Virus record (IMG/VR): IMGVR_UViG_3300009701_000004
Coordinates: 1 to 64,000 of that record
Reading direction: 5' to 3' (one strand)
Length of the DNA stretch: 64,000 nucleotides
DNA from: a virus
The notes under the pieces were generated by a model. That model ran no database searches. It saw nothing but the letters and a program-made list of their open reading frames with translations, and was not told the DNA's origin. Of the stretch, positions 1 through 64,000 are shown in pieces. Each line of letters opens with the position of its first letter. Position 1 is the first letter of the stretch. Both the position numbers and the translations under genes were made by a program.

Positions 1-291
1 CCTCTTTCCTTAATATAATCAAGCACTTAAGCCAGTTTTCGTTTTTGGACAAAACAGGACAAATGAGCTAAGTCTTTGATTTATAAGGATATTTTGATTT
101 TGGAGATTGGACAGGGAAATGCCATTTGTCCGATTTTTGTATCTCGGCGGGGGATTTGGTCTGAGGTATGGATGGCCTCCTGACCTCTTAAACGGGCTCA
201 GGAGAGGCTTTTGAGGGGTGGGTAATACAAGGGTGGCCAGACACCTATAAAAACGCTCCTAGGGCCCCCTATTCAATTCTTCGAAAATCCG

Positions 292-300
292 TGGTATAAG
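292..300 (+). promoter_or_regulatory. TGGTATAAG promoter motif (accessory/early class) heading the RT operon
   Basis: The same 9-mer or a one-mismatch variant occurs at 13 other intergenic sites, each oriented toward accessory ORFs or the candidate ncRNA. Confidence 0.75.
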
Positions 301-369
301 ATAGTTGCAAAATTCTTATCTTTTTCGTTTAAATCAAATCACAAAGAAATTATAAAAAGAACAATAAGA

Positions 370-507
370 ATGACTAAGATTTTGAATATCATCAAATTAT
401 GCTTGGATTTAGGAATTACCGCTATCGATATGATTTGCAATTTTATAAAGATTTATCGGGAAACTATCGCCGAATTTTTTAAGGGGCGGGGATTGCGGCA
501 AGCTTAA
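370..507 (+). CDS. small 45-aa ORF (MTKILNIIKLCLDLGITAIDMICNFIKIYRETIAEFFKGRGLRQA), first in the RT operon; may be non-coding
   Basis: Hand-translated ATG370 to TAA507 downstream of the promoter; no clear Shine-Dalgarno (SD). Confidence 0.35.
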   Translation: MTKILNIIKLCLDLGITAIDMICNFIKIYRETIAEFFKGRGLRQA

Positions 508-563
508 TTTTTTATTAATAGATTAACAGGGTAGTCAAGTTACTGACTGCAATAAGGAGTTGA

Positions 564-1091
564 ATGAGTACACGAGTAATAGAACCTAAATTCTCCTCTC
601 CCACTTTTCGATTAAAACCCAGTACTTACGTAGTAACCAATGGTCAAATTTTTAGTTACTACGCAATCAAAATTGAAGATGAAACTACGGAAGCACCTAT
701 TTTCAGATTCAAGCAGTCACCTCCAGTAATACGAGATGGAGTAGTTGCTATAAAGAAAAAACTTTACTTTGTAACAACCAAAGATTTGGTGCGGGGTATT
801 GTTAGAAAATCAAGAGAAATAGGATTAGAGGAGTTAACCGGTAATGACAGAACAGCAATCACTGAGCAATCCAATCGAGTATCTTCATCAGAAAATGGGG
901 ACTCTAGCGGAACAGCCCTTCCAAGTGAAGACCAATCAGGAGCTAGCGAGTTTGCTACGTTGGAAATCAACGAAGCTAATGACTCTCTTGAGCCTGAACA
1001 AGTCCGAGCATTACACGACCTTGTACTTAAAGAAGAAGGCAAGGCCTGGGGCGAATGGGCAGAGGAGTGGGAAATTTCGGATCATCCATAA
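564..1091 (+). CDS. hypothetical protein, RT partner ORF overlapping the RT 5' end by 248 nt
   Basis: SD TAAGGAG before ATG564; basic N-half and acidic, Trp-containing C-half. Confidence 0.65.
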   Translation: MSTRVIEPKFSSPTFRLKPSTYVVTNGQIFSYYAIKIEDETTEAPIFRFKQSPPVIRDGVVAIKKKLYFVTTKDLVRGIVRKSREIGLEELTGNDRTAITEQSNRVSSSENGDSSGTALPSEDQSGASEFATLEINEANDSLEPEQVRALHDLVLKEEGKAWGEWAEEWEISDHP

Positions 1092-1971
1092 CCCCGATAA
1101 CTTAATGCGGATAATGCAGAGACGTATTCTAGGAGCTATCCTTAACAAAGTAGAGGTCCCGGACTACATCCATGCATTTGAAAAAGATCGTAGCATCCCC
1201 GAAATGGCTGCACAGCATATTAACAAATTTGTTGTAATCAGCTTAGATCTTAAAGATTACTTCGGAAGCATTAAACAATCTCATTTGAATGTAATGTTTA
1301 ACAGGTTGGGGTTTTCAGATGGGGCTGCCACGACATTATCGGAAGTCTGTACCTATAAGTCATTTGTACCTCAAGGGGCTTTAACGAGTCCTAAGATAAG
1401 TAACATCATCACCATGCTAACATTCGGCCCGAAGGTAAAAGAGTTCTGTGATGCTCACGGACTAACTCTGACAATCTTTGCCGATGACATCACTATATCC
1501 AGTACTCGAAAACTCACAGGTGAAAACGGAACTTTATCCGTTACTCAGGTTATTCAAACTATAAAAGGATATCTAGAAGAGTTCAGATTCAAGTTAAATC
1601 GGGAAAAAATTAAAGTGATGAGCAACTATCAACGGCAATATGTTTGTGGGGCCGTTGTTAATCAAAAAGTTAATTTGCAAAAAACTGAACGTAATAAACT
1701 CAGAGCCATAGTTCACAATTGCCGCAAAAATGGCATAGAAGCTGAAGCTGTTAAAAGTGGTATGACCACATCAGAATTCAGCTCCAAAATTATGGGGCAT
1801 CTTAACTGGTACTCGCAGCTTAACCCAACTGCGGGCAACATTGAAAAAGCAAAGTTTAAGGAAGTCGCTGTGGAGCTTTGCCAACCCAGCGCAGATCAAG
1901 TAGTTCCAGGAGTTATCAATTTGGAGGGGGTAGCTAGTCAACCCAAATCTCCAGAAGTAGCTCCCTGGTAA
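844..1971 (+). CDS. retron-like reverse transcriptase
   Basis: Motifs KFRIIHNP, IHAF, MAAQH (retron region X NAxxH), LDLKDYFGSI, PQGALTSPKISN, catalytic FADD and VCGAVVN (retron region Y VTG); SD GAGGAG at 828-833. Confidence 0.92.
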   Translation: MTEQQSLSNPIEYLHQKMGTLAEQPFQVKTNQELASLLRWKSTKLMTLLSLNKSEHYTTLYLKKKARPGANGQRSGKFRIIHNPDNLMRIMQRRILGAILNKVEVPDYIHAFEKDRSIPEMAAQHINKFVVISLDLKDYFGSIKQSHLNVMFNRLGFSDGAATTLSEVCTYKSFVPQGALTSPKISNIITMLTFGPKVKEFCDAHGLTLTIFADDITISSTRKLTGENGTLSVTQVIQTIKGYLEEFRFKLNREKIKVMSNYQRQYVCGAVVNQKVNLQKTERNKLRAIVHNCRKNGIEAEAVKSGMTTSEFSSKIMGHLNWYSQLNPTAGNIEKAKFKEVAVELCQPSADQVVPGVINLEGVASQPKSPEVAPW

Positions 1972-2045
1972 TCTGCTAAACGGGCTGAAAAGATAAGTCT
2001 TAACCTTTAGGTACACACAACGATTTGAGCCTAAAGGCATTACTC

Positions 2046-2075
2046 AGACGGGTTTAACACCACCCGTCTTTTTTA
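2046..2075 (+). terminator. intrinsic terminator of the RT operon
   Basis: AGACGGGT/ACCCGTCT stem followed by a T tract. Confidence 0.8.
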
Positions 2076-2158
2076 GCTTTTTCAAGTTAAGGCTCAAAAA
2101 TTGGTATAAGTATATTGAAGTAAAAAACACTTTAAAAATTTACTACTGGGAGCATCAA

Positions 2159-2698
2159 ATGACTACTCGAAAAACCTCACAAAAGTTTATCAACCGTATC
2201 ACCTTGGATTCGTTTAAATACTTGAATACTGTGGACTTTGGCCGTTTGCGTAAAATTCATCAACGTAGCAACCAAGATATTTTACATATTGTTAATCTTT
2301 CGAAACATCGGCAAAAATATATTCAGGCAGCCGCAGAAAGGGCTAGGAAATTACATGAAACTTCAATGAATATTATAGGGACTGATAGAGAAGTACTTGA
2401 GATCATGGGTCCTATAGACTTTAGAGACCCCGTTAAAGCACAAGAAATGTTTGGTATAATGGATTTAAGGGAGGCTCATGAGTCAAATATAAAATGGGCA
2501 GAAGCGCAGTTGGAAAAGTACAAACAGGAGTTCGATTCTTTACAATTCATCGAACCTCTTCTGACCGAGTACATCAGCCGTCGCCGGAAATTTGCTGAGA
2601 AATTCAACAGCTTAAATGCTTTCCCAAGCTCTAAAGTTCAAGTGTACCGTCCTTTGCATGTAGTTGAAACATCCCTTGTTTCAGTAAGGATTCACTAA
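2159..2698 (+). CDS. hypothetical helical/coiled-coil protein
   Basis: TGGTATAAG at 2102-2110; leader GGGAGCATCAAATG. Confidence 0.8.
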   Translation: MTTRKTSQKFINRITLDSFKYLNTVDFGRLRKIHQRSNQDILHIVNLSKHRQKYIQAAAERARKLHETSMNIIGTDREVLEIMGPIDFRDPVKAQEMFGIMDLREAHESNIKWAEAQLEKYKQEFDSLQFIEPLLTEYISRRRKFAEKFNSLNAFPSSKVQVYRPLHVVETSLVSVRIH

Positions 2699-2727
2699 AA
2701 TACAGGGTCGTATTGACCCTGTATTTT
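2697..2727. terminator. hairpin terminator
   Basis: AAAATACAGGGTC/GACCCTGTATTTT perfect inverted repeat. Confidence 0.7.
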
Positions 2728-2775
2728 TGGTATAAGAAAAGTACAATAACTTAACCTTTTTACCGGGAGCATCAA

Positions 2776-3195
2776 ATGGTTTCAAAGTCTACACTAAGCT
2801 ATGATCAATTCGTATCCGCGGCAACAATCCAAACTCTCAAAGCCCGGATTGTAATAGAAGAAATGGCTCTTCAACTTTTATGTGATCATGCTGCAGAAGC
2901 CCTTCGGGAAGAAAGTGAATACCTTCTCTGGGTTGCTAAGATTGAGCTTTCAGGAATGGCGGTATCTGATAACCAAGCCGATGATATTTTTGCAAAAATG
3001 GAATCGCATCGTAAACACGTTTTGAATATCCAAAAACAGATAGAATCTCACAAAGCAATGCTGGGTTTTTACGAAGATTCCTTGAAGCGACAAGAAATTC
3101 TTGTAAGGGCTCGCAACTCGGTATCCTTGGAAGAAACCCATCGAACCTGCCAAGTCGAAATTGTTAGAATCGCAACCTTTACTATTGGAGTGTAG
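2776..3195 (+). CDS. hypothetical coiled-coil protein
   Basis: TGGTATAAG at 2728-2736; same leader GGGAGCATCAAATG as the previous gene. Confidence 0.8.
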   Translation: MVSKSTLSYDQFVSAATIQTLKARIVIEEMALQLLCDHAAEALREESEYLLWVAKIELSGMAVSDNQADDIFAKMESHRKHVLNIQKQIESHKAMLGFYEDSLKRQEILVRARNSVSLEETHRTCQVEIVRIATFTIGV

Positions 3196-3199
3196 AAAT

Positions 3200-3478
3200 A
3201 TGTTGGATTTATCTAGTGACCAAGTATGTTTGCAACCGGGAGCAATCGTAGGTCAAGATTGCATCTGCCCTGATGGTGCAGGGGTAATTGAAAAAGTTAT
3301 TGACGACGGCAGGGAATTAGTAGTTAAGTTGAAGATCCCGCGCAAATACGGAGCCTTCAAAAATTCTCAGTCGAAGGTGGTTCAGGTAAGAAGCGAGACT
3401 TGGTCTACCTGGACGGGTCCTGTAGCAGATATCAAGGTTCAACCTCCGCGTCAATCGTGGGGATTGGAACTAGGTTAA
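3200..3478 (+). CDS. hypothetical protein (start moved to ATG3200)
   Basis: SD GGAG upstream; followed by a terminator. Confidence 0.65.
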   Translation: MLDLSSDQVCLQPGAIVGQDCICPDGAGVIEKVIDDGRELVVKLKIPRKYGAFKNSQSKVVQVRSETWSTWTGPVADIKVQPPRQSWGLELG

Positions 3479-3512
3479 GAAGAAAAGGTCCTTCCCCGGA
3501 CCTTTTCTTTTT
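3479..3512. terminator. bidirectional terminator
   Basis: AGAAAAGGTCC/GGACCTTTTCT inverted repeat between convergent genes. Confidence 0.8.
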
Positions 3513-3514
3513 AC

Positions 3515-4729
3515 TTACCCAAACTGAGGGCCTGAGGCAGTGACGTTAACGAAGTGCCCTCCAAAAGTGCAACTCACTCCTGCGCTGTTCAGAGTAACCT
3601 GCGCTGATCCGAAAGAGATTACAACTGAGGAGGAACTCATGTTAATTTCTCCAGAGCCCATGACTGCTTGAATACCTGAAGAGTTCATATTGAAAGTAGG
3701 GTTACCCTCAAACGATAGATTAATCTGGTTGGCGTTAATAGTCTCCGTATTGGTACCATTGTAGGTAATGGTAACCTGAGCAGGAGTTTGTGTTGAGGAG
3801 GTATAGGGGTTGATTGTGGAAGGCGGAGACGCACCATTCATAGTTCCTGCAGTAATATTGGTTTCACCATAAGTTTGATCAATCATAGTATAACCGGTCT
3901 GAGGAACATTGAAGACTTGTTGTTTAACCTCCCCCGTCAAATGAACTTCCCTAGTCATTAGATTAACCCCAGCACCACCATTTTCATTGACTACCGATTC
4001 CTTCTTTATCCTATCGTCCGGCGTAGGATTACCCGGTTCAATGTAGTTTGCTTGAGCAGTTTCTGCTTGGGCAACATCCCCCCAATATTCGTTGTATAGG
4101 TAATTTTCAATATGGGAATTGGCAAAGTTTTGAGCGTATCCCGTGTACCGGTACAATCTGCCACCAAGATTTTTGATAGTGTCAGAATGTAAATCCGTGA
4201 AATGCTCCCAGTTGCGAGATACAACTTTTACTACGTCATCGTATTTGCTTATGAAGATTTGAGCAAGACGACTACTTCTCAATAGCAAGGACCCACCCCT
4301 TAGAATTGCCAGCATTCCTCCACCAACGTTAGTGAATATACGATCTCCTTGAACCATATCTGGGGGTGAAGAGGTATCTGGGAGGGTGGAATCCCCTCCA
4401 GGAGAAAAACTTCCAGTATCTACTAGCTGATTACCAGTATTGATGGATTGAGGGTATACGTTATTAGAGGTTTGTAATCTGGGTAAAAATCCTATAATTA
4501 CAGGAAACCCCAAGGAACTATTAACTATTACCCTATCCCCCATTACAGGCGAACTCCTATCCCCGCTTCTGCTGGCACCTCCAGGACCCCCTAAAACGTA
4601 TTGAACGTTTGTTAGATTTTGCCCTGAAAGGGTTTTAATTTTGCAAAGCTTACGTACGGTATCAACTTCGGTAATAGTACCCTCATCGAAGTTGTAATCC
4701 GTTTTTGATTGCGTTCTGAACATTGTCAT
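3515..4729 (-). CDS. baseplate central spike protein (gp5/gpV/VgrG-like)
   Basis: N-terminal OB-like region (EGTITEVD...PVMGDRVIV...PVIIGFLP) and C-terminal short beta-strand repeats; TAAAATA at 4764-4770. Confidence 0.7.
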   Translation of the reverse strand: MTMFRTQSKTDYNFDEGTITEVDTVRKLCKIKTLSGQNLTNVQYVLGGPGGASRSGDRSSPVMGDRVIVNSSLGFPVIIGFLPRLQTSNNVYPQSINTGNQLVDTGSFSPGGDSTLPDTSSPPDMVQGDRIFTNVGGGMLAILRGGSLLLRSSRLAQIFISKYDDVVKVVSRNWEHFTDLHSDTIKNLGGRLYRYTGYAQNFANSHIENYLYNEYWGDVAQAETAQANYIEPGNPTPDDRIKKESVVNENGGAGVNLMTREVHLTGEVKQQVFNVPQTGYTMIDQTYGETNITAGTMNGASPPSTINPYTSSTQTPAQVTITYNGTNTETINANQINLSFEGNPTFNMNSSGIQAVMGSGEINMSSSSVVISFGSAQVTLNSAGVSCTFGGHFVNVTASGPQFG

Positions 4730-4784
4730 AGTATAGTTTCAAATCCTCTTTTCAATTATAGCATATTTTAAGAAAGCTAAATTT

Positions 4785-5579
4785 ATGAAGATTCAAATTA
4801 AGTCCGACCTCCATACTGAATTCAACGGCGGTAACCACGATCCTAAACATCCCAAGCATTACATTCATCCCGACGCCAAAGTTATAGTTCTAGCGGGTGA
4901 CATCGCAGTAAGAGATTCAGAGATTGAATTTATTAAAGATCACTATGGTGAAAGTGAGAGAATGGTATTATACGTTCCCGGTAACCATGAGTTTTACCAT
5001 AATGACTTTGATACTCGTGCTAATCAAATTAAGGAGATATTACGTCACTCTAATATATATTTTCTCAATACTGATTGGATTGAATGGGAAAAACCTTCCT
5101 CTGGGCAAAAAGTTCTTTTCCTAGGAGCGACTTTGTGGACCGATCTCTCTCATCCCTTTGATAATATGATAGCTTTAACCGGCATGTCTGACTTTAATAA
5201 AAACATTGTGTTTAATAGTCATCCTGATAAATGGACTGAAAGGAATAAAAGGGATAGGGAGTATTTGAAAGATATACTTTCTAATTCTGAGAATGATACT
5301 AAAAAAGTAGTCATTAGCCATCACTTGCCCTTGGCTAGATCTATCAATGAGCGGTATGAAGGGGACCCTCTTAACTGTTGCTACGTTTCCTATTGTGCCG
5401 AGCTTTTCAACAATGACTGGTCCCCAGATTTGTGGATCCACGGCCATACTCATAATTCATGTGATTATGTAGAAGGGAAGACGAGAGTAGTTTGTAACCC
5501 TTACGGATATGATGGAAGTAACGGGGAGATTTTCGATGTAAATCCTGAGTTTAAACATGATTTACTAATAGAGATATAA
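4785..5579 (+). CDS. calcineurin-like metallophosphoesterase
   Basis: Motifs SDLH, LAGDI, VPGNHEFY, SHHLP, WIHGHTH. Confidence 0.92.
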   Translation: MKIQIKSDLHTEFNGGNHDPKHPKHYIHPDAKVIVLAGDIAVRDSEIEFIKDHYGESERMVLYVPGNHEFYHNDFDTRANQIKEILRHSNIYFLNTDWIEWEKPSSGQKVLFLGATLWTDLSHPFDNMIALTGMSDFNKNIVFNSHPDKWTERNKRDREYLKDILSNSENDTKKVVISHHLPLARSINERYEGDPLNCCYVSYCAELFNNDWSPDLWIHGHTHNSCDYVEGKTRVVCNPYGYDGSNGEIFDVNPEFKHDLLIEI

Positions 5580-5581
5580 TG

Positions 5582-5609
5582 AAAAAGCCCGGCTTTTAGC
5601 CGGGCGTTT
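5582..5609. terminator. terminator hairpin (T tract on the minus strand)
   Basis: GCCCGGCT/AGCCGGGC stem with a 5' A run. Confidence 0.7.
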
Positions 5610-5825
5610 ACCTGAAACATCATGGAATTTGAGTGATTGTTTTCTAAGGATTTCAAAATGTATTTTAACACGAAAAACCTGAATAGACCAGACTTTCTTT
5701 TTTTAGCTTAAATACATTACATCTATAACAAATCCTTTTCCTACTCCAACAAAGTCAAATTATTTGGTATAAGAATTTTAGATACGTTAATTACACGTGA
5801 TCTATTTTATAGGAAAAATTTAATC

Positions 5826-6755
5826 GTGAACAAAATTGTAGAAGTAAAAGGGTATTTGACTGAAAGTAAACTGGGAGATACTCTCCGGGAAATTTTCGGG
5901 GAAAATAATGTCATATCTCAGGTATCCGTAAAAGGCACTAAATTACGTATAGATTTCAAAGTTATCTATGATAATAAAGAACTATATGTAGAGTTTAACG
6001 GGGATTCTCATTATAGAGATGTTGAAGTAATACGTAGAGATTTTGAAAAAACTAAAACTTTCCCCAATCTTGTTAGCATACCTTATTGGGTACAATTAGA
6101 CGCCTTAACTTTTAAATACTATTTCGGGCATCTATTCAACAACGATATTGATTTAAATTGCATTATAAAAACAGATTTTCCTCACGGTTTTATATCTGAA
6201 AAATGTGTACTTCCTTCCTATTTTTGTGAATTGGGCATAAGCCGGTTTTTATCAGAATTTAATAATTTGCCAAAAGAAATATCTGACGCAGTAGGTAAAT
6301 CTTTAGGGATAAAGGTTAAGAGTAGTGGGGGTAGAATACACGAAGTAATGCCCTACATTTTGGCAAAAACATATTTCAAAGTGGATGAGTCTACTTATTA
6401 TAATGGGTATAGACAAGTAACAAGGAGGGGTATCCATGCAGATGCAGAATCTGCTAAGGAATTAGAAATTGAAGTTTTGGACCTCATTCACCATGCGTAT
6501 GATGAACTTTTCCCGATAAAAGGCATTAGTAATTTAAACGAGATTTTGAATAAGCATTTTAATCTAGATATCAAATACAATGAAAACGGAGATATTTCAG
6601 ATATATGCTTAATCGATAACTATCATTCAACTGATAACACTTATCTACTATTAGAGGTACTATTACCTTATTGCGATGAACATTCCTTTATACAAATCGA
6701 AACTTTGAATAGGAATAAAATTCATTATTTCGATAAGAATACTGTAATGATGTAA
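5826..6755 (+). CDS. putative PD-(D/E)XK (Vsr/DUF559-like) endonuclease with an extra C-terminal region
   Basis: E...LRIDF...YVEFNGDSHY motif; TGGTATAAG at 5765-5773. Confidence 0.65.
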   Translation: MNKIVEVKGYLTESKLGDTLREIFGENNVISQVSVKGTKLRIDFKVIYDNKELYVEFNGDSHYRDVEVIRRDFEKTKTFPNLVSIPYWVQLDALTFKYYFGHLFNNDIDLNCIIKTDFPHGFISEKCVLPSYFCELGISRFLSEFNNLPKEISDAVGKSLGIKVKSSGGRIHEVMPYILAKTYFKVDESTYYNGYRQVTRRGIHADAESAKELEIEVLDLIHHAYDELFPIKGISNLNEILNKHFNLDIKYNENGDISDICLIDNYHSTDNTYLLLEVLLPYCDEHSFIQIETLNRNKIHYFDKNTVMM

Positions 6756-6767
6756 TAAGGGGGTATG

Positions 6768-6799
6768 AAAAAGCCTGGTTTTATCCAGGCTTTCTTTTT
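6768..6799. terminator. bidirectional terminator
   Basis: AAAGCCTGG/CCAGGCTTT between convergent genes. Confidence 0.75.
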
Positions 6800-7475
6800 A
6801 GCTACTAAAAGCAACCGGCACACAACGGTCGTACTGTAATTGCACGTTCTCTGCGATTACTGGCTGCGCGGAGGCTACCTGAAAGCTGTATCCGTCAAAA
6901 ACGCAGTATTCCAAATAGATACAGGCCAAGGGAGTGCCTAGACCATCCCCGGTTGGAGCCGTACCGCGAGTCTTGAATACCAACATCAAACCGAATGGAA
7001 CTGAAAAATACTCCGAATCCAAGTTCATCATGATGTTAGAACCATTAGCACTTGGGGCCGAAGCACCAGTATCATCCATGGCAGGGCGATATGCCGACCT
7101 AGAAAGTGCTGCAAGAATATTAGCTTGATCTGCCAATAATTTCTGCATGCTAATCGTAGGAGCAGTCTTGCCCCGTGTGAAATAGCTACGGTTAGAACCA
7201 ATTTCGAACAAACGCATCAACTGAGCATTTTGTTGATGTGCAATATTATCAACCAATCCAATGGGGATTAAATCAGTCGAAGTGTCTGTAATACCTGTAA
7301 AACGAGCAGGCCCTGCAAACAACATTGTTGTATCGGGGCTCGCAGAGAATTGACTAAATCGTTCAAGGCCATCAGAATTCAAGCTATCTACATAGCTACC
7401 CTTCCAGTCCCATCCTACACTATAGCCTGCGTTTACAACGGTACCTAGAACGTCATTTGTAGCAGTAGCTGTCAT
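6798..7475 (-). CDS. putative tail tube protein
   Basis: Directly downstream of the sheath gene; 225 aa, beta-rich, RLFEIGS and IAENVQLQY tube-like segments. Confidence 0.65.
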   Translation of the reverse strand: MTATATNDVLGTVVNAGYSVGWDWKGSYVDSLNSDGLERFSQFSASPDTTMLFAGPARFTGITDTSTDLIPIGLVDNIAHQQNAQLMRLFEIGSNRSYFTRGKTAPTISMQKLLADQANILAALSRSAYRPAMDDTGASAPSANGSNIMMNLDSEYFSVPFGLMLVFKTRGTAPTGDGLGTPLACIYLEYCVFDGYSFQVASAQPVIAENVQLQYDRCVPVAFSS

Positions 7476-7545
7476 ATTAATAATTTCCTTTTAATCTTTA
7501 TCTGTTATTTTAACCAAATGTAGGGACCACAGAGGCCCCTACCTA

Positions 7546-10179
7546 TTAAATGATCAAGTATACGTTCAAGTAATTCAACACGGTTGGAATTTGGATACCC
7601 AAATTAACATCAACCTGATCAGTATTATTAGTATCTTGAGCCAATGAAGCAATTGTGTATCCTAGCAATGGGGGGCCAATACGAGGCAAAGATTGCGACA
7701 TCAGCAGATTGGCACCAGCATCAATAGTTTGACGAATGATATTCAAAGTCTGTGGGGTAATGTTCCACTTACCGATAAATGGAGCTAACAGCTTATTAAA
7801 GTAGTAAGAAACATAGTCCCAATTTTTCACTGCTTGCAATTCACGGTAATAGTACGTTGACATATCTGTCATCAATTCATGACGGCAGTAAGGAATTCCG
7901 CCGGGAACTTCTTGTACAAACAAGCAAGTACCGGCACCTGCCATGGTATCCAACTGAGCACGTGTGAACACAAAGTTACTATCAGACAGGCTACTAATAC
8001 CGGCAATACCAATGTTAGTGAACCCTTGTTGAGCAGGGAACCCTGCAATCAATCCTGCTACTGCACAGCCCAAGTAGTACCCGGGTAACTGTACATTTAC
8101 GTTATTGATGTTAACGAATACGATATCCGGTTGAATATGGCATAAACGATTATTACCAAAAGTAGTACTTATAGCAGCAACGTTAGCAGCACGTTGAGTA
8201 TTGCTCAGATTACGGCTAACCCAATAACTAACAGCAGTAGCAGTACCTTGAGCTTGAATTTGCACTTGTTGATTGCTGATAACGTTCAACACGGTTGCAG
8301 TTCCAATTGGGCTCGGAGTGCCAGTACCTGCAGTAATATTGATAATATCACCCGGCTCAACTCCATCACTGATGAAAGTTGCATTACTTGCAGTCAGAAC
8401 GTAATTACCAGAAACCAAAGTAATTGTGTTATTACCGCCGTTAGCATTAACCAAGCTAGAAGTATATTCACCAATTGGTGTTATGGACTGGATCAAGCTA
8501 TTGAATAAACCTACCCGCCACAATTGGTTAGGAGGTGTGCTCATTTGAGTGCAGTGTGTACTTAGAGCTTGACCAACTTCCAAATCTTGAGTCATAACCG
8601 CTAAAGCATACAATTGCTGACCTTGAGCCAAAGACAGTGCAGCAGCATATCCCGCCTCGTTATCAGAGGGCACTGCAATAGCACAAACGCTAGTAGTGGT
8701 ATTAGCCAAAGCTACTTGAACGCCCAAGCCCAGAGGGTTGAATTGGTTCAACACTCCCAGTTGACCTTCAGCATCAGTAATGTTGTTTATAGTCAATACT
8801 TGGCTAGACAAATCAGTACGCAAGGCACGATACTCAATATACACTGAACCACTGATGACCGGGCCATAGACCGAACCTGGATTAGGCTCAATGATAACAG
8901 TACCAGTAGTAGCAGTATTGGCGCTATTGTAATTCGTTGCACTATTCAATGGATTTGTTTGAGGCAACAGGTAATTGTTGTAAATCTTACGACTTTGGTA
9001 AGTTACAAGAGCCTGAGCTTGAACAATTGTTCCAGATGGAACTGCTGTGGAGATTGCAGGAGACAATCCAGAAATTACAGCACCAGTCAAAGTACCGATT
9101 GTACCGTAGTAAGTAGAACCGTTGGCACCTGCCCCAGGAATCATAATAGTGGAACCTGTAGCAAATCCGGTAGCAGAAGACAAAGTAAAGCCAGTCGCAT
9201 TAGCAGCAATATTAGCAGTGTTGGTTGTAGAAGCTGCAACGTTAGACGGTAAAATATCTGCGATAGTAACATTGGTTATGTTACCAGTTTGAGAATTTAC
9301 CGATAGAACGGTACTGTTAAAAGTATTAGCTCCACCAACTCCGTATTGAATAACTACTCCATCACCTGGTTCAATCAGGTAAGTAGAGGTATTAGGGTTA
9401 ACATTATTAACACTAATTTTAGTCATAGCAGTAGCAGTCGTAGCAGTCGAGGCAGCAGCACTCAAAGTAAAAGTAGAACCTGCGATGATTTGAATATTAG
9501 CAGTCAAAGCGGCACCACTTACGCCCGCACCTGCAATAGTTACAACGTCACCTACCACGAATTGTGTTGGATTAGTAACGTTAGTGATAACCGCAGAAGA
9601 GGCAGTAGTATTACAAGCACCTGAAGCCGCGGAGTACGATAGGATGTTGCTTCCAGCGTAACCGTTCATACCCATAGCAACTGTTTGTACGGCAGCGTTG
9701 TTAAGGTAAATGCCCAAGCTGCTAGGCACTAATTGTTGACCAGGAATTTGGCTTGGCAGTGCGAACGTGTTGGCAACAGAAGCGTTACTAATAACCCCTG
9801 GCTGGCTGACAGCAACGTTGGTAACGGTAGTAGAGGCGGCTGTATTCAGGGTCAAAGTTAAGCTGCTAGAAGCGGTAACTGTAGCAGTTAATACTGCACC
9901 ATTTACTCCGGCACCTGGAACGTAAACAGTTGCACCGATCCCAAACGGAGGAATCGAATTGAAAGTTAACGAAGTAGAATTTGCAGCTATAGAACCTAAG
10001 GCCGTTGTAGTGTTAACAGCAGCAGTTTGAATTAGAGAAGCCGTGCTGCCTGGAGTGTACCACACTACATTGTAAGCTGGTCCAATTATACATGCTGTAA
10101 GAGTCGGCGTAACATTAGCCACACCACCAGAGTTGGCAAGCTCTTGGTATACTTGTACACTTGGGACAATGTAACTCAT
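7546..10179 (-). CDS. tail sheath protein with inserted beta-domain repeats
   Basis: N-terminus MSYIVPSVQVYQE; C-terminal sheath core (PGYYLGCAVAGLIAG, RELQAVKNWDYVSY, VDVNLGIQIPTVLNYLNVYLII). Confidence 0.85.
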   Translation of the reverse strand: MSYIVPSVQVYQELANSGGVANVTPTLTACIIGPAYNVVWYTPGSTASLIQTAAVNTTTALGSIAANSTSLTFNSIPPFGIGATVYVPGAGVNGAVLTATVTASSSLTLTLNTAASTTVTNVAVSQPGVISNASVANTFALPSQIPGQQLVPSSLGIYLNNAAVQTVAMGMNGYAGSNILSYSAASGACNTTASSAVITNVTNPTQFVVGDVVTIAGAGVSGAALTANIQIIAGSTFTLSAAASTATTATAMTKISVNNVNPNTSTYLIEPGDGVVIQYGVGGANTFNSTVLSVNSQTGNITNVTIADILPSNVAASTTNTANIAANATGFTLSSATGFATGSTIMIPGAGANGSTYYGTIGTLTGAVISGLSPAISTAVPSGTIVQAQALVTYQSRKIYNNYLLPQTNPLNSATNYNSANTATTGTVIIEPNPGSVYGPVISGSVYIEYRALRTDLSSQVLTINNITDAEGQLGVLNQFNPLGLGVQVALANTTTSVCAIAVPSDNEAGYAAALSLAQGQQLYALAVMTQDLEVGQALSTHCTQMSTPPNQLWRVGLFNSLIQSITPIGEYTSSLVNANGGNNTITLVSGNYVLTASNATFISDGVEPGDIINITAGTGTPSPIGTATVLNVISNQQVQIQAQGTATAVSYWVSRNLSNTQRAANVAAISTTFGNNRLCHIQPDIVFVNINNVNVQLPGYYLGCAVAGLIAGFPAQQGFTNIGIAGISSLSDSNFVFTRAQLDTMAGAGTCLFVQEVPGGIPYCRHELMTDMSTYYYRELQAVKNWDYVSYYFNKLLAPFIGKWNITPQTLNIIRQTIDAGANLLMSQSLPRIGPPLLGYTIASLAQDTNNTDQVDVNLGIQIPTVLNYLNVYLII

Positions 10180-10274
10180 TTATAAATATCCTTTTTAATA
10201 AACATAGAGCCACTTGGCTCCACGAGAGAAATCTGTATTCTAAATGTATTTTAAACCAGAGAACTTCAAATTTG

Positions 10275-10871
10275 TCAAGTCACGTTAGCAGGGACTGGAT
10301 TAAAGTTAGTGAAAAAACCTTTAAGGGTAATAGCATCCCTTTTAGTTCTCCAGTCCTCTTCCATTCTCCAAGGAACGTTAATTGTCACTTGAAATTTCGT
10401 AGTATCTTCATCTGCTGGATGACAATCACTAACTCCTAGTGGCAATGCAAATTCAGAAAATCCTTGGCTTGAACAGATATATTGTCTTGTCCATACTAAA
10501 AAATGGGAGACCATATCTGTTAATAATTCACACGTACCTTCGTTATTAGCTTCAATAGTTATGGTAGCCGATCCCTCTATGAACACTAAGTTTCTCATTT
10601 CTTCAGCTCCAAAACTTGCTTTAACCCCGGGGCTGGAAGCCATGTTGTTAGTCAAACCGCTTTTACCAATTTGGTAGGTCCCCCTCCCCACTAATACGCG
10701 AGGTTTTTGCTGTGTTTCAATGGTGTTAAAGTTATTTATGGAATTAACGTCTATGTTGGAAACGGAATCATCAGGGCTCCAAACTATTCCTGCGGCGCTC
10801 GTATAATTAGCAAAAAAATAACGAAGAGGCTCCAGAATAGTAGCCGTGAGCATTAAGGGGCTAAATTTCAT
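10275..10871 (-). CDS. putative tail completion/terminator protein
   Basis: Position between neck and sheath genes; size. Confidence 0.45.
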   Translation of the reverse strand: MKFSPLMLTATILEPLRYFFANYTSAAGIVWSPDDSVSNIDVNSINNFNTIETQQKPRVLVGRGTYQIGKSGLTNNMASSPGVKASFGAEEMRNLVFIEGSATITIEANNEGTCELLTDMVSHFLVWTRQYICSSQGFSEFALPLGVSDCHPADEDTTKFQVTINVPWRMEEDWRTKRDAITLKGFFTNFNPVPANVT

Positions 10872-11119
10872 TGTTTACTCCTGTAATTGTTTTTAATTGT
10901 AGTAGAGGTGGAGTGGGCACGATGAGAGGGCGGGTATGGCAATCCGTTTCTACGAGCATGTAATCTTTTTAACTTTTCTCTATAATCCCTATGGGCAGTA
11001 TGTACAGCAGAAATTCTGTCTTTGGTATCTAATATAGTGCCTACGATATCATCAGCATCCATTTCCCGTTTAACCAATTTGTGAATCTTGGCTATCTTTT
11101 CTAGGTATTTATTAATCAT
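10868..11119 (-). CDS. small basic protein with N-terminal MINKYLEKIA tag (putative internal head protein)
   Basis: Motif shared with other head-cluster proteins; overlaps both neighbours by 4 nt. Confidence 0.7.
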   Translation of the reverse strand: MINKYLEKIAKIHKLVKREMDADDIVGTILDTKDRISAVHTAHRDYREKLKRLHARRNGLPYPPSHRAHSTSTTIKNNYRSKQ

Positions 11120-12021
11120 GAGTACTCGCTCGGGAAATCACTAATTCTTGTTACTAACTGATTTTCAACATCGCCCTTAGCTAATTGAGTAATTTTTAAC
11201 ATTTGGCGTACGGTACGACCTTGTAATTCAGTTGGTTGTATTTGTTCTATTTTGTAAACGTCCCAATTTCCACTACGAACTATAATGTCATCGGGATGCA
11301 GTTCGGGCATGCTTATAGTCCATGCACTTGTTTGGTTAGGTTCAAATACCCCGAAGTAAGTTTTAGAATACTCAGAAGGAGAGGCATCATACTGTAAATA
11401 GCAAGGGGCTGCTTCAAAATACCCACCGTCAAAACTCGTACCCATACATTCTACGCAATGATCCATTATAACTTTTTCAGCCTTAAAGTCCCAGCAAATG
11501 GAGCATCTAGCACCGTAGTCTTTCCTACGGAAAGCATAAGTTTTATTGCCTACAAATTTACTTAAAAGAATATGTTCTCTACGTTGAATCTCGTGGCTAC
11601 GTATTTCTACCCATTTACGTTGATGAGTTAGCCAACTTGATCTTGGAGATTTAACTGTAGCGTTACCGTGACTAAGCAGTATGGCCTCAACTATGTACCA
11701 TCCTTTATGAAATTTACGATATTCTTGAGTCTCTGTATCAAGTAGATAAGTTCCAGTAAGAGGAGCTTGATTTACTCTTTGAAAATTCTCAAAAGATTCC
11801 GTTGACGAAAAATAAACATTAAATAGGCACGATCCCCAAGTAGGAGGTACTGACCATTGAATGGCAATATGTTTAAACCAATATGGATAAACTTGAACCT
11901 TAATGTTCTCAGAAGATACAATCGTAGCTAGACTTGTAACAGGGTCATATTGACCGTTATGATTATAAGTAGCAGTCTGAAGTAAATAGCCAACATTGGG
12001 GGAGAATGAGAACGAAGCCAT
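11116..12021 (-). CDS. putative neck/head-closure protein with Cys-pair motifs
   Basis: CSIC...CVECMGT motifs; HPDDIIVR closure-like segment; late motif 5 nt before the ATG. Confidence 0.5.
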   Translation of the reverse strand: MASFSFSPNVGYLLQTATYNHNGQYDPVTSLATIVSSENIKVQVYPYWFKHIAIQWSVPPTWGSCLFNVYFSSTESFENFQRVNQAPLTGTYLLDTETQEYRKFHKGWYIVEAILLSHGNATVKSPRSSWLTHQRKWVEIRSHEIQRREHILLSKFVGNKTYAFRRKDYGARCSICWDFKAEKVIMDHCVECMGTSFDGGYFEAAPCYLQYDASPSEYSKTYFGVFEPNQTSAWTISMPELHPDDIIVRSGNWDVYKIEQIQPTELQGRTVRQMLKITQLAKGDVENQLVTRISDFPSEYS

Positions 12022-12108
12022 AACGGTATTTTAAGTCAATAGGCTTTTATATTTTTGGTATAAGTATAGTATGGTAAACATCTATTACTTACATTAAGAG
12101 GTATTATA

Positions 12109-12369
12109 ATGTCTTCATCGAATGTAGTAGGTTCCAACGCACGGGAGGATCAAATGATGTCTTTACGAGTCTGGGTAAAGGTAACCCTATTTGTAGCAGC
12201 TAGTATATTAATGATTCTGCCGTATATCGTACTGGCCTTTTGGCAACGTTGTATTAAAGGTCAACATTTTGAATCACCCGCCCCAGAACATGTCAAAGCA
12301 TTGCAAGACGAAATTGCTTCCTTGAACCCTGAACTTAAGGGCAAAGACCCGTCATCAAGAAAAATTTGA
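12109..12369 (+). CDS. small membrane protein
   Basis: One hydrophobic helix; TGGTATAAG at 12056-12064; SD GAGG; terminator at 12404-12434. Confidence 0.75.
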   Translation: MSSSNVVGSNAREDQMMSLRVWVKVTLFVAASILMILPYIVLAFWQRCIKGQHFESPAPEHVKALQDEIASLNPELKGKDPSSRKI

Positions 12370-12469
12370 AATGGGTATGTCAAAAGCTTTGCTTAGTACT
12401 AAGAGAAAACTCGGCTTATTTCGAGTTTTCTTTAGTTCAATAATCATAGATGCTTTTGGTATAAGAGAA

Positions 12470-12641
12470 ATATGAAAGACCTATGCTCGAATATACATTT
12501 TCGCACAGGTTGGCTGTAGTACAGATTTACTCCCGATAGTGCCCGCCGCAGTTTAGAAACTAGTTGAGTTCTAAACCCCAAGGTACTTACTTATGGCCAA
12601 CCTGATGCGAATTACTCCCGCTCGGTTGGCCTCTTTTTTTT
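12470..12641 (+). ncRNA. candidate structured non-coding RNA (about 170 nt)
   Basis: Own TGGTATAAG (12457-12465); long imperfect stem 12500-12522/12583-12611; inner hairpin 12551-12576; terminator 12595-12641; the only ATG ORFs seen are under 20 codons. Confidence 0.65.
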
Positions 12642-12645
12642 GCCA

Positions 12646-13080
12646 TTACCAAATTGGGAAGATTGCTTCATCGCTAGAAATTCCTCCCCAACCCGACTCC
12701 ATGTTCATTTCTATTTTTAATTCTTTTGCAGCAGGTTGAAATAAGGCCCTGAAGTTATTAGCAATATTAGTGTAAAGTTCCGATCTTTCTTCAATAGGGA
12801 CTTGTAAGCCGCCATCACTATATTGCATAGTATTACGAGCCAGCAATGCTGCTTTCAAAGCATACGCGTGGTATAACGTAGCGTACAGCAGTATTGAGCT
12901 AGAAGGCATTGTGGCTCTGGTGAAGGCCGTTCTTGGAGACATGTTGTTGAATGTGTCTAAACCGTAGTCCATGCACATTGTAAGGAAAGTATCCGTCATC
13001 TCCTCCCCGTCTATCAAATAGTTATTGATAGGATAATCGGAAAGAGATTCGCGAATCATGTCAACCGAAAGATTAGCCAT
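12646..13080 (-). CDS. putative head-tail adaptor/neck protein
   Basis: 144 aa helical protein with RNTMQYSDGGLQV segment; virion gene context. Confidence 0.5.
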   Translation of the reverse strand: MANLSVDMIRESLSDYPINNYLIDGEEMTDTFLTMCMDYGLDTFNNMSPRTAFTRATMPSSSILLYATLYHAYALKAALLARNTMQYSDGGLQVPIEERSELYTNIANNFRALFQPAAKELKIEMNMESGWGGISSDEAIFPIW

Positions 13081-13094
13081 TGTAGTTACTCAGT

Positions 13095-13538
13095 TTATGC
13101 TGCAGCGGGTGCTGCTGCTTTTGCTTTAGGCGCTGGCTTTGCTGGTTCAGCCTCAGGTTTGCCAATAGCTACACTTGTAGTACCTGGATTATGCATATTC
13201 ACTTTTTCGGCACCAGAAGCTGTTTCAACTTTTCCTGCTAATTCCTTACGGAGTTCTTCCTCCGACATTCCTGTAAATGGTTGATGCGCAGTAATCTTGA
13301 TTACTTGAGAATTAGGATTGTCCTCAGTAGGCTCTTCACTTGTGACTAACGCCCATCCGCGGCTTTCAGCATAAATGACTTCGCTGGAATCACGGTCTAA
13401 CGGGCTCAATGGCAGGTACTGTCCCGCGCCCATTTTTAGATCATGCTTAACAGTAAGATTGTGAGGTAAAAGATTTACGATGAACAGTGGCTTAGTATTT
13501 GCTACTGCTTCAAATTGGGGGTTTAATAGTTTGGTCAT
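13095..13538 (-). CDS. hypothetical virion-associated protein with Pro/Ala/Lys tail
   Basis: ORF within a late operon. Confidence 0.6.
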   Translation of the reverse strand: MTKLLNPQFEAVANTKPLFIVNLLPHNLTVKHDLKMGAGQYLPLSPLDRDSSEVIYAESRGWALVTSEEPTEDNPNSQVIKITAHQPFTGMSEEELRKELAGKVETASGAEKVNMHNPGTTSVAIGKPEAEPAKPAPKAKAAAPAAA

Positions 13539-13572
13539 TTAAATTCCATATGGTAAGTATTGCTAGCTAAGT

Positions 13573-13902
13573 TTACTTCTTATTATAGCTACTGTCAATA
13601 CGTTCCATAATTTTATTGTCTTTATGTTGATGATATTTGTGGAGACCGAGAAATCCGCTTCCAAGCCCTATAGAGGCTCCTAGGCCTGTTTTAATCCGGG
13701 TATGTAGGGAAGCCCTAGCTGCCTCCTCGGAGAGCTTTCTAGAGCCTCTAATGGCCCCTATCGAGACTCCTTTGATACCCATCCCATCAGCATCTCTCAA
13801 GACGTTTGCTGCGTTCTCGTATTTCCGGGCAGAATGGCCGATCATACGGTCACCGCAATCAAGAGCTTTTGTTAGGATTTGATTTGAATTGAATTTCGGC
13901 AT
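13573..13902 (-). CDS. small protein with a Gly-rich hydrophobic segment
   Basis: GLGASIGLGSGFLGL; late motif at 13910-13916. Confidence 0.65.
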   Translation of the reverse strand: MPKFNSNQILTKALDCGDRMIGHSARKYENAANVLRDADGMGIKGVSIGAIRGSRKLSEEAARASLHTRIKTGLGASIGLGSGFLGLHKYHQHKDNKIMERIDSSYNKK

Positions 13903-13933
13903 AATGCATTATTTTAACTTAAAAGGGGTTGCA

Positions 13934-14521
13934 ATGAATTTTCCAGAAGATTTTGAATTAATAAATAAACGTATCGTAGAAAACCATGGTACATTGTGCC
14001 GTAATGGTCAACTTTATGTTGAAGAACCTTTACTGGGATATAAGAAGGTTTTCACATATGGATCTCGACATGATGATTTAATGCATCTACACGGAGTCGA
14101 AGCGGTAAAGAGATACATGGATGCCCCTGCGGTAGCAACTATTATAATCCCCAAAGGGTCTCTGTTAAACCTGGCCCAGAATTTGCTAAATAAATTTAGA
14201 GCTAGTCAAGCAATTTGCCAATCTATTGAGCGCATACCTGGTAAAGGTACGGCTTCTATAGCTAGATCAGGTCACAATTATAATTTCTACTATCGCTCAG
14301 TAACGGATACTAGACATGTATTAATTCTACGAGAACAACCGTCTGATCAAGAAAAAATGAAAAATTTATATGCATTGGAAGCCCCCTTGAATTTGGAGAA
14401 TTTAAGAAACCAATACGTAGTTAAGCCAGAAAAGCCTTTTAATACTAACATTGATGAATGTGCTTCTGGCATTCATTTCTTCGTGAATAGATATGAAGCA
14501 GAACAATACAACGACTTTTAA
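13934..14521 (+). CDS. CxxGIHFF family protein (DUF5758-like), paralogue 1; start moved to ATG13934
   Basis: IIPKGS.LNL, KFRASQA, ECASGIHFF. Confidence 0.7.
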   Translation: MNFPEDFELINKRIVENHGTLCRNGQLYVEEPLLGYKKVFTYGSRHDDLMHLHGVEAVKRYMDAPAVATIIIPKGSLLNLAQNLLNKFRASQAICQSIERIPGKGTASIARSGHNYNFYYRSVTDTRHVLILREQPSDQEKMKNLYALEAPLNLENLRNQYVVKPEKPFNTNIDECASGIHFFVNRYEAEQYNDF

Positions 14522-14537
14522 TCCATAAGAAAACGCT

Positions 14538-15104
14538 ATGAAAACAATGACCAATCTAGAAGTAAATAAGTATGTAAAATCCCACGGATTAATGCTGCCT
14601 AATCGCCAGGTATTTATTAAAAAACCCCTGTATGCATTCAAAAACGTGGATACCTATGGACGAGAGTTAGATGCAATTGCCATATCTTCTGGTGCCGTGT
14701 TAGAAGCAAGTTTTCGAGATGGACGGGATTTAACACCTGCTATAGCCAATTTAGTGATACCTAAAGGGGCTATTGTTAACCTAACCGATTATGACATAGT
14801 CGGAAAAAGTACCCAAATATCAAGTAAAAAACTCAGAGCTTCAATGGCACTATGCTGGAATATAATACGTTTGAACGATAGAAAGGAAACGCGTTTAGCC
14901 CGCTCCCGGCATGATATAGATTTTGAATATCGGAGTTGTAAGAATCTTGTAAGTGCCCAGGAGTTTGAGTTACTGAAGGGGTACCCGAGGTGGTTTAATA
15001 AGGATTATATTCTTCGACCTGATAATTTATTTGATATGAGTACAGGAACTTGTGCTTCAGGTATCCACTTTTTCGTAGAAACAATTGACGCTATAAACTA
15101 TTGA
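14538..15104 (+). CDS. CxxGIHFF family protein, paralogue 2
   Basis: IANLVIPKGAIVNL, KKLRAS, TCASGIHFF. Confidence 0.75.
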   Translation: MKTMTNLEVNKYVKSHGLMLPNRQVFIKKPLYAFKNVDTYGRELDAIAISSGAVLEASFRDGRDLTPAIANLVIPKGAIVNLTDYDIVGKSTQISSKKLRASMALCWNIIRLNDRKETRLARSRHDIDFEYRSCKNLVSAQEFELLKGYPRWFNKDYILRPDNLFDMSTGTCASGIHFFVETIDAINY

Positions 15105-15113
15105 GGCCAAATT

Positions 15114-15716
15114 ATGAACAAAACAAATCCAATGACACCAATTGAAGTTAATAATTACGTGAGATCTCGTGGTATTTTATTACCTAACGGTCAGGTATTT
15201 ATAACTTCCCATATGCGCGTTTTTAAAAAGGTATTGGTTTGGGGACCTAGGGGTGACGTACGAGGGATCCTCCCGCCGCTTACTACAAGTGAAGAACGTT
15301 TCTATACAAAGCGTTTGGATTCTTGTATAAAACGAGGTACTTGCGAAGAAGGTATAGCTAACCTGGTAATTCCTAAAGGGGCTATTGTAAATTTGGCAGG
15401 AGAATATCCCCATAATAAAAATGCTACAAACTGCTCCGATAAAAAACTAAGGGCCTCAACTGCATTTTGCTGGAGCATAGTTAGGATTTTCGACTTTGTC
15501 GAAGTACCTATAGCAACATCTTATCATGTCAAGTCTTTCTATTACAGATCTGTAAAAAGTCTTGATGACAAAATAAAAGTAAGAAATCTGACAAGTTCGT
15601 ACGGAGAACCTAGTAATATGCTGATGGGTACCCTAAAAGGTTTTGACACTTCCAATAAAGAGTGTTCTACTGGCATACACTTTTTCTTGGAACTTCAAAG
15701 TGCCATCGATTATTAA
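15114..15716 (+). CDS. CxxGIHFF family protein, paralogue 3
   Basis: IANLVIPKGAIVNL, KKLRAS, ECSTGIHFF. Confidence 0.75.
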   Translation: MNKTNPMTPIEVNNYVRSRGILLPNGQVFITSHMRVFKKVLVWGPRGDVRGILPPLTTSEERFYTKRLDSCIKRGTCEEGIANLVIPKGAIVNLAGEYPHNKNATNCSDKKLRASTAFCWSIVRIFDFVEVPIATSYHVKSFYYRSVKSLDDKIKVRNLTSSYGEPSNMLMGTLKGFDTSNKECSTGIHFFLELQSAIDY

Positions 15717-15725
15717 GGATACAAA

Positions 15726-16292
15726 ATGAAGAAAATGACTGTAAAAGAGATTAATGACTACATCAAATCTCACGGGGTATTACTGCCCAATAAACAGGTG
15801 TTTCTTACTAAACCTTTATATGCATTCAAAAGGGTTGTTACGTCAGGTAATAGCTGGTATGACGTTGTAACTACTAAAACAGGACTATCCAAAATTTTGA
15901 ATGATGACATTGGTACGGGTAGTAGTACTAAAGCTATAGCCAATTTAATAATTCCAAAAGGGGCTATTGTTAATACTCTTGATAGCGAATGGAATTCAGA
16001 AACTGATAAAAGTTACAAGAAACTTAGGGCCTCAACAGCGTTCTGCTGGAGTATAATTCGCCTAAAGGATAATTTCAGTATGCCTGTGGCGGCTTCTGTG
16101 TGGGATTCTGACTTTCATTATCATTCCATAAGTCTTTTAGAAACTCACATACATGTAAAGGATCTTTCAATAGAGTACGGTTACTGTAATAACCTCTTAA
16201 TAGCGACCCAGAATGCATTCGATACTTCCCGAAGCGAATGCGCTAGCGGCATACATTTCTTCCTAGAATCTCAAGATGCAGTAACTTATTAA
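15726..16292 (+). CDS. CxxGIHFF family protein, paralogue 4
   Basis: IANLIIPKGAIVN, KKLRAS, ECASGIHFF. Confidence 0.75.
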   Translation: MKKMTVKEINDYIKSHGVLLPNKQVFLTKPLYAFKRVVTSGNSWYDVVTTKTGLSKILNDDIGTGSSTKAIANLIIPKGAIVNTLDSEWNSETDKSYKKLRASTAFCWSIIRLKDNFSMPVAASVWDSDFHYHSISLLETHIHVKDLSIEYGYCNNLLIATQNAFDTSRSECASGIHFFLESQDAVTY

Positions 16293-16301
16293 GGTACCCA
16301 T

Positions 16302-16931
16302 ATGAACTTACCAATGACCGTAGCCGAAGTTAATGAATATGTGAAATCCCACGGAATAGTATTGCCTACTGATCAGGTGTTTTTGACTAAGTCTTTGCAT
16401 TGTTTTAAGAAGGTTTTTACCTATAGAGGTACTCCTGGAGGTACAGAACCTGATAAGGCCCCATTTACTCCTTCTTATAGAAGGTATTGGGGGGAAATTT
16501 TAGAAGCTTACACTTCCAATAACATTAATTCTGCCCGCGGTAGGTTGCCCGCCATAGCCAATTTAATCATACCCAAAGGTTCTATAGTTAACTTGGCTAG
16601 TGCCCTATATCCTTCTCGAGGATATTCTTTGCAAAGTTATGACAAGAAGCTACGGGCCTCCTTTGCTTTATGTTATAGTATAGTTCGCATGGTAGACCAG
16701 ACAGAGGTTAAAGTAGCAGTATCCGAGCACGATCCTACTTTTAAATATTGGCCGATAAAGGGGAGGAGGCTTCCTGGGGAAATTGAAAGACTAAAAGATT
16801 ACCCTTCATCGTCTATTGGTTTTGCCAAAGTACACTACATTTACCCTAGGGCACCCTTCTCTATGGATAAAAACGGGTGTTCTTCCGGCATTCATTTCTT
16901 CGTGGAACTTCAAAATGCATTGGATTACTAA
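16302..16931 (+). CDS. CxxGIHFF family protein, paralogue 5
   Basis: IANLIIPKGSIVNL, KKLRAS, GCSSGIHFF. Confidence 0.75.
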   Translation: MNLPMTVAEVNEYVKSHGIVLPTDQVFLTKSLHCFKKVFTYRGTPGGTEPDKAPFTPSYRRYWGEILEAYTSNNINSARGRLPAIANLIIPKGSIVNLASALYPSRGYSLQSYDKKLRASFALCYSIVRMVDQTEVKVAVSEHDPTFKYWPIKGRRLPGEIERLKDYPSSSIGFAKVHYIYPRAPFSMDKNGCSSGIHFFVELQNALDY

Positions 16932-17207
16932 ATGAAAATGTTTAACTTAGCCCCAAACATCTGGGTGCCTGCATCGGCAATCCTACTCGTTAGGCATTAC
17001 GGGAATTCCGTTAAAAACTCTATGCATGACGAATGGGAAGTAGTTCTTATAAACTCCACGTCTTATAAACTATCAATGGCGGGGGAACACGAAAAGTCAT
17101 ATAGAAGAGAAGTGATCGAGGATTTAATATCATTCTTTGGCATAAAAGCAGATCAGACTTGTTGGGCGGGTAACCAACTTTATCCTAGTCCTAAATCCGG
17201 GTTTTGA
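16932..17207 (+). CDS. hypothetical protein
   Basis: ATG directly after the previous stop codon. Confidence 0.6.
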   Translation: MKMFNLAPNIWVPASAILLVRHYGNSVKNSMHDEWEVVLINSTSYKLSMAGEHEKSYRREVIEDLISFFGIKADQTCWAGNQLYPSPKSGF

Positions 17208-17294
17208 ATCTCTCAATTAACAAGCAAATGTTGGTATAATGAAATTATATAAAGGGGATTTTTACCCCATTTCTTTTTGCCTAAAGGGATATAC

Positions 17295-17627
17295 ATGAAA
17301 AGTCCTGAACAGAAAATATTTGATGGCATAGTAAAATACGTTGCCGGAAACGAATCTAAATTCAACGTACATAACTTGGCTGCAGAACTCTCTTTACAAG
17401 TGATGGAGAAAGGTGAGTATCATTACGTTAATGAGGGAGAAATGATTAAAAACGATATTGTACGTTATTGCTCAAAGCACAACGAGCGTTACTATTTTAG
17501 GATACAAGAACGTTTGACCAGAGGGGAAAGTGCATGGTGTAAATTGACTACCATGGTATGTGAAGTGGAGCCTTATTTAGAAAGTAAAGTTTCTTATATT
17601 CAAATATCTCCAGAACGTTGCTTATGA
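17295..17627 (+). CDS. hypothetical protein (start moved to ATG17295)
   Basis: TGGTATAAT at 17232-17240; SD-like AGGGA. Confidence 0.6.
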   Translation: MKSPEQKIFDGIVKYVAGNESKFNVHNLAAELSLQVMEKGEYHYVNEGEMIKNDIVRYCSKHNERYYFRIQERLTRGESAWCKLTTMVCEVEPYLESKVSYIQISPERCL

Positions 17628-17655
17628 TTTATGATGCTTTAGATAGGAATGAATT

Positions 17656-17892
17656 GTGCTTCAAAAAGTAAGGGATATTCTAAGAGAGAAGCAGGATAAG
17701 GGTTACCCTCCATTTTCTGAAGTAATAGCAAAAGAATTGAATTTGAAAATATTAAAGGTGAAACAAGAACTTGGATATAACTCTCATTCTTATTCTACTA
17801 AATATCTGCATACAGACTCTGGTATTAAATTTGTAATAAACGAATATTACTCAGACGAACCTCCCTCAAGTAACTGTACATCTAATTTATGA
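17656..17892 (+). CDS. hypothetical protein
   Basis: ORF in the same operon; SD AGGA. Confidence 0.5.
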   Translation: MLQKVRDILREKQDKGYPPFSEVIAKELNLKILKVKQELGYNSHSYSTKYLHTDSGIKFVINEYYSDEPPSSNCTSNL

Positions 17893-17902
17893 AGGAATAA
17901 AC

Positions 17903-19069
17903 ATGACACGTAAACTAGCAACTCTACGTATTATCAAAGAGCTGGTGGAAATTCCTGGAGCCGACCGGATCGAGCTTGCAATTATAGATGGTTGGCAAGT
18001 AGTAGTTCAAAAAGGTCACAAGGTAGGCGATCTAGTTGTCTATTTTGAAATCGATTCCTTTTTACCGGAATCAGATCCTCGATATGCTTCATTCTCTGAG
18101 CGTTTCAATAACTGGGGAGACAAACGAGGCATGAGGGTTAAGACCATCAAACTTCGCCAGCGCCTCAGCCAGGGCGTTATTATGCCTTTGCACGAATTCC
18201 CGGAAGTTAAAAGTAGTGATTACACAGAAGGTACTGATGTAACAGAGTTGCTCGGTATCGAAAAATGGGAACCCATTGAAAAGGCAGATACGACTGGCAC
18301 TAGAGTTCCAGGTAGTTCAAGGGAAAAACGTTTCCCTGCATTCATTCGTAAAACGGATCAAGAACGAATTCAAAACTATGGACATATGGTTCAACGAGCA
18401 TCTAAAACAGATGAAACTTTTGAAGTAACTATGAAAAAAGACGGTAGTAGCTTGACCGTATTCCGCGTTGATCCAAGCAGCTTTTATTATAAGGATGCTA
18501 GAGAAATGACTGAGAAGAAACTGTCATTCTCTAAGCGGGTCTTGCGCACCATCAAAGAATTCTTCAAACCTAGCGAAGATCCTGTGTTTGGTATTTGCAG
18601 CCGCAACCTATTGTTACCACTGAAATCCGAATCCAATTTCCATACAGCGGTCTACGAGAATGACTTGCTATTGAAATTGGATAATATCGGAGGTAGCTAC
18701 GCACTGCAAGGTGAAGTAGTCGCCCCTAATATTCAAGATAACCATGAACGTGTGAATAAAGTTGAATTTCACTTATTCGATATCTACGATATTGACCGTC
18801 AAGTATACGTGTCTCCTAGTATTCGCAGAGGTATTTGTGACGAGTACGGCATTCCTCACGTAACGGTATTAGCCAAAAATGTCGGGCTGGACGAAGTTTT
18901 GAAGCCACATCTCCACAATGACGATATCGTTAAGGCCGCATTGGCGTATGCAGAAGGTCCTGGAGATAACCCGGGCGTAATCCGTGAAGGGGTAGTGTTT
19001 AAATCCGAAACCCGTGATTTTAGTTTCAAGGCTGTAAGCAATGCTTATCTTTTAAAGACTGGAAAATAG
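17903..19069 (+). CDS. ATP-dependent RNA ligase (DRB0094/Rnl2-like) with N-terminal OB-fold
   Basis: N-terminus RKLATLR...IPGADRIELA; motif I KKDGSS; GEVV, FHLFDI, EGVVFK, SFKAVSNAYLL. Confidence 0.9.
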   Translation: MTRKLATLRIIKELVEIPGADRIELAIIDGWQVVVQKGHKVGDLVVYFEIDSFLPESDPRYASFSERFNNWGDKRGMRVKTIKLRQRLSQGVIMPLHEFPEVKSSDYTEGTDVTELLGIEKWEPIEKADTTGTRVPGSSREKRFPAFIRKTDQERIQNYGHMVQRASKTDETFEVTMKKDGSSLTVFRVDPSSFYYKDAREMTEKKLSFSKRVLRTIKEFFKPSEDPVFGICSRNLLLPLKSESNFHTAVYENDLLLKLDNIGGSYALQGEVVAPNIQDNHERVNKVEFHLFDIYDIDRQVYVSPSIRRGICDEYGIPHVTVLAKNVGLDEVLKPHLHNDDIVKAALAYAEGPGDNPGVIREGVVFKSETRDFSFKAVSNAYLLKTGK

Positions 19070-19070
19070 C

Positions 19071-19610
19071 ATGGCAAAATTCAAAAAGGGTGACGTAGTT
19101 AAATGCGTATCCAGTAATGGGTATAGGTATCTCACAATCGGAGCAAAGTATGAAGTTACTGATGTAGGCAGAGATAAGTATATACGGTTAATTAATGATG
19201 AAGACCGTGCTCATTATTATAAACCTGATAATTTTGAATCGGGAGAGGGCATAGATTTTACTAAACCTATTCGTACAAAAGGAGGGATGAAAGTAGAAGT
19301 TGTTACTGCTAATGGTAGAAACGGATCAGTATTGGTTTACCTAGGAGATTCTGAAGTACCAGTGATATATGGGAAAGATGGTAGACCCCGGCCAAGTAAA
19401 GCTCTAGATGCTGAAGCTGCGGAATCTTTCACTTTGGAGAATTATACACTTGAAATCCAAATAGGGGAAGTGTATTTAAACGTATACGGCGAATCTAAAA
19501 TTGTGGTTCACAAATCTCTATGTAGTGCTGAAAGAAATTCTTCCCCTGATTTAAAGGCCCGTGTGAAAATTGACCTTGGGAAAATTGAGACTGGTCGTTT
19601 TGATATTTAA
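19071..19610 (+). CDS. SH3/KOW-like domain protein (DFTKPI family, member 1)
   Basis: FKKGDVVKC...KYEV and IDFTKPIRTKGGMKVEVV. Confidence 0.7.
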   Translation: MAKFKKGDVVKCVSSNGYRYLTIGAKYEVTDVGRDKYIRLINDEDRAHYYKPDNFESGEGIDFTKPIRTKGGMKVEVVTANGRNGSVLVYLGDSEVPVIYGKDGRPRPSKALDAEAAESFTLENYTLEIQIGEVYLNVYGESKIVVHKSLCSAERNSSPDLKARVKIDLGKIETGRFDI

Positions 19611-19749
19611 CACTAAGTAATACTAAACCGGGGGGGGGGATAACCGACCCGGTTTTTTTTAGTTTTCATTAAGATATTAAGGTTTTGGTATAAGTAAAGT
19701 GTTAAAGGTTGTTTTTCTTTTTACACTTACATTACATCGGGAGATGCAA

Positions 19750-20736
19750 ATGAGTACTGAAATTAAAGCAGGTGATTGGGTAAAGGTCACGGATTCTACT
19801 GATTTAGGAAGTATTTTCACTCAGCATTCTTTGGGAAAATCTTATAAGGTAGAGGCTGTGTCAACAGACGGGGATTTAATTAACATTATAGCCGAGGGTC
19901 GTCGCGGAGCCTTTTTCCCTTGGAGATTCACTCCAGTCAGTGCCCCAGAAGGTATTGAACATGGGGATGAAGTTATGCTGAGGCATGGTGTTGAAGTTGC
20001 TGGCATATCCAAAAATAAAGTGTATTCCGTAAATTCACTTAGTCAAATGGAAAAAGAAAGAATATGTGTAATCAAGGATGATGGTAAACTTGATTGGGTT
20101 CCAAAATCTGCTTTCGAATTAGTAGCTACCTTTAGAGAGGCCCCCATCTTCTTGTCGGGAGATATTGTTGTTCATAATCCAAACTTTACTGGTGATGTAG
20201 AAATATCCGATGATATTCCTTATAGGGTAGAGAGGGTTGGCCCAGTCGGTAAGGCTATAAGCATTAGGAATGATGAAGGTAATGTTCGAGGATACCTAGC
20301 CAGTCACTTTTCCAAAATGGATGCTTCTCAACATTTTCCTTTCTCTGATCCCCCACCACCCCTGGATTTCACCAAGCCAATAACAACTAGAGATGGTCGT
20401 AAAGTGGAGGTTGTTACTACTAAAGTTAGGGGGAACGGCGGCAATGTTATGTATTACATTGAGGATAGTGAAAATATGTATTTCACAAATCCCAATGGCC
20501 GGATGTATGATGACCCAACTCCTAGGAAAAGTGACTTGATAAACGTGCAATGGGAGGTTGAGCCAGAAGTTTTTAAAACCTACATATCTCCTAAAGGGGA
20601 TATTCTCTACTTCAGCACTGAAGGAAAGTTGTATCTTCCGGCAACAATTAAAACTGATACCTTACTTCCAAAATCGGCTGCCTCAATAGTCAGAGTTTCT
20701 CTTGGCAAAGTCAAGGTAGGCCGTAACGATAGTTAA
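19750..20736 (+). CDS. multi-SH3/KOW-like repeat protein (DFTKPI family, member 2); start moved to ATG19750
   Basis: Three GDxV...Y.V repeats plus LDFTKPITTRDGRKVEVV; TGGTATAAG at 19686-19694. Confidence 0.75.
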   Translation: MSTEIKAGDWVKVTDSTDLGSIFTQHSLGKSYKVEAVSTDGDLINIIAEGRRGAFFPWRFTPVSAPEGIEHGDEVMLRHGVEVAGISKNKVYSVNSLSQMEKERICVIKDDGKLDWVPKSAFELVATFREAPIFLSGDIVVHNPNFTGDVEISDDIPYRVERVGPVGKAISIRNDEGNVRGYLASHFSKMDASQHFPFSDPPPPLDFTKPITTRDGRKVEVVTTKVRGNGGNVMYYIEDSENMYFTNPNGRMYDDPTPRKSDLINVQWEVEPEVFKTYISPKGDILYFSTEGKLYLPATIKTDTLLPKSAASIVRVSLGKVKVGRNDS

Positions 20737-20807
20737 TAATGTTTGGAGTCGGGCATAATGTAATTTGCCCGGTTTTCTTTTTCACATTTACATCAGGAGA
20801 TAAAAGA

Positions 20808-21641
20808 ATGAGTACCGAAATTAAGGCGGGTGATTGGGTAAAATTTGTTGACACAGACGGAATTGGTGAGTTTCTCAAAAGGCATCTTGAATACTCAAAA
20901 GATAGAATTTATAAGGTAAGAGACGCATCAGAAATCGATGATAGTTGTAGATTTGAAGGGTATCCCAATTCATTTTACAAATTTAGATTTTCGGTCGTTC
21001 CTGAGCCTCAGGGTTTTGAAGTCGGTGATGAGGTTATGCTCAAACCGGATCATAACAGAACTGGATTCCATCACTGGGAAGTATACAAAGTTATAGATAC
21101 GCACGTGGATTACACACGTACCCTTATATTGCTCAAAAGCGGAAGCTCAGATAAATTGAGTTGGGAAGAGTCTAAGATATTCGACCTAATTAGCGCCCAA
21201 CGTAAAGGGAAAACCGAGGATCCTTGGTGCATAGATGTTGGAGACATTGTCGTCATTCGTCCAAGTGTAGACGCTTCAAGTGAAAGAATCCTCAGTATCA
21301 CACTAACTAAGGGCACCCCTTACGAGGTAATTCGTACGAACGGAGAGTGGCTGACATTGCGTGACGACAAAGGTTGTCTTAACGATTATGGTCGTATGCA
21401 ATTCGTTCAGATTGAACCGGATGATCCCGTTGTAAAGCCTGCCTTAGACTTGGATTTCACCAAATCGATAACGACCAGGGAAGGACTTAAAGTCGAAATA
21501 GTTTCTATTAAAGGTAGGGGAGAGCTTCCAGTTCTGTATTACGTTCAGAATTCTAACCTACTAGAATTCACCAGTCTTAATGGTAGGAAGTACGGAGATG
21601 TTACTCCAAGAAAAGAGGATCTGATCAATGTTCCAAACTAA
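20808..21641 (+). CDS. multi-SH3/KOW-like repeat protein (member 3), probably cut short by an in-frame TAA
   Basis: Starts MSTEIKAGDWVK like member 2; LDFTKSITTREGLKVEIV; SD AGGAG. Confidence 0.75.
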   Translation: MSTEIKAGDWVKFVDTDGIGEFLKRHLEYSKDRIYKVRDASEIDDSCRFEGYPNSFYKFRFSVVPEPQGFEVGDEVMLKPDHNRTGFHHWEVYKVIDTHVDYTRTLILLKSGSSDKLSWEESKIFDLISAQRKGKTEDPWCIDVGDIVVIRPSVDASSERILSITLTKGTPYEVIRTNGEWLTLRDDKGCLNDYGRMQFVQIEPDDPVVKPALDLDFTKSITTREGLKVEIVSIKGRGELPVLYYVQNSNLLEFTSLNGRKYGDVTPRKEDLINVPN

Positions 21642-21836
21642 GTAAATCTAAAGTCTTTTAAGGTTTACGTGGATAGGGATGGGTATCCCGTATCCTTTGA
21701 AGATACTTTGGGAGTTTCTTACGTGCCTACTTTTGCAAGGCCCCCTAAGAAAGATTTGACGGAAGTAGAGCTTCTTTTGCAGGGCACGGTTGTAGCCGGG
21801 GACGTTAAAACTATTGAGGTTCCTGTTCCAAAGTAA
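21642..21836 (+). pseudogene. in-frame C-terminal remnant of the preceding gene (64 codons after the TAA)
   Basis: Reads VNLKSFKVYVDRDG..., matching the paralogue's EPEVFKTYISPKG; ends before the terminator at 21866-21894. Confidence 0.6.
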
Positions 21837-21893
21837 GGGTTTTGAGTAGAAGTGTAACGGGGAAGAGCCGGGGCTAAACCCGGCTTTCTTTTT

Positions 21894-22064
21894 TCAATAA
21901 ATATGTAGATGATCACGAATATCAACTGCTGTTCTATAAGATATGACAAGCCATGTTGAATCAAGAATATCTCGATAATCGCCGAGGTTCTTTATCGCCT
22001 CTATGAGAGGGCCGTAATCATAATTTGACCCAATCTTGTCATACCCTATCAGATAGACGGCCAT
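21894..22064 (-). CDS. 56-aa Cas2/VapD-like ferredoxin-fold protein, probably truncated (not in the ORF track)
   Basis: Hand translation MAVYLIGYDKIGSNYDYGPLIEAIKNLGDYRDILDSTWLVISYRTAVDIRDHLHIY; YLIxYD and STWxV pattern. Confidence 0.5.
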   Translation of the reverse strand: MAVYLIGYDKIGSNYDYGPLIEAIKNLGDYRDILDSTWLVISYRTAVDIRDHLHIY

Positions 22065-22180
22065 GCTTACCCCAAATAGTTAATGTCTAGAAAGGTTAGA
22101 TCATGTGCCTAGTTTTGGATACTGTTGTAATTGACAGGTGCGGAGGGGATACTTGTGGTGAGGGGATAGATGTCTAAATA

Positions 22181-22213
22181 AAAAACCGGGTTTAAAGCCC
22201 GGTTTTCTTTTTT
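22181..22213. terminator. terminator after the capsid operon
   Basis: AAAACCGGG/CCCGGTTTT with A and T runs on both sides. Confidence 0.8.
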
Positions 22214-22234
22214 AGCTAAAATCCTGTCAAAACA

Positions 22235-23128
22235 TTAAAAGTTACAAACGATTGCACCATTAACATTCCCAATCCCCGAGCCTATTGCCTCATAAGTGGT
22301 AAATTCTATGAAGTCCATCTCAGTCTTTAAGAACACAGTGGCATCTTGCAAGCTATAGAATTGACCCAGATACTCTTGAGGTGCGAAGATAATACATTGA
22401 TTAGTCGGCAAAATGTCCGCCTTATTCGTAGTGATAATCTTATAACCAAAGAAGTTGTCCAAAGATGCTTGACCGCGGAACAATTCCGATGCTGCTGGTG
22501 AACCAATATCAGTGCTTGGGAAAGTCAGCAAATCAGAGTACATCGATTGAGTCATCAGGATGCATCCAACTGGTAGCTTATTCAGCAACAGATTCTTAAC
22601 CGCAGCCATCAAGTTGACCTTATTAAAACCGCCAGAGATAGTATGAACGTTACTATTTGCCGAGGCAATGCTCATAATATTTTGGTAGAAGTTATAGTCT
22701 TCTTGATATTGCAGATCCTTAACACTGTTTTCTTGAAGGATAGTGCGAATATCGGTACGGTAAGTAGCTAATTCAAACTTTGACTTCTTGAAGGTGTTAG
22801 AACTGATCTTTTGGAACGTTACAGGATACCTGACGCCCTTAAAGTAACGGATCTCTGCACGAGCCAGGAATGGCAAGTTAGCAGCGATAGAATCCGGTTC
22901 CTTTTCAACGATTACCGTTGGTTCTTCAGTCAATTGACGATCCAATTCCGAAGCAGTGATTTGAACAGGGTTCAGAATCTTACGAGTGAAACCATCTTCA
23001 CGTAGCTTTTGGCGAACGAATGCGGACATTGCGGTGCTAGCTTCCTTGACGTGACCTTGATCGACCTTATCCAGGAAGGATTGATTCATGAATTGAACGT
23101 TAATTGTTTCTTGTGCGTATGTAGTCAT
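22235..23128 (-). CDS. major capsid protein (HK97 fold, putative)
   Basis: 297 aa, last gene of the head cluster after protease and scaffold-like genes; structured leader upstream and strong terminator; FVRQKLREDGFTRKIL, IFAPQEYLG. Confidence 0.75.
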   Translation of the reverse strand: MTTYAQETINVQFMNQSFLDKVDQGHVKEASTAMSAFVRQKLREDGFTRKILNPVQITASELDRQLTEEPTVIVEKEPDSIAANLPFLARAEIRYFKGVRYPVTFQKISSNTFKKSKFELATYRTDIRTILQENSVKDLQYQEDYNFYQNIMSIASANSNVHTISGGFNKVNLMAAVKNLLLNKLPVGCILMTQSMYSDLLTFPSTDIGSPAASELFRGQASLDNFFGYKIITTNKADILPTNQCIIFAPQEYLGQFYSLQDATVFLKTEMDFIEFTTYEAIGSGIGNVNGAIVCNF

Positions 23129-23613
23129 TATGCCACCTCAACAGTAATATGAGCAGTAGTTGGAGAGCCATAACCAGAGGTAGAAGCAGCAACAACATTT
23201 AAAACGTAACCAACGATAGGGTCACCAGGAGCGTATGTCGAGCCAGTACCCGAAGCAGCAGTAGCCAGAGTCAAGACACCATTCACAGCGGTAACAGCAT
23301 TACCTGGTGCATAAGTTTGGGTGTTATCGTAGTTCGAGATATCGGCAATAAAGTTACCCCACAGAACGACAGCTTCATTTGTGTTGGCACACGAAGCACT
23401 ATCACCGTTACCAGCAACAACTAGACCAACGTTGTTAGAGCCCAGTGCTGGCGTACCAGAGCGAGCACCAACTTTCCAAACAGTACCGTCAGTATACTTG
23501 GTTACCCAGTCACCGTTATATAATGTAACACCAGCTTTGATTGGCTCAGCGCGTTCAATAGCGCCGTCGTTAGGCCAACCTCTGCGGATCATTACGGTAT
23601 TATCCATTAACAT
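23128..23613 (-). CDS. putative capsid decoration/cement protein
   Basis: Beta-rich, 161 aa, translationally coupled to the capsid gene. Confidence 0.6.
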   Translation of the reverse strand: MLMDNTVMIRRGWPNDGAIERAEPIKAGVTLYNGDWVTKYTDGTVWKVGARSGTPALGSNNVGLVVAGNGDSASCANTNEAVVLWGNFIADISNYDNTQTYAPGNAVTAVNGVLTLATAASGTGSTYAPGDPIVGYVLNVVAASTSGYGSPTTAHITVEVA

Positions 23614-23737
23614 ATTTAGATTTCCTTTTAGGTTTTTCTTTTTTTAGGTTCCGGGTAACAGCAGCTAAGCCAATAACCAGAACTTACATTTACTTCATTA
23701 ATTCCAGCTTTCGCTGAAATTGTTGTTCTTGTATAAG

Positions 23738-23744
23738 TATTTTA
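23738..23744 (-). promoter_or_regulatory. TAAAATA late motif of the capsid operon (representative of about 16 sites)
   Basis: Also at 4764, 5661, 7506, 10247, 12027, 13910, 25721, 30820, 33706, 36400 (variant), 44398, 47614, 48575, 54565 and 59149. Confidence 0.7.
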
Positions 23745-23760
23745 ACGTATAAAATCAATA

Positions 23761-24228
23761 CTAGTAATTTTGGTATTGACTATTATCGTTTTTTCTGCTG
23801 CCAGCTATTGCGCCACCAGCTAATCCTACTCCAATTACTCCTGCTCCAACTTTAGCTTGGGCTTTGTGCATGTTCAATTGAGCTTGGTCTTTTTGAAGGT
23901 TCACACGATCAAGGATGCCTTGACGGTTGTTTATCTTCTTCATATTAGATGACATTCTGGGGCCATTAACTCTGTTGCTAGCCAAATCAAACTGAGCTTG
24001 ACTCTTGAATTTACTAGGATCGAATTTACCAGTAGCTTTGCCCAAAACAGAGTTTTCATTTTTGTATTTGGCAATGTTGTTACTAAGTCCTTGAGCTTTA
24101 GCAGCTAGCGGTCTAAATTCTCTACCTCCAGCAGTTCTCATGGTTGACTTAATAGCGTCTGCGGCTCTTCCTAAGTTACCTAAAGAAAATACCCCGGCAG
24201 CAATCTTCTCCAAGTAAATATTACTCAT
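23761..24228 (-). CDS. putative internal head protein (MSNIYLEKIA tag, Gly-rich C-terminal hydrophobic segment)
   Basis: Tag motif and head-cluster position. Confidence 0.65.
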   Translation of the reverse strand: MSNIYLEKIAAGVFSLGNLGRAADAIKSTMRTAGGREFRPLAAKAQGLSNNIAKYKNENSVLGKATGKFDPSKFKSQAQFDLASNRVNGPRMSSNMKKINNRQGILDRVNLQKDQAQLNMHKAQAKVGAGVIGVGLAGGAIAGSRKNDNSQYQNY

Positions 24229-24440
24229 AGAATGCCTCGTGCTTTACGAACCATTTCTAATACTCCACCAGCCTTAGCAACAGGTTTAATGCCTGCTTGA
24301 CGAGCTTTACTTAAAGTATTGAATCCGCTAGGAATTCCGCTGTGAGCAGCTTTAGGAACAGCAGAAGCAGAATCTGCCAAGTGCATATTGGCCGAGAATT
24401 CAGAGCGCATACTCGCTAATTTTTCCAAGTACTTATTCAT
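24225..24440 (-). CDS. putative internal head protein (MNKYLEKLA tag)
   Basis: Tag motif; coupled to both neighbours. Confidence 0.65.
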   Translation of the reverse strand: MNKYLEKLASMRSEFSANMHLADSASAVPKAAHSGIPSGFNTLSKARQAGIKPVAKAGGVLEMVRKARGIL

Positions 24441-25024
24441 TATTGCAAATCCGAAAGAATGAATTCAGCTAAAGGATCAGTCTTAGTACGAGCAACGCCA
24501 ATGCCTCTCCCCATACTCCAAGGTTCATCAGATACAGAAGCAACTTTGGTTAGCAGTTCTTGATCCATGGATCTCAGCATTTCCAAATCTTCATTGGTGA
24601 ACATTCCTGAACTTGCGGCTTTAGTGATAGGTTCTGGCAAAGTGACTTCTTGAATACGAAGATCTTCTGCGGCTTTTTCCATAGACTTAACCAATTCGTC
24701 TCGTTCGGCTTCTAATTGTTCAATATATGTTGCAGCAGATTTAAGCAAACCAATAGTGGGGTCTTGTGCAACATTGAACCCTGTCAAATCTTTGATATTC
24801 ATATTAGCAGCTTTGACAAGTGCTACGGCTTGTTCGATATCGACACCCGAACTGGAGACAATCTCTTGAGCAGCAATTTTCTCCATTTCTAATTGGGCGA
24901 TTTCAACACGAGCAGCTTTTTCGTCCATACCTGCTTGTTTCAGTAGTTCAACTGCACACTCTTCAGGAGAAGAAAGGCGAATTTGTTCAGCACGATCTAA
25001 AAGCTGTTTCGACATTTGTGACAT
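24440..25024 (-). CDS. putative scaffold/core protein rich in KxA sites
   Basis: LKQAG, EKIAA, VKAAN, LKSAA, EKAAE, TKAAS, TKVAS; helical. Confidence 0.55.
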   Translation of the reverse strand: MSQMSKQLLDRAEQIRLSSPEECAVELLKQAGMDEKAARVEIAQLEMEKIAAQEIVSSSGVDIEQAVALVKAANMNIKDLTGFNVAQDPTIGLLKSAATYIEQLEAERDELVKSMEKAAEDLRIQEVTLPEPITKAASSGMFTNEDLEMLRSMDQELLTKVASVSDEPWSMGRGIGVARTKTDPLAEFILSDLQ

Positions 25025-25025
25025 A

Positions 25026-25712
25026 TTAATTTTCTTCCTTTTTCCAATCCAGTAATACCGGATGCATAATATCTAAATCATTTAAGGCTTCTTTATGGGC
25101 TTCATTTTCACCAATGGCTAGACCCAGTAAACTCCCTAACCCTCCAGCCATTACCCCAGTCAAACCTGGTTTGCCACCAGTGTGTGAAGCTAGGATAGCT
25201 GCGACAGCCCCAGACGTTAAGCCTAAGCCAGCCCCATATCCTAAAGGTTTCCAGCTGCTATCAACTTGTCTGGCGTATTGATGGTATTGATTCCTATCCA
25301 GATTAACAGGTGGAGTGTTGAACAAACCACTTCCTAAACCGGGATTACCTCTTACAGCATACGTTTCGGCAAGTTTTTCTAAATATTTGTTAGGGCTAGC
25401 CGAGGGGGTTGAATTAGCTTGTTTATTCAAATGATTATTGTATTTTACCGCTGCGTAATCCCCGACAAGACCTAGTCCTCCACCTACTGCACCAATAGCC
25501 AAGCCCTTTTTAAAGCCCTCGCTTTTTATAGCAGTTCCTACTGTACTTATAGGTTTTTTAATGGCATTGCTTAAACGTTCGGCAAATGGCACCACACTCT
25601 TTGCACCCTTACCAGTCAAAGCGTTAGTCACCGGATGTGCTAATCCTGAAGATACTGCTCCAGTAGCTCCAATAACCGCTGTATCCCTTAATTCGTGATT
25701 GTTGTTTGACAT
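25026..25712 (-). CDS. putative internal head polyprotein with Gly-rich hydrophobic segments
   Basis: Internal PNKYLEKLA; GxxxG segments on both sides of it. Confidence 0.6.
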   Translation of the reverse strand: MSNNNHELRDTAVIGATGAVSSGLAHPVTNALTGKGAKSVVPFAERLSNAIKKPISTVGTAIKSEGFKKGLAIGAVGGGLGLVGDYAAVKYNNHLNKQANSTPSASPNKYLEKLAETYAVRGNPGLGSGLFNTPPVNLDRNQYHQYARQVDSSWKPLGYGAGLGLTSGAVAAILASHTGGKPGLTGVMAGGLGSLLGLAIGENEAHKEALNDLDIMHPVLLDWKKEEN

Positions 25713-25801
25713 GGTTATTATATTTTACTCTATTTGTCAAAACGCTAATATAAACTAACGCTTTGAAAAATAGCCTGAACGAGTCAGGCTAAATTTATTT
25801 C

Positions 25802-27112
25802 TTAAGCACCGTACAATTGGGAAGCTTTGCTTTCAACCAGGGAGAGGGCTGTGTCGAAATCAACGCCGTCTTGAATCAAAGCATTGACTGCAGCCTTCTT
25901 GTGTTGACCATAAGCATAAGCGCCACCGCCTGCAGCAGCCAATCCCGCAGCACCTGCAACGCCATAGCCAACTGGGTGAGCCTTAGCGTGATCACGAACC
26001 ATGTAACCCAAAGTTTGAGCTTGAGTAGCAGCTTCGCGGCCACGTTGAGCCATGTTAGCACCAGTAGCCTTAACTGTTTCTACGCCAGCTCTGCCATAAG
26101 CATGAGCTTTGCCGTACGCGTCACCAGCTTTGCGAGCAACGTTAGCGCCAGTAGCCTTGACAGTTTCTACACCGGCTCTACCGTAAGCGTGGGCAGCACC
26201 GTAAGCCTTGCCAACTGCACCCTTGATAGCTTCCATCTTACTAGCTTGCTTTACCAAGGACATAGCAACGTCAAAATCGACACCATTGTCAATCAGATCA
26301 TTGAACGCAGCTTGCTTAACTTGAGTATCGTACTCGGCTTCCAGTTCATCAGAAGCAGCCTTGACCAAGGAAGTAGCGTCGTCAAAATCAATACCTTCGT
26401 TCATCAACGCAATAACAGCAGCCAGCTTTTCTTGATTTTCACCCAGATCTTCAGGGCCAGCAACTGGAATTTGAGCAGGGACTTGGCGTGCGTTAGCGGC
26501 ACCTTCGGCTTGCGCAGTTTGGCCAGTTACCAACTGATCTTTAACGCCTTGACTCATCGCATCTGCAACGATAGCATCATAGATTTCATTAACAGTTCCA
26601 CCTTCGCCGCGGCCATCAGTACCAGGCAAATTTTGAATGACCATGTCGTGCTGATCCTTCATAGCAGCATTGTCTTCTTGAACTTTATTAGCAACAACGC
26701 CAGCAGGGATACCATTGTATGTTGCAACATCACCCACACCCGCTTGCTTAGACAGCAATGCTTGGGCCAGGGCCTTACCAGCAGCTTCCGCTTGTTTGTT
26801 CATTTTTTCGTTTCCTTTGTCAGTTGTTTGATTGATTGGTTGTTGATTTTTAGACGCAACCTTCTCCATAATTTCTTTTACAAGATCAGCTCCAGCTTTG
26901 AAAGCAGCAGATTTTTCTTGCTCATCCTTTTCCTTGAACTTATCTTTGTCCTCAGTCTTTTCATCCTTCGACTTATCTTCAGCTTTAGGAGGGAAAGTAG
27001 AACCCTTATTACCTTCGGCTTCACCCTTGTCTTTGCCTTCGTCTTTATTTTCTTCTTCAGACGCCGACTTTTGCAAACCTTGGATCAGGTCGTCCAATGT
27101 AATAGTCTTCAT
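25802..27112 (-). CDS. putative prohead core/scaffold protein with internal repeats
   Basis: More than 10 KxA sites; three G(I/V)DFDxAxSLV repeats; 29-aa tandem duplication. Confidence 0.65.
   Translation of the reverse strand: MKTITLDDLIQGLQKSASEEENKDEGKDKGEAEGNKGSTFPPKAEDKSKDEKTEDKDKFKEKDEQEKSAAFKAGADLVKEIMEKVASKNQQPINQTTDKGNEKMNKQAEAAGKALAQALLSKQAGVGDVATYNGIPAGVVANKVQEDNAAMKDQHDMVIQNLPGTDGRGEGGTVNEIYDAIVADAMSQGVKDQLVTGQTAQAEGAANARQVPAQIPVAGPEDLGENQEKLAAVIALMNEGIDFDDATSLVKAASDELEAEYDTQVKQAAFNDLIDNGVDFDVAMSLVKQASKMEAIKGAVGKAYGAAHAYGRAGVETVKATGANVARKAGDAYGKAHAYGRAGVETVKATGANMAQRGREAATQAQTLGYMVRDHAKAHPVGYGVAGAAGLAAAGGGAYAYGQHKKAAVNALIQDGVDFDTALSLVESKASQLYGA
26054..26207 (-). repeat. 87-nt (29-aa) imperfect tandem duplication AYGxAHAYGRAGVETVKATGAN
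   Basis: GTTAGC(A/G)CCAGTAGCCTT starts at 26054 and 26141. Confidence 0.85.
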
Positions 27113-27163
27113 TTCAAAAATATCCTTTTATTTGAATGTAGGGCCAAATAGGCTTCTACGGTG

Positions 27164-28714
27164 TTACGAATTCTTTGTTAATGCTTGTAGAGTACTTGCT
27201 TTTATAAGTCTATTAGCAATAGCGTAATCAGAAGCAGACTTAACTAATATTATTTTAACCTGTGGATTAGAAGAGTTACCTTGATTCAGCTGCATTTCCC
27301 TTACTTTTTCTTCAATGGCCCTGTTAATAAACATTTTTGCAGCAATAGCTGTTCCTCCAATTTCGAGAATGGCTTTCATCATCTTTGCTAATTCAGCATG
27401 TTCATTAGAAGGGGTAATGCCATTACGCTCTTTGAAATATTCGTAAGGGGAAGGTTCCGCTATCGGACCATTACCGATGTACCCAATATTAGAAGCAATT
27501 CTATCGTAGGACGCACGCTTTTCTACAAACTCTGGGAGTAACGAACATTCCCCTAAGCTTGCACACAGGATATTGGCAATTTCTTTACGGGGACAATCTG
27601 CCGCGCTAATGTCGTCGGGGATATCAAAGGGCGAGGGGCCCAACTCATCAACCATAGATTCTACTACATGGCCTAAACCACGAAGTTTTTGATCATATTT
27701 TTTAGCTATGATTAGTTCAGCCAGGAAAGCAATACTAGGAGAAATTCCCAGGTGAGCCATAGTTTCAAGAGTGTCTTCAAGTTTATGTACTGACAATGAA
27801 TTTATAATAGCATAAGCCGGGTCTTGTACTTTGTCAAGAATAGGTTCTATGTGGTTAAGGTTCTGAGCTACTTCGCCTTCAACTTCCTTAACCATTTCAC
27901 TGATTTTCCTCAGACCGGCACGTTTAGTTTGAACTGCAACTTTATCTAAGCCTTCTCTTTCAGCAATTTCTGCACTACTAATAGGCTCACTGCCATCTTC
28001 TGTTTGAGCTACTATGCCATTAGCATTTGCAGCAAACCCAGCGGTGGCCAGTTTTTGCAGAACACTGCTGACCGGATCAGCCGGTCTAAGTACCCAACTC
28101 ATATCGAAAAAAGTTAATGGGGCAGTATTTAAAGCCATGACTCTAGACCCATCTTGATAAATTCTACCAAGCTCTTGGCTAAGATGTTTGCAGTACTCCA
28201 TTCTTGTACGCGCTTTGTTACCACAAACACTGCACTCATCCCAAGGAGTCCTACAAGCCATTGAAGTTTTAGGGAACTCGCCAGATTCTAACTTATCTAC
28301 GATATCCCAGCCTTTATCACGGTCTATGTACGCAATTACTTCCACTCTATGCATGCGGTGGTTGTATATAGAAAACACAACTTGACCTATAGCTATAGCC
28401 GGATTTTTATTAACGTGATTCTTGAATATATGTGCAGGCGTAGTATAGAATGTTTCATGACATTTTATAAGATTTTCCTCGGGGAAGAAATCTGAATTGC
28501 GATTTGCCCCCCAGTATTCACCTGCAGACATAGCCAAAATATGCACATATACTTTGGAAGGGTCCGGTTTGATATTAGAAGCGTATTCAGTAATTCTGTC
28601 ATCAGCCGCAGCGGATTTGATAAAGCCCTTAGTTTTACTAAAATCTATTATCGTTATAGTCGGCTCATCGTTGTGAAAAAACGAATCACAATCTATTAAT
28701 TTAGTTAGTGCCAT
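27164..28714 (-). CDS. putative prohead protease with Zn-finger insert
   Basis: HIFKNH (His) and TSMAC (Ser), followed by CSVCGN...C.HL, then FFDMSWVLRPAD; head-cluster position. Confidence 0.7.
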   Translation of the reverse strand: MALTKLIDCDSFFHNDEPTITIIDFSKTKGFIKSAAADDRITEYASNIKPDPSKVYVHILAMSAGEYWGANRNSDFFPEENLIKCHETFYTTPAHIFKNHVNKNPAIAIGQVVFSIYNHRMHRVEVIAYIDRDKGWDIVDKLESGEFPKTSMACRTPWDECSVCGNKARTRMEYCKHLSQELGRIYQDGSRVMALNTAPLTFFDMSWVLRPADPVSSVLQKLATAGFAANANGIVAQTEDGSEPISSAEIAEREGLDKVAVQTKRAGLRKISEMVKEVEGEVAQNLNHIEPILDKVQDPAYAIINSLSVHKLEDTLETMAHLGISPSIAFLAELIIAKKYDQKLRGLGHVVESMVDELGPSPFDIPDDISAADCPRKEIANILCASLGECSLLPEFVEKRASYDRIASNIGYIGNGPIAEPSPYEYFKERNGITPSNEHAELAKMMKAILEIGGTAIAAKMFINRAIEEKVREMQLNQGNSSNPQVKIILVKSASDYAIANRLIKASTLQALTKNS

Positions 28715-28717
28715 AGA

Positions 28718-29185
28718 TTAAATCTTACCCCTATTTGTATTCACCGGACTAGGTGCCATTTGAGCAGGAGTCAAGGTTTTGTTGATATCATTTAAAGCTC
28801 GTAGACTCTTATGTTCCAGCTTCAATTTATCCTGATTAGCCCTAGCAGTAATAGAACTATTATGGTAATTAGCTAAAGATACTGCGAGAGAAGCCCCGCT
28901 AATACCTAAACCTATGCGGGGAATCTTAGTGTTGAAGTCTGCTAATTTTAACAAATATCTATTTTCACTGGAAGTTTTACTAAGGGCCTCATACGGTCCG
29001 GCGTCAGAATTATTCCAAAGTGCCTGTGAATTCTGGTTACCTACAACCATGGCATTGCTACGAATCTCTTCGCACCAAGGCCCTGTTCCCGAATAGCTCT
29101 GAACGTTACCACCGGCATTTTCTGTCGAGGGATCGGAATCTACAATTCTAGCTATAGCACCAAGATAATCGCTTTTGTTAGGCAT
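28718..29185 (-). CDS. putative internal head protein
   Basis: Internal ENRYLLKLA tag followed by a hydrophobic segment. Confidence 0.55.
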   Translation of the reverse strand: MPNKSDYLGAIARIVDSDPSTENAGGNVQSYSGTGPWCEEIRSNAMVVGNQNSQALWNNSDAGPYEALSKTSSENRYLLKLADFNTKIPRIGLGISGASLAVSLANYHNSSITARANQDKLKLEHKSLRALNDINKTLTPAQMAPSPVNTNRGKI

Positions 29186-29197
29186 ATACTTAACCTA

Positions 29198-29755
29198 TTA
29201 AATGTAAGATTTCGGAGTAAACGTAGTATTGTCTCTGTATGTACGTTGTAAGTCAGTTACGGTTTTGATAATAGTAGGGTCAATGCCAGAACCGTGGACT
29301 GCATTAGCCAAAACCGTGCTTAACAGATTACGATCCGCGGCAATATCAGGAGCAAAACGGAAAATAGTTTCAGCATATTCCTTAACACTTTCAAGTTCCC
29401 TAGCACCTTTGATAGCCTCTTCTTTTACAATAGGATTGGTTACCAGTACGTATTCCAACGCTTGAAGAAACTTGGTACGCAGACGGTCATGATTGATACT
29501 ATTAGCAGCAGCACCTAATGCACCTACTCCAGTAGTGATTAGAAGTTTACCTAAACTTTCGCCGAAACCCTTGCCTAAGCCAGCAGTAGCGGCAGCGCCA
29601 ATGCCTCGTCCACGAATTTCCATTAACTTATCCGCAGCACTTTTTTGATCAAAACGGCTATTAGCAGCTTTAGTAAAGCCACGAACGAATTCGTCAGCCA
29701 TTTGCTTATCACCAGCGTATTTTTCTAAAGCGTATGCTTTTACTTTTTCTAACAT
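29198..29755 (-). CDS. hypothetical head-cluster protein (start moved to ATG29755)
   Basis: SD GAGG; KxA sites; Gly/Ala hydrophobic stretch. Confidence 0.65.
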   Translation of the reverse strand: MLEKVKAYALEKYAGDKQMADEFVRGFTKAANSRFDQKSAADKLMEIRGRGIGAAATAGLGKGFGESLGKLLITTGVGALGAAANSINHDRLRTKFLQALEYVLVTNPIVKEEAIKGARELESVKEYAETIFRFAPDIAADRNLLSTVLANAVHGSGIDPTIIKTVTDLQRTYRDNTTFTPKSYI

Positions 29756-29780
29756 GTATTGTCCTCTTGTTCTTTCGTTC

Positions 29781-30800
29781 TTATTCTCTTTGTAATGCTT
29801 TCCAAACATCCCTGCTTGTATTTGTAGATTTGTCTACGCCAGGACTATACGCTGCAACATCAAATATTGGAGTGGCTAATTTACCTGCAACAGTACCAAT
29901 ACCGATTTTCTTAGCAACCGGTGCTACGTGACCAATACCTGCTTTTGCAGCAGCAACTCCAACACTATTCGTAGAGTTGGCTAAAGTATTTCCGATACCA
30001 GTACCGAGGGCTTTAAAGGGCGCTGACGCAACAGATCCAATAGCTTTGCCTAACGTGCCGAAAATGGCCTGTTTTGTCATTTTAGCACGTTCGCCCAATT
30101 CTTCAGCGGATTTAATTTGAGCATTAACTTCAGCAGCTTCCTTATATAATGCTTGTACTTTGAATACGTTTTTCAAATCAGCTTCTTTGAAAATGCCGCT
30201 GTTATTATGAGCCTCTACTTTGTTATATACTAAAGTCGAGAGTAAAGCGAATTCTTTTCCATCTGCAATAGCAGCTAGTTTTTCCAAACCTTGAGGATCC
30301 TTGCTCACAACCGATGCAGCTTTGATTAGTTCTGGAACAATCGTAATTGCACGATCTTTTAGTAATTCCAGATCACGTTCATGCATAGAAGCAGTCTTGT
30401 TGAAAAACACATGTTTCTCTGCTTCTTCTAAAGAACGAGATTTATACTCAATTTCGGACGAAGCTTTGACCAGTGAAGGAGAAGAGGGGGCAGGGGCGCA
30501 CAAAGGTTCCTTAGTACTAGCTGACGCTGATTTCATCATATCTGGGATAGAGATGTCTGCCATAACCTCGGCCATTTTAGCCAAAGGAAATTCAATCGTT
30601 CTATCATTAGTAACGTCTTGAGCTTTAAGGAATGCAATAGAATTAGTAGCTTCAATAACCCGTTGAATTTGTTCTGAGTTCAATTCCATAGCCGATGCTT
30701 GTTTTGCAATACCTGCACTTAGAGGAACTTTTTCGTTCAAAAACATCTCTGTAGCCCTAACGGCTATATCTCGGATTTGGTCAGAATTTATAACAGTCAT
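29781..30800 (-). CDS. KxA-rich head-cluster protein
   Basis: AKQAS, MKSAS, NKTAS, IKAAS, EKLAA, TKQAI; late motif at 30820-30826. Confidence 0.7.
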   Translation of the reverse strand: MTVINSDQIRDIAVRATEMFLNEKVPLSAGIAKQASAMELNSEQIQRVIEATNSIAFLKAQDVTNDRTIEFPLAKMAEVMADISIPDMMKSASASTKEPLCAPAPSSPSLVKASSEIEYKSRSLEEAEKHVFFNKTASMHERDLELLKDRAITIVPELIKAASVVSKDPQGLEKLAAIADGKEFALLSTLVYNKVEAHNNSGIFKEADLKNVFKVQALYKEAAEVNAQIKSAEELGERAKMTKQAIFGTLGKAIGSVASAPFKALGTGIGNTLANSTNSVGVAAAKAGIGHVAPVAKKIGIGTVAGKLATPIFDVAAYSPGVDKSTNTSRDVWKALQRE

Positions 30801-30836
30801 ATCGTTTCCTTTAATACATTATTTTAACAGACGGGG

Positions 30837-30995
30837 TTACTTGTATTCATGAGTCTTGAAATGAGTGAGGAATTTAGTTAATCTCGGTTTATGAATACGT
30901 TTTGGTTTTTTATAGGATTTTTCACTACGGGGAGGAGTAGGTGCTTTTAGAAGAGCACACACTTTAACTAAATATTTGTTTTCACGATCATCCAT
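30837..30995 (-). CDS. 52-aa basic protein with ENKYLVKV tag variant (not in the ORF track)
   Basis: Hand translation MDDRENKYLVKVCALLKAPTPPRSEKSYKKPKRIHKPRLTKFLTHFKTHEYK; fills the gap between two late genes. Confidence 0.55.
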   Translation of the reverse strand: MDDRENKYLVKVCALLKAPTPPRSEKSYKKPKRIHKPRLTKFLTHFKTHEYK

Positions 30996-31000
30996 TGCTA

Positions 31001-31729
31001 TTAAATTCCATATCCATTCAAATCATTCAACCCTTCAAACCCCTCAAGGCTGAAACTTTCCGTGCTCACTTCACCTACCTCAGCATCTGTTCCGTTATCT
31101 CTTGTTATAGATTCAAACCCTTGAAAGTCAGGCTCTATTTCCTGCAAAGCCAATTCGATATCTTGGCGAGCAGCACCTGCATCCATGACCCATGCTTTGA
31201 TAAGCCTTGCCAGATCCATGCTTAGCTTTATGTACTTAGTACTTTCTTTAGAAGCCTCGGTTGAGTTACTATTAAATACGGCTTCTTTAGATTTCATAAC
31301 GCAGGTGGTAAAAAGGTCTTGTAACCCTTCCACCGGACTGACACTAACTTGTTTACCTAAACGCCAAGCTAAAAAAGAGAGGCCCTGCGAAAGCCCCCAC
31401 ATCTTCATACTCGCTTCAGCCGAATCTGGAACATCTAATAATTCCATACGACTTAAACGGTCGAACCCTATTGTATCATAAAATATCTTGCTATAAATAT
31501 CTATGACTTCAACAGGAATTTCTAATAGTTCAGAAATTTCTTCGATATCGTCTGTAGCTAATAAAGCAGATTCTACGTAACTTTTTTTAAGAGCACTCTT
31601 ATTTAGTACTGAAGCTTTTAAATACAATTGAGCCTCGGAACCTTCCGGGTTGCCAAGAATGGCATCGACCAGAGGATCTGTTCCGATAACTCTATTTCTG
31701 ATAAGAAGTTCCCTTGCATTTACAGGCAT
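31001..31729 (-). CDS. hypothetical protein
   Basis: Long ORF in the late operon. Confidence 0.75.
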   Translation of the reverse strand: MPVNARELLIRNRVIGTDPLVDAILGNPEGSEAQLYLKASVLNKSALKKSYVESALLATDDIEEISELLEIPVEVIDIYSKIFYDTIGFDRLSRMELLDVPDSAEASMKMWGLSQGLSFLAWRLGKQVSVSPVEGLQDLFTTCVMKSKEAVFNSNSTEASKESTKYIKLSMDLARLIKAWVMDAGAARQDIELALQEIEPDFQGFESITRDNGTDAEVGEVSTESFSLEGFEGLNDLNGYGI

Positions 31730-31734
31730 TATAA

Positions 31735-33678
31735 TTAAGCGTTAGATTCGTTAGGGCGAAGGGTAGTCAACTCTTTAAGCTTGATAAGGTTATTGCCTAA
31801 CATACGATATACGTTACGTAAATTATCAAGGAAAGAAAACACCCCATCGGCATCGTTATTTTCAGCAAGTTGACGGATATGTATGCGGGACAATAGAAGT
31901 ACTCTGCCCAGTTTATCTACGCAATCCTCAATTTCAGGAATGTATTCATCGATTAAGCCAAACATGTCTGGATTCTGCAACAGTTCAGAAATGATTGTAG
32001 CCTCAGTCGCTTGAGGATCTTTGATGCTAAAGGAACTTTGAGTGTTAGGCATAAAGCTACCATTCAAGCCAACCTTAGGAACCGGAGGAGGGGGATTACC
32101 CATTTGAGGGATTTCACCTGCATTAAAACCTGGGCCGCCAGGAGCAGTTCCGGCTTGTTTACTCAAATATATCTTGGCAAACTTACGTTCCTTAGCTTGC
32201 TTAACAAAGGTAGTAGCTTGTTCAGGCTCAATGCCTTCTGTAATAACCAGCCTAGACATCATGTCCGCTTCAGAGCCTACAATTCTACCATTGGCGGTGA
32301 ATTCAACGCCGTCATACCCCAGATTCAACTGTTCACCTAACAAACCTGCCTCAGTGATTTCACGTTTGACAGAAGCACTGTTCACACTACGCTCAAGTTC
32401 ATCCGCTACGTTTTCATTCAATTTCAGAATAATTGTGTTAAATGGGGTAAAAATGGTCTTATGATTATATTGCGCTTTAGCTGTGTAATTGCGCAGGGCA
32501 TGAATACATACTTCTCCTGCACGGGAAAAACCTCCACGAGGGAAAGCTTTAATTTCCACTCCCAAATTACTAAGGATCACGCGTTCAGTATTGAACACGC
32601 CAATTAAATCGAATTCATTGTCAAACATGGCAAAGTTATCGCCCGTCTCCAATTCACGAGGAGACACTGGAGTATTAAACTTGAACAAAGTATCCAGCAC
32701 ATCGGTACGATTCATTTTCGTACCCTTAACAACGAAAGATTCCGCTTCAGCCCAATCGCCATTCGAGAACAAAGCTACGCTCTTCCAAGTTTCCCTAATT
32801 ACTTTACCGAATTGGCCTATGTTAGATTGCTTAGGAATGAACGCTTCCCTACCTGCTCCACTCTTCAGAATTACTTCGTAGTCTGAATTGCCGTCAAGAG
32901 CAGTAACAGAAGTATAACGACCATCGTCAAAATTAGTAGCGGCCACAGCAAAACGCTTAGTAGGAACCTCGCCACTAATAATATACCCGTTATCAATAAT
33001 TGAAGTAATTTCATCTGGAGTAAGATTTCCTTTACCCACACCCGTAACAACGCTTACTGGAACTGCATTAGTTTGAACAGCAGCTCCCTTAGGGGCCGGC
33101 TTTAATGCAGCGAAGATATCCCGGATATTGAATAACTTATGCAATTCTTCATATACGGATTTTTCCTCGGCGATCTTCTCCATTGTGAATTTCTTGAGAT
33201 AATCAGGCATTTCTGACAAGAAATCTCCCAAACGGCTTGCAGAAGCATAAACGAGCTTACCTGTGCGAGGGGGAACAATCAATTGAGTCATATCTGGATT
33301 GATAGACACAGTTGGCGGAATTTTAACAGCCTTACCTTGGCTAAGTTGACTAGTTGATGTAATTAGCTCTATAGTCTTTTTGGTAAGCGGGTAGAACTTA
33401 GCCAAAGACGCAAAGAAGATACTATCCACTGGGTAAACGCTATCGCCTTTACTAACCACTGGAACATAGAAAACTTCTCGGCCTACTCTCAACACAAAGA
33501 TACCGACCTTTAAGTCAGCGTTGTCATCATTCTGTATTTCGTCGGTTACATCTTTGAATCCTATGATGTAATTACCAAGTTCAGGAGATGAGCTAAGGAA
33601 TTTGGCTAGGGCTAAGGAATTAAAGTCAATGCCTTGGTCTTCACCCATACCTTGATCTTGTTGATTATTTTGCGCCAC
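31735..33678 (-). CDS. large hypothetical virion/head protein (start moved to GTG33678)
   Basis: SD AAAGGA; late motif at 33706-33712; KxA sites. Confidence 0.75.
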   Translation of the reverse strand: MAQNNQQDQGMGEDQGIDFNSLALAKFLSSSPELGNYIIGFKDVTDEIQNDDNADLKVGIFVLRVGREVFYVPVVSKGDSVYPVDSIFFASLAKFYPLTKKTIELITSTSQLSQGKAVKIPPTVSINPDMTQLIVPPRTGKLVYASASRLGDFLSEMPDYLKKFTMEKIAEEKSVYEELHKLFNIRDIFAALKPAPKGAAVQTNAVPVSVVTGVGKGNLTPDEITSIIDNGYIISGEVPTKRFAVAATNFDDGRYTSVTALDGNSDYEVILKSGAGREAFIPKQSNIGQFGKVIRETWKSVALFSNGDWAEAESFVVKGTKMNRTDVLDTLFKFNTPVSPRELETGDNFAMFDNEFDLIGVFNTERVILSNLGVEIKAFPRGGFSRAGEVCIHALRNYTAKAQYNHKTIFTPFNTIILKLNENVADELERSVNSASVKREITEAGLLGEQLNLGYDGVEFTANGRIVGSEADMMSRLVITEGIEPEQATTFVKQAKERKFAKIYLSKQAGTAPGGPGFNAGEIPQMGNPPPPVPKVGLNGSFMPNTQSSFSIKDPQATEATIISELLQNPDMFGLIDEYIPEIEDCVDKLGRVLLLSRIHIRQLAENNDADGVFSFLDNLRNVYRMLGNNLIKLKELTTLRPNESNA

Positions 33679-33725
33679 AATAATTGATCCTTTTAGATAT
33701 ATGAATATTTTAACATGGAAGCTTA

Positions 33726-34559
33726 CTATGCTCCACAACCGGGCATTTTAGGATTAGAACCTGATGCTACAGTCTGTACTGGACCAGATGTCATTTTGGT
33801 ATTAGAGGCGGAACTTCCCCCTCCTGAGTAAGAAGAGTTATTAGCCAGTGCGTAATCTTTCTGAATTACATCGTTAATGTATTGCTGAACACTTGGTTGA
33901 GGAACCCCGTTGGCAACTACAGCTTTACCGATACCATAATACCCTGCAAGTGCATTAACTATTTTGCTACCATAATTTATAGATCCAGGGTATAGATAAT
34001 GTCTTTCAAATACTATAAGCCCAGCTATAAGTTGGTTGGTTATCTGTTGATCGGTAGCAAGTTGACCTCCAATTGGACCCATAGTGCTGGTTATGTCGTC
34101 TCCGGGATTAACTAAGATAGGGTTTACAACAGAAGCCAAGTCTGGGCGACAGACTAATAATTGACAAGGTTTCGTCACACCCTTGATTAGGTATTGACCC
34201 ATTACTTGACAAAGGCCGAAAGCACGACAACTCTGCTGAAGATTATATCTTTGTTGTTGGGTACCGTTGTTATATACGTTAGCCACAGCAGAATATTGGA
34301 GAAATTCTCTTTGAAAATAATCCCCTTTACTACCCACCACAATAGCCCCAAGCCTAGGAGGATTGACAAAAGCACTTTCGTGTTGAATCAATGACATTAA
34401 TATATTTATAATATCATTAGGTATTTCATTGGCCAAAGAGGACGAAAAGTATTTAGGTATGAACGTAGTCAACTTTTGCCTTACTATCTGTTTTAGAGAA
34501 GTAGAGGCTGAAGTAGTAATAGGAACTCCAGAAGTTCCAGTTGCAGGGGTTGTAGCCAT
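33726..34559 (-). CDS. lysozyme-fold lytic transglycosylase-like protein
   Basis: LIQHESAF (catalytic Glu), AFGLCQVMG, ALAGYYG. Confidence 0.7.
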   Translation of the reverse strand: MATTPATGTSGVPITTSASTSLKQIVRQKLTTFIPKYFSSSLANEIPNDIINILMSLIQHESAFVNPPRLGAIVVGSKGDYFQREFLQYSAVANVYNNGTQQQRYNLQQSCRAFGLCQVMGQYLIKGVTKPCQLLVCRPDLASVVNPILVNPGDDITSTMGPIGGQLATDQQITNQLIAGLIVFERHYLYPGSINYGSKIVNALAGYYGIGKAVVANGVPQPSVQQYINDVIQKDYALANNSSYSGGGSSASNTKMTSGPVQTVASGSNPKMPGCGA

Positions 34560-36394
34560 TAATATTGCCCTTCAGGACCGGAGCCAAAGTCCCTGCCAAT
34601 TATGTAAGGAGTAATTGGGCTAGTGCTATGTTCAGGAGAATCTTCACTATATGCAGCAGCATTGAGAATAGAATCTTTAAGTTTGTTAAAAGACAAACGA
34701 GATATCCAATCCTTATCAAGCAATTTAGTAGATTGCAGCCCCGGAACAATAGGGGACACAGTTAAACCAGAAGATGAAACAGCCACTTCCTTAATGCCCT
34801 TAGCTTTTAACTCGTCAACGTGATTACTATCCAGGAAAGTCCCTGGCGTTAAGCTTAATACCCCTTTAGCTAATACTTTTCCTTCAGCTTGAGATATCGG
34901 AACAATCCCGTTGTTATGGGCTAGATATTTCGCCACGTTATTGACGGGTATTTTATCTCCAGGTAAAAATCCGCTTTGGCCAGGATTAACTACCTGTACA
35001 TATTTAATCAAGTTTTTACTAATAACTTCGAACCACCGGGGATCGAGATCAGCACCATAAATGCCTCGCAATTCCTGAGTCATGTAATCTCTACCGGCAC
35101 CAATGCCCCGTAACCCTACGAGTTTGCGAGGATTGATAACTCCCGTGGATAACCTATCTCCTTGACGAATTTTATCGCCTTGAGATACTACAACGTTCTG
35201 CGATATAGGTACGAAGTGCTTTTTTTCGTTGATGAATACGTTGGTATCGCCCAGAGGTGTTTTCTCAATCTTAGATACTACACCGTTTAATTCAGAGATA
35301 GTTGCTTCGTCTTTGAAGTTTTCAGCCGGGTTATTCAAAATATTACTGGCTTGATCATATGCATTACCACGCCGTTCTCCCACCGAACTCTTATGTTTAG
35401 TAGAAAGCATTGATTGCGTAAGAACTTCCGATACCGATTGTGCGGCTATAACACCAATGTTCTCACCTATTTCGGGAAGTTTGCCATTTGCAGCTAAACC
35501 AAAACATTTAACACAAGTACCTTCAGGAGCCTCGCAGGTAGTTGTACTACGAACTTTAACCTCTTTAACATTAGAAGATCGTAAATCGTCGTAATACCTC
35601 TCATCCATTAATGAATTCGTCCCGGCTTGAAACCTACCAATCAAAGATTTCTTATCGGAAATAGGCACCATAATACCGTTGGTCGTGCCGCAGTCTTGGA
35701 TAGTAATAACCTCGTTAAACAGGGTTGGGGAAATACGCTTGAATAGAGCCCCTGGGAGGGCCGTAGAGAGCTGCGAGAGGACAGTTGAAGCTCTACCCAT
35801 GTAGCTGAGTGCTAAGTGCTCTGCGGGCGTCATACCCTCTGCAAAGCCGTGTTTGATAACTAGTGGTACCAACTCGCCTTTAATGTTCAAAGACATCAGG
35901 GGGGAAGAGGTGGCGTTAGCCAACTGAGATTTGTTACCGCGGGCTCCAAAGCGAGCCATATTAGCAGCAGTAGAACCTTTGTTTACCAAGTAGGAAAGAT
36001 TCTGGTCCTCAATCTTTGTGTTGTATTTACTGGTGAGATCCCCTAGATTTTTATTGATTTCAGCTTTACTCTTACCGCTATTCTTAATATCCTGAACCTT
36101 GTGCGAGAACTCTTGAATCAAAGCTTGTCGTTCGTCGGAATCATTAATGTAATCTGACAATGGGGTAGATGCGCCAATCTCGGTACTTTTAGAGAAGAAA
36201 ATTTTGCCTAAATCATTAATAGTTTCATGAGCGTTGTCCCCGCCTTTTGATAGCAGAGTGTTAATCATAGAAGACATGCCCTTTTTATCTAAAACTTTAT
36301 AGGGATCATAAGCGGCTTTTGCTTCAGGAGTTGGCATTTGAGACTTGATCCACAAACTCCCGGCAGTTGTGATTTTCTTAGCATTAGTAGTCAT
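34559..36394 (-). CDS. RNA polymerase beta' subunit, C-terminal part
   Basis: GARGNKSQL, DCGT, RSTTTC...CVKCFG Zn site, GENIGVIAAQSVSEVLTQ, WISRLSF. Confidence 0.88.
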   Translation of the reverse strand: MTTNAKKITTAGSLWIKSQMPTPEAKAAYDPYKVLDKKGMSSMINTLLSKGGDNAHETINDLGKIFFSKSTEIGASTPLSDYINDSDERQALIQEFSHKVQDIKNSGKSKAEINKNLGDLTSKYNTKIEDQNLSYLVNKGSTAANMARFGARGNKSQLANATSSPLMSLNIKGELVPLVIKHGFAEGMTPAEHLALSYMGRASTVLSQLSTALPGALFKRISPTLFNEVITIQDCGTTNGIMVPISDKKSLIGRFQAGTNSLMDERYYDDLRSSNVKEVKVRSTTTCEAPEGTCVKCFGLAANGKLPEIGENIGVIAAQSVSEVLTQSMLSTKHKSSVGERRGNAYDQASNILNNPAENFKDEATISELNGVVSKIEKTPLGDTNVFINEKKHFVPISQNVVVSQGDKIRQGDRLSTGVINPRKLVGLRGIGAGRDYMTQELRGIYGADLDPRWFEVISKNLIKYVQVVNPGQSGFLPGDKIPVNNVAKYLAHNNGIVPISQAEGKVLAKGVLSLTPGTFLDSNHVDELKAKGIKEVAVSSSGLTVSPIVPGLQSTKLLDKDWISRLSFNKLKDSILNAAAYSEDSPEHSTSPITPYIIGRDFGSGPEGQY

Positions 36395-36529
36395 AGTCAG
36401 ATTTTAAACTATTGCAATGTTTTTTGGTATAAGAAACTTAGAAGACAAACATCTTCAATCAAAAACTCACTGCTCTTTTAATCTCATGTAAACTTCAACT
36501 AACCTCATACTCAAAAAGGAGGAAGTGAA

Positions 36530-36811
36530 ATGCACAGTGTTAATTCACATATGTACCCGGATGTACCTACGGGGGTATTTAGGGCCGAGTTCGTAGATAA
36601 TCTCGGTGACTGGGATGGATACTCATATGCCATCAATAAGGGGGACTTGCTCAAGGATATTAGGGCAAGAACGGAAACAATGGGTGACAAACTCATTTCT
36701 GAACCCAAAGTGGTGTTGGTCCCGGTCGGGTTAACGGTAGAAATTCATAAGGCTAAAGGTCATACAATGAGAACTAACCGTGACCTGGCGTACAAGAAAA
36801 GAACGCACTAA
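36530..36811 (+). CDS. hypothetical protein
   Basis: SD AGGAGG; TGGTATAAG at 36425-36433. Confidence 0.75.
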   Translation: MHSVNSHMYPDVPTGVFRAEFVDNLGDWDGYSYAINKGDLLKDIRARTETMGDKLISEPKVVLVPVGLTVEIHKAKGHTMRTNRDLAYKKRTH

Positions 36812-36832
36812 TTTTAATCTACGGGAGTAAAA

Positions 36833-37546
36833 ATGAATTCCATGCAAGAAGCTCTTAAGAAGGTAATATCTCAGGCACCACAGCTTCAGCCTCAACCTGA
36901 CGAACGTACAGTAGTTCTTCCCCCATTAACCTTAACCCCAGAAGCACAACGGGAGATTGCAATGAGCAAGGTAATTATTTCTACAGAAATGAGTCCAAAA
37001 ACTGCAATCTGGGAACTCATGAAGGACCGGAAACCGTACACTTGTCAAGAGGTATCGTTGTTGTTGGAGCAGGCCGGGTTCTCTGCGAAGACAATTACTA
37101 ACTGTTTCTATGCGCTACGTAACGAGGGCTGGTTTACCAAGTTCCCGAACGGATCCCCCAGGAATAGTTCGTATACTTTGTCTGTAACTACTAAAAGGCC
37201 TAACGACGGGGGCAAGACCTATACTCGCCGTGCTTCGAGAAGTAACAAGGTTATTAAAAAGGGAGAAGTAACAGTTCTGCGCAGTGGCGAGTTCACTGCA
37301 ACTGTTCAGGAAATGAACGATTCGTATCTTGAAGCCAAAAGGGGCGAAGCGATTCCTTCTAAGAACGTTCCGATTCCGCCCATTGCAGTGCCGGTCAAAT
37401 CTCTAGAAAAACCAGCAGAGGAGTTTGCCGGTATTGTAGAAGTAATGATAACCATCGATGGTCGGCAATACACGGAGGCCAATGCTAGAAAGATATACGA
37501 GGCTCTTCACAAAACCTTCGGGGCGTTGGGCTTGAATTACAATTGA
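36833..37546 (+). CDS. hypothetical protein, possible winged-helix DNA-binding domain
   Basis: AIWELMKDRKPYTCQEVSLLL...TITNCFYALRNEGWF pattern; terminator at 37586-37611. Confidence 0.55.
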   Translation: MNSMQEALKKVISQAPQLQPQPDERTVVLPPLTLTPEAQREIAMSKVIISTEMSPKTAIWELMKDRKPYTCQEVSLLLEQAGFSAKTITNCFYALRNEGWFTKFPNGSPRNSSYTLSVTTKRPNDGGKTYTRRASRSNKVIKKGEVTVLRSGEFTATVQEMNDSYLEAKRGEAIPSKNVPIPPIAVPVKSLEKPAEEFAGIVEVMITIDGRQYTEANARKIYEALHKTFGALGLNYN

Positions 37547-37687
37547 ACATGAGTAGTGAGTAGTAGGTAGTAAAGACGTTCCCTTAGACCCAGAGTACCG
37601 GGTCTTTTTTTGCTTAAAAATTTCAACAAATACTACGAAATTGGTAAAAGAAAAGTACCTTAACTATAATTATAATCGAGATAAAAC

Positions 37688-38932
37688 ATGGCCATGCTCA
37701 GACCTGAAAATATATTGAACCTTTATACCCCTTCACCTCCGTCTCCCCCCGATTTTTTGAGAGAGACAGGTGCAGGATTCGGAGAAGTAGATCCTAATAA
37801 TCGCACATTCTCACAATATATGTATAGAGATGTTGTGAATGCACTTACTCAACCAGTTAATCCCCCTACCACACCTACTATCAATATGGAAACTCCAACA
37901 ATTCCCCATCTTACAAACACCGTATTTACTTTAGCTGCAAGAGAGCAGCAGGACAGGCTAATTCGTCGCCTGAAACAATTGTATACCGTTTATGATTCCT
38001 CAGTAATTGCTTGCAATGAATACCCGAATTCAATTAGTTTTGGGGCAAATATAGAACACCCGTCGTTAGAGGTTTTGGTAAATACAGAAGCTGTTTTTGA
38101 AAAAATTGATTTCAATAGCCTATTGGAAGGGTTGGAAAGATTGCCTTCCAATACTTCCAATTCTTATAGTTTTTTAACTACCTTCAGGAATCATACATAT
38201 AGGGTTAATCTATATATGGTCAACGGTGCTACTATGATGTATACCCGTAGATTTCTTGGTTACAAACCCTCTTATTTCGTGTATAAGAAAATTCTTAAAC
38301 GAAATTACAATATGGATTTGGAATTAGGAGGTCTATATCTAAATACAACTATTGCAGGAGAAAATAGAAAAATTCTTATAGACCGTAGCCCTACTGGCCT
38401 TCAAAATCTAGTAGGTATTTATGAATCTCATAATTTAAGCTCATTGAGATTTGAAGATTTTATATCTCAACTTGGACAATGCAGACTTGCACATAGACAA
38501 ATGTTTTCGGAAGATGACATTGAGACGGCTGACCCCTTGTTGATGAATGTTTCAATATATAGGAAATTTCTGGAAACTATTAGAAATCCCTCCATATATT
38601 TTCACAGCCTCCCATTTACGGAAATTACTCCTGGACAAGCTAAGGCGAATGCCGATAACGCCCTGGACAGGTATTACCCTAGTATTAAGGAATATCTTAA
38701 GCAAGAGGAAGGAAGTGTTAAATTGAATAGGATGATTGAAGACAGATTTGCGGCTTTGCCAAATATTACCGATCCTGAAGGCTTAAATGCTTTTATCAGT
38801 AAACTTCGTAATATGGTGAATTCGGAATCGGAATTCCTGCAATTAGTTCTTGGAAGTAATGCAGCAAATCTGGAAAGTCTCATTGATAAATGTAACAAGA
38901 AACATGGATTTGCTGTACCCTTAGCAGCGTAA
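37688..38932 (+). CDS. hypothetical protein, possibly a degenerate nucleotidyltransferase fold
   Basis: TGGTAAAAG at 37642-37650; weak SFG...EVLV and RVNL segments without the acidic catalytic residues. Confidence 0.5.
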   Translation: MAMLRPENILNLYTPSPPSPPDFLRETGAGFGEVDPNNRTFSQYMYRDVVNALTQPVNPPTTPTINMETPTIPHLTNTVFTLAAREQQDRLIRRLKQLYTVYDSSVIACNEYPNSISFGANIEHPSLEVLVNTEAVFEKIDFNSLLEGLERLPSNTSNSYSFLTTFRNHTYRVNLYMVNGATMMYTRRFLGYKPSYFVYKKILKRNYNMDLELGGLYLNTTIAGENRKILIDRSPTGLQNLVGIYESHNLSSLRFEDFISQLGQCRLAHRQMFSEDDIETADPLLMNVSIYRKFLETIRNPSIYFHSLPFTEITPGQAKANADNALDRYYPSIKEYLKQEEGSVKLNRMIEDRFAALPNITDPEGLNAFISKLRNMVNSESEFLQLVLGSNAANLESLIDKCNKKHGFAVPLAA

Positions 38933-39018
38933 CGTAAAAAGTAAAGGGCCTCTGCCAAGGGGTCTTTTTTAGCTAAAAAAACATCCTCTTCTACTGAAGA
39001 TGTTTCCCCCTTACATTT

Positions 39019-39123
39019 CTACTTCTTTTTGTTTCTATTTCTTATATACACTACTGCTACCATAACTATTACCAATGAATACATTATGGTTAGATGATTA
39101 TCTTTCAAGAATTGGACAAACAT
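39019..39123 (-). CDS. 34-aa single-pass membrane peptide (not in the ORF track)
   Basis: MFVQFLKDNHLTIMYSLVIVMVAVVYIRNRNKKK; SD AAGGAG; minus-strand TGGTATAAG at 39152-39160. Confidence 0.65.
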   Translation of the reverse strand: MFVQFLKDNHLTIMYSLVIVMVAVVYIRNRNKKK

Positions 39124-39178
39124 TGAATCTCCTTTTTAAGTTATATACTTACTTATACCAAATCGAATGGTCGAAGTT

Positions 39179-39185
39179 TAAAATA
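39179..39185 (+). promoter_or_regulatory. TAAAATA late motif on the plus strand
   Basis: Same motif as the minus-strand virion operons, 5 nt before ATG39191. Confidence 0.6.
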
Positions 39186-39190
39186 TAGGT

Positions 39191-40234
39191 ATGTTTAAAG
39201 ACCAAACCCCCATCCTGTTAACCCGACAAATCCATGATGCTAAACGAGCAGGGCTGCATTATGACATCCGGTTGGTTCTTGGGGATAAAGCCTATTCATG
39301 GGCGACCCGCAGAGACATGCCAAAATTAGGGGAAACTATAAATATATATGAGCAACCAGTTCACGATTCCTCATACGCCCTACGTAAATATATCTATATA
39401 CCTCCTGGCAATTACGGTGCGGGGACTACGACATTAGATTTTGTCCGCAAAGCAGTTGCTCATAATAAAGAAAACTTCAAAGGTAAATTCACTTTAACTG
39501 TCCCTTCTATTGGAGAGAGATATTTATTCAGGAAAGTTCCCAGTTATGGAGAAAATACTTGGATACTCAAAAATTTACCGCCTAAAGTAGAGACTGAAAC
39601 TACTGAGAAAATAGAAAAACTAGCCACGATTATGCCTAACAAATATTTAACAAAAATAGCTTCTGACCTTGCCAAAGCGGAGCAATACGAAAAATCCGAG
39701 AAGAAAGAAGTACGTATGTATTCCAAGGAAGAGAAGGAGGCTGATTGCCCTGATCTTAAAGAAAAGCTTAGGGAAATTATCCCCCAAGAGAAAGAGCACG
39801 CTAAGAAGTTTGAATCAGTTGTTAAAGCTGAGGAGAAAGAGAAGCAGGCTTCGATGGCCTACGAAGACCCATCTCCTGCTGTTGCGGTTGCTCTTACCGG
39901 AGGAATTCCTATAGGGGGAGGTTTAATTTTAATACCTAAATCTAGATTTAAAAATGGAATACCTAAAGCAGCAGTAGTTTCTAAGGATTCTGTTATGATG
40001 TTAATTCCCGATGTATTAAGCCATTTCAGTAAGGAGGCCTTTACCTCTCTTACTAAAAAAGCGTCCATTAATATCAAACCTTCTCATAAAGGTCTTTTGC
40101 ATAAAAAGCTAGGTCTCAAACCCAATTCCCCAATCTCTGAATCTACTTTGGAATCTGCAGGTAAAGATGCTACTGGAAAATTGAAGAAAGAGATTGTGTT
40201 TGCAGAAAATGCTAGAAAGTGGCATCATAGTTAA
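39191..40234 (+). CDS. LigD-type 3'-phosphoesterase domain fused to tagged virion-type segments
   Basis: QIHDAKRAGLHYDIRL...SWA...H...Y...GNYGAG matches the LigD phosphoesterase signature; then PNKYLTKIA, ferritin-like EKEH helices and a basic C-terminus. Confidence 0.75.
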   Translation: MFKDQTPILLTRQIHDAKRAGLHYDIRLVLGDKAYSWATRRDMPKLGETINIYEQPVHDSSYALRKYIYIPPGNYGAGTTTLDFVRKAVAHNKENFKGKFTLTVPSIGERYLFRKVPSYGENTWILKNLPPKVETETTEKIEKLATIMPNKYLTKIASDLAKAEQYEKSEKKEVRMYSKEEKEADCPDLKEKLREIIPQEKEHAKKFESVVKAEEKEKQASMAYEDPSPAVAVALTGGIPIGGGLILIPKSRFKNGIPKAAVVSKDSVMMLIPDVLSHFSKEAFTSLTKKASINIKPSHKGLLHKKLGLKPNSPISESTLESAGKDATGKLKKEIVFAENARKWHHS

Positions 40235-40237
40235 ACA

Positions 40238-41137
40238 ATGTATCCTCGCCATACCTATAAATCAAACACAGTTACCTCCTGGACTGAACTTAAAGATCCT
40301 GTCGCAACTCCTAAGTATGATGGGGCGAACTTCCACATGGTTATTGATAGTATAGGTAAGGTTAGGCTATTCTCACGAGCTAAAGCTGTTGACGGAACAT
40401 ACCCTGAGCGCACTGAACAGTTGCCGCAATTGACTTCAAAGTTATTGCCTCAATTCGCAGGCCATGTGTATAACGTAGAATTGATCCATACGGGCCACAG
40501 TTCTCATAACAAAGAATCACATGGCAAAGTCAGTGGAATACTCAATTCCTTAACACCCAGGTCTCTGGAGACTCAAAAAGCTGAGGGCCCAATACGCGCT
40601 GTACTTATCAATGTTACAAATCCTGAATTACCTACTTACAGGGATAAGCTTCTTCATTTGAAAGAAGTAGAAAAAGCTTTCGGAAACTCTTCCCTGATGT
40701 TTGTCCCCACTCCCGCCATAGATAAGCAGGGCATTGTAAACCTAATACATTCAACCAAAATCTCGGGACGAGAAGGCGTTATAGTCACAAGTTTAACAGA
40801 ACCTGAATATAAGAATCCCCGTATCAAAATTGTCCACACCAATATGTACAACCTCAGAGTCGTCAGGGTGAATCAAGAAATTGATATCACAGGTAAGCCT
40901 AAAGATTCTATGGGGTCTTTAACCGTAGTCGATGCAGTCGGCAGAATAGTCGGCAATGTTGGTACCGGTTTTAGCCGTGAAGATAGAATAGATGCTTGGG
41001 AAAACAAAGGGAAATGGGTCGGCAAATTAATCCAGGTTAAAGCCAGAGGCATTGTACGGGAGGAAGGTCTGTTAAAAGCTCCAGTGTACAACGGTTTTAG
41101 CGACGGTGAAATAGACACTGTAAACTTCAACTACTAA
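40238..41137 (+). CDS. minimal ATP-dependent DNA ligase
   Basis: Motif I PKYDG, LFSR, EGVIV, OB-domain GNVGTGFS. Confidence 0.85.
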   Translation: MYPRHTYKSNTVTSWTELKDPVATPKYDGANFHMVIDSIGKVRLFSRAKAVDGTYPERTEQLPQLTSKLLPQFAGHVYNVELIHTGHSSHNKESHGKVSGILNSLTPRSLETQKAEGPIRAVLINVTNPELPTYRDKLLHLKEVEKAFGNSSLMFVPTPAIDKQGIVNLIHSTKISGREGVIVTSLTEPEYKNPRIKIVHTNMYNLRVVRVNQEIDITGKPKDSMGSLTVVDAVGRIVGNVGTGFSREDRIDAWENKGKWVGKLIQVKARGIVREEGLLKAPVYNGFSDGEIDTVNFNY

Positions 41138-41195
41138 TCCTCATTGTGGTATAAGTATATAGTAATACCTAACTACTCATCCGAGGAAATTTTCA

Positions 41196-41453
41196 ATGAC
41201 CTACTTGTTAATGTTTGTCTCTTTAATAAACCTAATTATACTTGTAAGATACGGGTTTACTATTTACAATATCAAAGAAGAGCATCAATATTTAAGAAAA
41301 ACCTTTGCTGCAAATCTTGAACTTGAAAACAAACGTTACAATGAACTACTACAAGAGGTATGGAGGATAAAATCAAATGCTGAACAAAATAAAACAAGCA
41401 GTGGCACGTATGATATATCCCGATTCGAAAAAGGAAGAAACGAGAAAAACTGA
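41196..41453 (+). CDS. small membrane-anchored coiled-coil protein
   Basis: N-terminal hydrophobic helix; TGGTATAAG at 41147-41155. Confidence 0.7.
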   Translation: MTYLLMFVSLINLIILVRYGFTIYNIKEEHQYLRKTFAANLELENKRYNELLQEVWRIKSNAEQNKTSSGTYDISRFEKGRNEKN

Positions 41454-41538
41454 GGCGTATCTTCAGGCTAAACAGCGTGCAAAAGAACGGCGGCAAAAAC
41501 GGGAATCAGAAAAAAATCAAACTTTTGACTTCACGTAA
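41377..41538 (+). CDS. 53-aa basic protein overlapping the previous gene (not in the ORF track)
   Basis: SD GGAGGA; MLNKIKQAVARMIYPDSKKEETRKTEAYLQAKQRAKERRQKRESEKNQTFDFT; ends at the terminator. Confidence 0.5.
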   Translation: MLNKIKQAVARMIYPDSKKEETRKTEAYLQAKQRAKERRQKRESEKNQTFDFT

Positions 41539-41545
41539 AAGATAG

Positions 41546-41575
41546 AAAAAAGCCCGAATTAATCGGGCTTTTTTA
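41546..41575. terminator. bidirectional terminator
   Basis: AAAAAAGCCCGA/TCGGGCTTTTTT. Confidence 0.85.
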
Positions 41576-41581
41576 GTTTAC

Positions 41582-43129
41582 TTATCCTGTGAAATACGTG
41601 CTACCATCAGAGAAAGTTAGCAATATAGCACCGTGTATTCCCCGTTTTACTTGAGTTATGATTTTACCAGTTAATGCCGTTGAAACTTGAGTAAGGGCAG
41701 CCATAGTATGAACATTTCTAGTAGGATTGCCTAGATACACACTATCCAAAGAATATCCGTAAGATCCCGCCAGCCCCAATAGAGCATGCTCTACATACAC
41801 CCGTTTTATTTGTATTGCCTGATAATTGGGGTCGGTAGAATTGTAAAAAATACTTGATACATTTTCAAATCCCCATTCTGAAACAACTATTGGTAATGCA
41901 GCCCCACCCGCTTGGACCATTGTTAATTTAGCTCTAACTACTTGATTCTTTACATCAGTAGTTACATTAGTCATATACGCCGTAGAATACTGTTCTAAAG
42001 CATCATAAGGATGTATACTTACTTCATCTAACCATTGGTACCCAGTTTTATTTTGTACAGAATCAACCGCTGTTAAAAAATTAGCAAAATGATTTAAATT
42101 ACTAGTCCCATAAGTCATGGGGTAAGCAGATATGAATCCACATCCTGCAATTTTTATCAAGGGGTCTACTGCTTTGGCAGCAGTATTTATAATTCTCGCT
42201 ACGTCACAAAGTTGACTGGCAGTTCCTATCCAGTAATATCCGCTAACTTGGCCTATTGATGCCCCACTGGCTCCGAAAGTTGGTTCATTCCAAACTTCCA
42301 AAGTATCTATTAATCTGGTTCCTGACGGAAAATGTAGACCGGTTACAGGATTAACTAAACTACTAGCGTTTACGTTATATCTAGTCACTAAAGCTGTGAT
42401 GAATCCCCAGAGCCCCACATTAGGAGTGTTCAAAGTAAGTCCCGTAGCTGTTAAAGGGGAACTACCTCCATTATAATTATTATAGATAGAGTCTGCAACG
42501 GTAGGATATTGAGCGTAGTTTACTGGGGTGCCATAAACGGTATGGAATATTTTACGTCCCATACCCGCATGATACAATATGCATTCATCTAACGCCGCCC
42601 AGTTATAATTACCTGAACCATCTCCAGGATCAATAGAGTACCACCTTATATGCCCGTTGCCTACCAATCCGCTACCTCTATAATCATGGGTGCGAATAGC
42701 TTCTATCCCGGATGGTAATGCAGGTATGTTAGGCCCACCCGTTGTTACAATAGACACGGTTGGCGCTATGGACTGATAGTCCCCCGGATTGGTAATAACT
42801 ATATTTGTTATAGCTCCAGTGGTTTGGTTTATAACGGGATATCCGGTAGCTTGACGAGTTTTTGGATCTCCTCCGCTAAACACTACTGCCACCCACCATT
42901 GAGTAGTATTACCATTGGAATACCCCGCACCTTGCCTAGTAACAGTTACTGAAAGAACCCCGTTTGTCAAACTAGCAGTTGCTAAAGCTGTGGTAGTAAC
43001 AGGGTACACTCCGGTCCCGATAGAGTTATTATGCATACCTATAAATTGACTCGGCACCGTTACCGGTAAAGAAACCGTAGTATCATTGTAAAAGGTAGTA
43101 GATGTAGTAGTAGCCGTGTAAGACGTCAT
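41582..43129 (-). CDS. virion-associated clan GH-A glycoside hydrolase (GH39/GH5-like)
   Basis: YNWAALD, EVWNEP (acid/base), SIHPY, VSEWG (nucleophile); late operon. Confidence 0.75.
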   Translation of the reverse strand: MTSYTATTTSTTFYNDTTVSLPVTVPSQFIGMHNNSIGTGVYPVTTTALATASLTNGVLSVTVTRQGAGYSNGNTTQWWVAVVFSGGDPKTRQATGYPVINQTTGAITNIVITNPGDYQSIAPTVSIVTTGGPNIPALPSGIEAIRTHDYRGSGLVGNGHIRWYSIDPGDGSGNYNWAALDECILYHAGMGRKIFHTVYGTPVNYAQYPTVADSIYNNYNGGSSPLTATGLTLNTPNVGLWGFITALVTRYNVNASSLVNPVTGLHFPSGTRLIDTLEVWNEPTFGASGASIGQVSGYYWIGTASQLCDVARIINTAAKAVDPLIKIAGCGFISAYPMTYGTSNLNHFANFLTAVDSVQNKTGYQWLDEVSIHPYDALEQYSTAYMTNVTTDVKNQVVRAKLTMVQAGGAALPIVVSEWGFENVSSIFYNSTDPNYQAIQIKRVYVEHALLGLAGSYGYSLDSVYLGNPTRNVHTMAALTQVSTALTGKIITQVKRGIHGAILLTFSDGSTYFTG

Positions 43130-44373
43130 GAAGCACTCATAGTTAATCGAACATTAGCAGTCATGGACAGCCCGGCTGGAATAGCATTTCCCATAAACGT
43201 GACACTAAATTGCTCATTAGGACGAATCATAACTTCCTTAGAGTGCAAAGCTCCCCCAAAATATATAGTTTTTCCGGGATTATACACAGGGGAAGTAGTC
43301 GAAGGAACCCATAGATTACCTTGGTATATAACGTTTCTAGTCCCAGAAGTGGTAGGATTAGCAGTGTAGTATTGAGCAGTTACTGATCCAAACTGGAATC
43401 CATCTTGAGAGTCAAAATGGCTAGAACTATTCATAGCCGTGGCAGTTTCACCGGTATTTGCAGTAAATCCATGAATTACCTGAAACGGAACATAGGCCCC
43501 GGTCGTGGCAGTAGTTGTTCCTGATAGTTCCAATGCACCTATTCTAGCGTACCCAGTTGTACGAATAACAAATATATCAGTAGGGGTTGCTACTGGGGAA
43601 ATATTTAAAAAGGAATAATTGAAAGTATCCCTCATAGATTCTGTACTTACTGGCTGATCCACGGAGACAACGCCCGATATCTGGTTAGTCTTTATAACCC
43701 CAGTAGAATTAGCCGTACTATAGACGTTGGCTCTAACCTGGAAAGCTGTAAACCCTTGAGTGTTGAATCTGTAAATGCCGGTTGCACCAATACCTGTTAA
43801 AGGTGGACCGTTGTTAGTTTCCGAACTTACATATGTTTGAACGCCGTATAGAGGACCAACCCATATCGGGCTAGAGGAATCTAAAGTTCCATAGCATTGT
43901 AATTGGCTTCCAGAACCAAGAGAGTCTACGCTCAAGACTACAGAACCTGCACCATTTAAATTGAGGATTTGGCTACCTGTAGCATTATTAGATGAATATG
44001 AACTAGATAGAGTGAAAGCTTGGGTTGTATCGGTAGCTGCAGTCACTCCGGTAAGTGTCATGCTTCCTGATTGTACTGCAACTGGTACGGTTTGGTCACT
44101 GGCTACAACTACGGGAAGAGAACTAGCTGATACTGCAGAACCTAGGGAAGAAGGTAAGACCCCACTTGCACCGCCGCCTCCACTCCCGACAGTGGGGTCG
44201 GTCCAACCGGTAACAGATATTAATCCTTCAAATTGAGATAATGCAAAATTTTGATACAGTAAATCTTGGTTATTTATAGTTAAAGTACCGTTAGGAGCTA
44301 TAGTATATTTAAAGCCAGCTCGGTTGATGATGTCTACTGGTGTTGTAGAACTTAAGTTTGTGATTAACGCCAT
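43126..44373 (-). CDS. fibre/appendage protein
   Basis: Ser/Thr-rich and beta-rich; N-terminal domain shared with the ORFs at 47685 and 51635. Confidence 0.6.
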   Translation of the reverse strand: MALITNLSSTTPVDIINRAGFKYTIAPNGTLTINNQDLLYQNFALSQFEGLISVTGWTDPTVGSGGGGASGVLPSSLGSAVSASSLPVVVASDQTVPVAVQSGSMTLTGVTAATDTTQAFTLSSSYSSNNATGSQILNLNGAGSVVLSVDSLGSGSQLQCYGTLDSSSPIWVGPLYGVQTYVSSETNNGPPLTGIGATGIYRFNTQGFTAFQVRANVYSTANSTGVIKTNQISGVVSVDQPVSTESMRDTFNYSFLNISPVATPTDIFVIRTTGYARIGALELSGTTTATTGAYVPFQVIHGFTANTGETATAMNSSSHFDSQDGFQFGSVTAQYYTANPTTSGTRNVIYQGNLWVPSTTSPVYNPGKTIYFGGALHSKEVMIRPNEQFSVTFMGNAIPAGLSMTANVRLTMSAS

Positions 44374-44472
44374 TTACCAGTCCTTATTATATAGAGTTAT
44401 TTTAGTATAATTAAAGAATAGGGATATTGATGGTATAATCTTTATGAGACTACAAACCTTATATTAAAAACA

Positions 44473-46005
44473 ATGAATACAGAAGAAGCAATTAAAGTAT
44501 TGAAAGAAATACATAGAGACAAAAATTACTCCTGGGATAAATTTGTCTATGTCAATGCACGCACTAAAGGCATAGTAACTTGTAATGTTGAAGGACACGG
44601 GGACTTTTTAGCCCTATATGATTCCCTCAGAAAAGGTCATGGGTGTAGATTTTGTGGATATCAAACTGCCCGAGTAAGTAAATCTTATACTACAGACGAA
44701 TTCGTAAAACTTGGAAGAGAACGTAATACGGATATGAGAGGAGATACTTATCTGTACGATAAGACCCTTTATGTAAATAGAGAAACCAGGGTTACTATTA
44801 CCTGTAGAATTCACGGAGATTTTTCAGTTTCCCCTGCCAACCATTTGAACAATTTTACGGGGTGTAAGGAATGCGGAAAAATCAAGGCCCACTCTAAATT
44901 CTTAAAGCCTGTTGAACAATTAAAAGAAGAAATATCTAAGATACTGGATCCTGAAAAATACACTCTGGTCAACACGGATAACTATACTAGTAATAAATCT
45001 TACGTAACTATGAATTGTAAGGAACATGGGGACTGGATTACTAAACCTAACTGGATACTAAGTAGAGGCACTGGGTGCGTTAAATGTACTAATTCAGGTA
45101 TATCCAGAGGTGAAACGGAGTTACTTGAGTACATAAAATCTCTAGGGTTTACTGATATAGAACCTGGGGGCAGAAGAATAATCCCTCCTCTAGAAATGGA
45201 TATGGTACTAGAGTCTAAGAAGATAGCTTTCGAATATAACGGTCTGTATTTTCATTCTGAAGCTATGGGTAAAACCGCGGAATACCATTTCGATAAAACG
45301 GTATTAGCTAAAAGAAAAGGGTATAGATTAATACAGATATACGAAGATGAGTGGGTACATAACAAAGACTTGGTGAAGATAAAAATAGCCCACATATTGG
45401 GAGTTAATCCGGGTAAGAAGTTATATGCTAGAAAGTTATTCTTGGATAGGGTTTCTTTTAACGAGGCAAAGACATTTTTTGAAACCAATCATATACAGGG
45501 TTCCCCTCCTAATCATAAGATATGCTATGGACTATTTGAAGACGGAGTATTAGTAGCAGCTATGTCTTTCGGTCCCCTGAGATTCAATGTAGAGAATGCT
45601 CCTGAAAATGCCTATGAATTATACCGGTATGCTACTTCTAAAGTATACTATGTAATAGGAGGATTTTCTCGGCTGCTAAAAAATTTTGTTAGGGATAATA
45701 ATGACATTGGGAAGATTTACAGTTTCTCAGATAGAAGATGGTCTGTAGGAGAAGTATACAAGAATAATGGGTTCTCTTATATTGGATACACTAAGCCAAG
45801 TTATGATTACACCGATAATCAAGCTAGGCGATACAATAGGCAGAATTTTATGAAGCAACGTATGCCAGAGTTAGTTAAAAAAGGTATCTTTAAATCCTTC
45901 GACCCTGATAAAACAGAAGTGGAAAATTGCAAAGACAATAATCTATACAGGATATGGAATTGTGGTATGGACAAATGGGAATTGGATCTGTCTCGTTCAA
46001 TATAG
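44473..46005 (+). CDS. free-standing homing-endonuclease-like protein (CxxHG Zn repeats, Vsr-like nuclease, GNAT-like C-terminal region)
   Basis: Three C..HG...GCxxC repeats, SRGETEL, EMDMVL...AFEYNGLYFHS, ELYRYA...GGFSRLL. Confidence 0.75.
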   Translation: MNTEEAIKVLKEIHRDKNYSWDKFVYVNARTKGIVTCNVEGHGDFLALYDSLRKGHGCRFCGYQTARVSKSYTTDEFVKLGRERNTDMRGDTYLYDKTLYVNRETRVTITCRIHGDFSVSPANHLNNFTGCKECGKIKAHSKFLKPVEQLKEEISKILDPEKYTLVNTDNYTSNKSYVTMNCKEHGDWITKPNWILSRGTGCVKCTNSGISRGETELLEYIKSLGFTDIEPGGRRIIPPLEMDMVLESKKIAFEYNGLYFHSEAMGKTAEYHFDKTVLAKRKGYRLIQIYEDEWVHNKDLVKIKIAHILGVNPGKKLYARKLFLDRVSFNEAKTFFETNHIQGSPPNHKICYGLFEDGVLVAAMSFGPLRFNVENAPENAYELYRYATSKVYYVIGGFSRLLKNFVRDNNDIGKIYSFSDRRWSVGEVYKNNGFSYIGYTKPSYDYTDNQARRYNRQNFMKQRMPELVKKGIFKSFDPDKTEVENCKDNNLYRIWNCGMDKWELDLSRSI

Positions 46006-46058
46006 GTTTACTTTTTTGGTATAAGTATATTACAAAGAACACTTCGGGAGAAATTTGT

Positions 46059-46388
46059 ATGTATACTTTAACGATGGTTTACTTCATTTTCACAATGACG
46101 GGTCAGATTCTTACGGTATTTGGAGGAATTTTAGATGCCCTCTTAGCTAAAACTCCAGAAATGCCTAAAATAATTGTCAACCTCCTTAGCCCTACGGGAT
46201 ACTTGAGAAAGGCCTTTAGGCCGGTTAACAACATGTCTGCATTGATAGGGGCAATATTGGGTCATACTGTGGCGGGGTTAGCATTGGCATACTGGTTTTC
46301 GCACTACATAGGGGCTACGTTTGCATACGTGTACTTGACCTTTATTGTATATCACATATACAAAACTGTAGTGACTTATAAAAAGTAG
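46059..46388 (+). CDS. small multi-pass membrane protein (start moved to ATG46059)
   Basis: TGGTATAAG at 46017-46025; SD GGGAG; three hydrophobic segments. Confidence 0.7.
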   Translation: MYTLTMVYFIFTMTGQILTVFGGILDALLAKTPEMPKIIVNLLSPTGYLRKAFRPVNNMSALIGAILGHTVAGLALAYWFSHYIGATFAYVYLTFIVYHIYKTVVTYKK

Positions 46389-46393
46389 TAATA

Positions 46394-46426
46394 AAAAGCC
46401 CAGATTAATCTGGGCTTTTCTTTTTA
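46394..46426. terminator. bidirectional terminator
   Basis: AAAAGCCCAGA/TCTGGGCTTTT. Confidence 0.85.
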
Positions 46427-46429
46427 GTA

Positions 46430-47608
46430 TTAACCTATGGTAATAGGAGTATTTTCTTTAATCTTACCTTCTTTAAGAGCTTCTAAAGCTTCTTCCTCGG
46501 TTTTAAAATTAACAACTTTTTGGGATTCGTCAGGCTCTGTCATGTACATACTGCCTATAATAGCTTCGTGACCCGGGGAAACGATAGAATTATTTAAACC
46601 CTTTCGATAATCGTGTATATGGTGCATAGGCAGAAGTTTAGTCTTAGCCTCCTCTACCGCTTCGGGTGTCATAGGAACCTGTGTAGTCAAAGCGTCACCG
46701 TCGTAGTCACCAGCATACATGGGTAAGTGTAACGGATTGAGGCCAATAGTGTTACCCTTGATAGGTACTGGATAGTGGGCAGTAATATTGGTCCTCATCA
46801 AGGTTGGGGCCCGGTTTAACAGGATAGGAATCTGCTTAATAACCTTGTTGAAGGAAGCTTGGGCTGACGGGTTACGGTCTGCAACTGCTTTTTTAGCTGA
46901 AACATAGTCAAAGCCACTTTTAACCAAATCCCGCAGAATATGAAATTCGTACATACTCCACAGCATGTCAATAGGGATTGCAGCTTCATTAAATCCCAGA
47001 TTGGGTTCGGCGTAAATCGTCCCGCGCCCAGAGAAATCTAATTTCTTACTTAGGAGCTTAGAGTGGAAGAATCCCCCCTTTGGTCCAAGGTTACCCCCTA
47101 CCTGCTTGATATAGCCCTTTAGAGACGCTCCGCGGCTTGACCCCGCTATGGCATCACCCAGCCCGAAAATCGCCTTAGCGCCGTTATAGAGGGCTCTACG
47201 CTCGCTTATAAGTTGACTGGCAGGGAGGTATTGGATATTGTCTTTGAAGGGTTGGTTGACCAACATGTGGTCTTTGTATAGATTATTTACGTCAGCATAC
47301 TTCACACTTTGGTTCCCCATAACGGTAACCGGGCGGGTTATAGGAGGGGCTACGGGCATATTGTGGATAACATACGCCTCTTGAGGTTCAAGACCGCTTT
47401 TCTCCAATCCCGCCAAGAATTTTAATCGCTTTATTAAAGCATCTTTTTTGGAAGGAGATTTAGTAGCTTGAATCTCTTTTTTTAGACTCTCTATCTGTTT
47501 AGGTACTTTAACCTCTCCTAAGAGTTGTTCAAAGGCAGGTCCTCCCACAACTAAGGAATCGAGGGAGTCCGGGTTTATATCAGGTATTTTCTCTTTAGTA
47601 TTTGCCAT
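46430..47608 (-). CDS. RNA polymerase beta' subunit, catalytic middle part
   Basis: PVAPPITRP, LLSKKLDFSGRGTI, LLNRAPTL and YAGDYDGD (DxDGD metal-binding loop). Confidence 0.92.
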   Translation of the reverse strand: MANTKEKIPDINPDSLDSLVVGGPAFEQLLGEVKVPKQIESLKKEIQATKSPSKKDALIKRLKFLAGLEKSGLEPQEAYVIHNMPVAPPITRPVTVMGNQSVKYADVNNLYKDHMLVNQPFKDNIQYLPASQLISERRALYNGAKAIFGLGDAIAGSSRGASLKGYIKQVGGNLGPKGGFFHSKLLSKKLDFSGRGTIYAEPNLGFNEAAIPIDMLWSMYEFHILRDLVKSGFDYVSAKKAVADRNPSAQASFNKVIKQIPILLNRAPTLMRTNITAHYPVPIKGNTIGLNPLHLPMYAGDYDGDALTTQVPMTPEAVEEAKTKLLPMHHIHDYRKGLNNSIVSPGHEAIIGSMYMTEPDESQKVVNFKTEEEALEALKEGKIKENTPITIG

Positions 47609-47684
47609 AAAGATATTTTAGCATTCATATAAAGAAAAAGCCACGTTTATACGTGGCTCTAAACTTATAAGGTTTAACTACCTA

Positions 47685-48488
47685 TTATTGTTCGTCAATA
47701 TTGATCAAGAAATCAATCTTAGCAGAGGTAACGATATTGGTAGATGCACTCCCCGTGAAACTTACCTTCAATCCACCGTTGGTCGCGTCCGCCGTTACTG
47801 CCAATGCCCATGCCGAAGCGCCAGAATCCTGAGCCACCATAGTCGGAGATACCGCAGCAACCATTGCAGTGGCAGCAGCATTTGCACCACGTTTGATAGC
47901 ACCTGTAAATGTCCAATAGCTAGTATTACCAGTTAAAGTATCACGGGCAATAACTTTACCTGCAAAACCTGCCGAAGAGTTATTAGGCAAAATCAATTGA
48001 TTGTTAAGACCTGCAGCATTACCATCCAAAGTTAAAACCTTAGCAGTAGCATTAGTAGTAAGGCCAGTCAACATATAAGACTGGTTCGATTGAGGAAACA
48101 AACCGTAATACCCCAAAGAGTAGTACCCCAGGCCAGACCAGGTAGTACGACCGTCACCAATCTTGACATTGAAAGTATCTGTTTCCAGACCAATTTGACC
48201 AACAGCCAGAGTAAAAGAAGCTCCAACGGAAGTCCAACCAGCGGCAGTATTTTCCAATACTTGGATACGTGTTGGTAGAGCATTTTTGGTAACAACGACA
48301 TCCGCCAGAGACCAACCGGTGATAGTCAAAGTACCATTAGATAAAGCAGAATAAACGTTAGCAAAGCTAATCAGCGACGCTGGCAATGTGATTGAACTGG
48401 ACGGGGCAATATTATACACATCCCCGTTAATATCATTAACGGTCATCGCGGCTGTAGAGCTTAAGTTGTTAAGGGTTGCAATTTGCAT
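47685..48488 (-). CDS. fibre-like protein with an Mtd_N/hyaluronidase N-terminal-like motif
   Basis: GQIGLETDTFNVKIGDGRTTWSGL. Confidence 0.65.
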   Translation of the reverse strand: MQIATLNNLSSTAAMTVNDINGDVYNIAPSSSITLPASLISFANVYSALSNGTLTITGWSLADVVVTKNALPTRIQVLENTAAGWTSVGASFTLAVGQIGLETDTFNVKIGDGRTTWSGLGYYSLGYYGLFPQSNQSYMLTGLTTNATAKVLTLDGNAAGLNNQLILPNNSSAGFAGKVIARDTLTGNTSYWTFTGAIKRGANAAATAMVAAVSPTMVAQDSGASAWALAVTADATNGGLKVSFTGSASTNIVTSAKIDFLINIDEQ

Positions 48489-48592
48489 TTGAATTCCTAT
48501 AAAGGGTTATTTTATTACCATTACTACCGTATCACCTCAAGGGACTACGATAGGAAAAAATCTTTGTATGTCTATATTTTAACGTATAGATA

Positions 48593-49024
48593 CTACGAGA
48601 AGAACAGCTTAACAGTACAGTACTGTTCCAACACCGTTGGAGGAGTTGAAAGTATAGTAGTTATTAATTCCGTTGTTACTGCTGTTACTGGAACGCTAAT
48701 AGTCCCTAGTCCAGGAGTTGCAGCCCCGTTGATATACGAAAGAGCTGCTATAGTTTCAGGGCTAGAAAGGTCTATCCAATTTCTCACCATCATATTTCTT
48801 AAGAGTGCATGTAAAGTAGCATCTGGATTGGATAGAACCCCTAACCACGCTGGCCCAAACCTGTCTATAAAAGACCCCTTATCTATAAACCAAGTATAGT
48901 CTATAGTAGATGTCGAATTTGCAGGAGGAGTGTCTACGATAGTTATAACTTGATCCTGACCATTGTTACCCCCCTGAGAGGCAGTTCCTTGGGCTTTCAC
49001 ACCCTCTATGTTAATTATCGTCAT
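48593..49024 (-). CDS. putative tail fibre assembly/accessory protein
   Basis: Small gene coupled directly after a fibre gene. Confidence 0.45.
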   Translation of the reverse strand: MTIINIEGVKAQGTASQGGNNGQDQVITIVDTPPANSTSTIDYTWFIDKGSFIDRFGPAWLGVLSNPDATLHALLRNMMVRNWIDLSSPETIAALSYINGAATPGLGTISVPVTAVTTELITTILSTPPTVLEQYCTVKLFFS

Positions 49025-51633
49025 TATCTAACCTTTACAAAGTAATTTGCAGTGCCAGCGGGGATGAATACCGCAGGAACTGGAGTAGGATTTACCGATG
49101 TTACCGTATATTGAGTAGTATAAGTATTGGCAAGTCCCGTAGGAGTATAATCCGACCCTATATACAGATAAACTGGAGATATTGTAAATGTTCCATTATT
49201 CGGGGTAAGCATCAATGCGTTTCTAGAAGTAGTATTAGCTGCTAAAGCATCGGCTAAAAAATAAGACCCATTATTAGATACTACCCTACGTAATCCTGGG
49301 GGAGTTCCCCAAGGGACATTAACAGGGGATATGCCTGTTAATGTGATGTTAGAAACTACATATCCGTTTACGATCAACTGTAGTGGGCCATAAGGATTTA
49401 ACTTCCAAACATTTAAAACTAAATTTGAACCGCTAGTATATAGAACGGCCAAGTAAGAAGATCCATTGTATACTATTTCCCAGAGGCCGAAATATGGGGA
49501 ACTAGTAGATATTAAAGTTACCGCAGTATTGCCAGTAGCTATTTGAACATAATAGCTGCTAGTGGATTCTACCCCGGTAGCTAGTACCATCCCATTACTT
49601 AATACATCTACTGAGGTAACAGCCCCATATCTACCCGCCCCACCGCATGCAAAACTAATTAGAGGGGAAGGGGTTCCTGTCAACGTAGTATTTGTGTTTA
49701 CTACCCCTGAATACGTAGTTACTGAAGAGTCGAGGGCAATGCAGGGAGAAGCGTAAACGTATGCATTATATAAACTACTCCACTTAGGAATGCTAGGAGC
49801 AGATCCTGGCAAATTAGTAGTTCCAGAACTATAAGATCCACTTGAACCAGCACTACTTGCTGAGCTAGGCAAATTACCAACATAAGTTAAACTGGTCCCG
49901 TTAAAACTAAAAATAGGAGTAAAGTTAAAAGAGAAGTTGTTTATAGCAGACCACACATATCCGACCCAATTAATAGCCGTACCTGTAGAATTAAGTCTGC
50001 CCGCGCTTATTGCCATCATATTGGTTCCGCTTCCACTGACATTACACGCTATTGCCGAAGTAGTAGCAGAAAGTACGGCAGGAACTGGGCAAGAAAATGT
50101 GGTGAAAGACGAGTTTATTTTGAACAGATACATGGCCATCTGGTTCCATCCTCCGCCAGTATATTGAACCATTATACTAGCAGCAGCGTAATACGACCCT
50201 CCTAGATAGGATACTCCTCCCCATACTTGAGATTGAGGAAGTGTTGTCGAATAGTAAGTATTAGTATTGGGGAATTGCAAACTCGTTGTAATACCCGTGG
50301 TACAAGTTGCCCCGCTGCTTACAATTAACCATCCATTGGATCTCGCGGTACTTCCTAACAGTATATTGCTAATTTGGTTAGCGTATATTGTTATCAAATT
50401 ACCGTTTAACCAAATAGATTTAGCAGTGCCCAGATTGGTGCTTAAAGCATCCACAAACTCAATTTGTGCAGAAGTCATAATGTTGCTACTTGCAGTGTTA
50501 TAACTGGCACCGTAATAGAAATTATGAGTTATGCCTGAACTGGTGAAAAGGATACCTACATTAGTGCCGGTATCTACGATATCTATATTGCTGCTCTGGG
50601 CATTAACCGAGGTATTTGTTGCAGCACCACTGTAGTAATTAGTCCACGCTGCTGTAGCCAAAGTACCTGTGGTACTCACAACTGTATACGCCCCTGTAGT
50701 TGAAGTATTGGTAGCGGTAACTGCTAGGTAGTACAAGCCTGTGCGGGCAGAGTAAAATACCTGCTTAATAATGGCACTTGTCAACCCAGTAGTTGAAGTA
50801 GTTGCAGTAAAGGAAGTGCCGTTATTAGTACTTTTTAAGGTAGTATCATTAGAACATCCAACCAATATCTCAGTAGATGCTCCTGAACCCGCCCCTTGAC
50901 AAATACTTGTAGCAGGTGCTGCTGCGGAAGTATTCTCTATAACCGTAGTCCACGAAGTTAGATTAGAAGATGAACTTATCCTGTAACCTGTTCCGGTAGT
51001 ACTCCCACCGATTGCGTACCAAATTGAGTTGAGATAAGTAAGCTTCCTGTATCCATTAACAACTGAAAGATTAGGCAAATAATAATAGGTAAGTCCAGCA
51101 AAAGTATTTAAGTTAGTTACAGATATAATAGTTCCATTGGCTTCAAGGAAATACCACGCACCAGTTGTAGAATTATAGTATACGTCTGCTATGACCAGCC
51201 CTGCGCAGGGGGTTATTTGAACAAACGGGGTATAATTAACTAAGTCAGTTGTACTAATAAAACCTATAGTATTGTTAACATCATTTGCGCTAAAAAAGTA
51301 ATAGGTAGATCCTACGTACAACCCCCTAGTACTCATGTATAGTGCAGGATTAGTAGTAGGTATTAATCCCGAATAGTTTCCAGAAGTAACGACATTTGCC
51401 GCCATTTGAAAAGGCAGTAAATTAGTCTGTGTAGAGGTCATTATCAAGTCATTTGTCGTTGCCGCCAACACAGGATTACAACTAGAAGCCGGAATTATAG
51501 TCGGAGTGGTAGAATTTACATATAATTCGTTAGACGAAGTAGTAAAAGAACTTTGTGTAGACAAAGCTGGCATAGGAATAGATGCACCTACCGGATAGCT
51601 TCCCCCGCCCAAAAATTGTGATATATTGCTCAT
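49024..51633 (-). CDS. tail fibre/receptor-binding protein, beta-propeller-like
   Basis: MSNISQFLGGG..PVGA start; S.N..SW and STNNGTSF BNR-like repeats. Confidence 0.6.
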   Translation of the reverse strand: MSNISQFLGGGSYPVGASIPMPALSTQSSFTTSSNELYVNSTTPTIIPASSCNPVLAATTNDLIMTSTQTNLLPFQMAANVVTSGNYSGLIPTTNPALYMSTRGLYVGSTYYFFSANDVNNTIGFISTTDLVNYTPFVQITPCAGLVIADVYYNSTTGAWYFLEANGTIISVTNLNTFAGLTYYYLPNLSVVNGYRKLTYLNSIWYAIGGSTTGTGYRISSSSNLTSWTTVIENTSAAAPATSICQGAGSGASTEILVGCSNDTTLKSTNNGTSFTATTSTTGLTSAIIKQVFYSARTGLYYLAVTATNTSTTGAYTVVSTTGTLATAAWTNYYSGAATNTSVNAQSSNIDIVDTGTNVGILFTSSGITHNFYYGASYNTASSNIMTSAQIEFVDALSTNLGTAKSIWLNGNLITIYANQISNILLGSTARSNGWLIVSSGATCTTGITTSLQFPNTNTYYSTTLPQSQVWGGVSYLGGSYYAAASIMVQYTGGGWNQMAMYLFKINSSFTTFSCPVPAVLSATTSAIACNVSGSGTNMMAISAGRLNSTGTAINWVGYVWSAINNFSFNFTPIFSFNGTSLTYVGNLPSSASSAGSSGSYSSGTTNLPGSAPSIPKWSSLYNAYVYASPCIALDSSVTTYSGVVNTNTTLTGTPSPLISFACGGAGRYGAVTSVDVLSNGMVLATGVESTSSYYVQIATGNTAVTLISTSSPYFGLWEIVYNGSSYLAVLYTSGSNLVLNVWKLNPYGPLQLIVNGYVVSNITLTGISPVNVPWGTPPGLRRVVSNNGSYFLADALAANTTSRNALMLTPNNGTFTISPVYLYIGSDYTPTGLANTYTTQYTVTSVNPTPVPAVFIPAGTANYFVKVR

Positions 51634-51634
51634 A

Positions 51635-54535
51635 TTATGTTATTTTCCATCCTTGAATCGAATCTATGTAAGTCATTCTAAAAGTTATGTCGTTGACTCC
51701 TACGGTCATACTTTGTGCCAAGCCCATTATGTTACTACCATTATTGCCCACAGTCAAATTGTTAGTACTGAAAGTTCCTGCATAATCGCAAATATCCACC
51801 CATTGGTTAGTGGTAGGATTCGCTGGTAAGTTAAGAACAATTGGGCTAGAAGTAGTATTTACCATATACCCGGTCCACGCACTTGCCGTAGTATTAGCGG
51901 TAATTACGCTCCAAGCAGTAATAGGGGAAATGCCTTGAGTAATTAAATCATTGGACGCTATTAAAACGTTAGTACCATCGCAGATTAAATCCAGGGTTTT
52001 GCCCTGAGTAATTGTAACCCCAGAACCGCCTGTTGGTGCTAATGTTAAGGTGTACGCTCCCGAAGTAAAGTTTTCAACTGTGAATGCCTTGGAGGTAGCC
52101 GGTATAGTTACAATTATATTACCTGTCAACGCCCCTGTAAATGTTAATATTCTAGGTCTGATCTGAGGGGTCGTCAAAGTAACATTAGAATTACCTGCAA
52201 CATTAATGGTAGTTTGTCCATTAATAAAAATGTTGGCCCCGTATGGGGTCAAAGCATCCATTATAGCTATCCAGGACGATCCTCCATTAACTAGGATTAG
52301 GCTTTCCCCGGTAACTAGAATATAGGTACTAAGATTTACTCCGTTTGCACTTGTAATAGTGTCAGAGCCATTAGATATAACACTACCTCCGTAGTTACCC
52401 CCCATTATGGAAACTGTTGATCCTATGGGGCAACTAGCCAAAGGTGGTAAAGTTAAAGTTAGGCTAGCAGCATAAAATAAAAACCAGTTATTCATCTGAG
52501 TAACATTAATGCTGGCGGAAGCCGTAACAATTTGACCCGCGGTTCCTGGAAGAGAGAAGCCGTTATTTTTAACAAAAGCAGTTGTAGCTAATCTTGTGGA
52601 ATTATCAAATTGAGCAGGAGTAGTCCAATTAGGCCCGCTAAATACAGAAGTATACGGGAGTGCGGCACTACCTCCAGAAGCAGTCCAGAGATTACTAGTA
52701 GTTTGAGCAGTAATTATAAGCTCATCATACTTGTTTAGCACCAATATATTGCTACCTATAACTGTGTTATCACTACCTGCACATTGTAAAGTTAATGCAT
52801 ACGGCGTCAGATTTTGAATGATCATATTTTCACCACCGCTCATAGTAGATATAAGAGGTAATGTAAATGTAGCAGGGGCAGTTCCAGTGTAAGTAATCAA
52901 ATACCCGGTTTGAGCTGCGGTAAGAGTTTGTGAAGAAGTGTAGGTAACTTGTCCTGCAAAATTACCTGCGCCAACTGCAATTCCGGCTTGGGCAACAATA
53001 CCCCAATAAGTTGCATTAGGAGGTACTTGATTTGTGTTGGGGGAAATACAAATATAGCTTGAGCCATTCAACGCAACTTCATCGTTTAAGTTATACGCTG
53101 TAGAACTGGACCAATTACCTTTCCATTGATTCCAACCCGATCCTGGAACTCCGGCCAGCGCTAATTGCCAACTAGCATATGTACCTGAACCCCCTGTAGA
53201 AACTACGTTTACAGTCATAGCTCCGGTCGTGGAGTTATACGAAGAAACATTGCCCGTCATATAATTGGCGTTATTGACCGTACTGGCGATGATAACCCAT
53301 TGAGGGGCTGAAAATTGAAGGCCAGTCTGAGTGGTAAAAGATCTAGTTCCCGCACCGATAGTTAAGCTAGTCGTGCTGGTTCCATTGTAAGTAGTGCCTG
53401 AAGCACTTAATGCAGCAGCGGCAGCAGACGCGGCAGCAGCGGCAGCACTCGCCCCGGCAGCAGCATTATTAACCATTAAATACCAATACCCATTTGCAAT
53501 ATCAACAGATAAAGTACCGGAAGTATGTGGAACTAAGCATTGATAGATATTGCCTGTGCCTGCAAAGTCTTTTACTGTATCATTTAAATTGTAAACAGTA
53601 GCAGTGGTCCAGTTACCTCTATTATCGATACCCTGAGTCATCAGGCTCCAGTAGGCATTATTAGGAGGAGGCTCATTAGTGTTTGTAGCTATACATAACC
53701 AAGCAGAACCGTTGTAGTTTACTCCAGTAAACGGTTGGTAAGTGGTCATGCTTGACCACGCCCCGTCCCAGTTCCAGCTTGTACCAACGAGTCCCGAAAG
53801 GGCAATACTCCAAGTAGAAATAGAACCGCTACCCCCGTATTGAGATACATTAACTGTCAATAGTCCACTACTAGGTTGATAAGAAGTTACTTGGCCAAAC
53901 ATGTAGTTTGTGGAATTAGCAGTATCTGCAATAATAACGTACTGCGGATACGCATACAGCATGTTCGTCTGGGTCGTTAAAGAAACGCTGCCAGTATGAG
54001 GAGTAAGAGTGGTGGTACTCGTACCCGTTACAGAAGTAAGAGATGCAGCGGCTTCGGCTTGAGCAGCACTTGCAGCAGCTTGAGAAGCACTAACGGCGGC
54101 TAAAACCCCATTAGAAGATACGACTGCGGCACTACTTACGATACCAGTATTACCTACCAATTGCCAGTAAGTATTATTACCTGGAGAAGTAGGGGGGGAT
54201 TGGTTAGTATTTGCGACTAAACAGATGTAGGTGTAGCCATCGAAATTGACTACATCATTAACCACATAAGCCCAATTATTAACCCATGTACCTTTATACT
54301 GATTCCAGCCTGGGCCAGCAATAAGAGAGGCTAGAACATTATCATAGTCCCCTTCAGTATTAATCCAGTAAATGCAATTAACCTCCCCGTTGGCTACAAG
54401 AGGATTTAATGTCGAAGTTTGTATATTAGTATTGGCGATGAGCAACGTACCGCCATTAGCAGGGATTGAAAAGGTCTGACCCTGAGTACTTAAAATGCTT
54501 ACAGGATAACTGGAGGTATTGGTGATAAAGGCCAT
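51635..54535 (-). CDS. long tail fibre protein with carbohydrate-binding-like (CBM5/12) repeats
   Basis: Four W....Y...V....Y.C...T...YW-type repeats, a duplicated 80-aa module, STRLATTAFV. Confidence 0.7.
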   Translation of the reverse strand: MAFITNTSSYPVSILSTQGQTFSIPANGGTLLIANTNIQTSTLNPLVANGEVNCIYWINTEGDYDNVLASLIAGPGWNQYKGTWVNNWAYVVNDVVNFDGYTYICLVANTNQSPPTSPGNNTYWQLVGNTGIVSSAAVVSSNGVLAAVSASQAAASAAQAEAAASLTSVTGTSTTTLTPHTGSVSLTTQTNMLYAYPQYVIIADTANSTNYMFGQVTSYQPSSGLLTVNVSQYGGSGSISTWSIALSGLVGTSWNWDGAWSSMTTYQPFTGVNYNGSAWLCIATNTNEPPPNNAYWSLMTQGIDNRGNWTTATVYNLNDTVKDFAGTGNIYQCLVPHTSGTLSVDIANGYWYLMVNNAAAGASAAAAAASAAAAALSASGTTYNGTSTTSLTIGAGTRSFTTQTGLQFSAPQWVIIASTVNNANYMTGNVSSYNSTTGAMTVNVVSTGGSGTYASWQLALAGVPGSGWNQWKGNWSSSTAYNLNDEVALNGSSYICISPNTNQVPPNATYWGIVAQAGIAVGAGNFAGQVTYTSSQTLTAAQTGYLITYTGTAPATFTLPLISTMSGGENMIIQNLTPYALTLQCAGSDNTVIGSNILVLNKYDELIITAQTTSNLWTASGGSAALPYTSVFSGPNWTTPAQFDNSTRLATTAFVKNNGFSLPGTAGQIVTASASINVTQMNNWFLFYAASLTLTLPPLASCPIGSTVSIMGGNYGGSVISNGSDTITSANGVNLSTYILVTGESLILVNGGSSWIAIMDALTPYGANIFINGQTTINVAGNSNVTLTTPQIRPRILTFTGALTGNIIVTIPATSKAFTVENFTSGAYTLTLAPTGGSGVTITQGKTLDLICDGTNVLIASNDLITQGISPITAWSVITANTTASAWTGYMVNTTSSPIVLNLPANPTTNQWVDICDYAGTFSTNNLTVGNNGSNIMGLAQSMTVGVNDITFRMTYIDSIQGWKIT

Positions 54536-54597
54536 GTTTAGTTTTGATTAAGTATCTATGAGCTTATTTTAGCCGATTAATCAAAACCTACAAAGAC

Positions 54598-55938
54598 TTA
54601 GAACTCTTCAAAACGGTCTTTAGGAGGAATAGTTACTATGTAATTGAAGTAATCCATGAAGCGGGCGGGATTACGCGGGGCTCCGTCAAAACCTATAGTT
54701 AGGAAAACAAAAGAAGTGTAATCTGTACCCGCATCAACGTCGGGGATATTTCCATAATAAGCTATTCCTGCGCTAGAAATATCAGAAGATGATATTGTTT
54801 CTAACAAGGATGCTGGTATAGGCTGGTAGGTGTATTCCTGATCCGATGAAGAACTGGAGTCAGAAATCATAATGATATTACTACTACCTGAAGCAGTTAT
54901 AGAAGATATTACGGAATTTATATCCGTAACTGATAGATTGGCAAAAGTAACTTGTGCGGAGACATCGCTACTCATGGAAGTGTCCACAGATATTGCAGTA
55001 TTAGATAGCGATATTTGATTGGAATCAGAACTTGCACCAGCATCAGAGCTATTCAAATAATATATAACGGTATTATATCCATTATCGGAAACCCCATTAT
55101 TATCAAAAGCAAAATAGATAATAGAAGAACTTGAAGAATATCCATCCGTAACAGTTATAGAATCCGATAATAATTCACTTGACTGCATTGAACCTATAGA
55201 TGTATCAGAACTAGAATCGGTATCAGTAGCATTTACCAATATAGTATTTGCAACTGCCGATTCTGAATCGCTAACAGAATCATTGTCAGTATCAAATATG
55301 ACGAATTGAGGGACGTCTGTAATGGAGTCGCTAGAAGCATTGCTATCCGTATTTGAAACTGTAGTAGTTGTAGTATTAATATCTGAAGACGCATCTGAAT
55401 CTGTCAAATTAGCAGTAGAACTTCCAGTACCTAGAGAAATACTGTCAGCAGAAGCATCGGTTTCTATAACTGAAATAGAAGAGGCCATGCCATCGGTAAT
55501 GGAATCCCCACCAGCATTAGTGTCAGTTAAAGATTTTGGTACGGCCATGGACTCAGTCAGGGAATCGCTGCTTGCATCGCTATCAGTACCGGAATTGATA
55601 TAGGCTAATTGATTTGAGTTGGAATCGCTACTCGCATTAGTATCGGTGGAAGAACTAATAGAAGCCATAGCTTCACTAAAAGAATCAGAACTTGCACCGG
55701 TATCTGTTTGAGTTAATAGCGCAGCCAAGGTTTGAGATAGAGAATCAGAAGACGCTCCAGTATCCGTATTAGATAGCAAATATCCCAATATAAACGTAGT
55801 TGCATCTGAGCTAGAATCTGTGTCCGTAATAGACGCCATAAAAGTCCCTGGTGGAGTAGGGACAAAATTAAACCATGTAACAGTAACGTCTGTTATATAC
55901 GGTTTAAAATTAAGCCAGGTTACAACTACGTCTGACAT
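54598..55938 (-). CDS. Ser/Asp/Thr-rich repetitive virion protein
   Basis: About 20-aa period TDTxASSD repeats. Confidence 0.7.
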   Translation of the reverse strand: MSDVVVTWLNFKPYITDVTVTWFNFVPTPPGTFMASITDTDSSSDATTFILGYLLSNTDTGASSDSLSQTLAALLTQTDTGASSDSFSEAMASISSSTDTNASSDSNSNQLAYINSGTDSDASSDSLTESMAVPKSLTDTNAGGDSITDGMASSISVIETDASADSISLGTGSSTANLTDSDASSDINTTTTTVSNTDSNASSDSITDVPQFVIFDTDNDSVSDSESAVANTILVNATDTDSSSDTSIGSMQSSELLSDSITVTDGYSSSSSIIYFAFDNNGVSDNGYNTVIYYLNSSDAGASSDSNQISLSNTAISVDTSMSSDVSAQVTFANLSVTDINSVISSITASGSSNIIMISDSSSSSDQEYTYQPIPASLLETISSSDISSAGIAYYGNIPDVDAGTDYTSFVFLTIGFDGAPRNPARFMDYFNYIVTIPPKDRFEEF

Positions 55939-57344
55939 TAAGCTTCTACTTCAAGCATTACCTGCGTTGAAGCTCCTGTTGTTGTAATTTGCACTTGATA
56001 ATCAGCTACGGAACTTCCAAGAGTAATCCAAGAACTTACTCCTTGGTCAGTACCACTACTATTTTGTAAATGAGCCCGCACTTTACCGGATGTTCCTGAG
56101 TAGTAAGCAGCTATGTTCATAGTCCAATTACCTGCCGGCAGAGTTGCGGATAGGCCAAAAGTTATATTATTAGTAGTAGGTATTGCCGGACTAGTAACAT
56201 AATTGGAATCGTTTTCCGTAACTTCATTTAATGTAGTATAAAACGAACCCGAGGGCATAGCAGTCCATCCTGCAGTAATAATATCACTTGCCGGTGTTAC
56301 AGGATATAGGATTATAGATATAGAATCTGAAGACGAATCAGTATCTGTCAAAGACGCGGTGAAATTACCACTGGCTACTACTAATTCATACGCCCCGATA
56401 TCCCAGGCAGACCCTTGAGGACGAGAAGTTCCCACAATATCATTTGCCGCTGGTACGTCAGTAGTGTCAGCAGTTCCATTGTCAACTAAAGAAGATCCGC
56501 TTGCTTTAATTCTAAAATCCATGGCGGAGCTGGTAACCCCGACGAATTGATTGGCGTACGTTAAGGATTGTTGGTTAGCTGAGCCGAAGCCTATAGTTCC
56601 ATTAGAAGCATTATTACTGCCTGCCCAAGTACCTGCACTTGTATAGAAATTAGTAGCAAAACCAAAACATGCAGTATTTGTAACAGTAAAGTGTTCACTA
56701 GACCCCGCAATGCCATATGCACTATTACTCACATCAGAAGGGGCTACGACAGTACAGTTAGCTATGTTCAAATAATCGTAGGCTGCGGTAATGCCGCGAA
56801 GATTAGAAGAATTGGCTATGATTAAGGAATTAGATATCGTGGAATAACTACCCGGATTATACACTGCAATCCCAGTGCCGTTACCGTTAGTTTCTTGCAA
56901 TATACATTGATTAATGTAATTGTTATTATCCGTTTGTAAACAAAACGATCCCGACCCATATCCTTGCAAATACATCTGCAAACGATTTACGTAAACGTTC
57001 GGTTCACCGATGAAAAAGAGGCCGGTGTAAGATACGTTAACACGTAGCCCGACACCATAAGATTGATTGTATACTCCGGGATTAGTTGTAGCATTAGCAT
57101 TGTCTACAAAAGACTGGCCCGCTGCTGCTGTAAAGGTAAGAGTATTGGTTGTATCAGTAGTTATACCAGTTACACTTACCAAGATGCCTGAAGTGCTATA
57201 GAATTCTCCATCATTATAAAGAGAAATGATATAAGGGGTATTGGACCCCGAACTGGAGATATTGGCAGGTACATGAGAAAGTGCCGTAGCAATAGAGGTA
57301 TAGTTTCTAGTACCGCCGGTACCAACGGTAATGGTTACTGCCAT
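55938..57344 (-). CDS. parallel beta-helix (pectin-lyase-like) virion protein
   Basis: I.NC-type repeats; DIVGTSRPQGSAWDIGAYE motif. Confidence 0.6.
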   Translation of the reverse strand: MAVTITVGTGGTRNYTSIATALSHVPANISSSGSNTPYIISLYNDGEFYSTSGILVSVTGITTDTTNTLTFTAAAGQSFVDNANATTNPGVYNQSYGVGLRVNVSYTGLFFIGEPNVYVNRLQMYLQGYGSGSFCLQTDNNNYINQCILQETNGNGTGIAVYNPGSYSTISNSLIIANSSNLRGITAAYDYLNIANCTVVAPSDVSNSAYGIAGSSEHFTVTNTACFGFATNFYTSAGTWAGSNNASNGTIGFGSANQQSLTYANQFVGVTSSAMDFRIKASGSSLVDNGTADTTDVPAANDIVGTSRPQGSAWDIGAYELVVASGNFTASLTDTDSSSDSISIILYPVTPASDIITAGWTAMPSGSFYTTLNEVTENDSNYVTSPAIPTTNNITFGLSATLPAGNWTMNIAAYYSGTSGKVRAHLQNSSGTDQGVSSWITLGSSVADYQVQITTTGASTQVMLEVEA

Positions 57345-57694
57345 TATGACACCTTAGTTGTGGCGTTTAGTACATCATCATTTTGTAATACTACAATGCC
57401 TTGGGTTCGACGCCCTCCTGCAAATTCTTGTGCGTTAGGCAGTTTATCTAAATCTAGAAGATGGCTTTTACGTGGGTAACGTTGCCCAGGCTTCATTAAA
57501 TGTAATGGTGTGTGGAGGTCTTGTAAAGCTTGAGCGTGGGAGTGTAGAATAGGTGCCCGTATGATATGTAAATCTTGACGAGTTAATTCCAGGGCCGACC
57601 AATTCCACCCATCAGGTTTAATATCTAGTACTTCCCCACGCTGCATATGGTCGATATTAGGACCTTTAGCTACAGTTAACACAACTAATTCCAT
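57344..57694 (-). CDS. hypothetical protein
   Basis: Coupled ORF in the late operon. Confidence 0.65.
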   Translation of the reverse strand: MELVVLTVAKGPNIDHMQRGEVLDIKPDGWNWSALELTRQDLHIIRAPILHSHAQALQDLHTPLHLMKPGQRYPRKSHLLDLDKLPNAQEFAGGRRTQGIVVLQNDDVLNATTKVS

Positions 57695-58225
57695 TTATTT
57701 GTACCCTAAAGTATTTAACAACGCTGCAGGTTCTTCGCTTGCCCAAAATGCTTCAACAGCTGGAGTCCAGTACTTAGTATAGTCACTGTAATTAGGGGTT
57801 CTCCCCGAGCCAGTCCAAGTACGAGTAAATCCACAAAGATTAGGGAAAGCAGAATCCAAGTAATTTACACCCAGATAATTAGCCAATTTCCTAATTTCAG
57901 CATCATTTTTTATCAAATCTTCGAATTTTAAAATGAGGGTACTTGGATCATTCATCCATCCTACGAATTGGCTTTGCAATTTTACCGTATTCGTTGCAGC
58001 TGCAATGATAGTGCCCTCTGTGATATCTTTTCTTTGAAAACGTAACCAGCTAATTACAACATTTCTGGGGTCTCTAAAAATGACTATGTGCTTATCAGTG
58101 CCTTCAGGCAAAGTGTTGCCGAAAGGAATGTGGTTTACCATATAAGGATTTACTCCTAGCAGTTCACAAGCTTTTAACAGGGCGTGAGTGCCTGATTTAG
58201 GGCTACCGTTTACGCAAATAGTCAT
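57695..58225 (-). CDS. PAPS-dependent sulfotransferase-domain protein
   Basis: GSPKSGTHAL (5'-PSB loop), IFRDPRNVVISW (3'-PB motif), LKFEDL. Confidence 0.8.
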   Translation of the reverse strand: MTICVNGSPKSGTHALLKACELLGVNPYMVNHIPFGNTLPEGTDKHIVIFRDPRNVVISWLRFQRKDITEGTIIAAATNTVKLQSQFVGWMNDPSTLILKFEDLIKNDAEIRKLANYLGVNYLDSAFPNLCGFTRTWTGSGRTPNYSDYTKYWTPAVEAFWASEEPAALLNTLGYK

Positions 58226-58236
58226 TTAACTTCCTA

Positions 58237-58863
58237 TTATGAAATAGAAGTAGAATAGCTAACAGTCAAAGTGTTAGTAGCTACAACTGGTTGAGCAGTA
58301 CCGAAAGCACCTGCGCTATACAAAGTTCCCGAGGTGTTCATAAATGTTGACGAGGCACCCGTGCCTGTAACAATAAAGCAGCCATTGACGGTACCAGAGC
58401 CTGTAAAATAAAACGACAGGCCAGCGGATAATGCCTTAGTTGCAGTGCCAGAAGACACTGAAGATGCAGACCAAGCGCAAGTAGCACGAGTACCCGCACC
58501 ACCAGAAGTAGTTCCTAATGTGTAAGTAGGTGCGTTAGTCGAACCTGCCTCAAGCCAGTTGGAGTGCGAAGACATTGTGTCTCCGACAACCGGTGCGCCA
58601 GCATACGAGACTGAGCTGATCAAGCCCATGTACGGACCTACGACAGTGTAACTAGAACCTGCCAAGGTTGTATCTAATAGCAATTGCTTACCAACTGCTA
58701 CAACGGTATTCTTCCACTTTTCTTCCCACAGCACATTGCCATCTGCATCTCTACAAACAGCAGTAAATACGCCGCCAACGGAAGTGTCGTCTTCAGCTAC
58801 TGCACCTGTGCCAACAGCCGTGATAGTTTGTTCGTTTGAAATTACTTTATCGTTAGTATTCAT
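58237..58863 (-). CDS. putative virion structural protein
   Basis: NTVVAVGKQLLLD...TLTVSYS beta-rich structural pattern. Confidence 0.55.
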   Translation of the reverse strand: MNTNDKVISNEQTITAVGTGAVAEDDTSVGGVFTAVCRDADGNVLWEEKWKNTVVAVGKQLLLDTTLAGSSYTVVGPYMGLISSVSYAGAPVVGDTMSSHSNWLEAGSTNAPTYTLGTTSGGAGTRATCAWSASSVSSGTATKALSAGLSFYFTGSGTVNGCFIVTGTGASSTFMNTSGTLYSAGAFGTAQPVVATNTLTVSYSTSIS

Positions 58864-58867
58864 TTAA

Positions 58868-59056
58868 TTAAGCTCCTGACTCATCAGGTGTAATTTGATT
58901 TTCTAAAAACCACTTTGTGTGGTTTTCACCAGTTCCGTCTGTATATTCCACAAGATATTCTAGGGAATCATGACTTTCGTTGAATTGTGTCTTAACTACA
59001 GTTCCCGTAATTACTTGCACAATTTGTTTAACCTTTGTTCCTTTTGGTATGGACAT
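58868..59056 (-). CDS. small SH3-like hypothetical protein
   Basis: First gene after the late motif at 59149-59155. Confidence 0.6.
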   Translation of the reverse strand: MSIPKGTKVKQIVQVITGTVVKTQFNESHDSLEYLVEYTDGTGENHTKWFLENQITPDESGA

Positions 59057-59174
59057 TTGTTTCTCTCTTTTGAAATGTTTCTGTAATACAAGTGTTCAGT
59101 GTTCTGTAGTCTTCCCCGTAACCGCTACAGCCGGAATGTGTATACGATTATTTTAACCCAACACTACAACAATG

Positions 59175-62100
59175 TTACATTTCGTCTATACTTTCAACTT
59201 CCTCTGCTTCTGGTTCATCTTCTACAACTTCTCCAGATGTGTGTACATTTAGAGATTTTAGAAATTTCCCAGTAGTAGTATCGTGTAAATTAAAAGTCCC
59301 TTTACCAGTTTTTACTATACCTATCGAACCATTTGCCAAAGCTTCAAACTCAGAAGTTTTTAATCCCAAAAGGCTTTTTACAGGTCTTTCAAATACAGGA
59401 TTCACTATACTTTCTGCTAATTTATAATGGGTCCACTTGTTGCCTCTAATACCTCCAGTGGTTGAAGAATCGAATAAACCACCTTTATCGGGTTCCAAAT
59501 TCTTTGTTTGCAACATGGTAGGTTCTTTAATTTGACCATTGGACATTGATAAAATATCTTTATCTGTCAACGGAGAAGCTGTAATTACCCCATTACGAGT
59601 CTGTGTCTTAACCCCGGAAGCTGTTAAATAATTAAAGAACTTTTGAGTTGCAAAAGTCATTTTCGGTTTAGGCAAAGGTTGACCGGTAACGAATTTGTTC
59701 CAATATTCAGAATTCTCTTCGGATTTAAGAGTTGCAATTTCTTTCAAATTTTTACGAGCGTCAGATCCTAATAATCCCAACATCTCCATATATCCAACAC
59801 TCTTAGATCCTTCTTCACCGCCCTTGGTAGGTTGCATTACGTTATCATAGCCACCGGTACTACGAGCAGAATAGTTCTGGTCAGAAGTCTTATAAAGCTT
59901 AATGAAGTATTGAGGTCCAGTTAAAACTTTACCCAAATCTTTACCAGTAATAGGGTCAACCATCATTTCAGTATCGGAAAGGCCATGAGCTTTAAGTTCA
60001 TTGTTCAACTCTACAACATTAGACCCTTTAGAGAAATTGTGAACTAGATAAGGTTTACCTGTTTTCTTGGCAATTTTTCCAGCCACGGTTTCCATCAATT
60101 GGCCCAAGTTAATACGGGATGTAACAGATGCCGGATTCAACACTATATCAGCGGGTTTACCGGTATCTTTCATGTACGGCATTTGGTTATCATCTAGAAT
60201 TTTAGACACAATACCTTTATTACCGTGCAGTCCAGTTAATTTATCGCCTATCTCCAACTCTTTTTCAGAACGCATCAGAATACGTACCGATTTCCCTTCT
60301 GTATGAGCGTCCACAACAACACCTTCCTCGGTATGTGTCCAAGGCTCAGAAACGGGCTTGTAAGGCAAAACTAGGGTCTTGTGTAGCCTACCTAGCATCT
60401 TGTCCTCTGGAGTCGGCTCACGCTTCTCCAAAACGATATAAATAGGGTCCCCATTACGGAAGACCTGGCCAACTTTAGGAAAACCTTTATCATCTAATTT
60501 ATCCAATTGCTCTTTGGTAAATTTGCCTGGAAAATAACGGGATATTAACGATTTCTTTAAAATAGTAGAGGGTTGAATGTCATAATCTACTTTATAGCAG
60601 TGGAGGCTAGATAGGCTGTCTGCGCAGGACTTGCTGATAACCAGACCGTCTTCGTGGTTATAACCCTTATACGGTAGGTACGCAACATTGAGATTCTTAC
60701 CAAGCGCAAGCACCCCATTTCTAGTATAGTTATTATCTACTAGAGTAGTATTTGCTTTAACTTTATCACCTACTTTGACGAGCGGAGTTTCGTCGTTAAT
60801 GAAACCCTTCATATTAAACGGAAGGTTTTTAACTAAAGGTATTGTGTGGTTTTTCTTACTCTCATCCTGGACTACAATCTTATTAGCATCAACAGACATA
60901 ACCGTACCATCTACGGGAGATACCGTCGAAACTACATTAGCTAATTGCTTTACGAAAGCTTTACCATCTTCATCAGTAGTTTGCACTAATGGCTGTTCAC
61001 GATTTACCAAAGACAGGGCCTGAGGTATGCTTTTACCTGCCATGGTTAAGCGGCCAGGATGGTTGGAATTCAGGAAAGGGACTAGATTAGTAGTAACCGT
61101 GTACATATCGGTAGTATCGGCAAGCCAGTAATCAACCTTGCTTCTATCTATATCCCCCAACTCTCCCTTAATCTGTGCCTGTACAATCTTCTTTCCTTGT
61201 TGATGAGGAAATCCTATAACAGAAGACATAGCTTCCTGAACTGACAGAAAATGTTCTTGACCTTTATTATCTACAACTCTAGAATAGAGATTACCATCCT
61301 TATCTCGACGGGCAGAAATGGTAAAACGAGTATCAATACCTGCATGACCTGATTCTGGAGTACGGGAAGGGTCGATAATACCTAATTGGGATGGATCCAA
61401 ATCGCGGGCGGACATAGGTACACCTCTATCATTGGAGATACCCCCCTCTAATCCGCCTAGCACCGTAACTTTACCAACGTTTTCAAGGGACTCAATAGGA
61501 TTTGTTTCTGACGGGGTGGTAACCAAGTCGGAGTCTATGATGTAAGAACTGAAAATCTTATTGAAAGGACGGGATATGACAGTGTTACGAATTTTAATAG
61601 GTTGCCCGGTCTTTTCAGCTTTTTCCAAAGAGTAGCTGATACGATTCTTTAATGTGGAGGTGAGCAACTTCTCTTTACGGAAACGAGTTTCTAAGAAATC
61701 TGGTAGGTTTTGAACAGATTTGAATTGTAAAGAATCTCGGTTATCCTCTTCAACTTTACCCCCGTGGACATCGACCAATTTCTTAAGAGATAGCAAGATA
61801 GTTTCTGCAGTAATGCCGGTCAACGGCTTACCTAAGGTAACATTAGTAACTACTGCCGAAAGCGTAGATTCAGCCAAGGACGTTTTCAAAGCCAAGATCT
61901 TATCTTCTTCTGAAGCTTTGGTGTCCTTCTTATACGTTAATTTATTGTACAGGTCCGTTATAACCTTACTCTCTTTACCGGCTGCAGCTTTCAGGTTATC
62001 AATCCAAACTTCTGGAGGGATGTAGTGCGCAACTTCGGTCGGGCCAATACCAAATACGCGAGTAATCAATGGGGCAAGAAGAATTTTAGAAGATTTAACT

Positions 62101-62591
62101 TCTAGATAGAACAGGTTAGTAGTAGGATCTAGTGTAATGGAAAATGACGATCCTTTACCCGTGTTATACATGGATTCAAGCTCACCCGTATCTCTTGAAC
62201 GAACATACACGCCTGGACGTAGTTGTAGCTGAGATGCAATATTGTAGTTGTTCCCGCGGTAAAGGAGCGTATGCTTATTTGTCAAATGAAAACTATCCAT
62301 TAGATTAAAGTTATCCTGCTTATCTATAATTTTCCCAGTAGCATTGTCGGTTAATATTAAAGTTCCTCGAATAGGGTAAGTAAGGGATTTACTCTGCAGG
62401 ATAGCATCTTTCTCATCAGCTAGAGTGTAATCTTTATGGTCGGGATGTATATTAGAAACTGAAAGAGTATAATTTTTTGTTACAATGGGGAATTGGGTAG
62501 TAAGCCCTGCAATAAGGGCTTTATCTACACGATCTGTAACCTCTTTTGGGGAGGCGAATATCTTCTGTAATTCAGCAGCGGTCTTTGGCAT
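59175..62591 (-). CDS. RNA polymerase beta subunit fused to a beta' N-terminal segment
   Basis: GIIDPSRTPES, GYNHEDG, GDKLTGLHGNKGIVS, LNPASVTSRINLGQ, VGYMEM, then beta'-like EPDKGGLFD...HYKLAESIVNPVF. Confidence 0.92.
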   Translation of the reverse strand: MPKTAAELQKIFASPKEVTDRVDKALIAGLTTQFPIVTKNYTLSVSNIHPDHKDYTLADEKDAILQSKSLTYPIRGTLILTDNATGKIIDKQDNFNLMDSFHLTNKHTLLYRGNNYNIASQLQLRPGVYVRSRDTGELESMYNTGKGSSFSITLDPTTNLFYLEVKSSKILLAPLITRVFGIGPTEVAHYIPPEVWIDNLKAAAGKESKVITDLYNKLTYKKDTKASEEDKILALKTSLAESTLSAVVTNVTLGKPLTGITAETILLSLKKLVDVHGGKVEEDNRDSLQFKSVQNLPDFLETRFRKEKLLTSTLKNRISYSLEKAEKTGQPIKIRNTVISRPFNKIFSSYIIDSDLVTTPSETNPIESLENVGKVTVLGGLEGGISNDRGVPMSARDLDPSQLGIIDPSRTPESGHAGIDTRFTISARRDKDGNLYSRVVDNKGQEHFLSVQEAMSSVIGFPHQQGKKIVQAQIKGELGDIDRSKVDYWLADTTDMYTVTTNLVPFLNSNHPGRLTMAGKSIPQALSLVNREQPLVQTTDEDGKAFVKQLANVVSTVSPVDGTVMSVDANKIVVQDESKKNHTIPLVKNLPFNMKGFINDETPLVKVGDKVKANTTLVDNNYTRNGVLALGKNLNVAYLPYKGYNHEDGLVISKSCADSLSSLHCYKVDYDIQPSTILKKSLISRYFPGKFTKEQLDKLDDKGFPKVGQVFRNGDPIYIVLEKREPTPEDKMLGRLHKTLVLPYKPVSEPWTHTEEGVVVDAHTEGKSVRILMRSEKELEIGDKLTGLHGNKGIVSKILDDNQMPYMKDTGKPADIVLNPASVTSRINLGQLMETVAGKIAKKTGKPYLVHNFSKGSNVVELNNELKAHGLSDTEMMVDPITGKDLGKVLTGPQYFIKLYKTSDQNYSARSTGGYDNVMQPTKGGEEGSKSVGYMEMLGLLGSDARKNLKEIATLKSEENSEYWNKFVTGQPLPKPKMTFATQKFFNYLTASGVKTQTRNGVITASPLTDKDILSMSNGQIKEPTMLQTKNLEPDKGGLFDSSTTGGIRGNKWTHYKLAESIVNPVFERPVKSLLGLKTSEFEALANGSIGIVKTGKGTFNLHDTTTGKFLKSLNVHTSGEVVEDEPEAEEVESIDEM

Positions 62592-62612
62592 AATGTATCC
62601 AGTTTTCCAATC

Positions 62613-62918
62613 TTAACCTTGATATTCCAGGTAACGAAGCAGTACGAAATATTGCTGCATAAAAGAATAAGTGTCTCTTGAAAGTATCACTACTTCTTCC
62701 CCTTTCAACCCTTTTGTTTCAATACTCTCCAACATGGCCATATCTTCCAAATTGCATGTGTCTGCTTTAAAATACCTTACGACATACTTATCCGGGTCTG
62801 GTTGAAAATCTTTCTTTTTAGCATTAGCAAATACTGGCATATCGGCTATATTGATAGGTTCCGGTCTATTAGCTTGAATAGCTCTAATAAATTCGTTTCC
62901 AGAAGCATTGTTACTCAT
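62613..62918 (-). CDS. hypothetical protein
   Basis: Overlaps the stop of the putative portal gene. Confidence 0.65.
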   Translation of the reverse strand: MSNNASGNEFIRAIQANRPEPINIADMPVFANAKKKDFQPDPDKYVVRYFKADTCNLEDMAMLESIETKGLKGEEVVILSRDTYSFMQQYFVLLRYLEYQG

Positions 62919-63999
62919 TATTCATTCCCTTTTTAATATCTGTTTTTGATTGAGGCTTTTTACCATCAGTGCTAGGTTTCATTCCTCCGCTAGGCGGTTC
63001 TCCTCCCCCGCCCCCTTTGGAACCCTGCCCATCTGACCCCGTGCTATCATCACCTTGTTGTGCATTAGGATTATTAGGGTCACTTAACGTACCCATTCCC
63101 TGAGAAGCTTGACCTTCATTGAACTCATCTAACAAACGTCCCACCAATAAATACATAGGATAATCGGCGATTTCCAACTGATTCAACGTAGTCATCTGAG
63201 ACATATAATCTACGGAGTACAATTGTTGAGCAATAGCTTGAGCCTGGCCTAGTTTAGTTAGATATTCGCTATCCTTGTCAAATTTATCTACCACCTCTTT
63301 ACTTGCAACGAATACTGCTTGGTCTACTAAGAACTTAGTTTCAATATCCTTAATAGCTTTTGCCAACATGTCCTTTTGGCCACTCTCTAATTCATCAGTG
63401 TAATTCATGCCAAATGCTTCGTAAACGGTACTAGGAGAAACGGAATTATCCCCGGCTAAGGATTTCTGTGCCAAAAATTGACGCAAAGAATCATCATCTG
63501 TAAGTTTGAAATCTTGCAGCTTTACCGAGCAATACTCTAAGCTCAAATATTTGCAAATCTTAGCCATCATCCAGTCAATCAAACCCTGAATCTGTGAAGT
63601 GTAGACCAGCATTGTGTTTTCAAGCAACCGTAGACCTACTGACGAAGATTGCCAATTGGTAACGCCCATTAACAAATCTCGACTAACCCCGAGACTCAAC
63701 AATATAGATTCTTCCGCAGCTTGAATTTCTGCAGTTACTAGTAGATTCTTACCCTCTCCAGAAACGGTTTGGTACCCAATAGGGACCGGTGCAATCAAAA
63801 CATGATTCTTATCCTTTTTATGAGCAACCATCGCTCTTGTCATATGATTAACGAAATTTCTCATTGACATTGCAGCAACCGGATCACTTTGCCCAGTTTG
63901 AGCAGTAGGGTAGATTACTCGCAGAGGGGCCATATAATCAGAGCTGATACTTTCATTCGCCCTACGCAAAGTTGTTTGATAAAATACTAATCCAAACAA
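62911..63999 (-). CDS. putative portal protein, C-terminal part (5' end outside the window)
   Basis: Helical core (EIQAAEESILLSLGV...GLRLLEN), low-complexity Gly/Asp/Pro tail, late-gene context. Confidence 0.5.
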   Translation of the reverse strand: MFGLVFYQTTLRRANESISSDYMAPLRVIYPTAQTGQSDPVAAMSMRNFVNHMTRAMVAHKKDKNHVLIAPVPIGYQTVSGEGKNLLVTAEIQAAEESILLSLGVSRDLLMGVTNWQSSSVGLRLLENTMLVYTSQIQGLIDWMMAKICKYLSLEYCSVKLQDFKLTDDDSLRQFLAQKSLAGDNSVSPSTVYEAFGMNYTDELESGQKDMLAKAIKDIETKFLVDQAVFVASKEVVDKFDKDSEYLTKLGQAQAIAQQLYSVDYMSQMTTLNQLEIADYPMYLLVGRLLDEFNEGQASQGMGTLSDPNNPNAQQGDDSTGSDGQGSKGGGGGEPPSGGMKPSTDGKKPQSKTDIKKGMNNE

Positions 64000-64000
64000 G

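Follow-up and report, generated by a model that had tools for sequence, protein, structure and literature searches.

Between two virion genes of an uncultured soil or moss phage, a promoter of the class that elsewhere in the genome heads small genes opens onto about 170 nt with no plausible ORF. The question is what this unit encodes and what its product could do. To our knowledge, functions have been assigned to only a few of the small RNAs that virulent phages make, and uncultured phage groups account for almost none of them. The locus, a compact candidate of this kind, combines a single promoter with one predicted rod-like fold and one terminator, which the rod is able to inactivate. The window analyzed covers the initial 64 kb of an IMG/VR virus record that is 91 kb long; in it, the unit spans 12457-12641 on the plus strand. 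An earlier note on this DNA had described a free-standing structured RNA and had offered three candidate roles, namely, a template for the reverse transcriptase (RT) of the phage, a 6S-like decoy of RNA polymerase, and a regulatory small RNA (sRNA). Our analysis shows the unit to be a genuine non-coding cassette, complete in itself, in which a terminator and an antiterminator compete, and it is probably regulatory.

Promoter, coding capacity, and genomic setting

The extended -10 element at the head of the unit, TGGTATAAG, is strongly over-represented in this DNA. Eleven exact copies lie in the 64-kb window compared with 0.88 expected, a number that none of 100 shuffled sequences reached, and the copies share their flanks, which consist of a TTCAA-like element followed, after 15 to 17 nt, by ttTGGTATAAGta. 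Over the whole 91-kb record, the promoter motif is found 22 times on the plus strand and once on the minus strand, and nearly all of these motifs head a small ORF. The copy at 12457 is of this early class: its extended -10 is exact, a -35-like element lies at the appropriate distance, and it is oriented along the early strand. It is also the only one of the 23 motifs in the record that lacks a plausible ORF behind it. The ~170 nt that follow contain stops in all six frames, and the sole frames within the unit are one of 15 codons at the predicted 5′ end and one of 48 codons that crosses the terminator. The over-representation of the motif and the six-frame stops thus bear out the initial reading of a promoter that drives about 170 nt without a real ORF. 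The ATG of the 15-codon frame coincides with the predicted transcript start, A12472, and its stop (12517-12519) falls inside the 5′ arm of the long helix described below (Table 1), which makes this frame a candidate leaderless micro-ORF.

Table 1. Features of the RNA unit and its flanks (coordinates of the 64-kb window)
Feature	Coordinates	Strand	Basis or remark
gp234-like late virion gene	11116-12021	-	301 aa; 36.6% identity to Arash gp234, E = 8e-49
Neighboring early cassette P12056	12056-12369 (promoter 12056)	+	Part of the same insertion as the RNA cassette
P12056 ORF	12109-12369 (start possibly 12154)	+	Small single-pass membrane protein
Intrinsic terminator of the P12056 cassette	12402-12434	+	Hairpin read from sequence; also in the cmscan alignment
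-35-like element, TTCAAT	12436-12441	+	Precedes the TGG in the extended -10 by 15 nt; promoter-context consensus
Extended -10, TGGTATAAG, early-class promoter motif	12457-12465	+	Over-representation, strand bias, gene-head position
Predicted transcript start (A12472) and 15-codon frame	12472-12519	+	Seventh base after the -10 (predicted)
Long helix, 5′ arm (antiterminator)	12500-12521	+	Predicted pair list
One-sided 16-nt bulge	12522-12537	+	Holds UUACUCCCG copy 1 (12527-12535) and unpaired A12523/G12524
Inner domain	12538-12587	+	Helix 12538-12543/12582-12587; 8-bp hairpin 12551-12558/12569-12576
Long helix, 3′ arm	12588-12611	+	Positions 12595-12611 double as the 5′ half of the terminator hairpin
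Intrinsic terminator	12595-12641	+	Stem GGCCAACC/GGTTGGCC plus inner pairs, then T8 at 12634-12641
gp233-like late virion gene	12646-13080	-	144 aa; 42% identity to Arash gp233, E = 5e-43

The flanking genes resemble gp233 and gp234 of Salmonella phage Arash, which are annotated there as virion structural proteins and lie next to each other, gp234 following gp233 after 3 nt. In the phage studied here, the two genes are 624 bp apart (12022-12645), and this stretch contains two early cassettes, oriented oppositely to the virion genes and each with its own terminator. The T-run and TAG that end the upstream cassette, P12056, abut the -35 element of the RNA promoter, forming a composite terminator-promoter junction. 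This junction is stereotyped (T-run, TAG, TCAAT, and then TGGTATAAG), and it is repeated in the phage record and many times in a related genome, G001. At the other edge, the gp233-like gene converges on the RNA unit and ends 4 nt from its T-run. The next plus-strand gene starts at 13934, beyond a gap of 1.29 kb that is occupied by three minus-strand virion genes, and a transcript reading through the terminator would be antisense to the gp233-like gene. The RNA unit is a lineage-specific cassette inserted into a conserved virion gene pair.

Some further observations concern the surroundings of the cassette. A plus-strand hairpin at 13102-13118 could mark the end of a read-through RNA; it was given no weight because it sits in a repetitive, Ala-rich coding stretch whose length differs between samples. 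The gp234-like gene seems to have a short upstream motif of its own, TTAAAATA. The sequencing runs with the fullest cover of the phage are labeled as moss metagenomes, and one of these runs may represent the sample from which the record came; no RNA run was among those listed for the phage.

Rod and terminator folds

Folding of the unit predicts a rod closed by a long helix of 22 bp with two 1-nt bulges on its 3′ side. This rod (121 nt; 12495-12615) has a free energy of -42.4 kcal/mol (z = -5.6), a stability that was not equaled by any of 200 shuffled sequences. The terminator hairpin at 12595-12631 reaches -19.9 kcal/mol (z = -6.2) and is followed by UC and U8. Its apical loop measures 9 nt (12609-12617), and a simple terminator scan that considered only loops of 3 to 8 nt missed it. 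The stems, the inner hairpin, and the terminator of the initial description are thus all found at their positions in the pair list, with supporting energies and z-scores, and A12523 and G12524, the AG noted past the 5′ arm, are likewise unpaired in the predicted fold. A 9-nt sequence, UUACUCCCG, occurs twice in the RNA: the first copy lies in the one-sided bulge, and the second (12612-12620) begins in the apical loop of the terminator and continues into its inner stem. A 9-nt repeat is only mildly unusual for such a sequence, being equaled in 13 of 300 shuffles.

The rod and the terminator are mutually exclusive, as both need positions 12595-12611 and share the 8-nt segment GGCCAACC. Folding of the whole transcript gave -48.9 kcal/mol for the rod and -47.3 kcal/mol when the terminator was enforced, the latter being nearly as stable because the freed 5′ arm refolds locally. 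The proposal of two alternative folds was therefore confirmed at the level of predicted structure. At equilibrium, the terminator pairs of the whole transcript have a probability of ~6.6%, and in simulated folding of the growing chain the rod was retained up to 12632, just short of the T-run. The rod is thus predicted to be the default fold, both thermodynamically and cotranscriptionally, with the proviso that thermodynamic prediction of the winning fold is unreliable. The reverse strand folds almost equally well (rod, -41.1 kcal/mol; hairpin, -21.2 kcal/mol), with only 3 of the 38 pairs being G-U, so that assignment of the unit to the plus strand rests on the promoter and on the U-tract, which follows the hairpin on that strand only.

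Distribution of the unit and its insertion site

The Infernal search that the earlier note had called for returned no relevant Rfam family, either at gathering scores over the whole window or at E values up to 10 over 12300-12750. The lone Rfam match paired the terminator of the P12056 cassette with a Brucella sRNA model, far below cutoff. ARAGORN detected no tRNA or tmRNA, and blastn against GenBank phages left the unit unmatched. Scanning IMG/VR for the conserved stem pair produced 31 matches, all attributable to chance by blastn, and a scan of genome contigs for both motif copies, spaced as in the unit, produced more than 120, none of them homologous. As far as these searches reach, the unit is an orphan in sequence, without known relatives. 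Two origins were considered and rejected: a MITE-like element, on the grounds of its single copy and lack of relatives, and a decayed duplicate of the P12056 cassette, on comparison with that cassette.

Using the 144-aa flanking protein as a query, we found six uncultured relatives (three IMG/VR loci and three metagenome loci); a second flanking-protein query added none from IMG/VR or the genome contigs. The RNA unit is absent from all six. In two of them (L037 and L038), the gp233-like and gp234-like genes are adjacent with no intervening element, and in two others (L003 and L036), a simple GC hairpin alone separates them. Arash and these four loci thus lack the insertion, and the remaining two (L002 and L004) carry there a different cassette, oriented as the one studied here, in which an early promoter is followed by a non-coding stretch of ~140 nt and then by a strong terminator. 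The RNA of this sister cassette folds into successive hairpins whose loops are C-rich (UCUCC and ACCUCCC); its terminator is unopposed, and it has no closing helix. Covariance models of the two RNAs (R1 for the RNA studied here and R2 for the sister RNA) did not cross-match, and R2 was unmatched in this record; by these models, the RNAs that occupy the shared junction are unrelated.

Between L002 and L004, the junction RNA is 95% identical, compared with 79 to 84% for the flanking genes and 55 to 64% for their third codon positions. On these identities, the sister RNA gene is under strong purifying selection. This conservation shows the junction to be a site of functional RNA genes, and it provides the best, though indirect, argument that the 12457-12641 unit is functional. 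Since the sister terminator is unopposed, the two lineages do not have the switch in common. In a second study, a contig was recovered that includes the entire stretch at ~96% identity; the T-run of its copy is shorter by one T, and the unit contains no other indel.

Base pairing with phage ribosome binding sites

Ribosome binding sites (RBSs) of the GGGAG type, mostly CGGGAG, are enriched among genes lying up to 700 nt downstream of early promoters (6/30 versus 2/84; Fisher p = 0.004). CUCCCG, which the RNA contains twice, is the exact complement of this early-class RBS. The match comprises 6 nt and the motif was picked after the data had been seen, which makes it suggestive only. Pfam provided no annotation for the genes with CGGGAG-type RBSs.

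Target predictions did not rise above background. Among the translation initiation regions of the phage, the best partner was ORF 36833, which has CGGGAGTAAA directly before its ATG; the predicted interaction of -20.8 kcal/mol was matched by 31% of shuffled seeds. Similarly, 7- and 8-mer complementarity to 22 early leaders did not exceed that of shuffles (p = 0.43 and 0.88). A type I toxin-antitoxin arrangement with the P12056 membrane protein was also considered and rejected, as complementarity to its mRNA was not above that of shuffles. The suggestion of a regulatory sRNA is what survives of the earlier interpretation: a free-standing, promoter-driven, structured, non-coding unit with two exclusive folds is what the analysis found, and this is the best general class for it. 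No target stands out above chance.

Early promoters are often followed directly by terminator-like hairpins, in 12 of 44 cases in G001 and 2 of 23 in the phage studied here, compared with 2.4 to 2.8% of random windows. From this frequency, regulated termination appears to be part of the early program.

Reverse transcriptase and 6S hypotheses

The window also encodes a protein at 844-1971 that matches Pfam RVT_1 (2.7e-20) and the PADLOC model RT_III-A (1.7e-64); its matches to NCBIfam retron models (1e-43 to 1e-51) all fall short of the respective cutoffs. By these profile matches, it is a retron-type RT. In known retrons, the RNA is encoded beside its RT, as a rule immediately upstream and within one transcription unit. 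Known retrons possess msr hairpins and a long msd template hairpin, with well over 100 nt between the paired arms. The earlier note had raised the idea that the RNA serves this enzyme in trans as an msr-msd-like template. In this reading, the RT would prime on G12524 and copy the enclosed strand into a small branched cDNA. In favor of this idea, the RT is of the retron type, the RNA has inverted repeats at its ends and an unpaired G, G12524, two bases past its 5′ arm, and no obvious classical msr-msd lies upstream of the RT, where in four of four phages the sequence is coding. It consists of a small ORF followed by a conserved ~90-aa domain, and this domain forms an in-frame fusion with the RT in G001 and G003. 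However, any long bulged hairpin would look alike in its paired ends and free G.

Several findings argue against the link. RT homologues with 57 to 58% identity occur in G001 (complete; 185 kb), G002, and G003, two of these three records being incomplete. In none of them was the RNA detected: blastn matched the promoter motif only, and the covariance model R1 had no match. The proposed co-occurrence of RNA and RT thus failed, a result qualified by the rapid divergence of retron RNAs. Moreover, the unit is not beside the RT, as msr-msd would be, but lies 10.5 kb from it with a promoter and a terminator of its own, and has no Rfam match. Between its paired arms are 66 nt (12522-12587; 60 by the arm limits of the earlier note) that contain a 6-bp helix and one 8-bp hairpin, and 60 to 66 nt are too few to accommodate msr hairpins together with the template stem of an msd. 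Finally, the different RNA of L002 and L004 occupies the same site without a closing helix, and directly downstream of the RT lies a non-coding hairpin-plus-terminator region of ~100 nt that is partly conserved, with a short motif common to this phage, G001, and G003. We consider a retron-like role very improbable and have dropped this tempting connection as unsupported; an RNA partner of the RT, if there is one, should be sought in the non-coding region beside it.

A 6S-like decoy, which would sequester RNA polymerase by mimicking an open promoter, merits next to no credence. In its favor, the RNA is rod-like, its ends are paired, and much of one strand is left unpaired in a single stretch, and it would suit the early reliance of the phage on a sigma-70-like promoter class. 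Against it, the unpaired region consists of 16 nt facing 0, that is, a bulge in one strand and not a two-sided bubble; the rod measures ~120 nt rather than ~180; and the 6S families of Rfam remained unmatched up to E = 10 in an RNA that is without relatives.

Proposed mechanism and alternative explanations

The reading that we favor, at a probability of roughly 40%, is that of an early base-pairing riboregulator with a conditional terminator, whose product would be a short RNA that bears a pair of anti-RBS motifs or, alternatively, a read-through antisense RNA. Transcription would start near 12472 and produce the rod, with its 22-bp closing helix, 16-nt bulge, inner helix, and 8-bp hairpin. 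Because the hairpin of the T8 terminator draws its 5′ half from the 3′ arm of the rod, the rod would act as an antiterminator. When it forms, as predicted by default, the polymerase would run on and generate an RNA antisense to the gp233-like gene. Occupation of the 5′ arm, by a ribosome on the leaderless 15-codon frame or by a pairing partner, would instead allow the terminator to form and release an RNA of ~170 nt that displays UUACUCCCG twice. Through base pairing, the riboregulator could then set the timing of early and late phage genes. In its most specific version, the output of a single early promoter would be sorted by 5′-arm occupancy into the anti-RBS RNA of ~170 nt or the antisense read-through, making the locus a timing device built of RNA only; taken with all of its parts, this version is unlikely. 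If the switch is real, it would illustrate how RNA by itself enables a phage to time or balance its early and late expression, and would also represent a small, portable conditional terminator.

The competition between helices need not be the point of the unit. It may encode a plain trans-acting sRNA that terminates normally at T8, with the competition being incidental or occurring after release, and whose two exposed copies of UUACUCCCG act on host or phage RBSs, in the manner of sRNAs with C-rich loops. We regard this as possible, if rather doubtful. The unit is a discrete promoter-to-terminator cassette with a long U-tail, the motif is duplicated in the bulge and the terminator loop and complements the early-class RBS CGGGAG, and the strongly conserved sister RNA is itself made of C-rich-loop hairpins with an unopposed terminator. 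Less easily accommodated are the phage targets, which are not above chance, and the blocking helix, which is much more stable than the terminator (-42.4 versus -19.9 kcal/mol) and is made first, an odd arrangement for a gene intended to terminate. It is unlikely, in our estimate, that the unit is a non-functional remnant, in which recombination at the repeated terminator-promoter junctions left 130 nt between a promoter and a terminator. Its edges are indeed the stereotyped junctions seen throughout the record and G001, no homologue was found in any database or relative searched, and gain and loss of cassettes mediated by PeSL elements is documented (PMC2839356). A leftover, though, would not be expected to fold 5.6 standard deviations beyond shuffles, with a helix that overlaps the terminator exactly. 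Neither is the unit a decayed copy of the P12056 cassette; it has been kept in a second genome that is ~4% diverged, and the same junction harbors a conserved RNA in L002 and L004.

The near-symmetry of the folds raises a further alternative, namely, that the element belongs to the other strand as the 3′ untranslated region of the gp233-like late mRNA, where it could serve as a stabilizer, an RNase III site, or a partial terminator ahead of the gp234-like gene, the plus-strand promoter being secondary. In favor of this role are the stability of the minus-strand RNA (rod, -41.1 kcal/mol; hairpin, -21.2 kcal/mol), the simple GC hairpin between the same genes in L003 and L036, and the apparent upstream motif of the gp234-like gene, TTAAAATA. 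Nevertheless, the U-tract is present on the plus strand only, the same strand bears an exact early promoter with its -35 at the right distance, and Arash, L037, and L038 need nothing between these genes, all of which render a minus-strand element quite improbable.

Comparison with known systems

RsaE and RoxS are sRNAs with C-rich loops that act as anti-Shine-Dalgarno regulators. Like them, the phage RNA repeats CUCCC motifs, complementary to RBSs, in unpaired places that include the terminator loop; unlike them, it has no homologue in Rfam, and its predicted phage targets are not above chance. The favored riboregulator with a conditional terminator also recalls attenuators and riboswitch platforms, in which exclusive helices compete for a shared segment, here of 8 nt, and the antiterminator is made first. 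A short 5′ frame with its stop inside the 5′ arm of the antiterminator is further reminiscent of leader-peptide attenuation. In contrast to attenuators, however, no sense gene lies directly downstream, the next one being 1.29 kb away past three opposite-strand genes. No ligand-binding fold of known riboswitches was recognized by Rfam, and the putative micro-ORF would need to be leaderless.

Among phages, a parallel is offered by PAK_P3, for which the portion of the published account considered here describes two small phage RNAs, sRNA1 and sRNA2, seen by RNA-seq, and early antisense RNAs over structural genes that are thought to silence these genes early in infection (PMC4933390). With PAK_P3 as portrayed there, our phage has in common a virulent type, a short non-coding unit in a gap of the structural region, an early promoter directed into late genes, and RNA-based timing of gene expression as the proposed function. 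The RNAs themselves differ, since we found no homology in sequence or structure to those of PAK_P3, and the RNA reported here is predicted from sequence. In that portion of the account, the PAK_P3 RNAs are not credited with a terminator that a helix upstream of it overrides (PMC4933390).

The architecture of the cassette can also be compared with the PeSL elements of T4-type phages, in which a composite of an early promoter with a terminator of the stem-loop type shuffles small genes (PMC2839356). The phage group and the motif are different here (TGGTATAAG with TTCAA and no GGGG/CCCC stem), and PeSL cassettes carry ORFans, whereas the RNA cassette is devoid of an ORF. The likeness lies in the junction pattern and the placement: a stereotyped terminator-promoter junction bounds small early cassettes, and lineage-specific content is placed within a conserved virion block.

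A candidate site for a possible RNA partner next to the reverse transcriptase

The retron-type reverse transcriptase (RT) operon is kept in three related phages at 57 to 58% identity, with the order early promoter, ~45-aa ORF, ~90-aa conserved domain, and RT. In the related phage records G001 and G003, the ~90-aa domain and the RT form one in-frame fusion (open frames of 427 to 429 aa). In the window, the two lie in different frames (564-1091 versus 844-1971), and the gene there is therefore either split or dependent on a frameshift. The non-coding stretch 3′ of the RT has a short AGGTACA-A-ACAAACG-like motif common to the window phage and G001/G003, and it is a better candidate site for any RNA partner of the RT than the structured RNA unit at 12457-12641.

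Locations of the features (L-numbers, loci of uncultured relatives)
Feature	Location	Strand	Remark
Retron-type RT operon	window 292-2077; L039, L040, L041		kept in three related phages
Non-coding stretch, ~100 nt	window 1972-2077; L040 and L041, just past the RT stop		hairpin and terminator
Sister-lineage RNA gene, ~140 nt	L002 4440-4592; L004 likewise; G001:62180-62336	minus strand of locus (L002)	unrelated to 12457-12641
Early ribosome-binding sites	window 2143-2158, 2760-2775, 12138-12153, 19683-19698, 36817-36832, 45938-45953		
Early promoters followed by hairpins, G001 (L056-L065), examples	155992, 152950, 142171, 136460, 70864, 60944		
Early promoters followed by hairpins, window's record	window 19686; record position 80141		
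TTAAAATA	window 12022-12035 and 13903-13920; equivalents in L002, L003	minus	

A different RNA gene at the same junction

The gene junction that holds the 12457-12641 unit in the window is occupied in the sister lineage by another RNA gene, composed of an early promoter, a run of C-rich-loop hairpins, and a strong terminator. This RNA is 95% identical between two phages, the flanking genes of which share 79 to 84%; an Rfam search with it returned no match.

Early promoters and their downstream elements

Across the whole record and G001, cassette junctions are stereotyped: a T-run, TAG, (T)TCAAT, 15 to 17 nt, and the extended −10 element TGGTATAAG, the strand bias of which is extreme (22:1 in the window's record and 1:43 in G001). 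A parallel exists in the PeSL modules of T4-type phages, and the junction may be what drives shuffling of the cassettes. At G001 ~153741 and 10385 (minus strand), the early promoter seemingly drives tRNA-like sequences directly (GTAACTCAGTTGGTAGAG...GGTTCGAATCC).

In G001, 12 of the 44 early promoters are followed within ~50 nt by a terminator-like hairpin and its U-run, as are 2 of the 23 in the window's record, against a background of 2.4 to 2.8% of random windows. This excess points to attenuation close to the promoter, and to an antitermination factor of some kind, in the phage group.

Early genes also have in common a distinctive ribosome-binding site, C(G/T)GGGAG followed by 5 to 6 nt, AA, and ATG, which is enriched behind TGGTATAAG promoters (6/30 versus 2/84). 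Judged by this motif, 12154 is more likely than 12109 to be the start of the 86-aa membrane-protein ORF.

Late virion genes

In the window phage and its relatives, TTAAAATA is found 5 to 8 nt upstream of the ATGs of late virion genes, and these genes lack a Shine-Dalgarno sequence. TTAAAATA may be a late promoter yielding nearly leaderless mRNAs. At window position 13104, within the Ala-rich C-terminal coding part of a 147-aa gene, a genome that a different study recovered, ~96% identical, carries 12 extra bases of a GCGGGT repeat; the repeat at this site varies in length.
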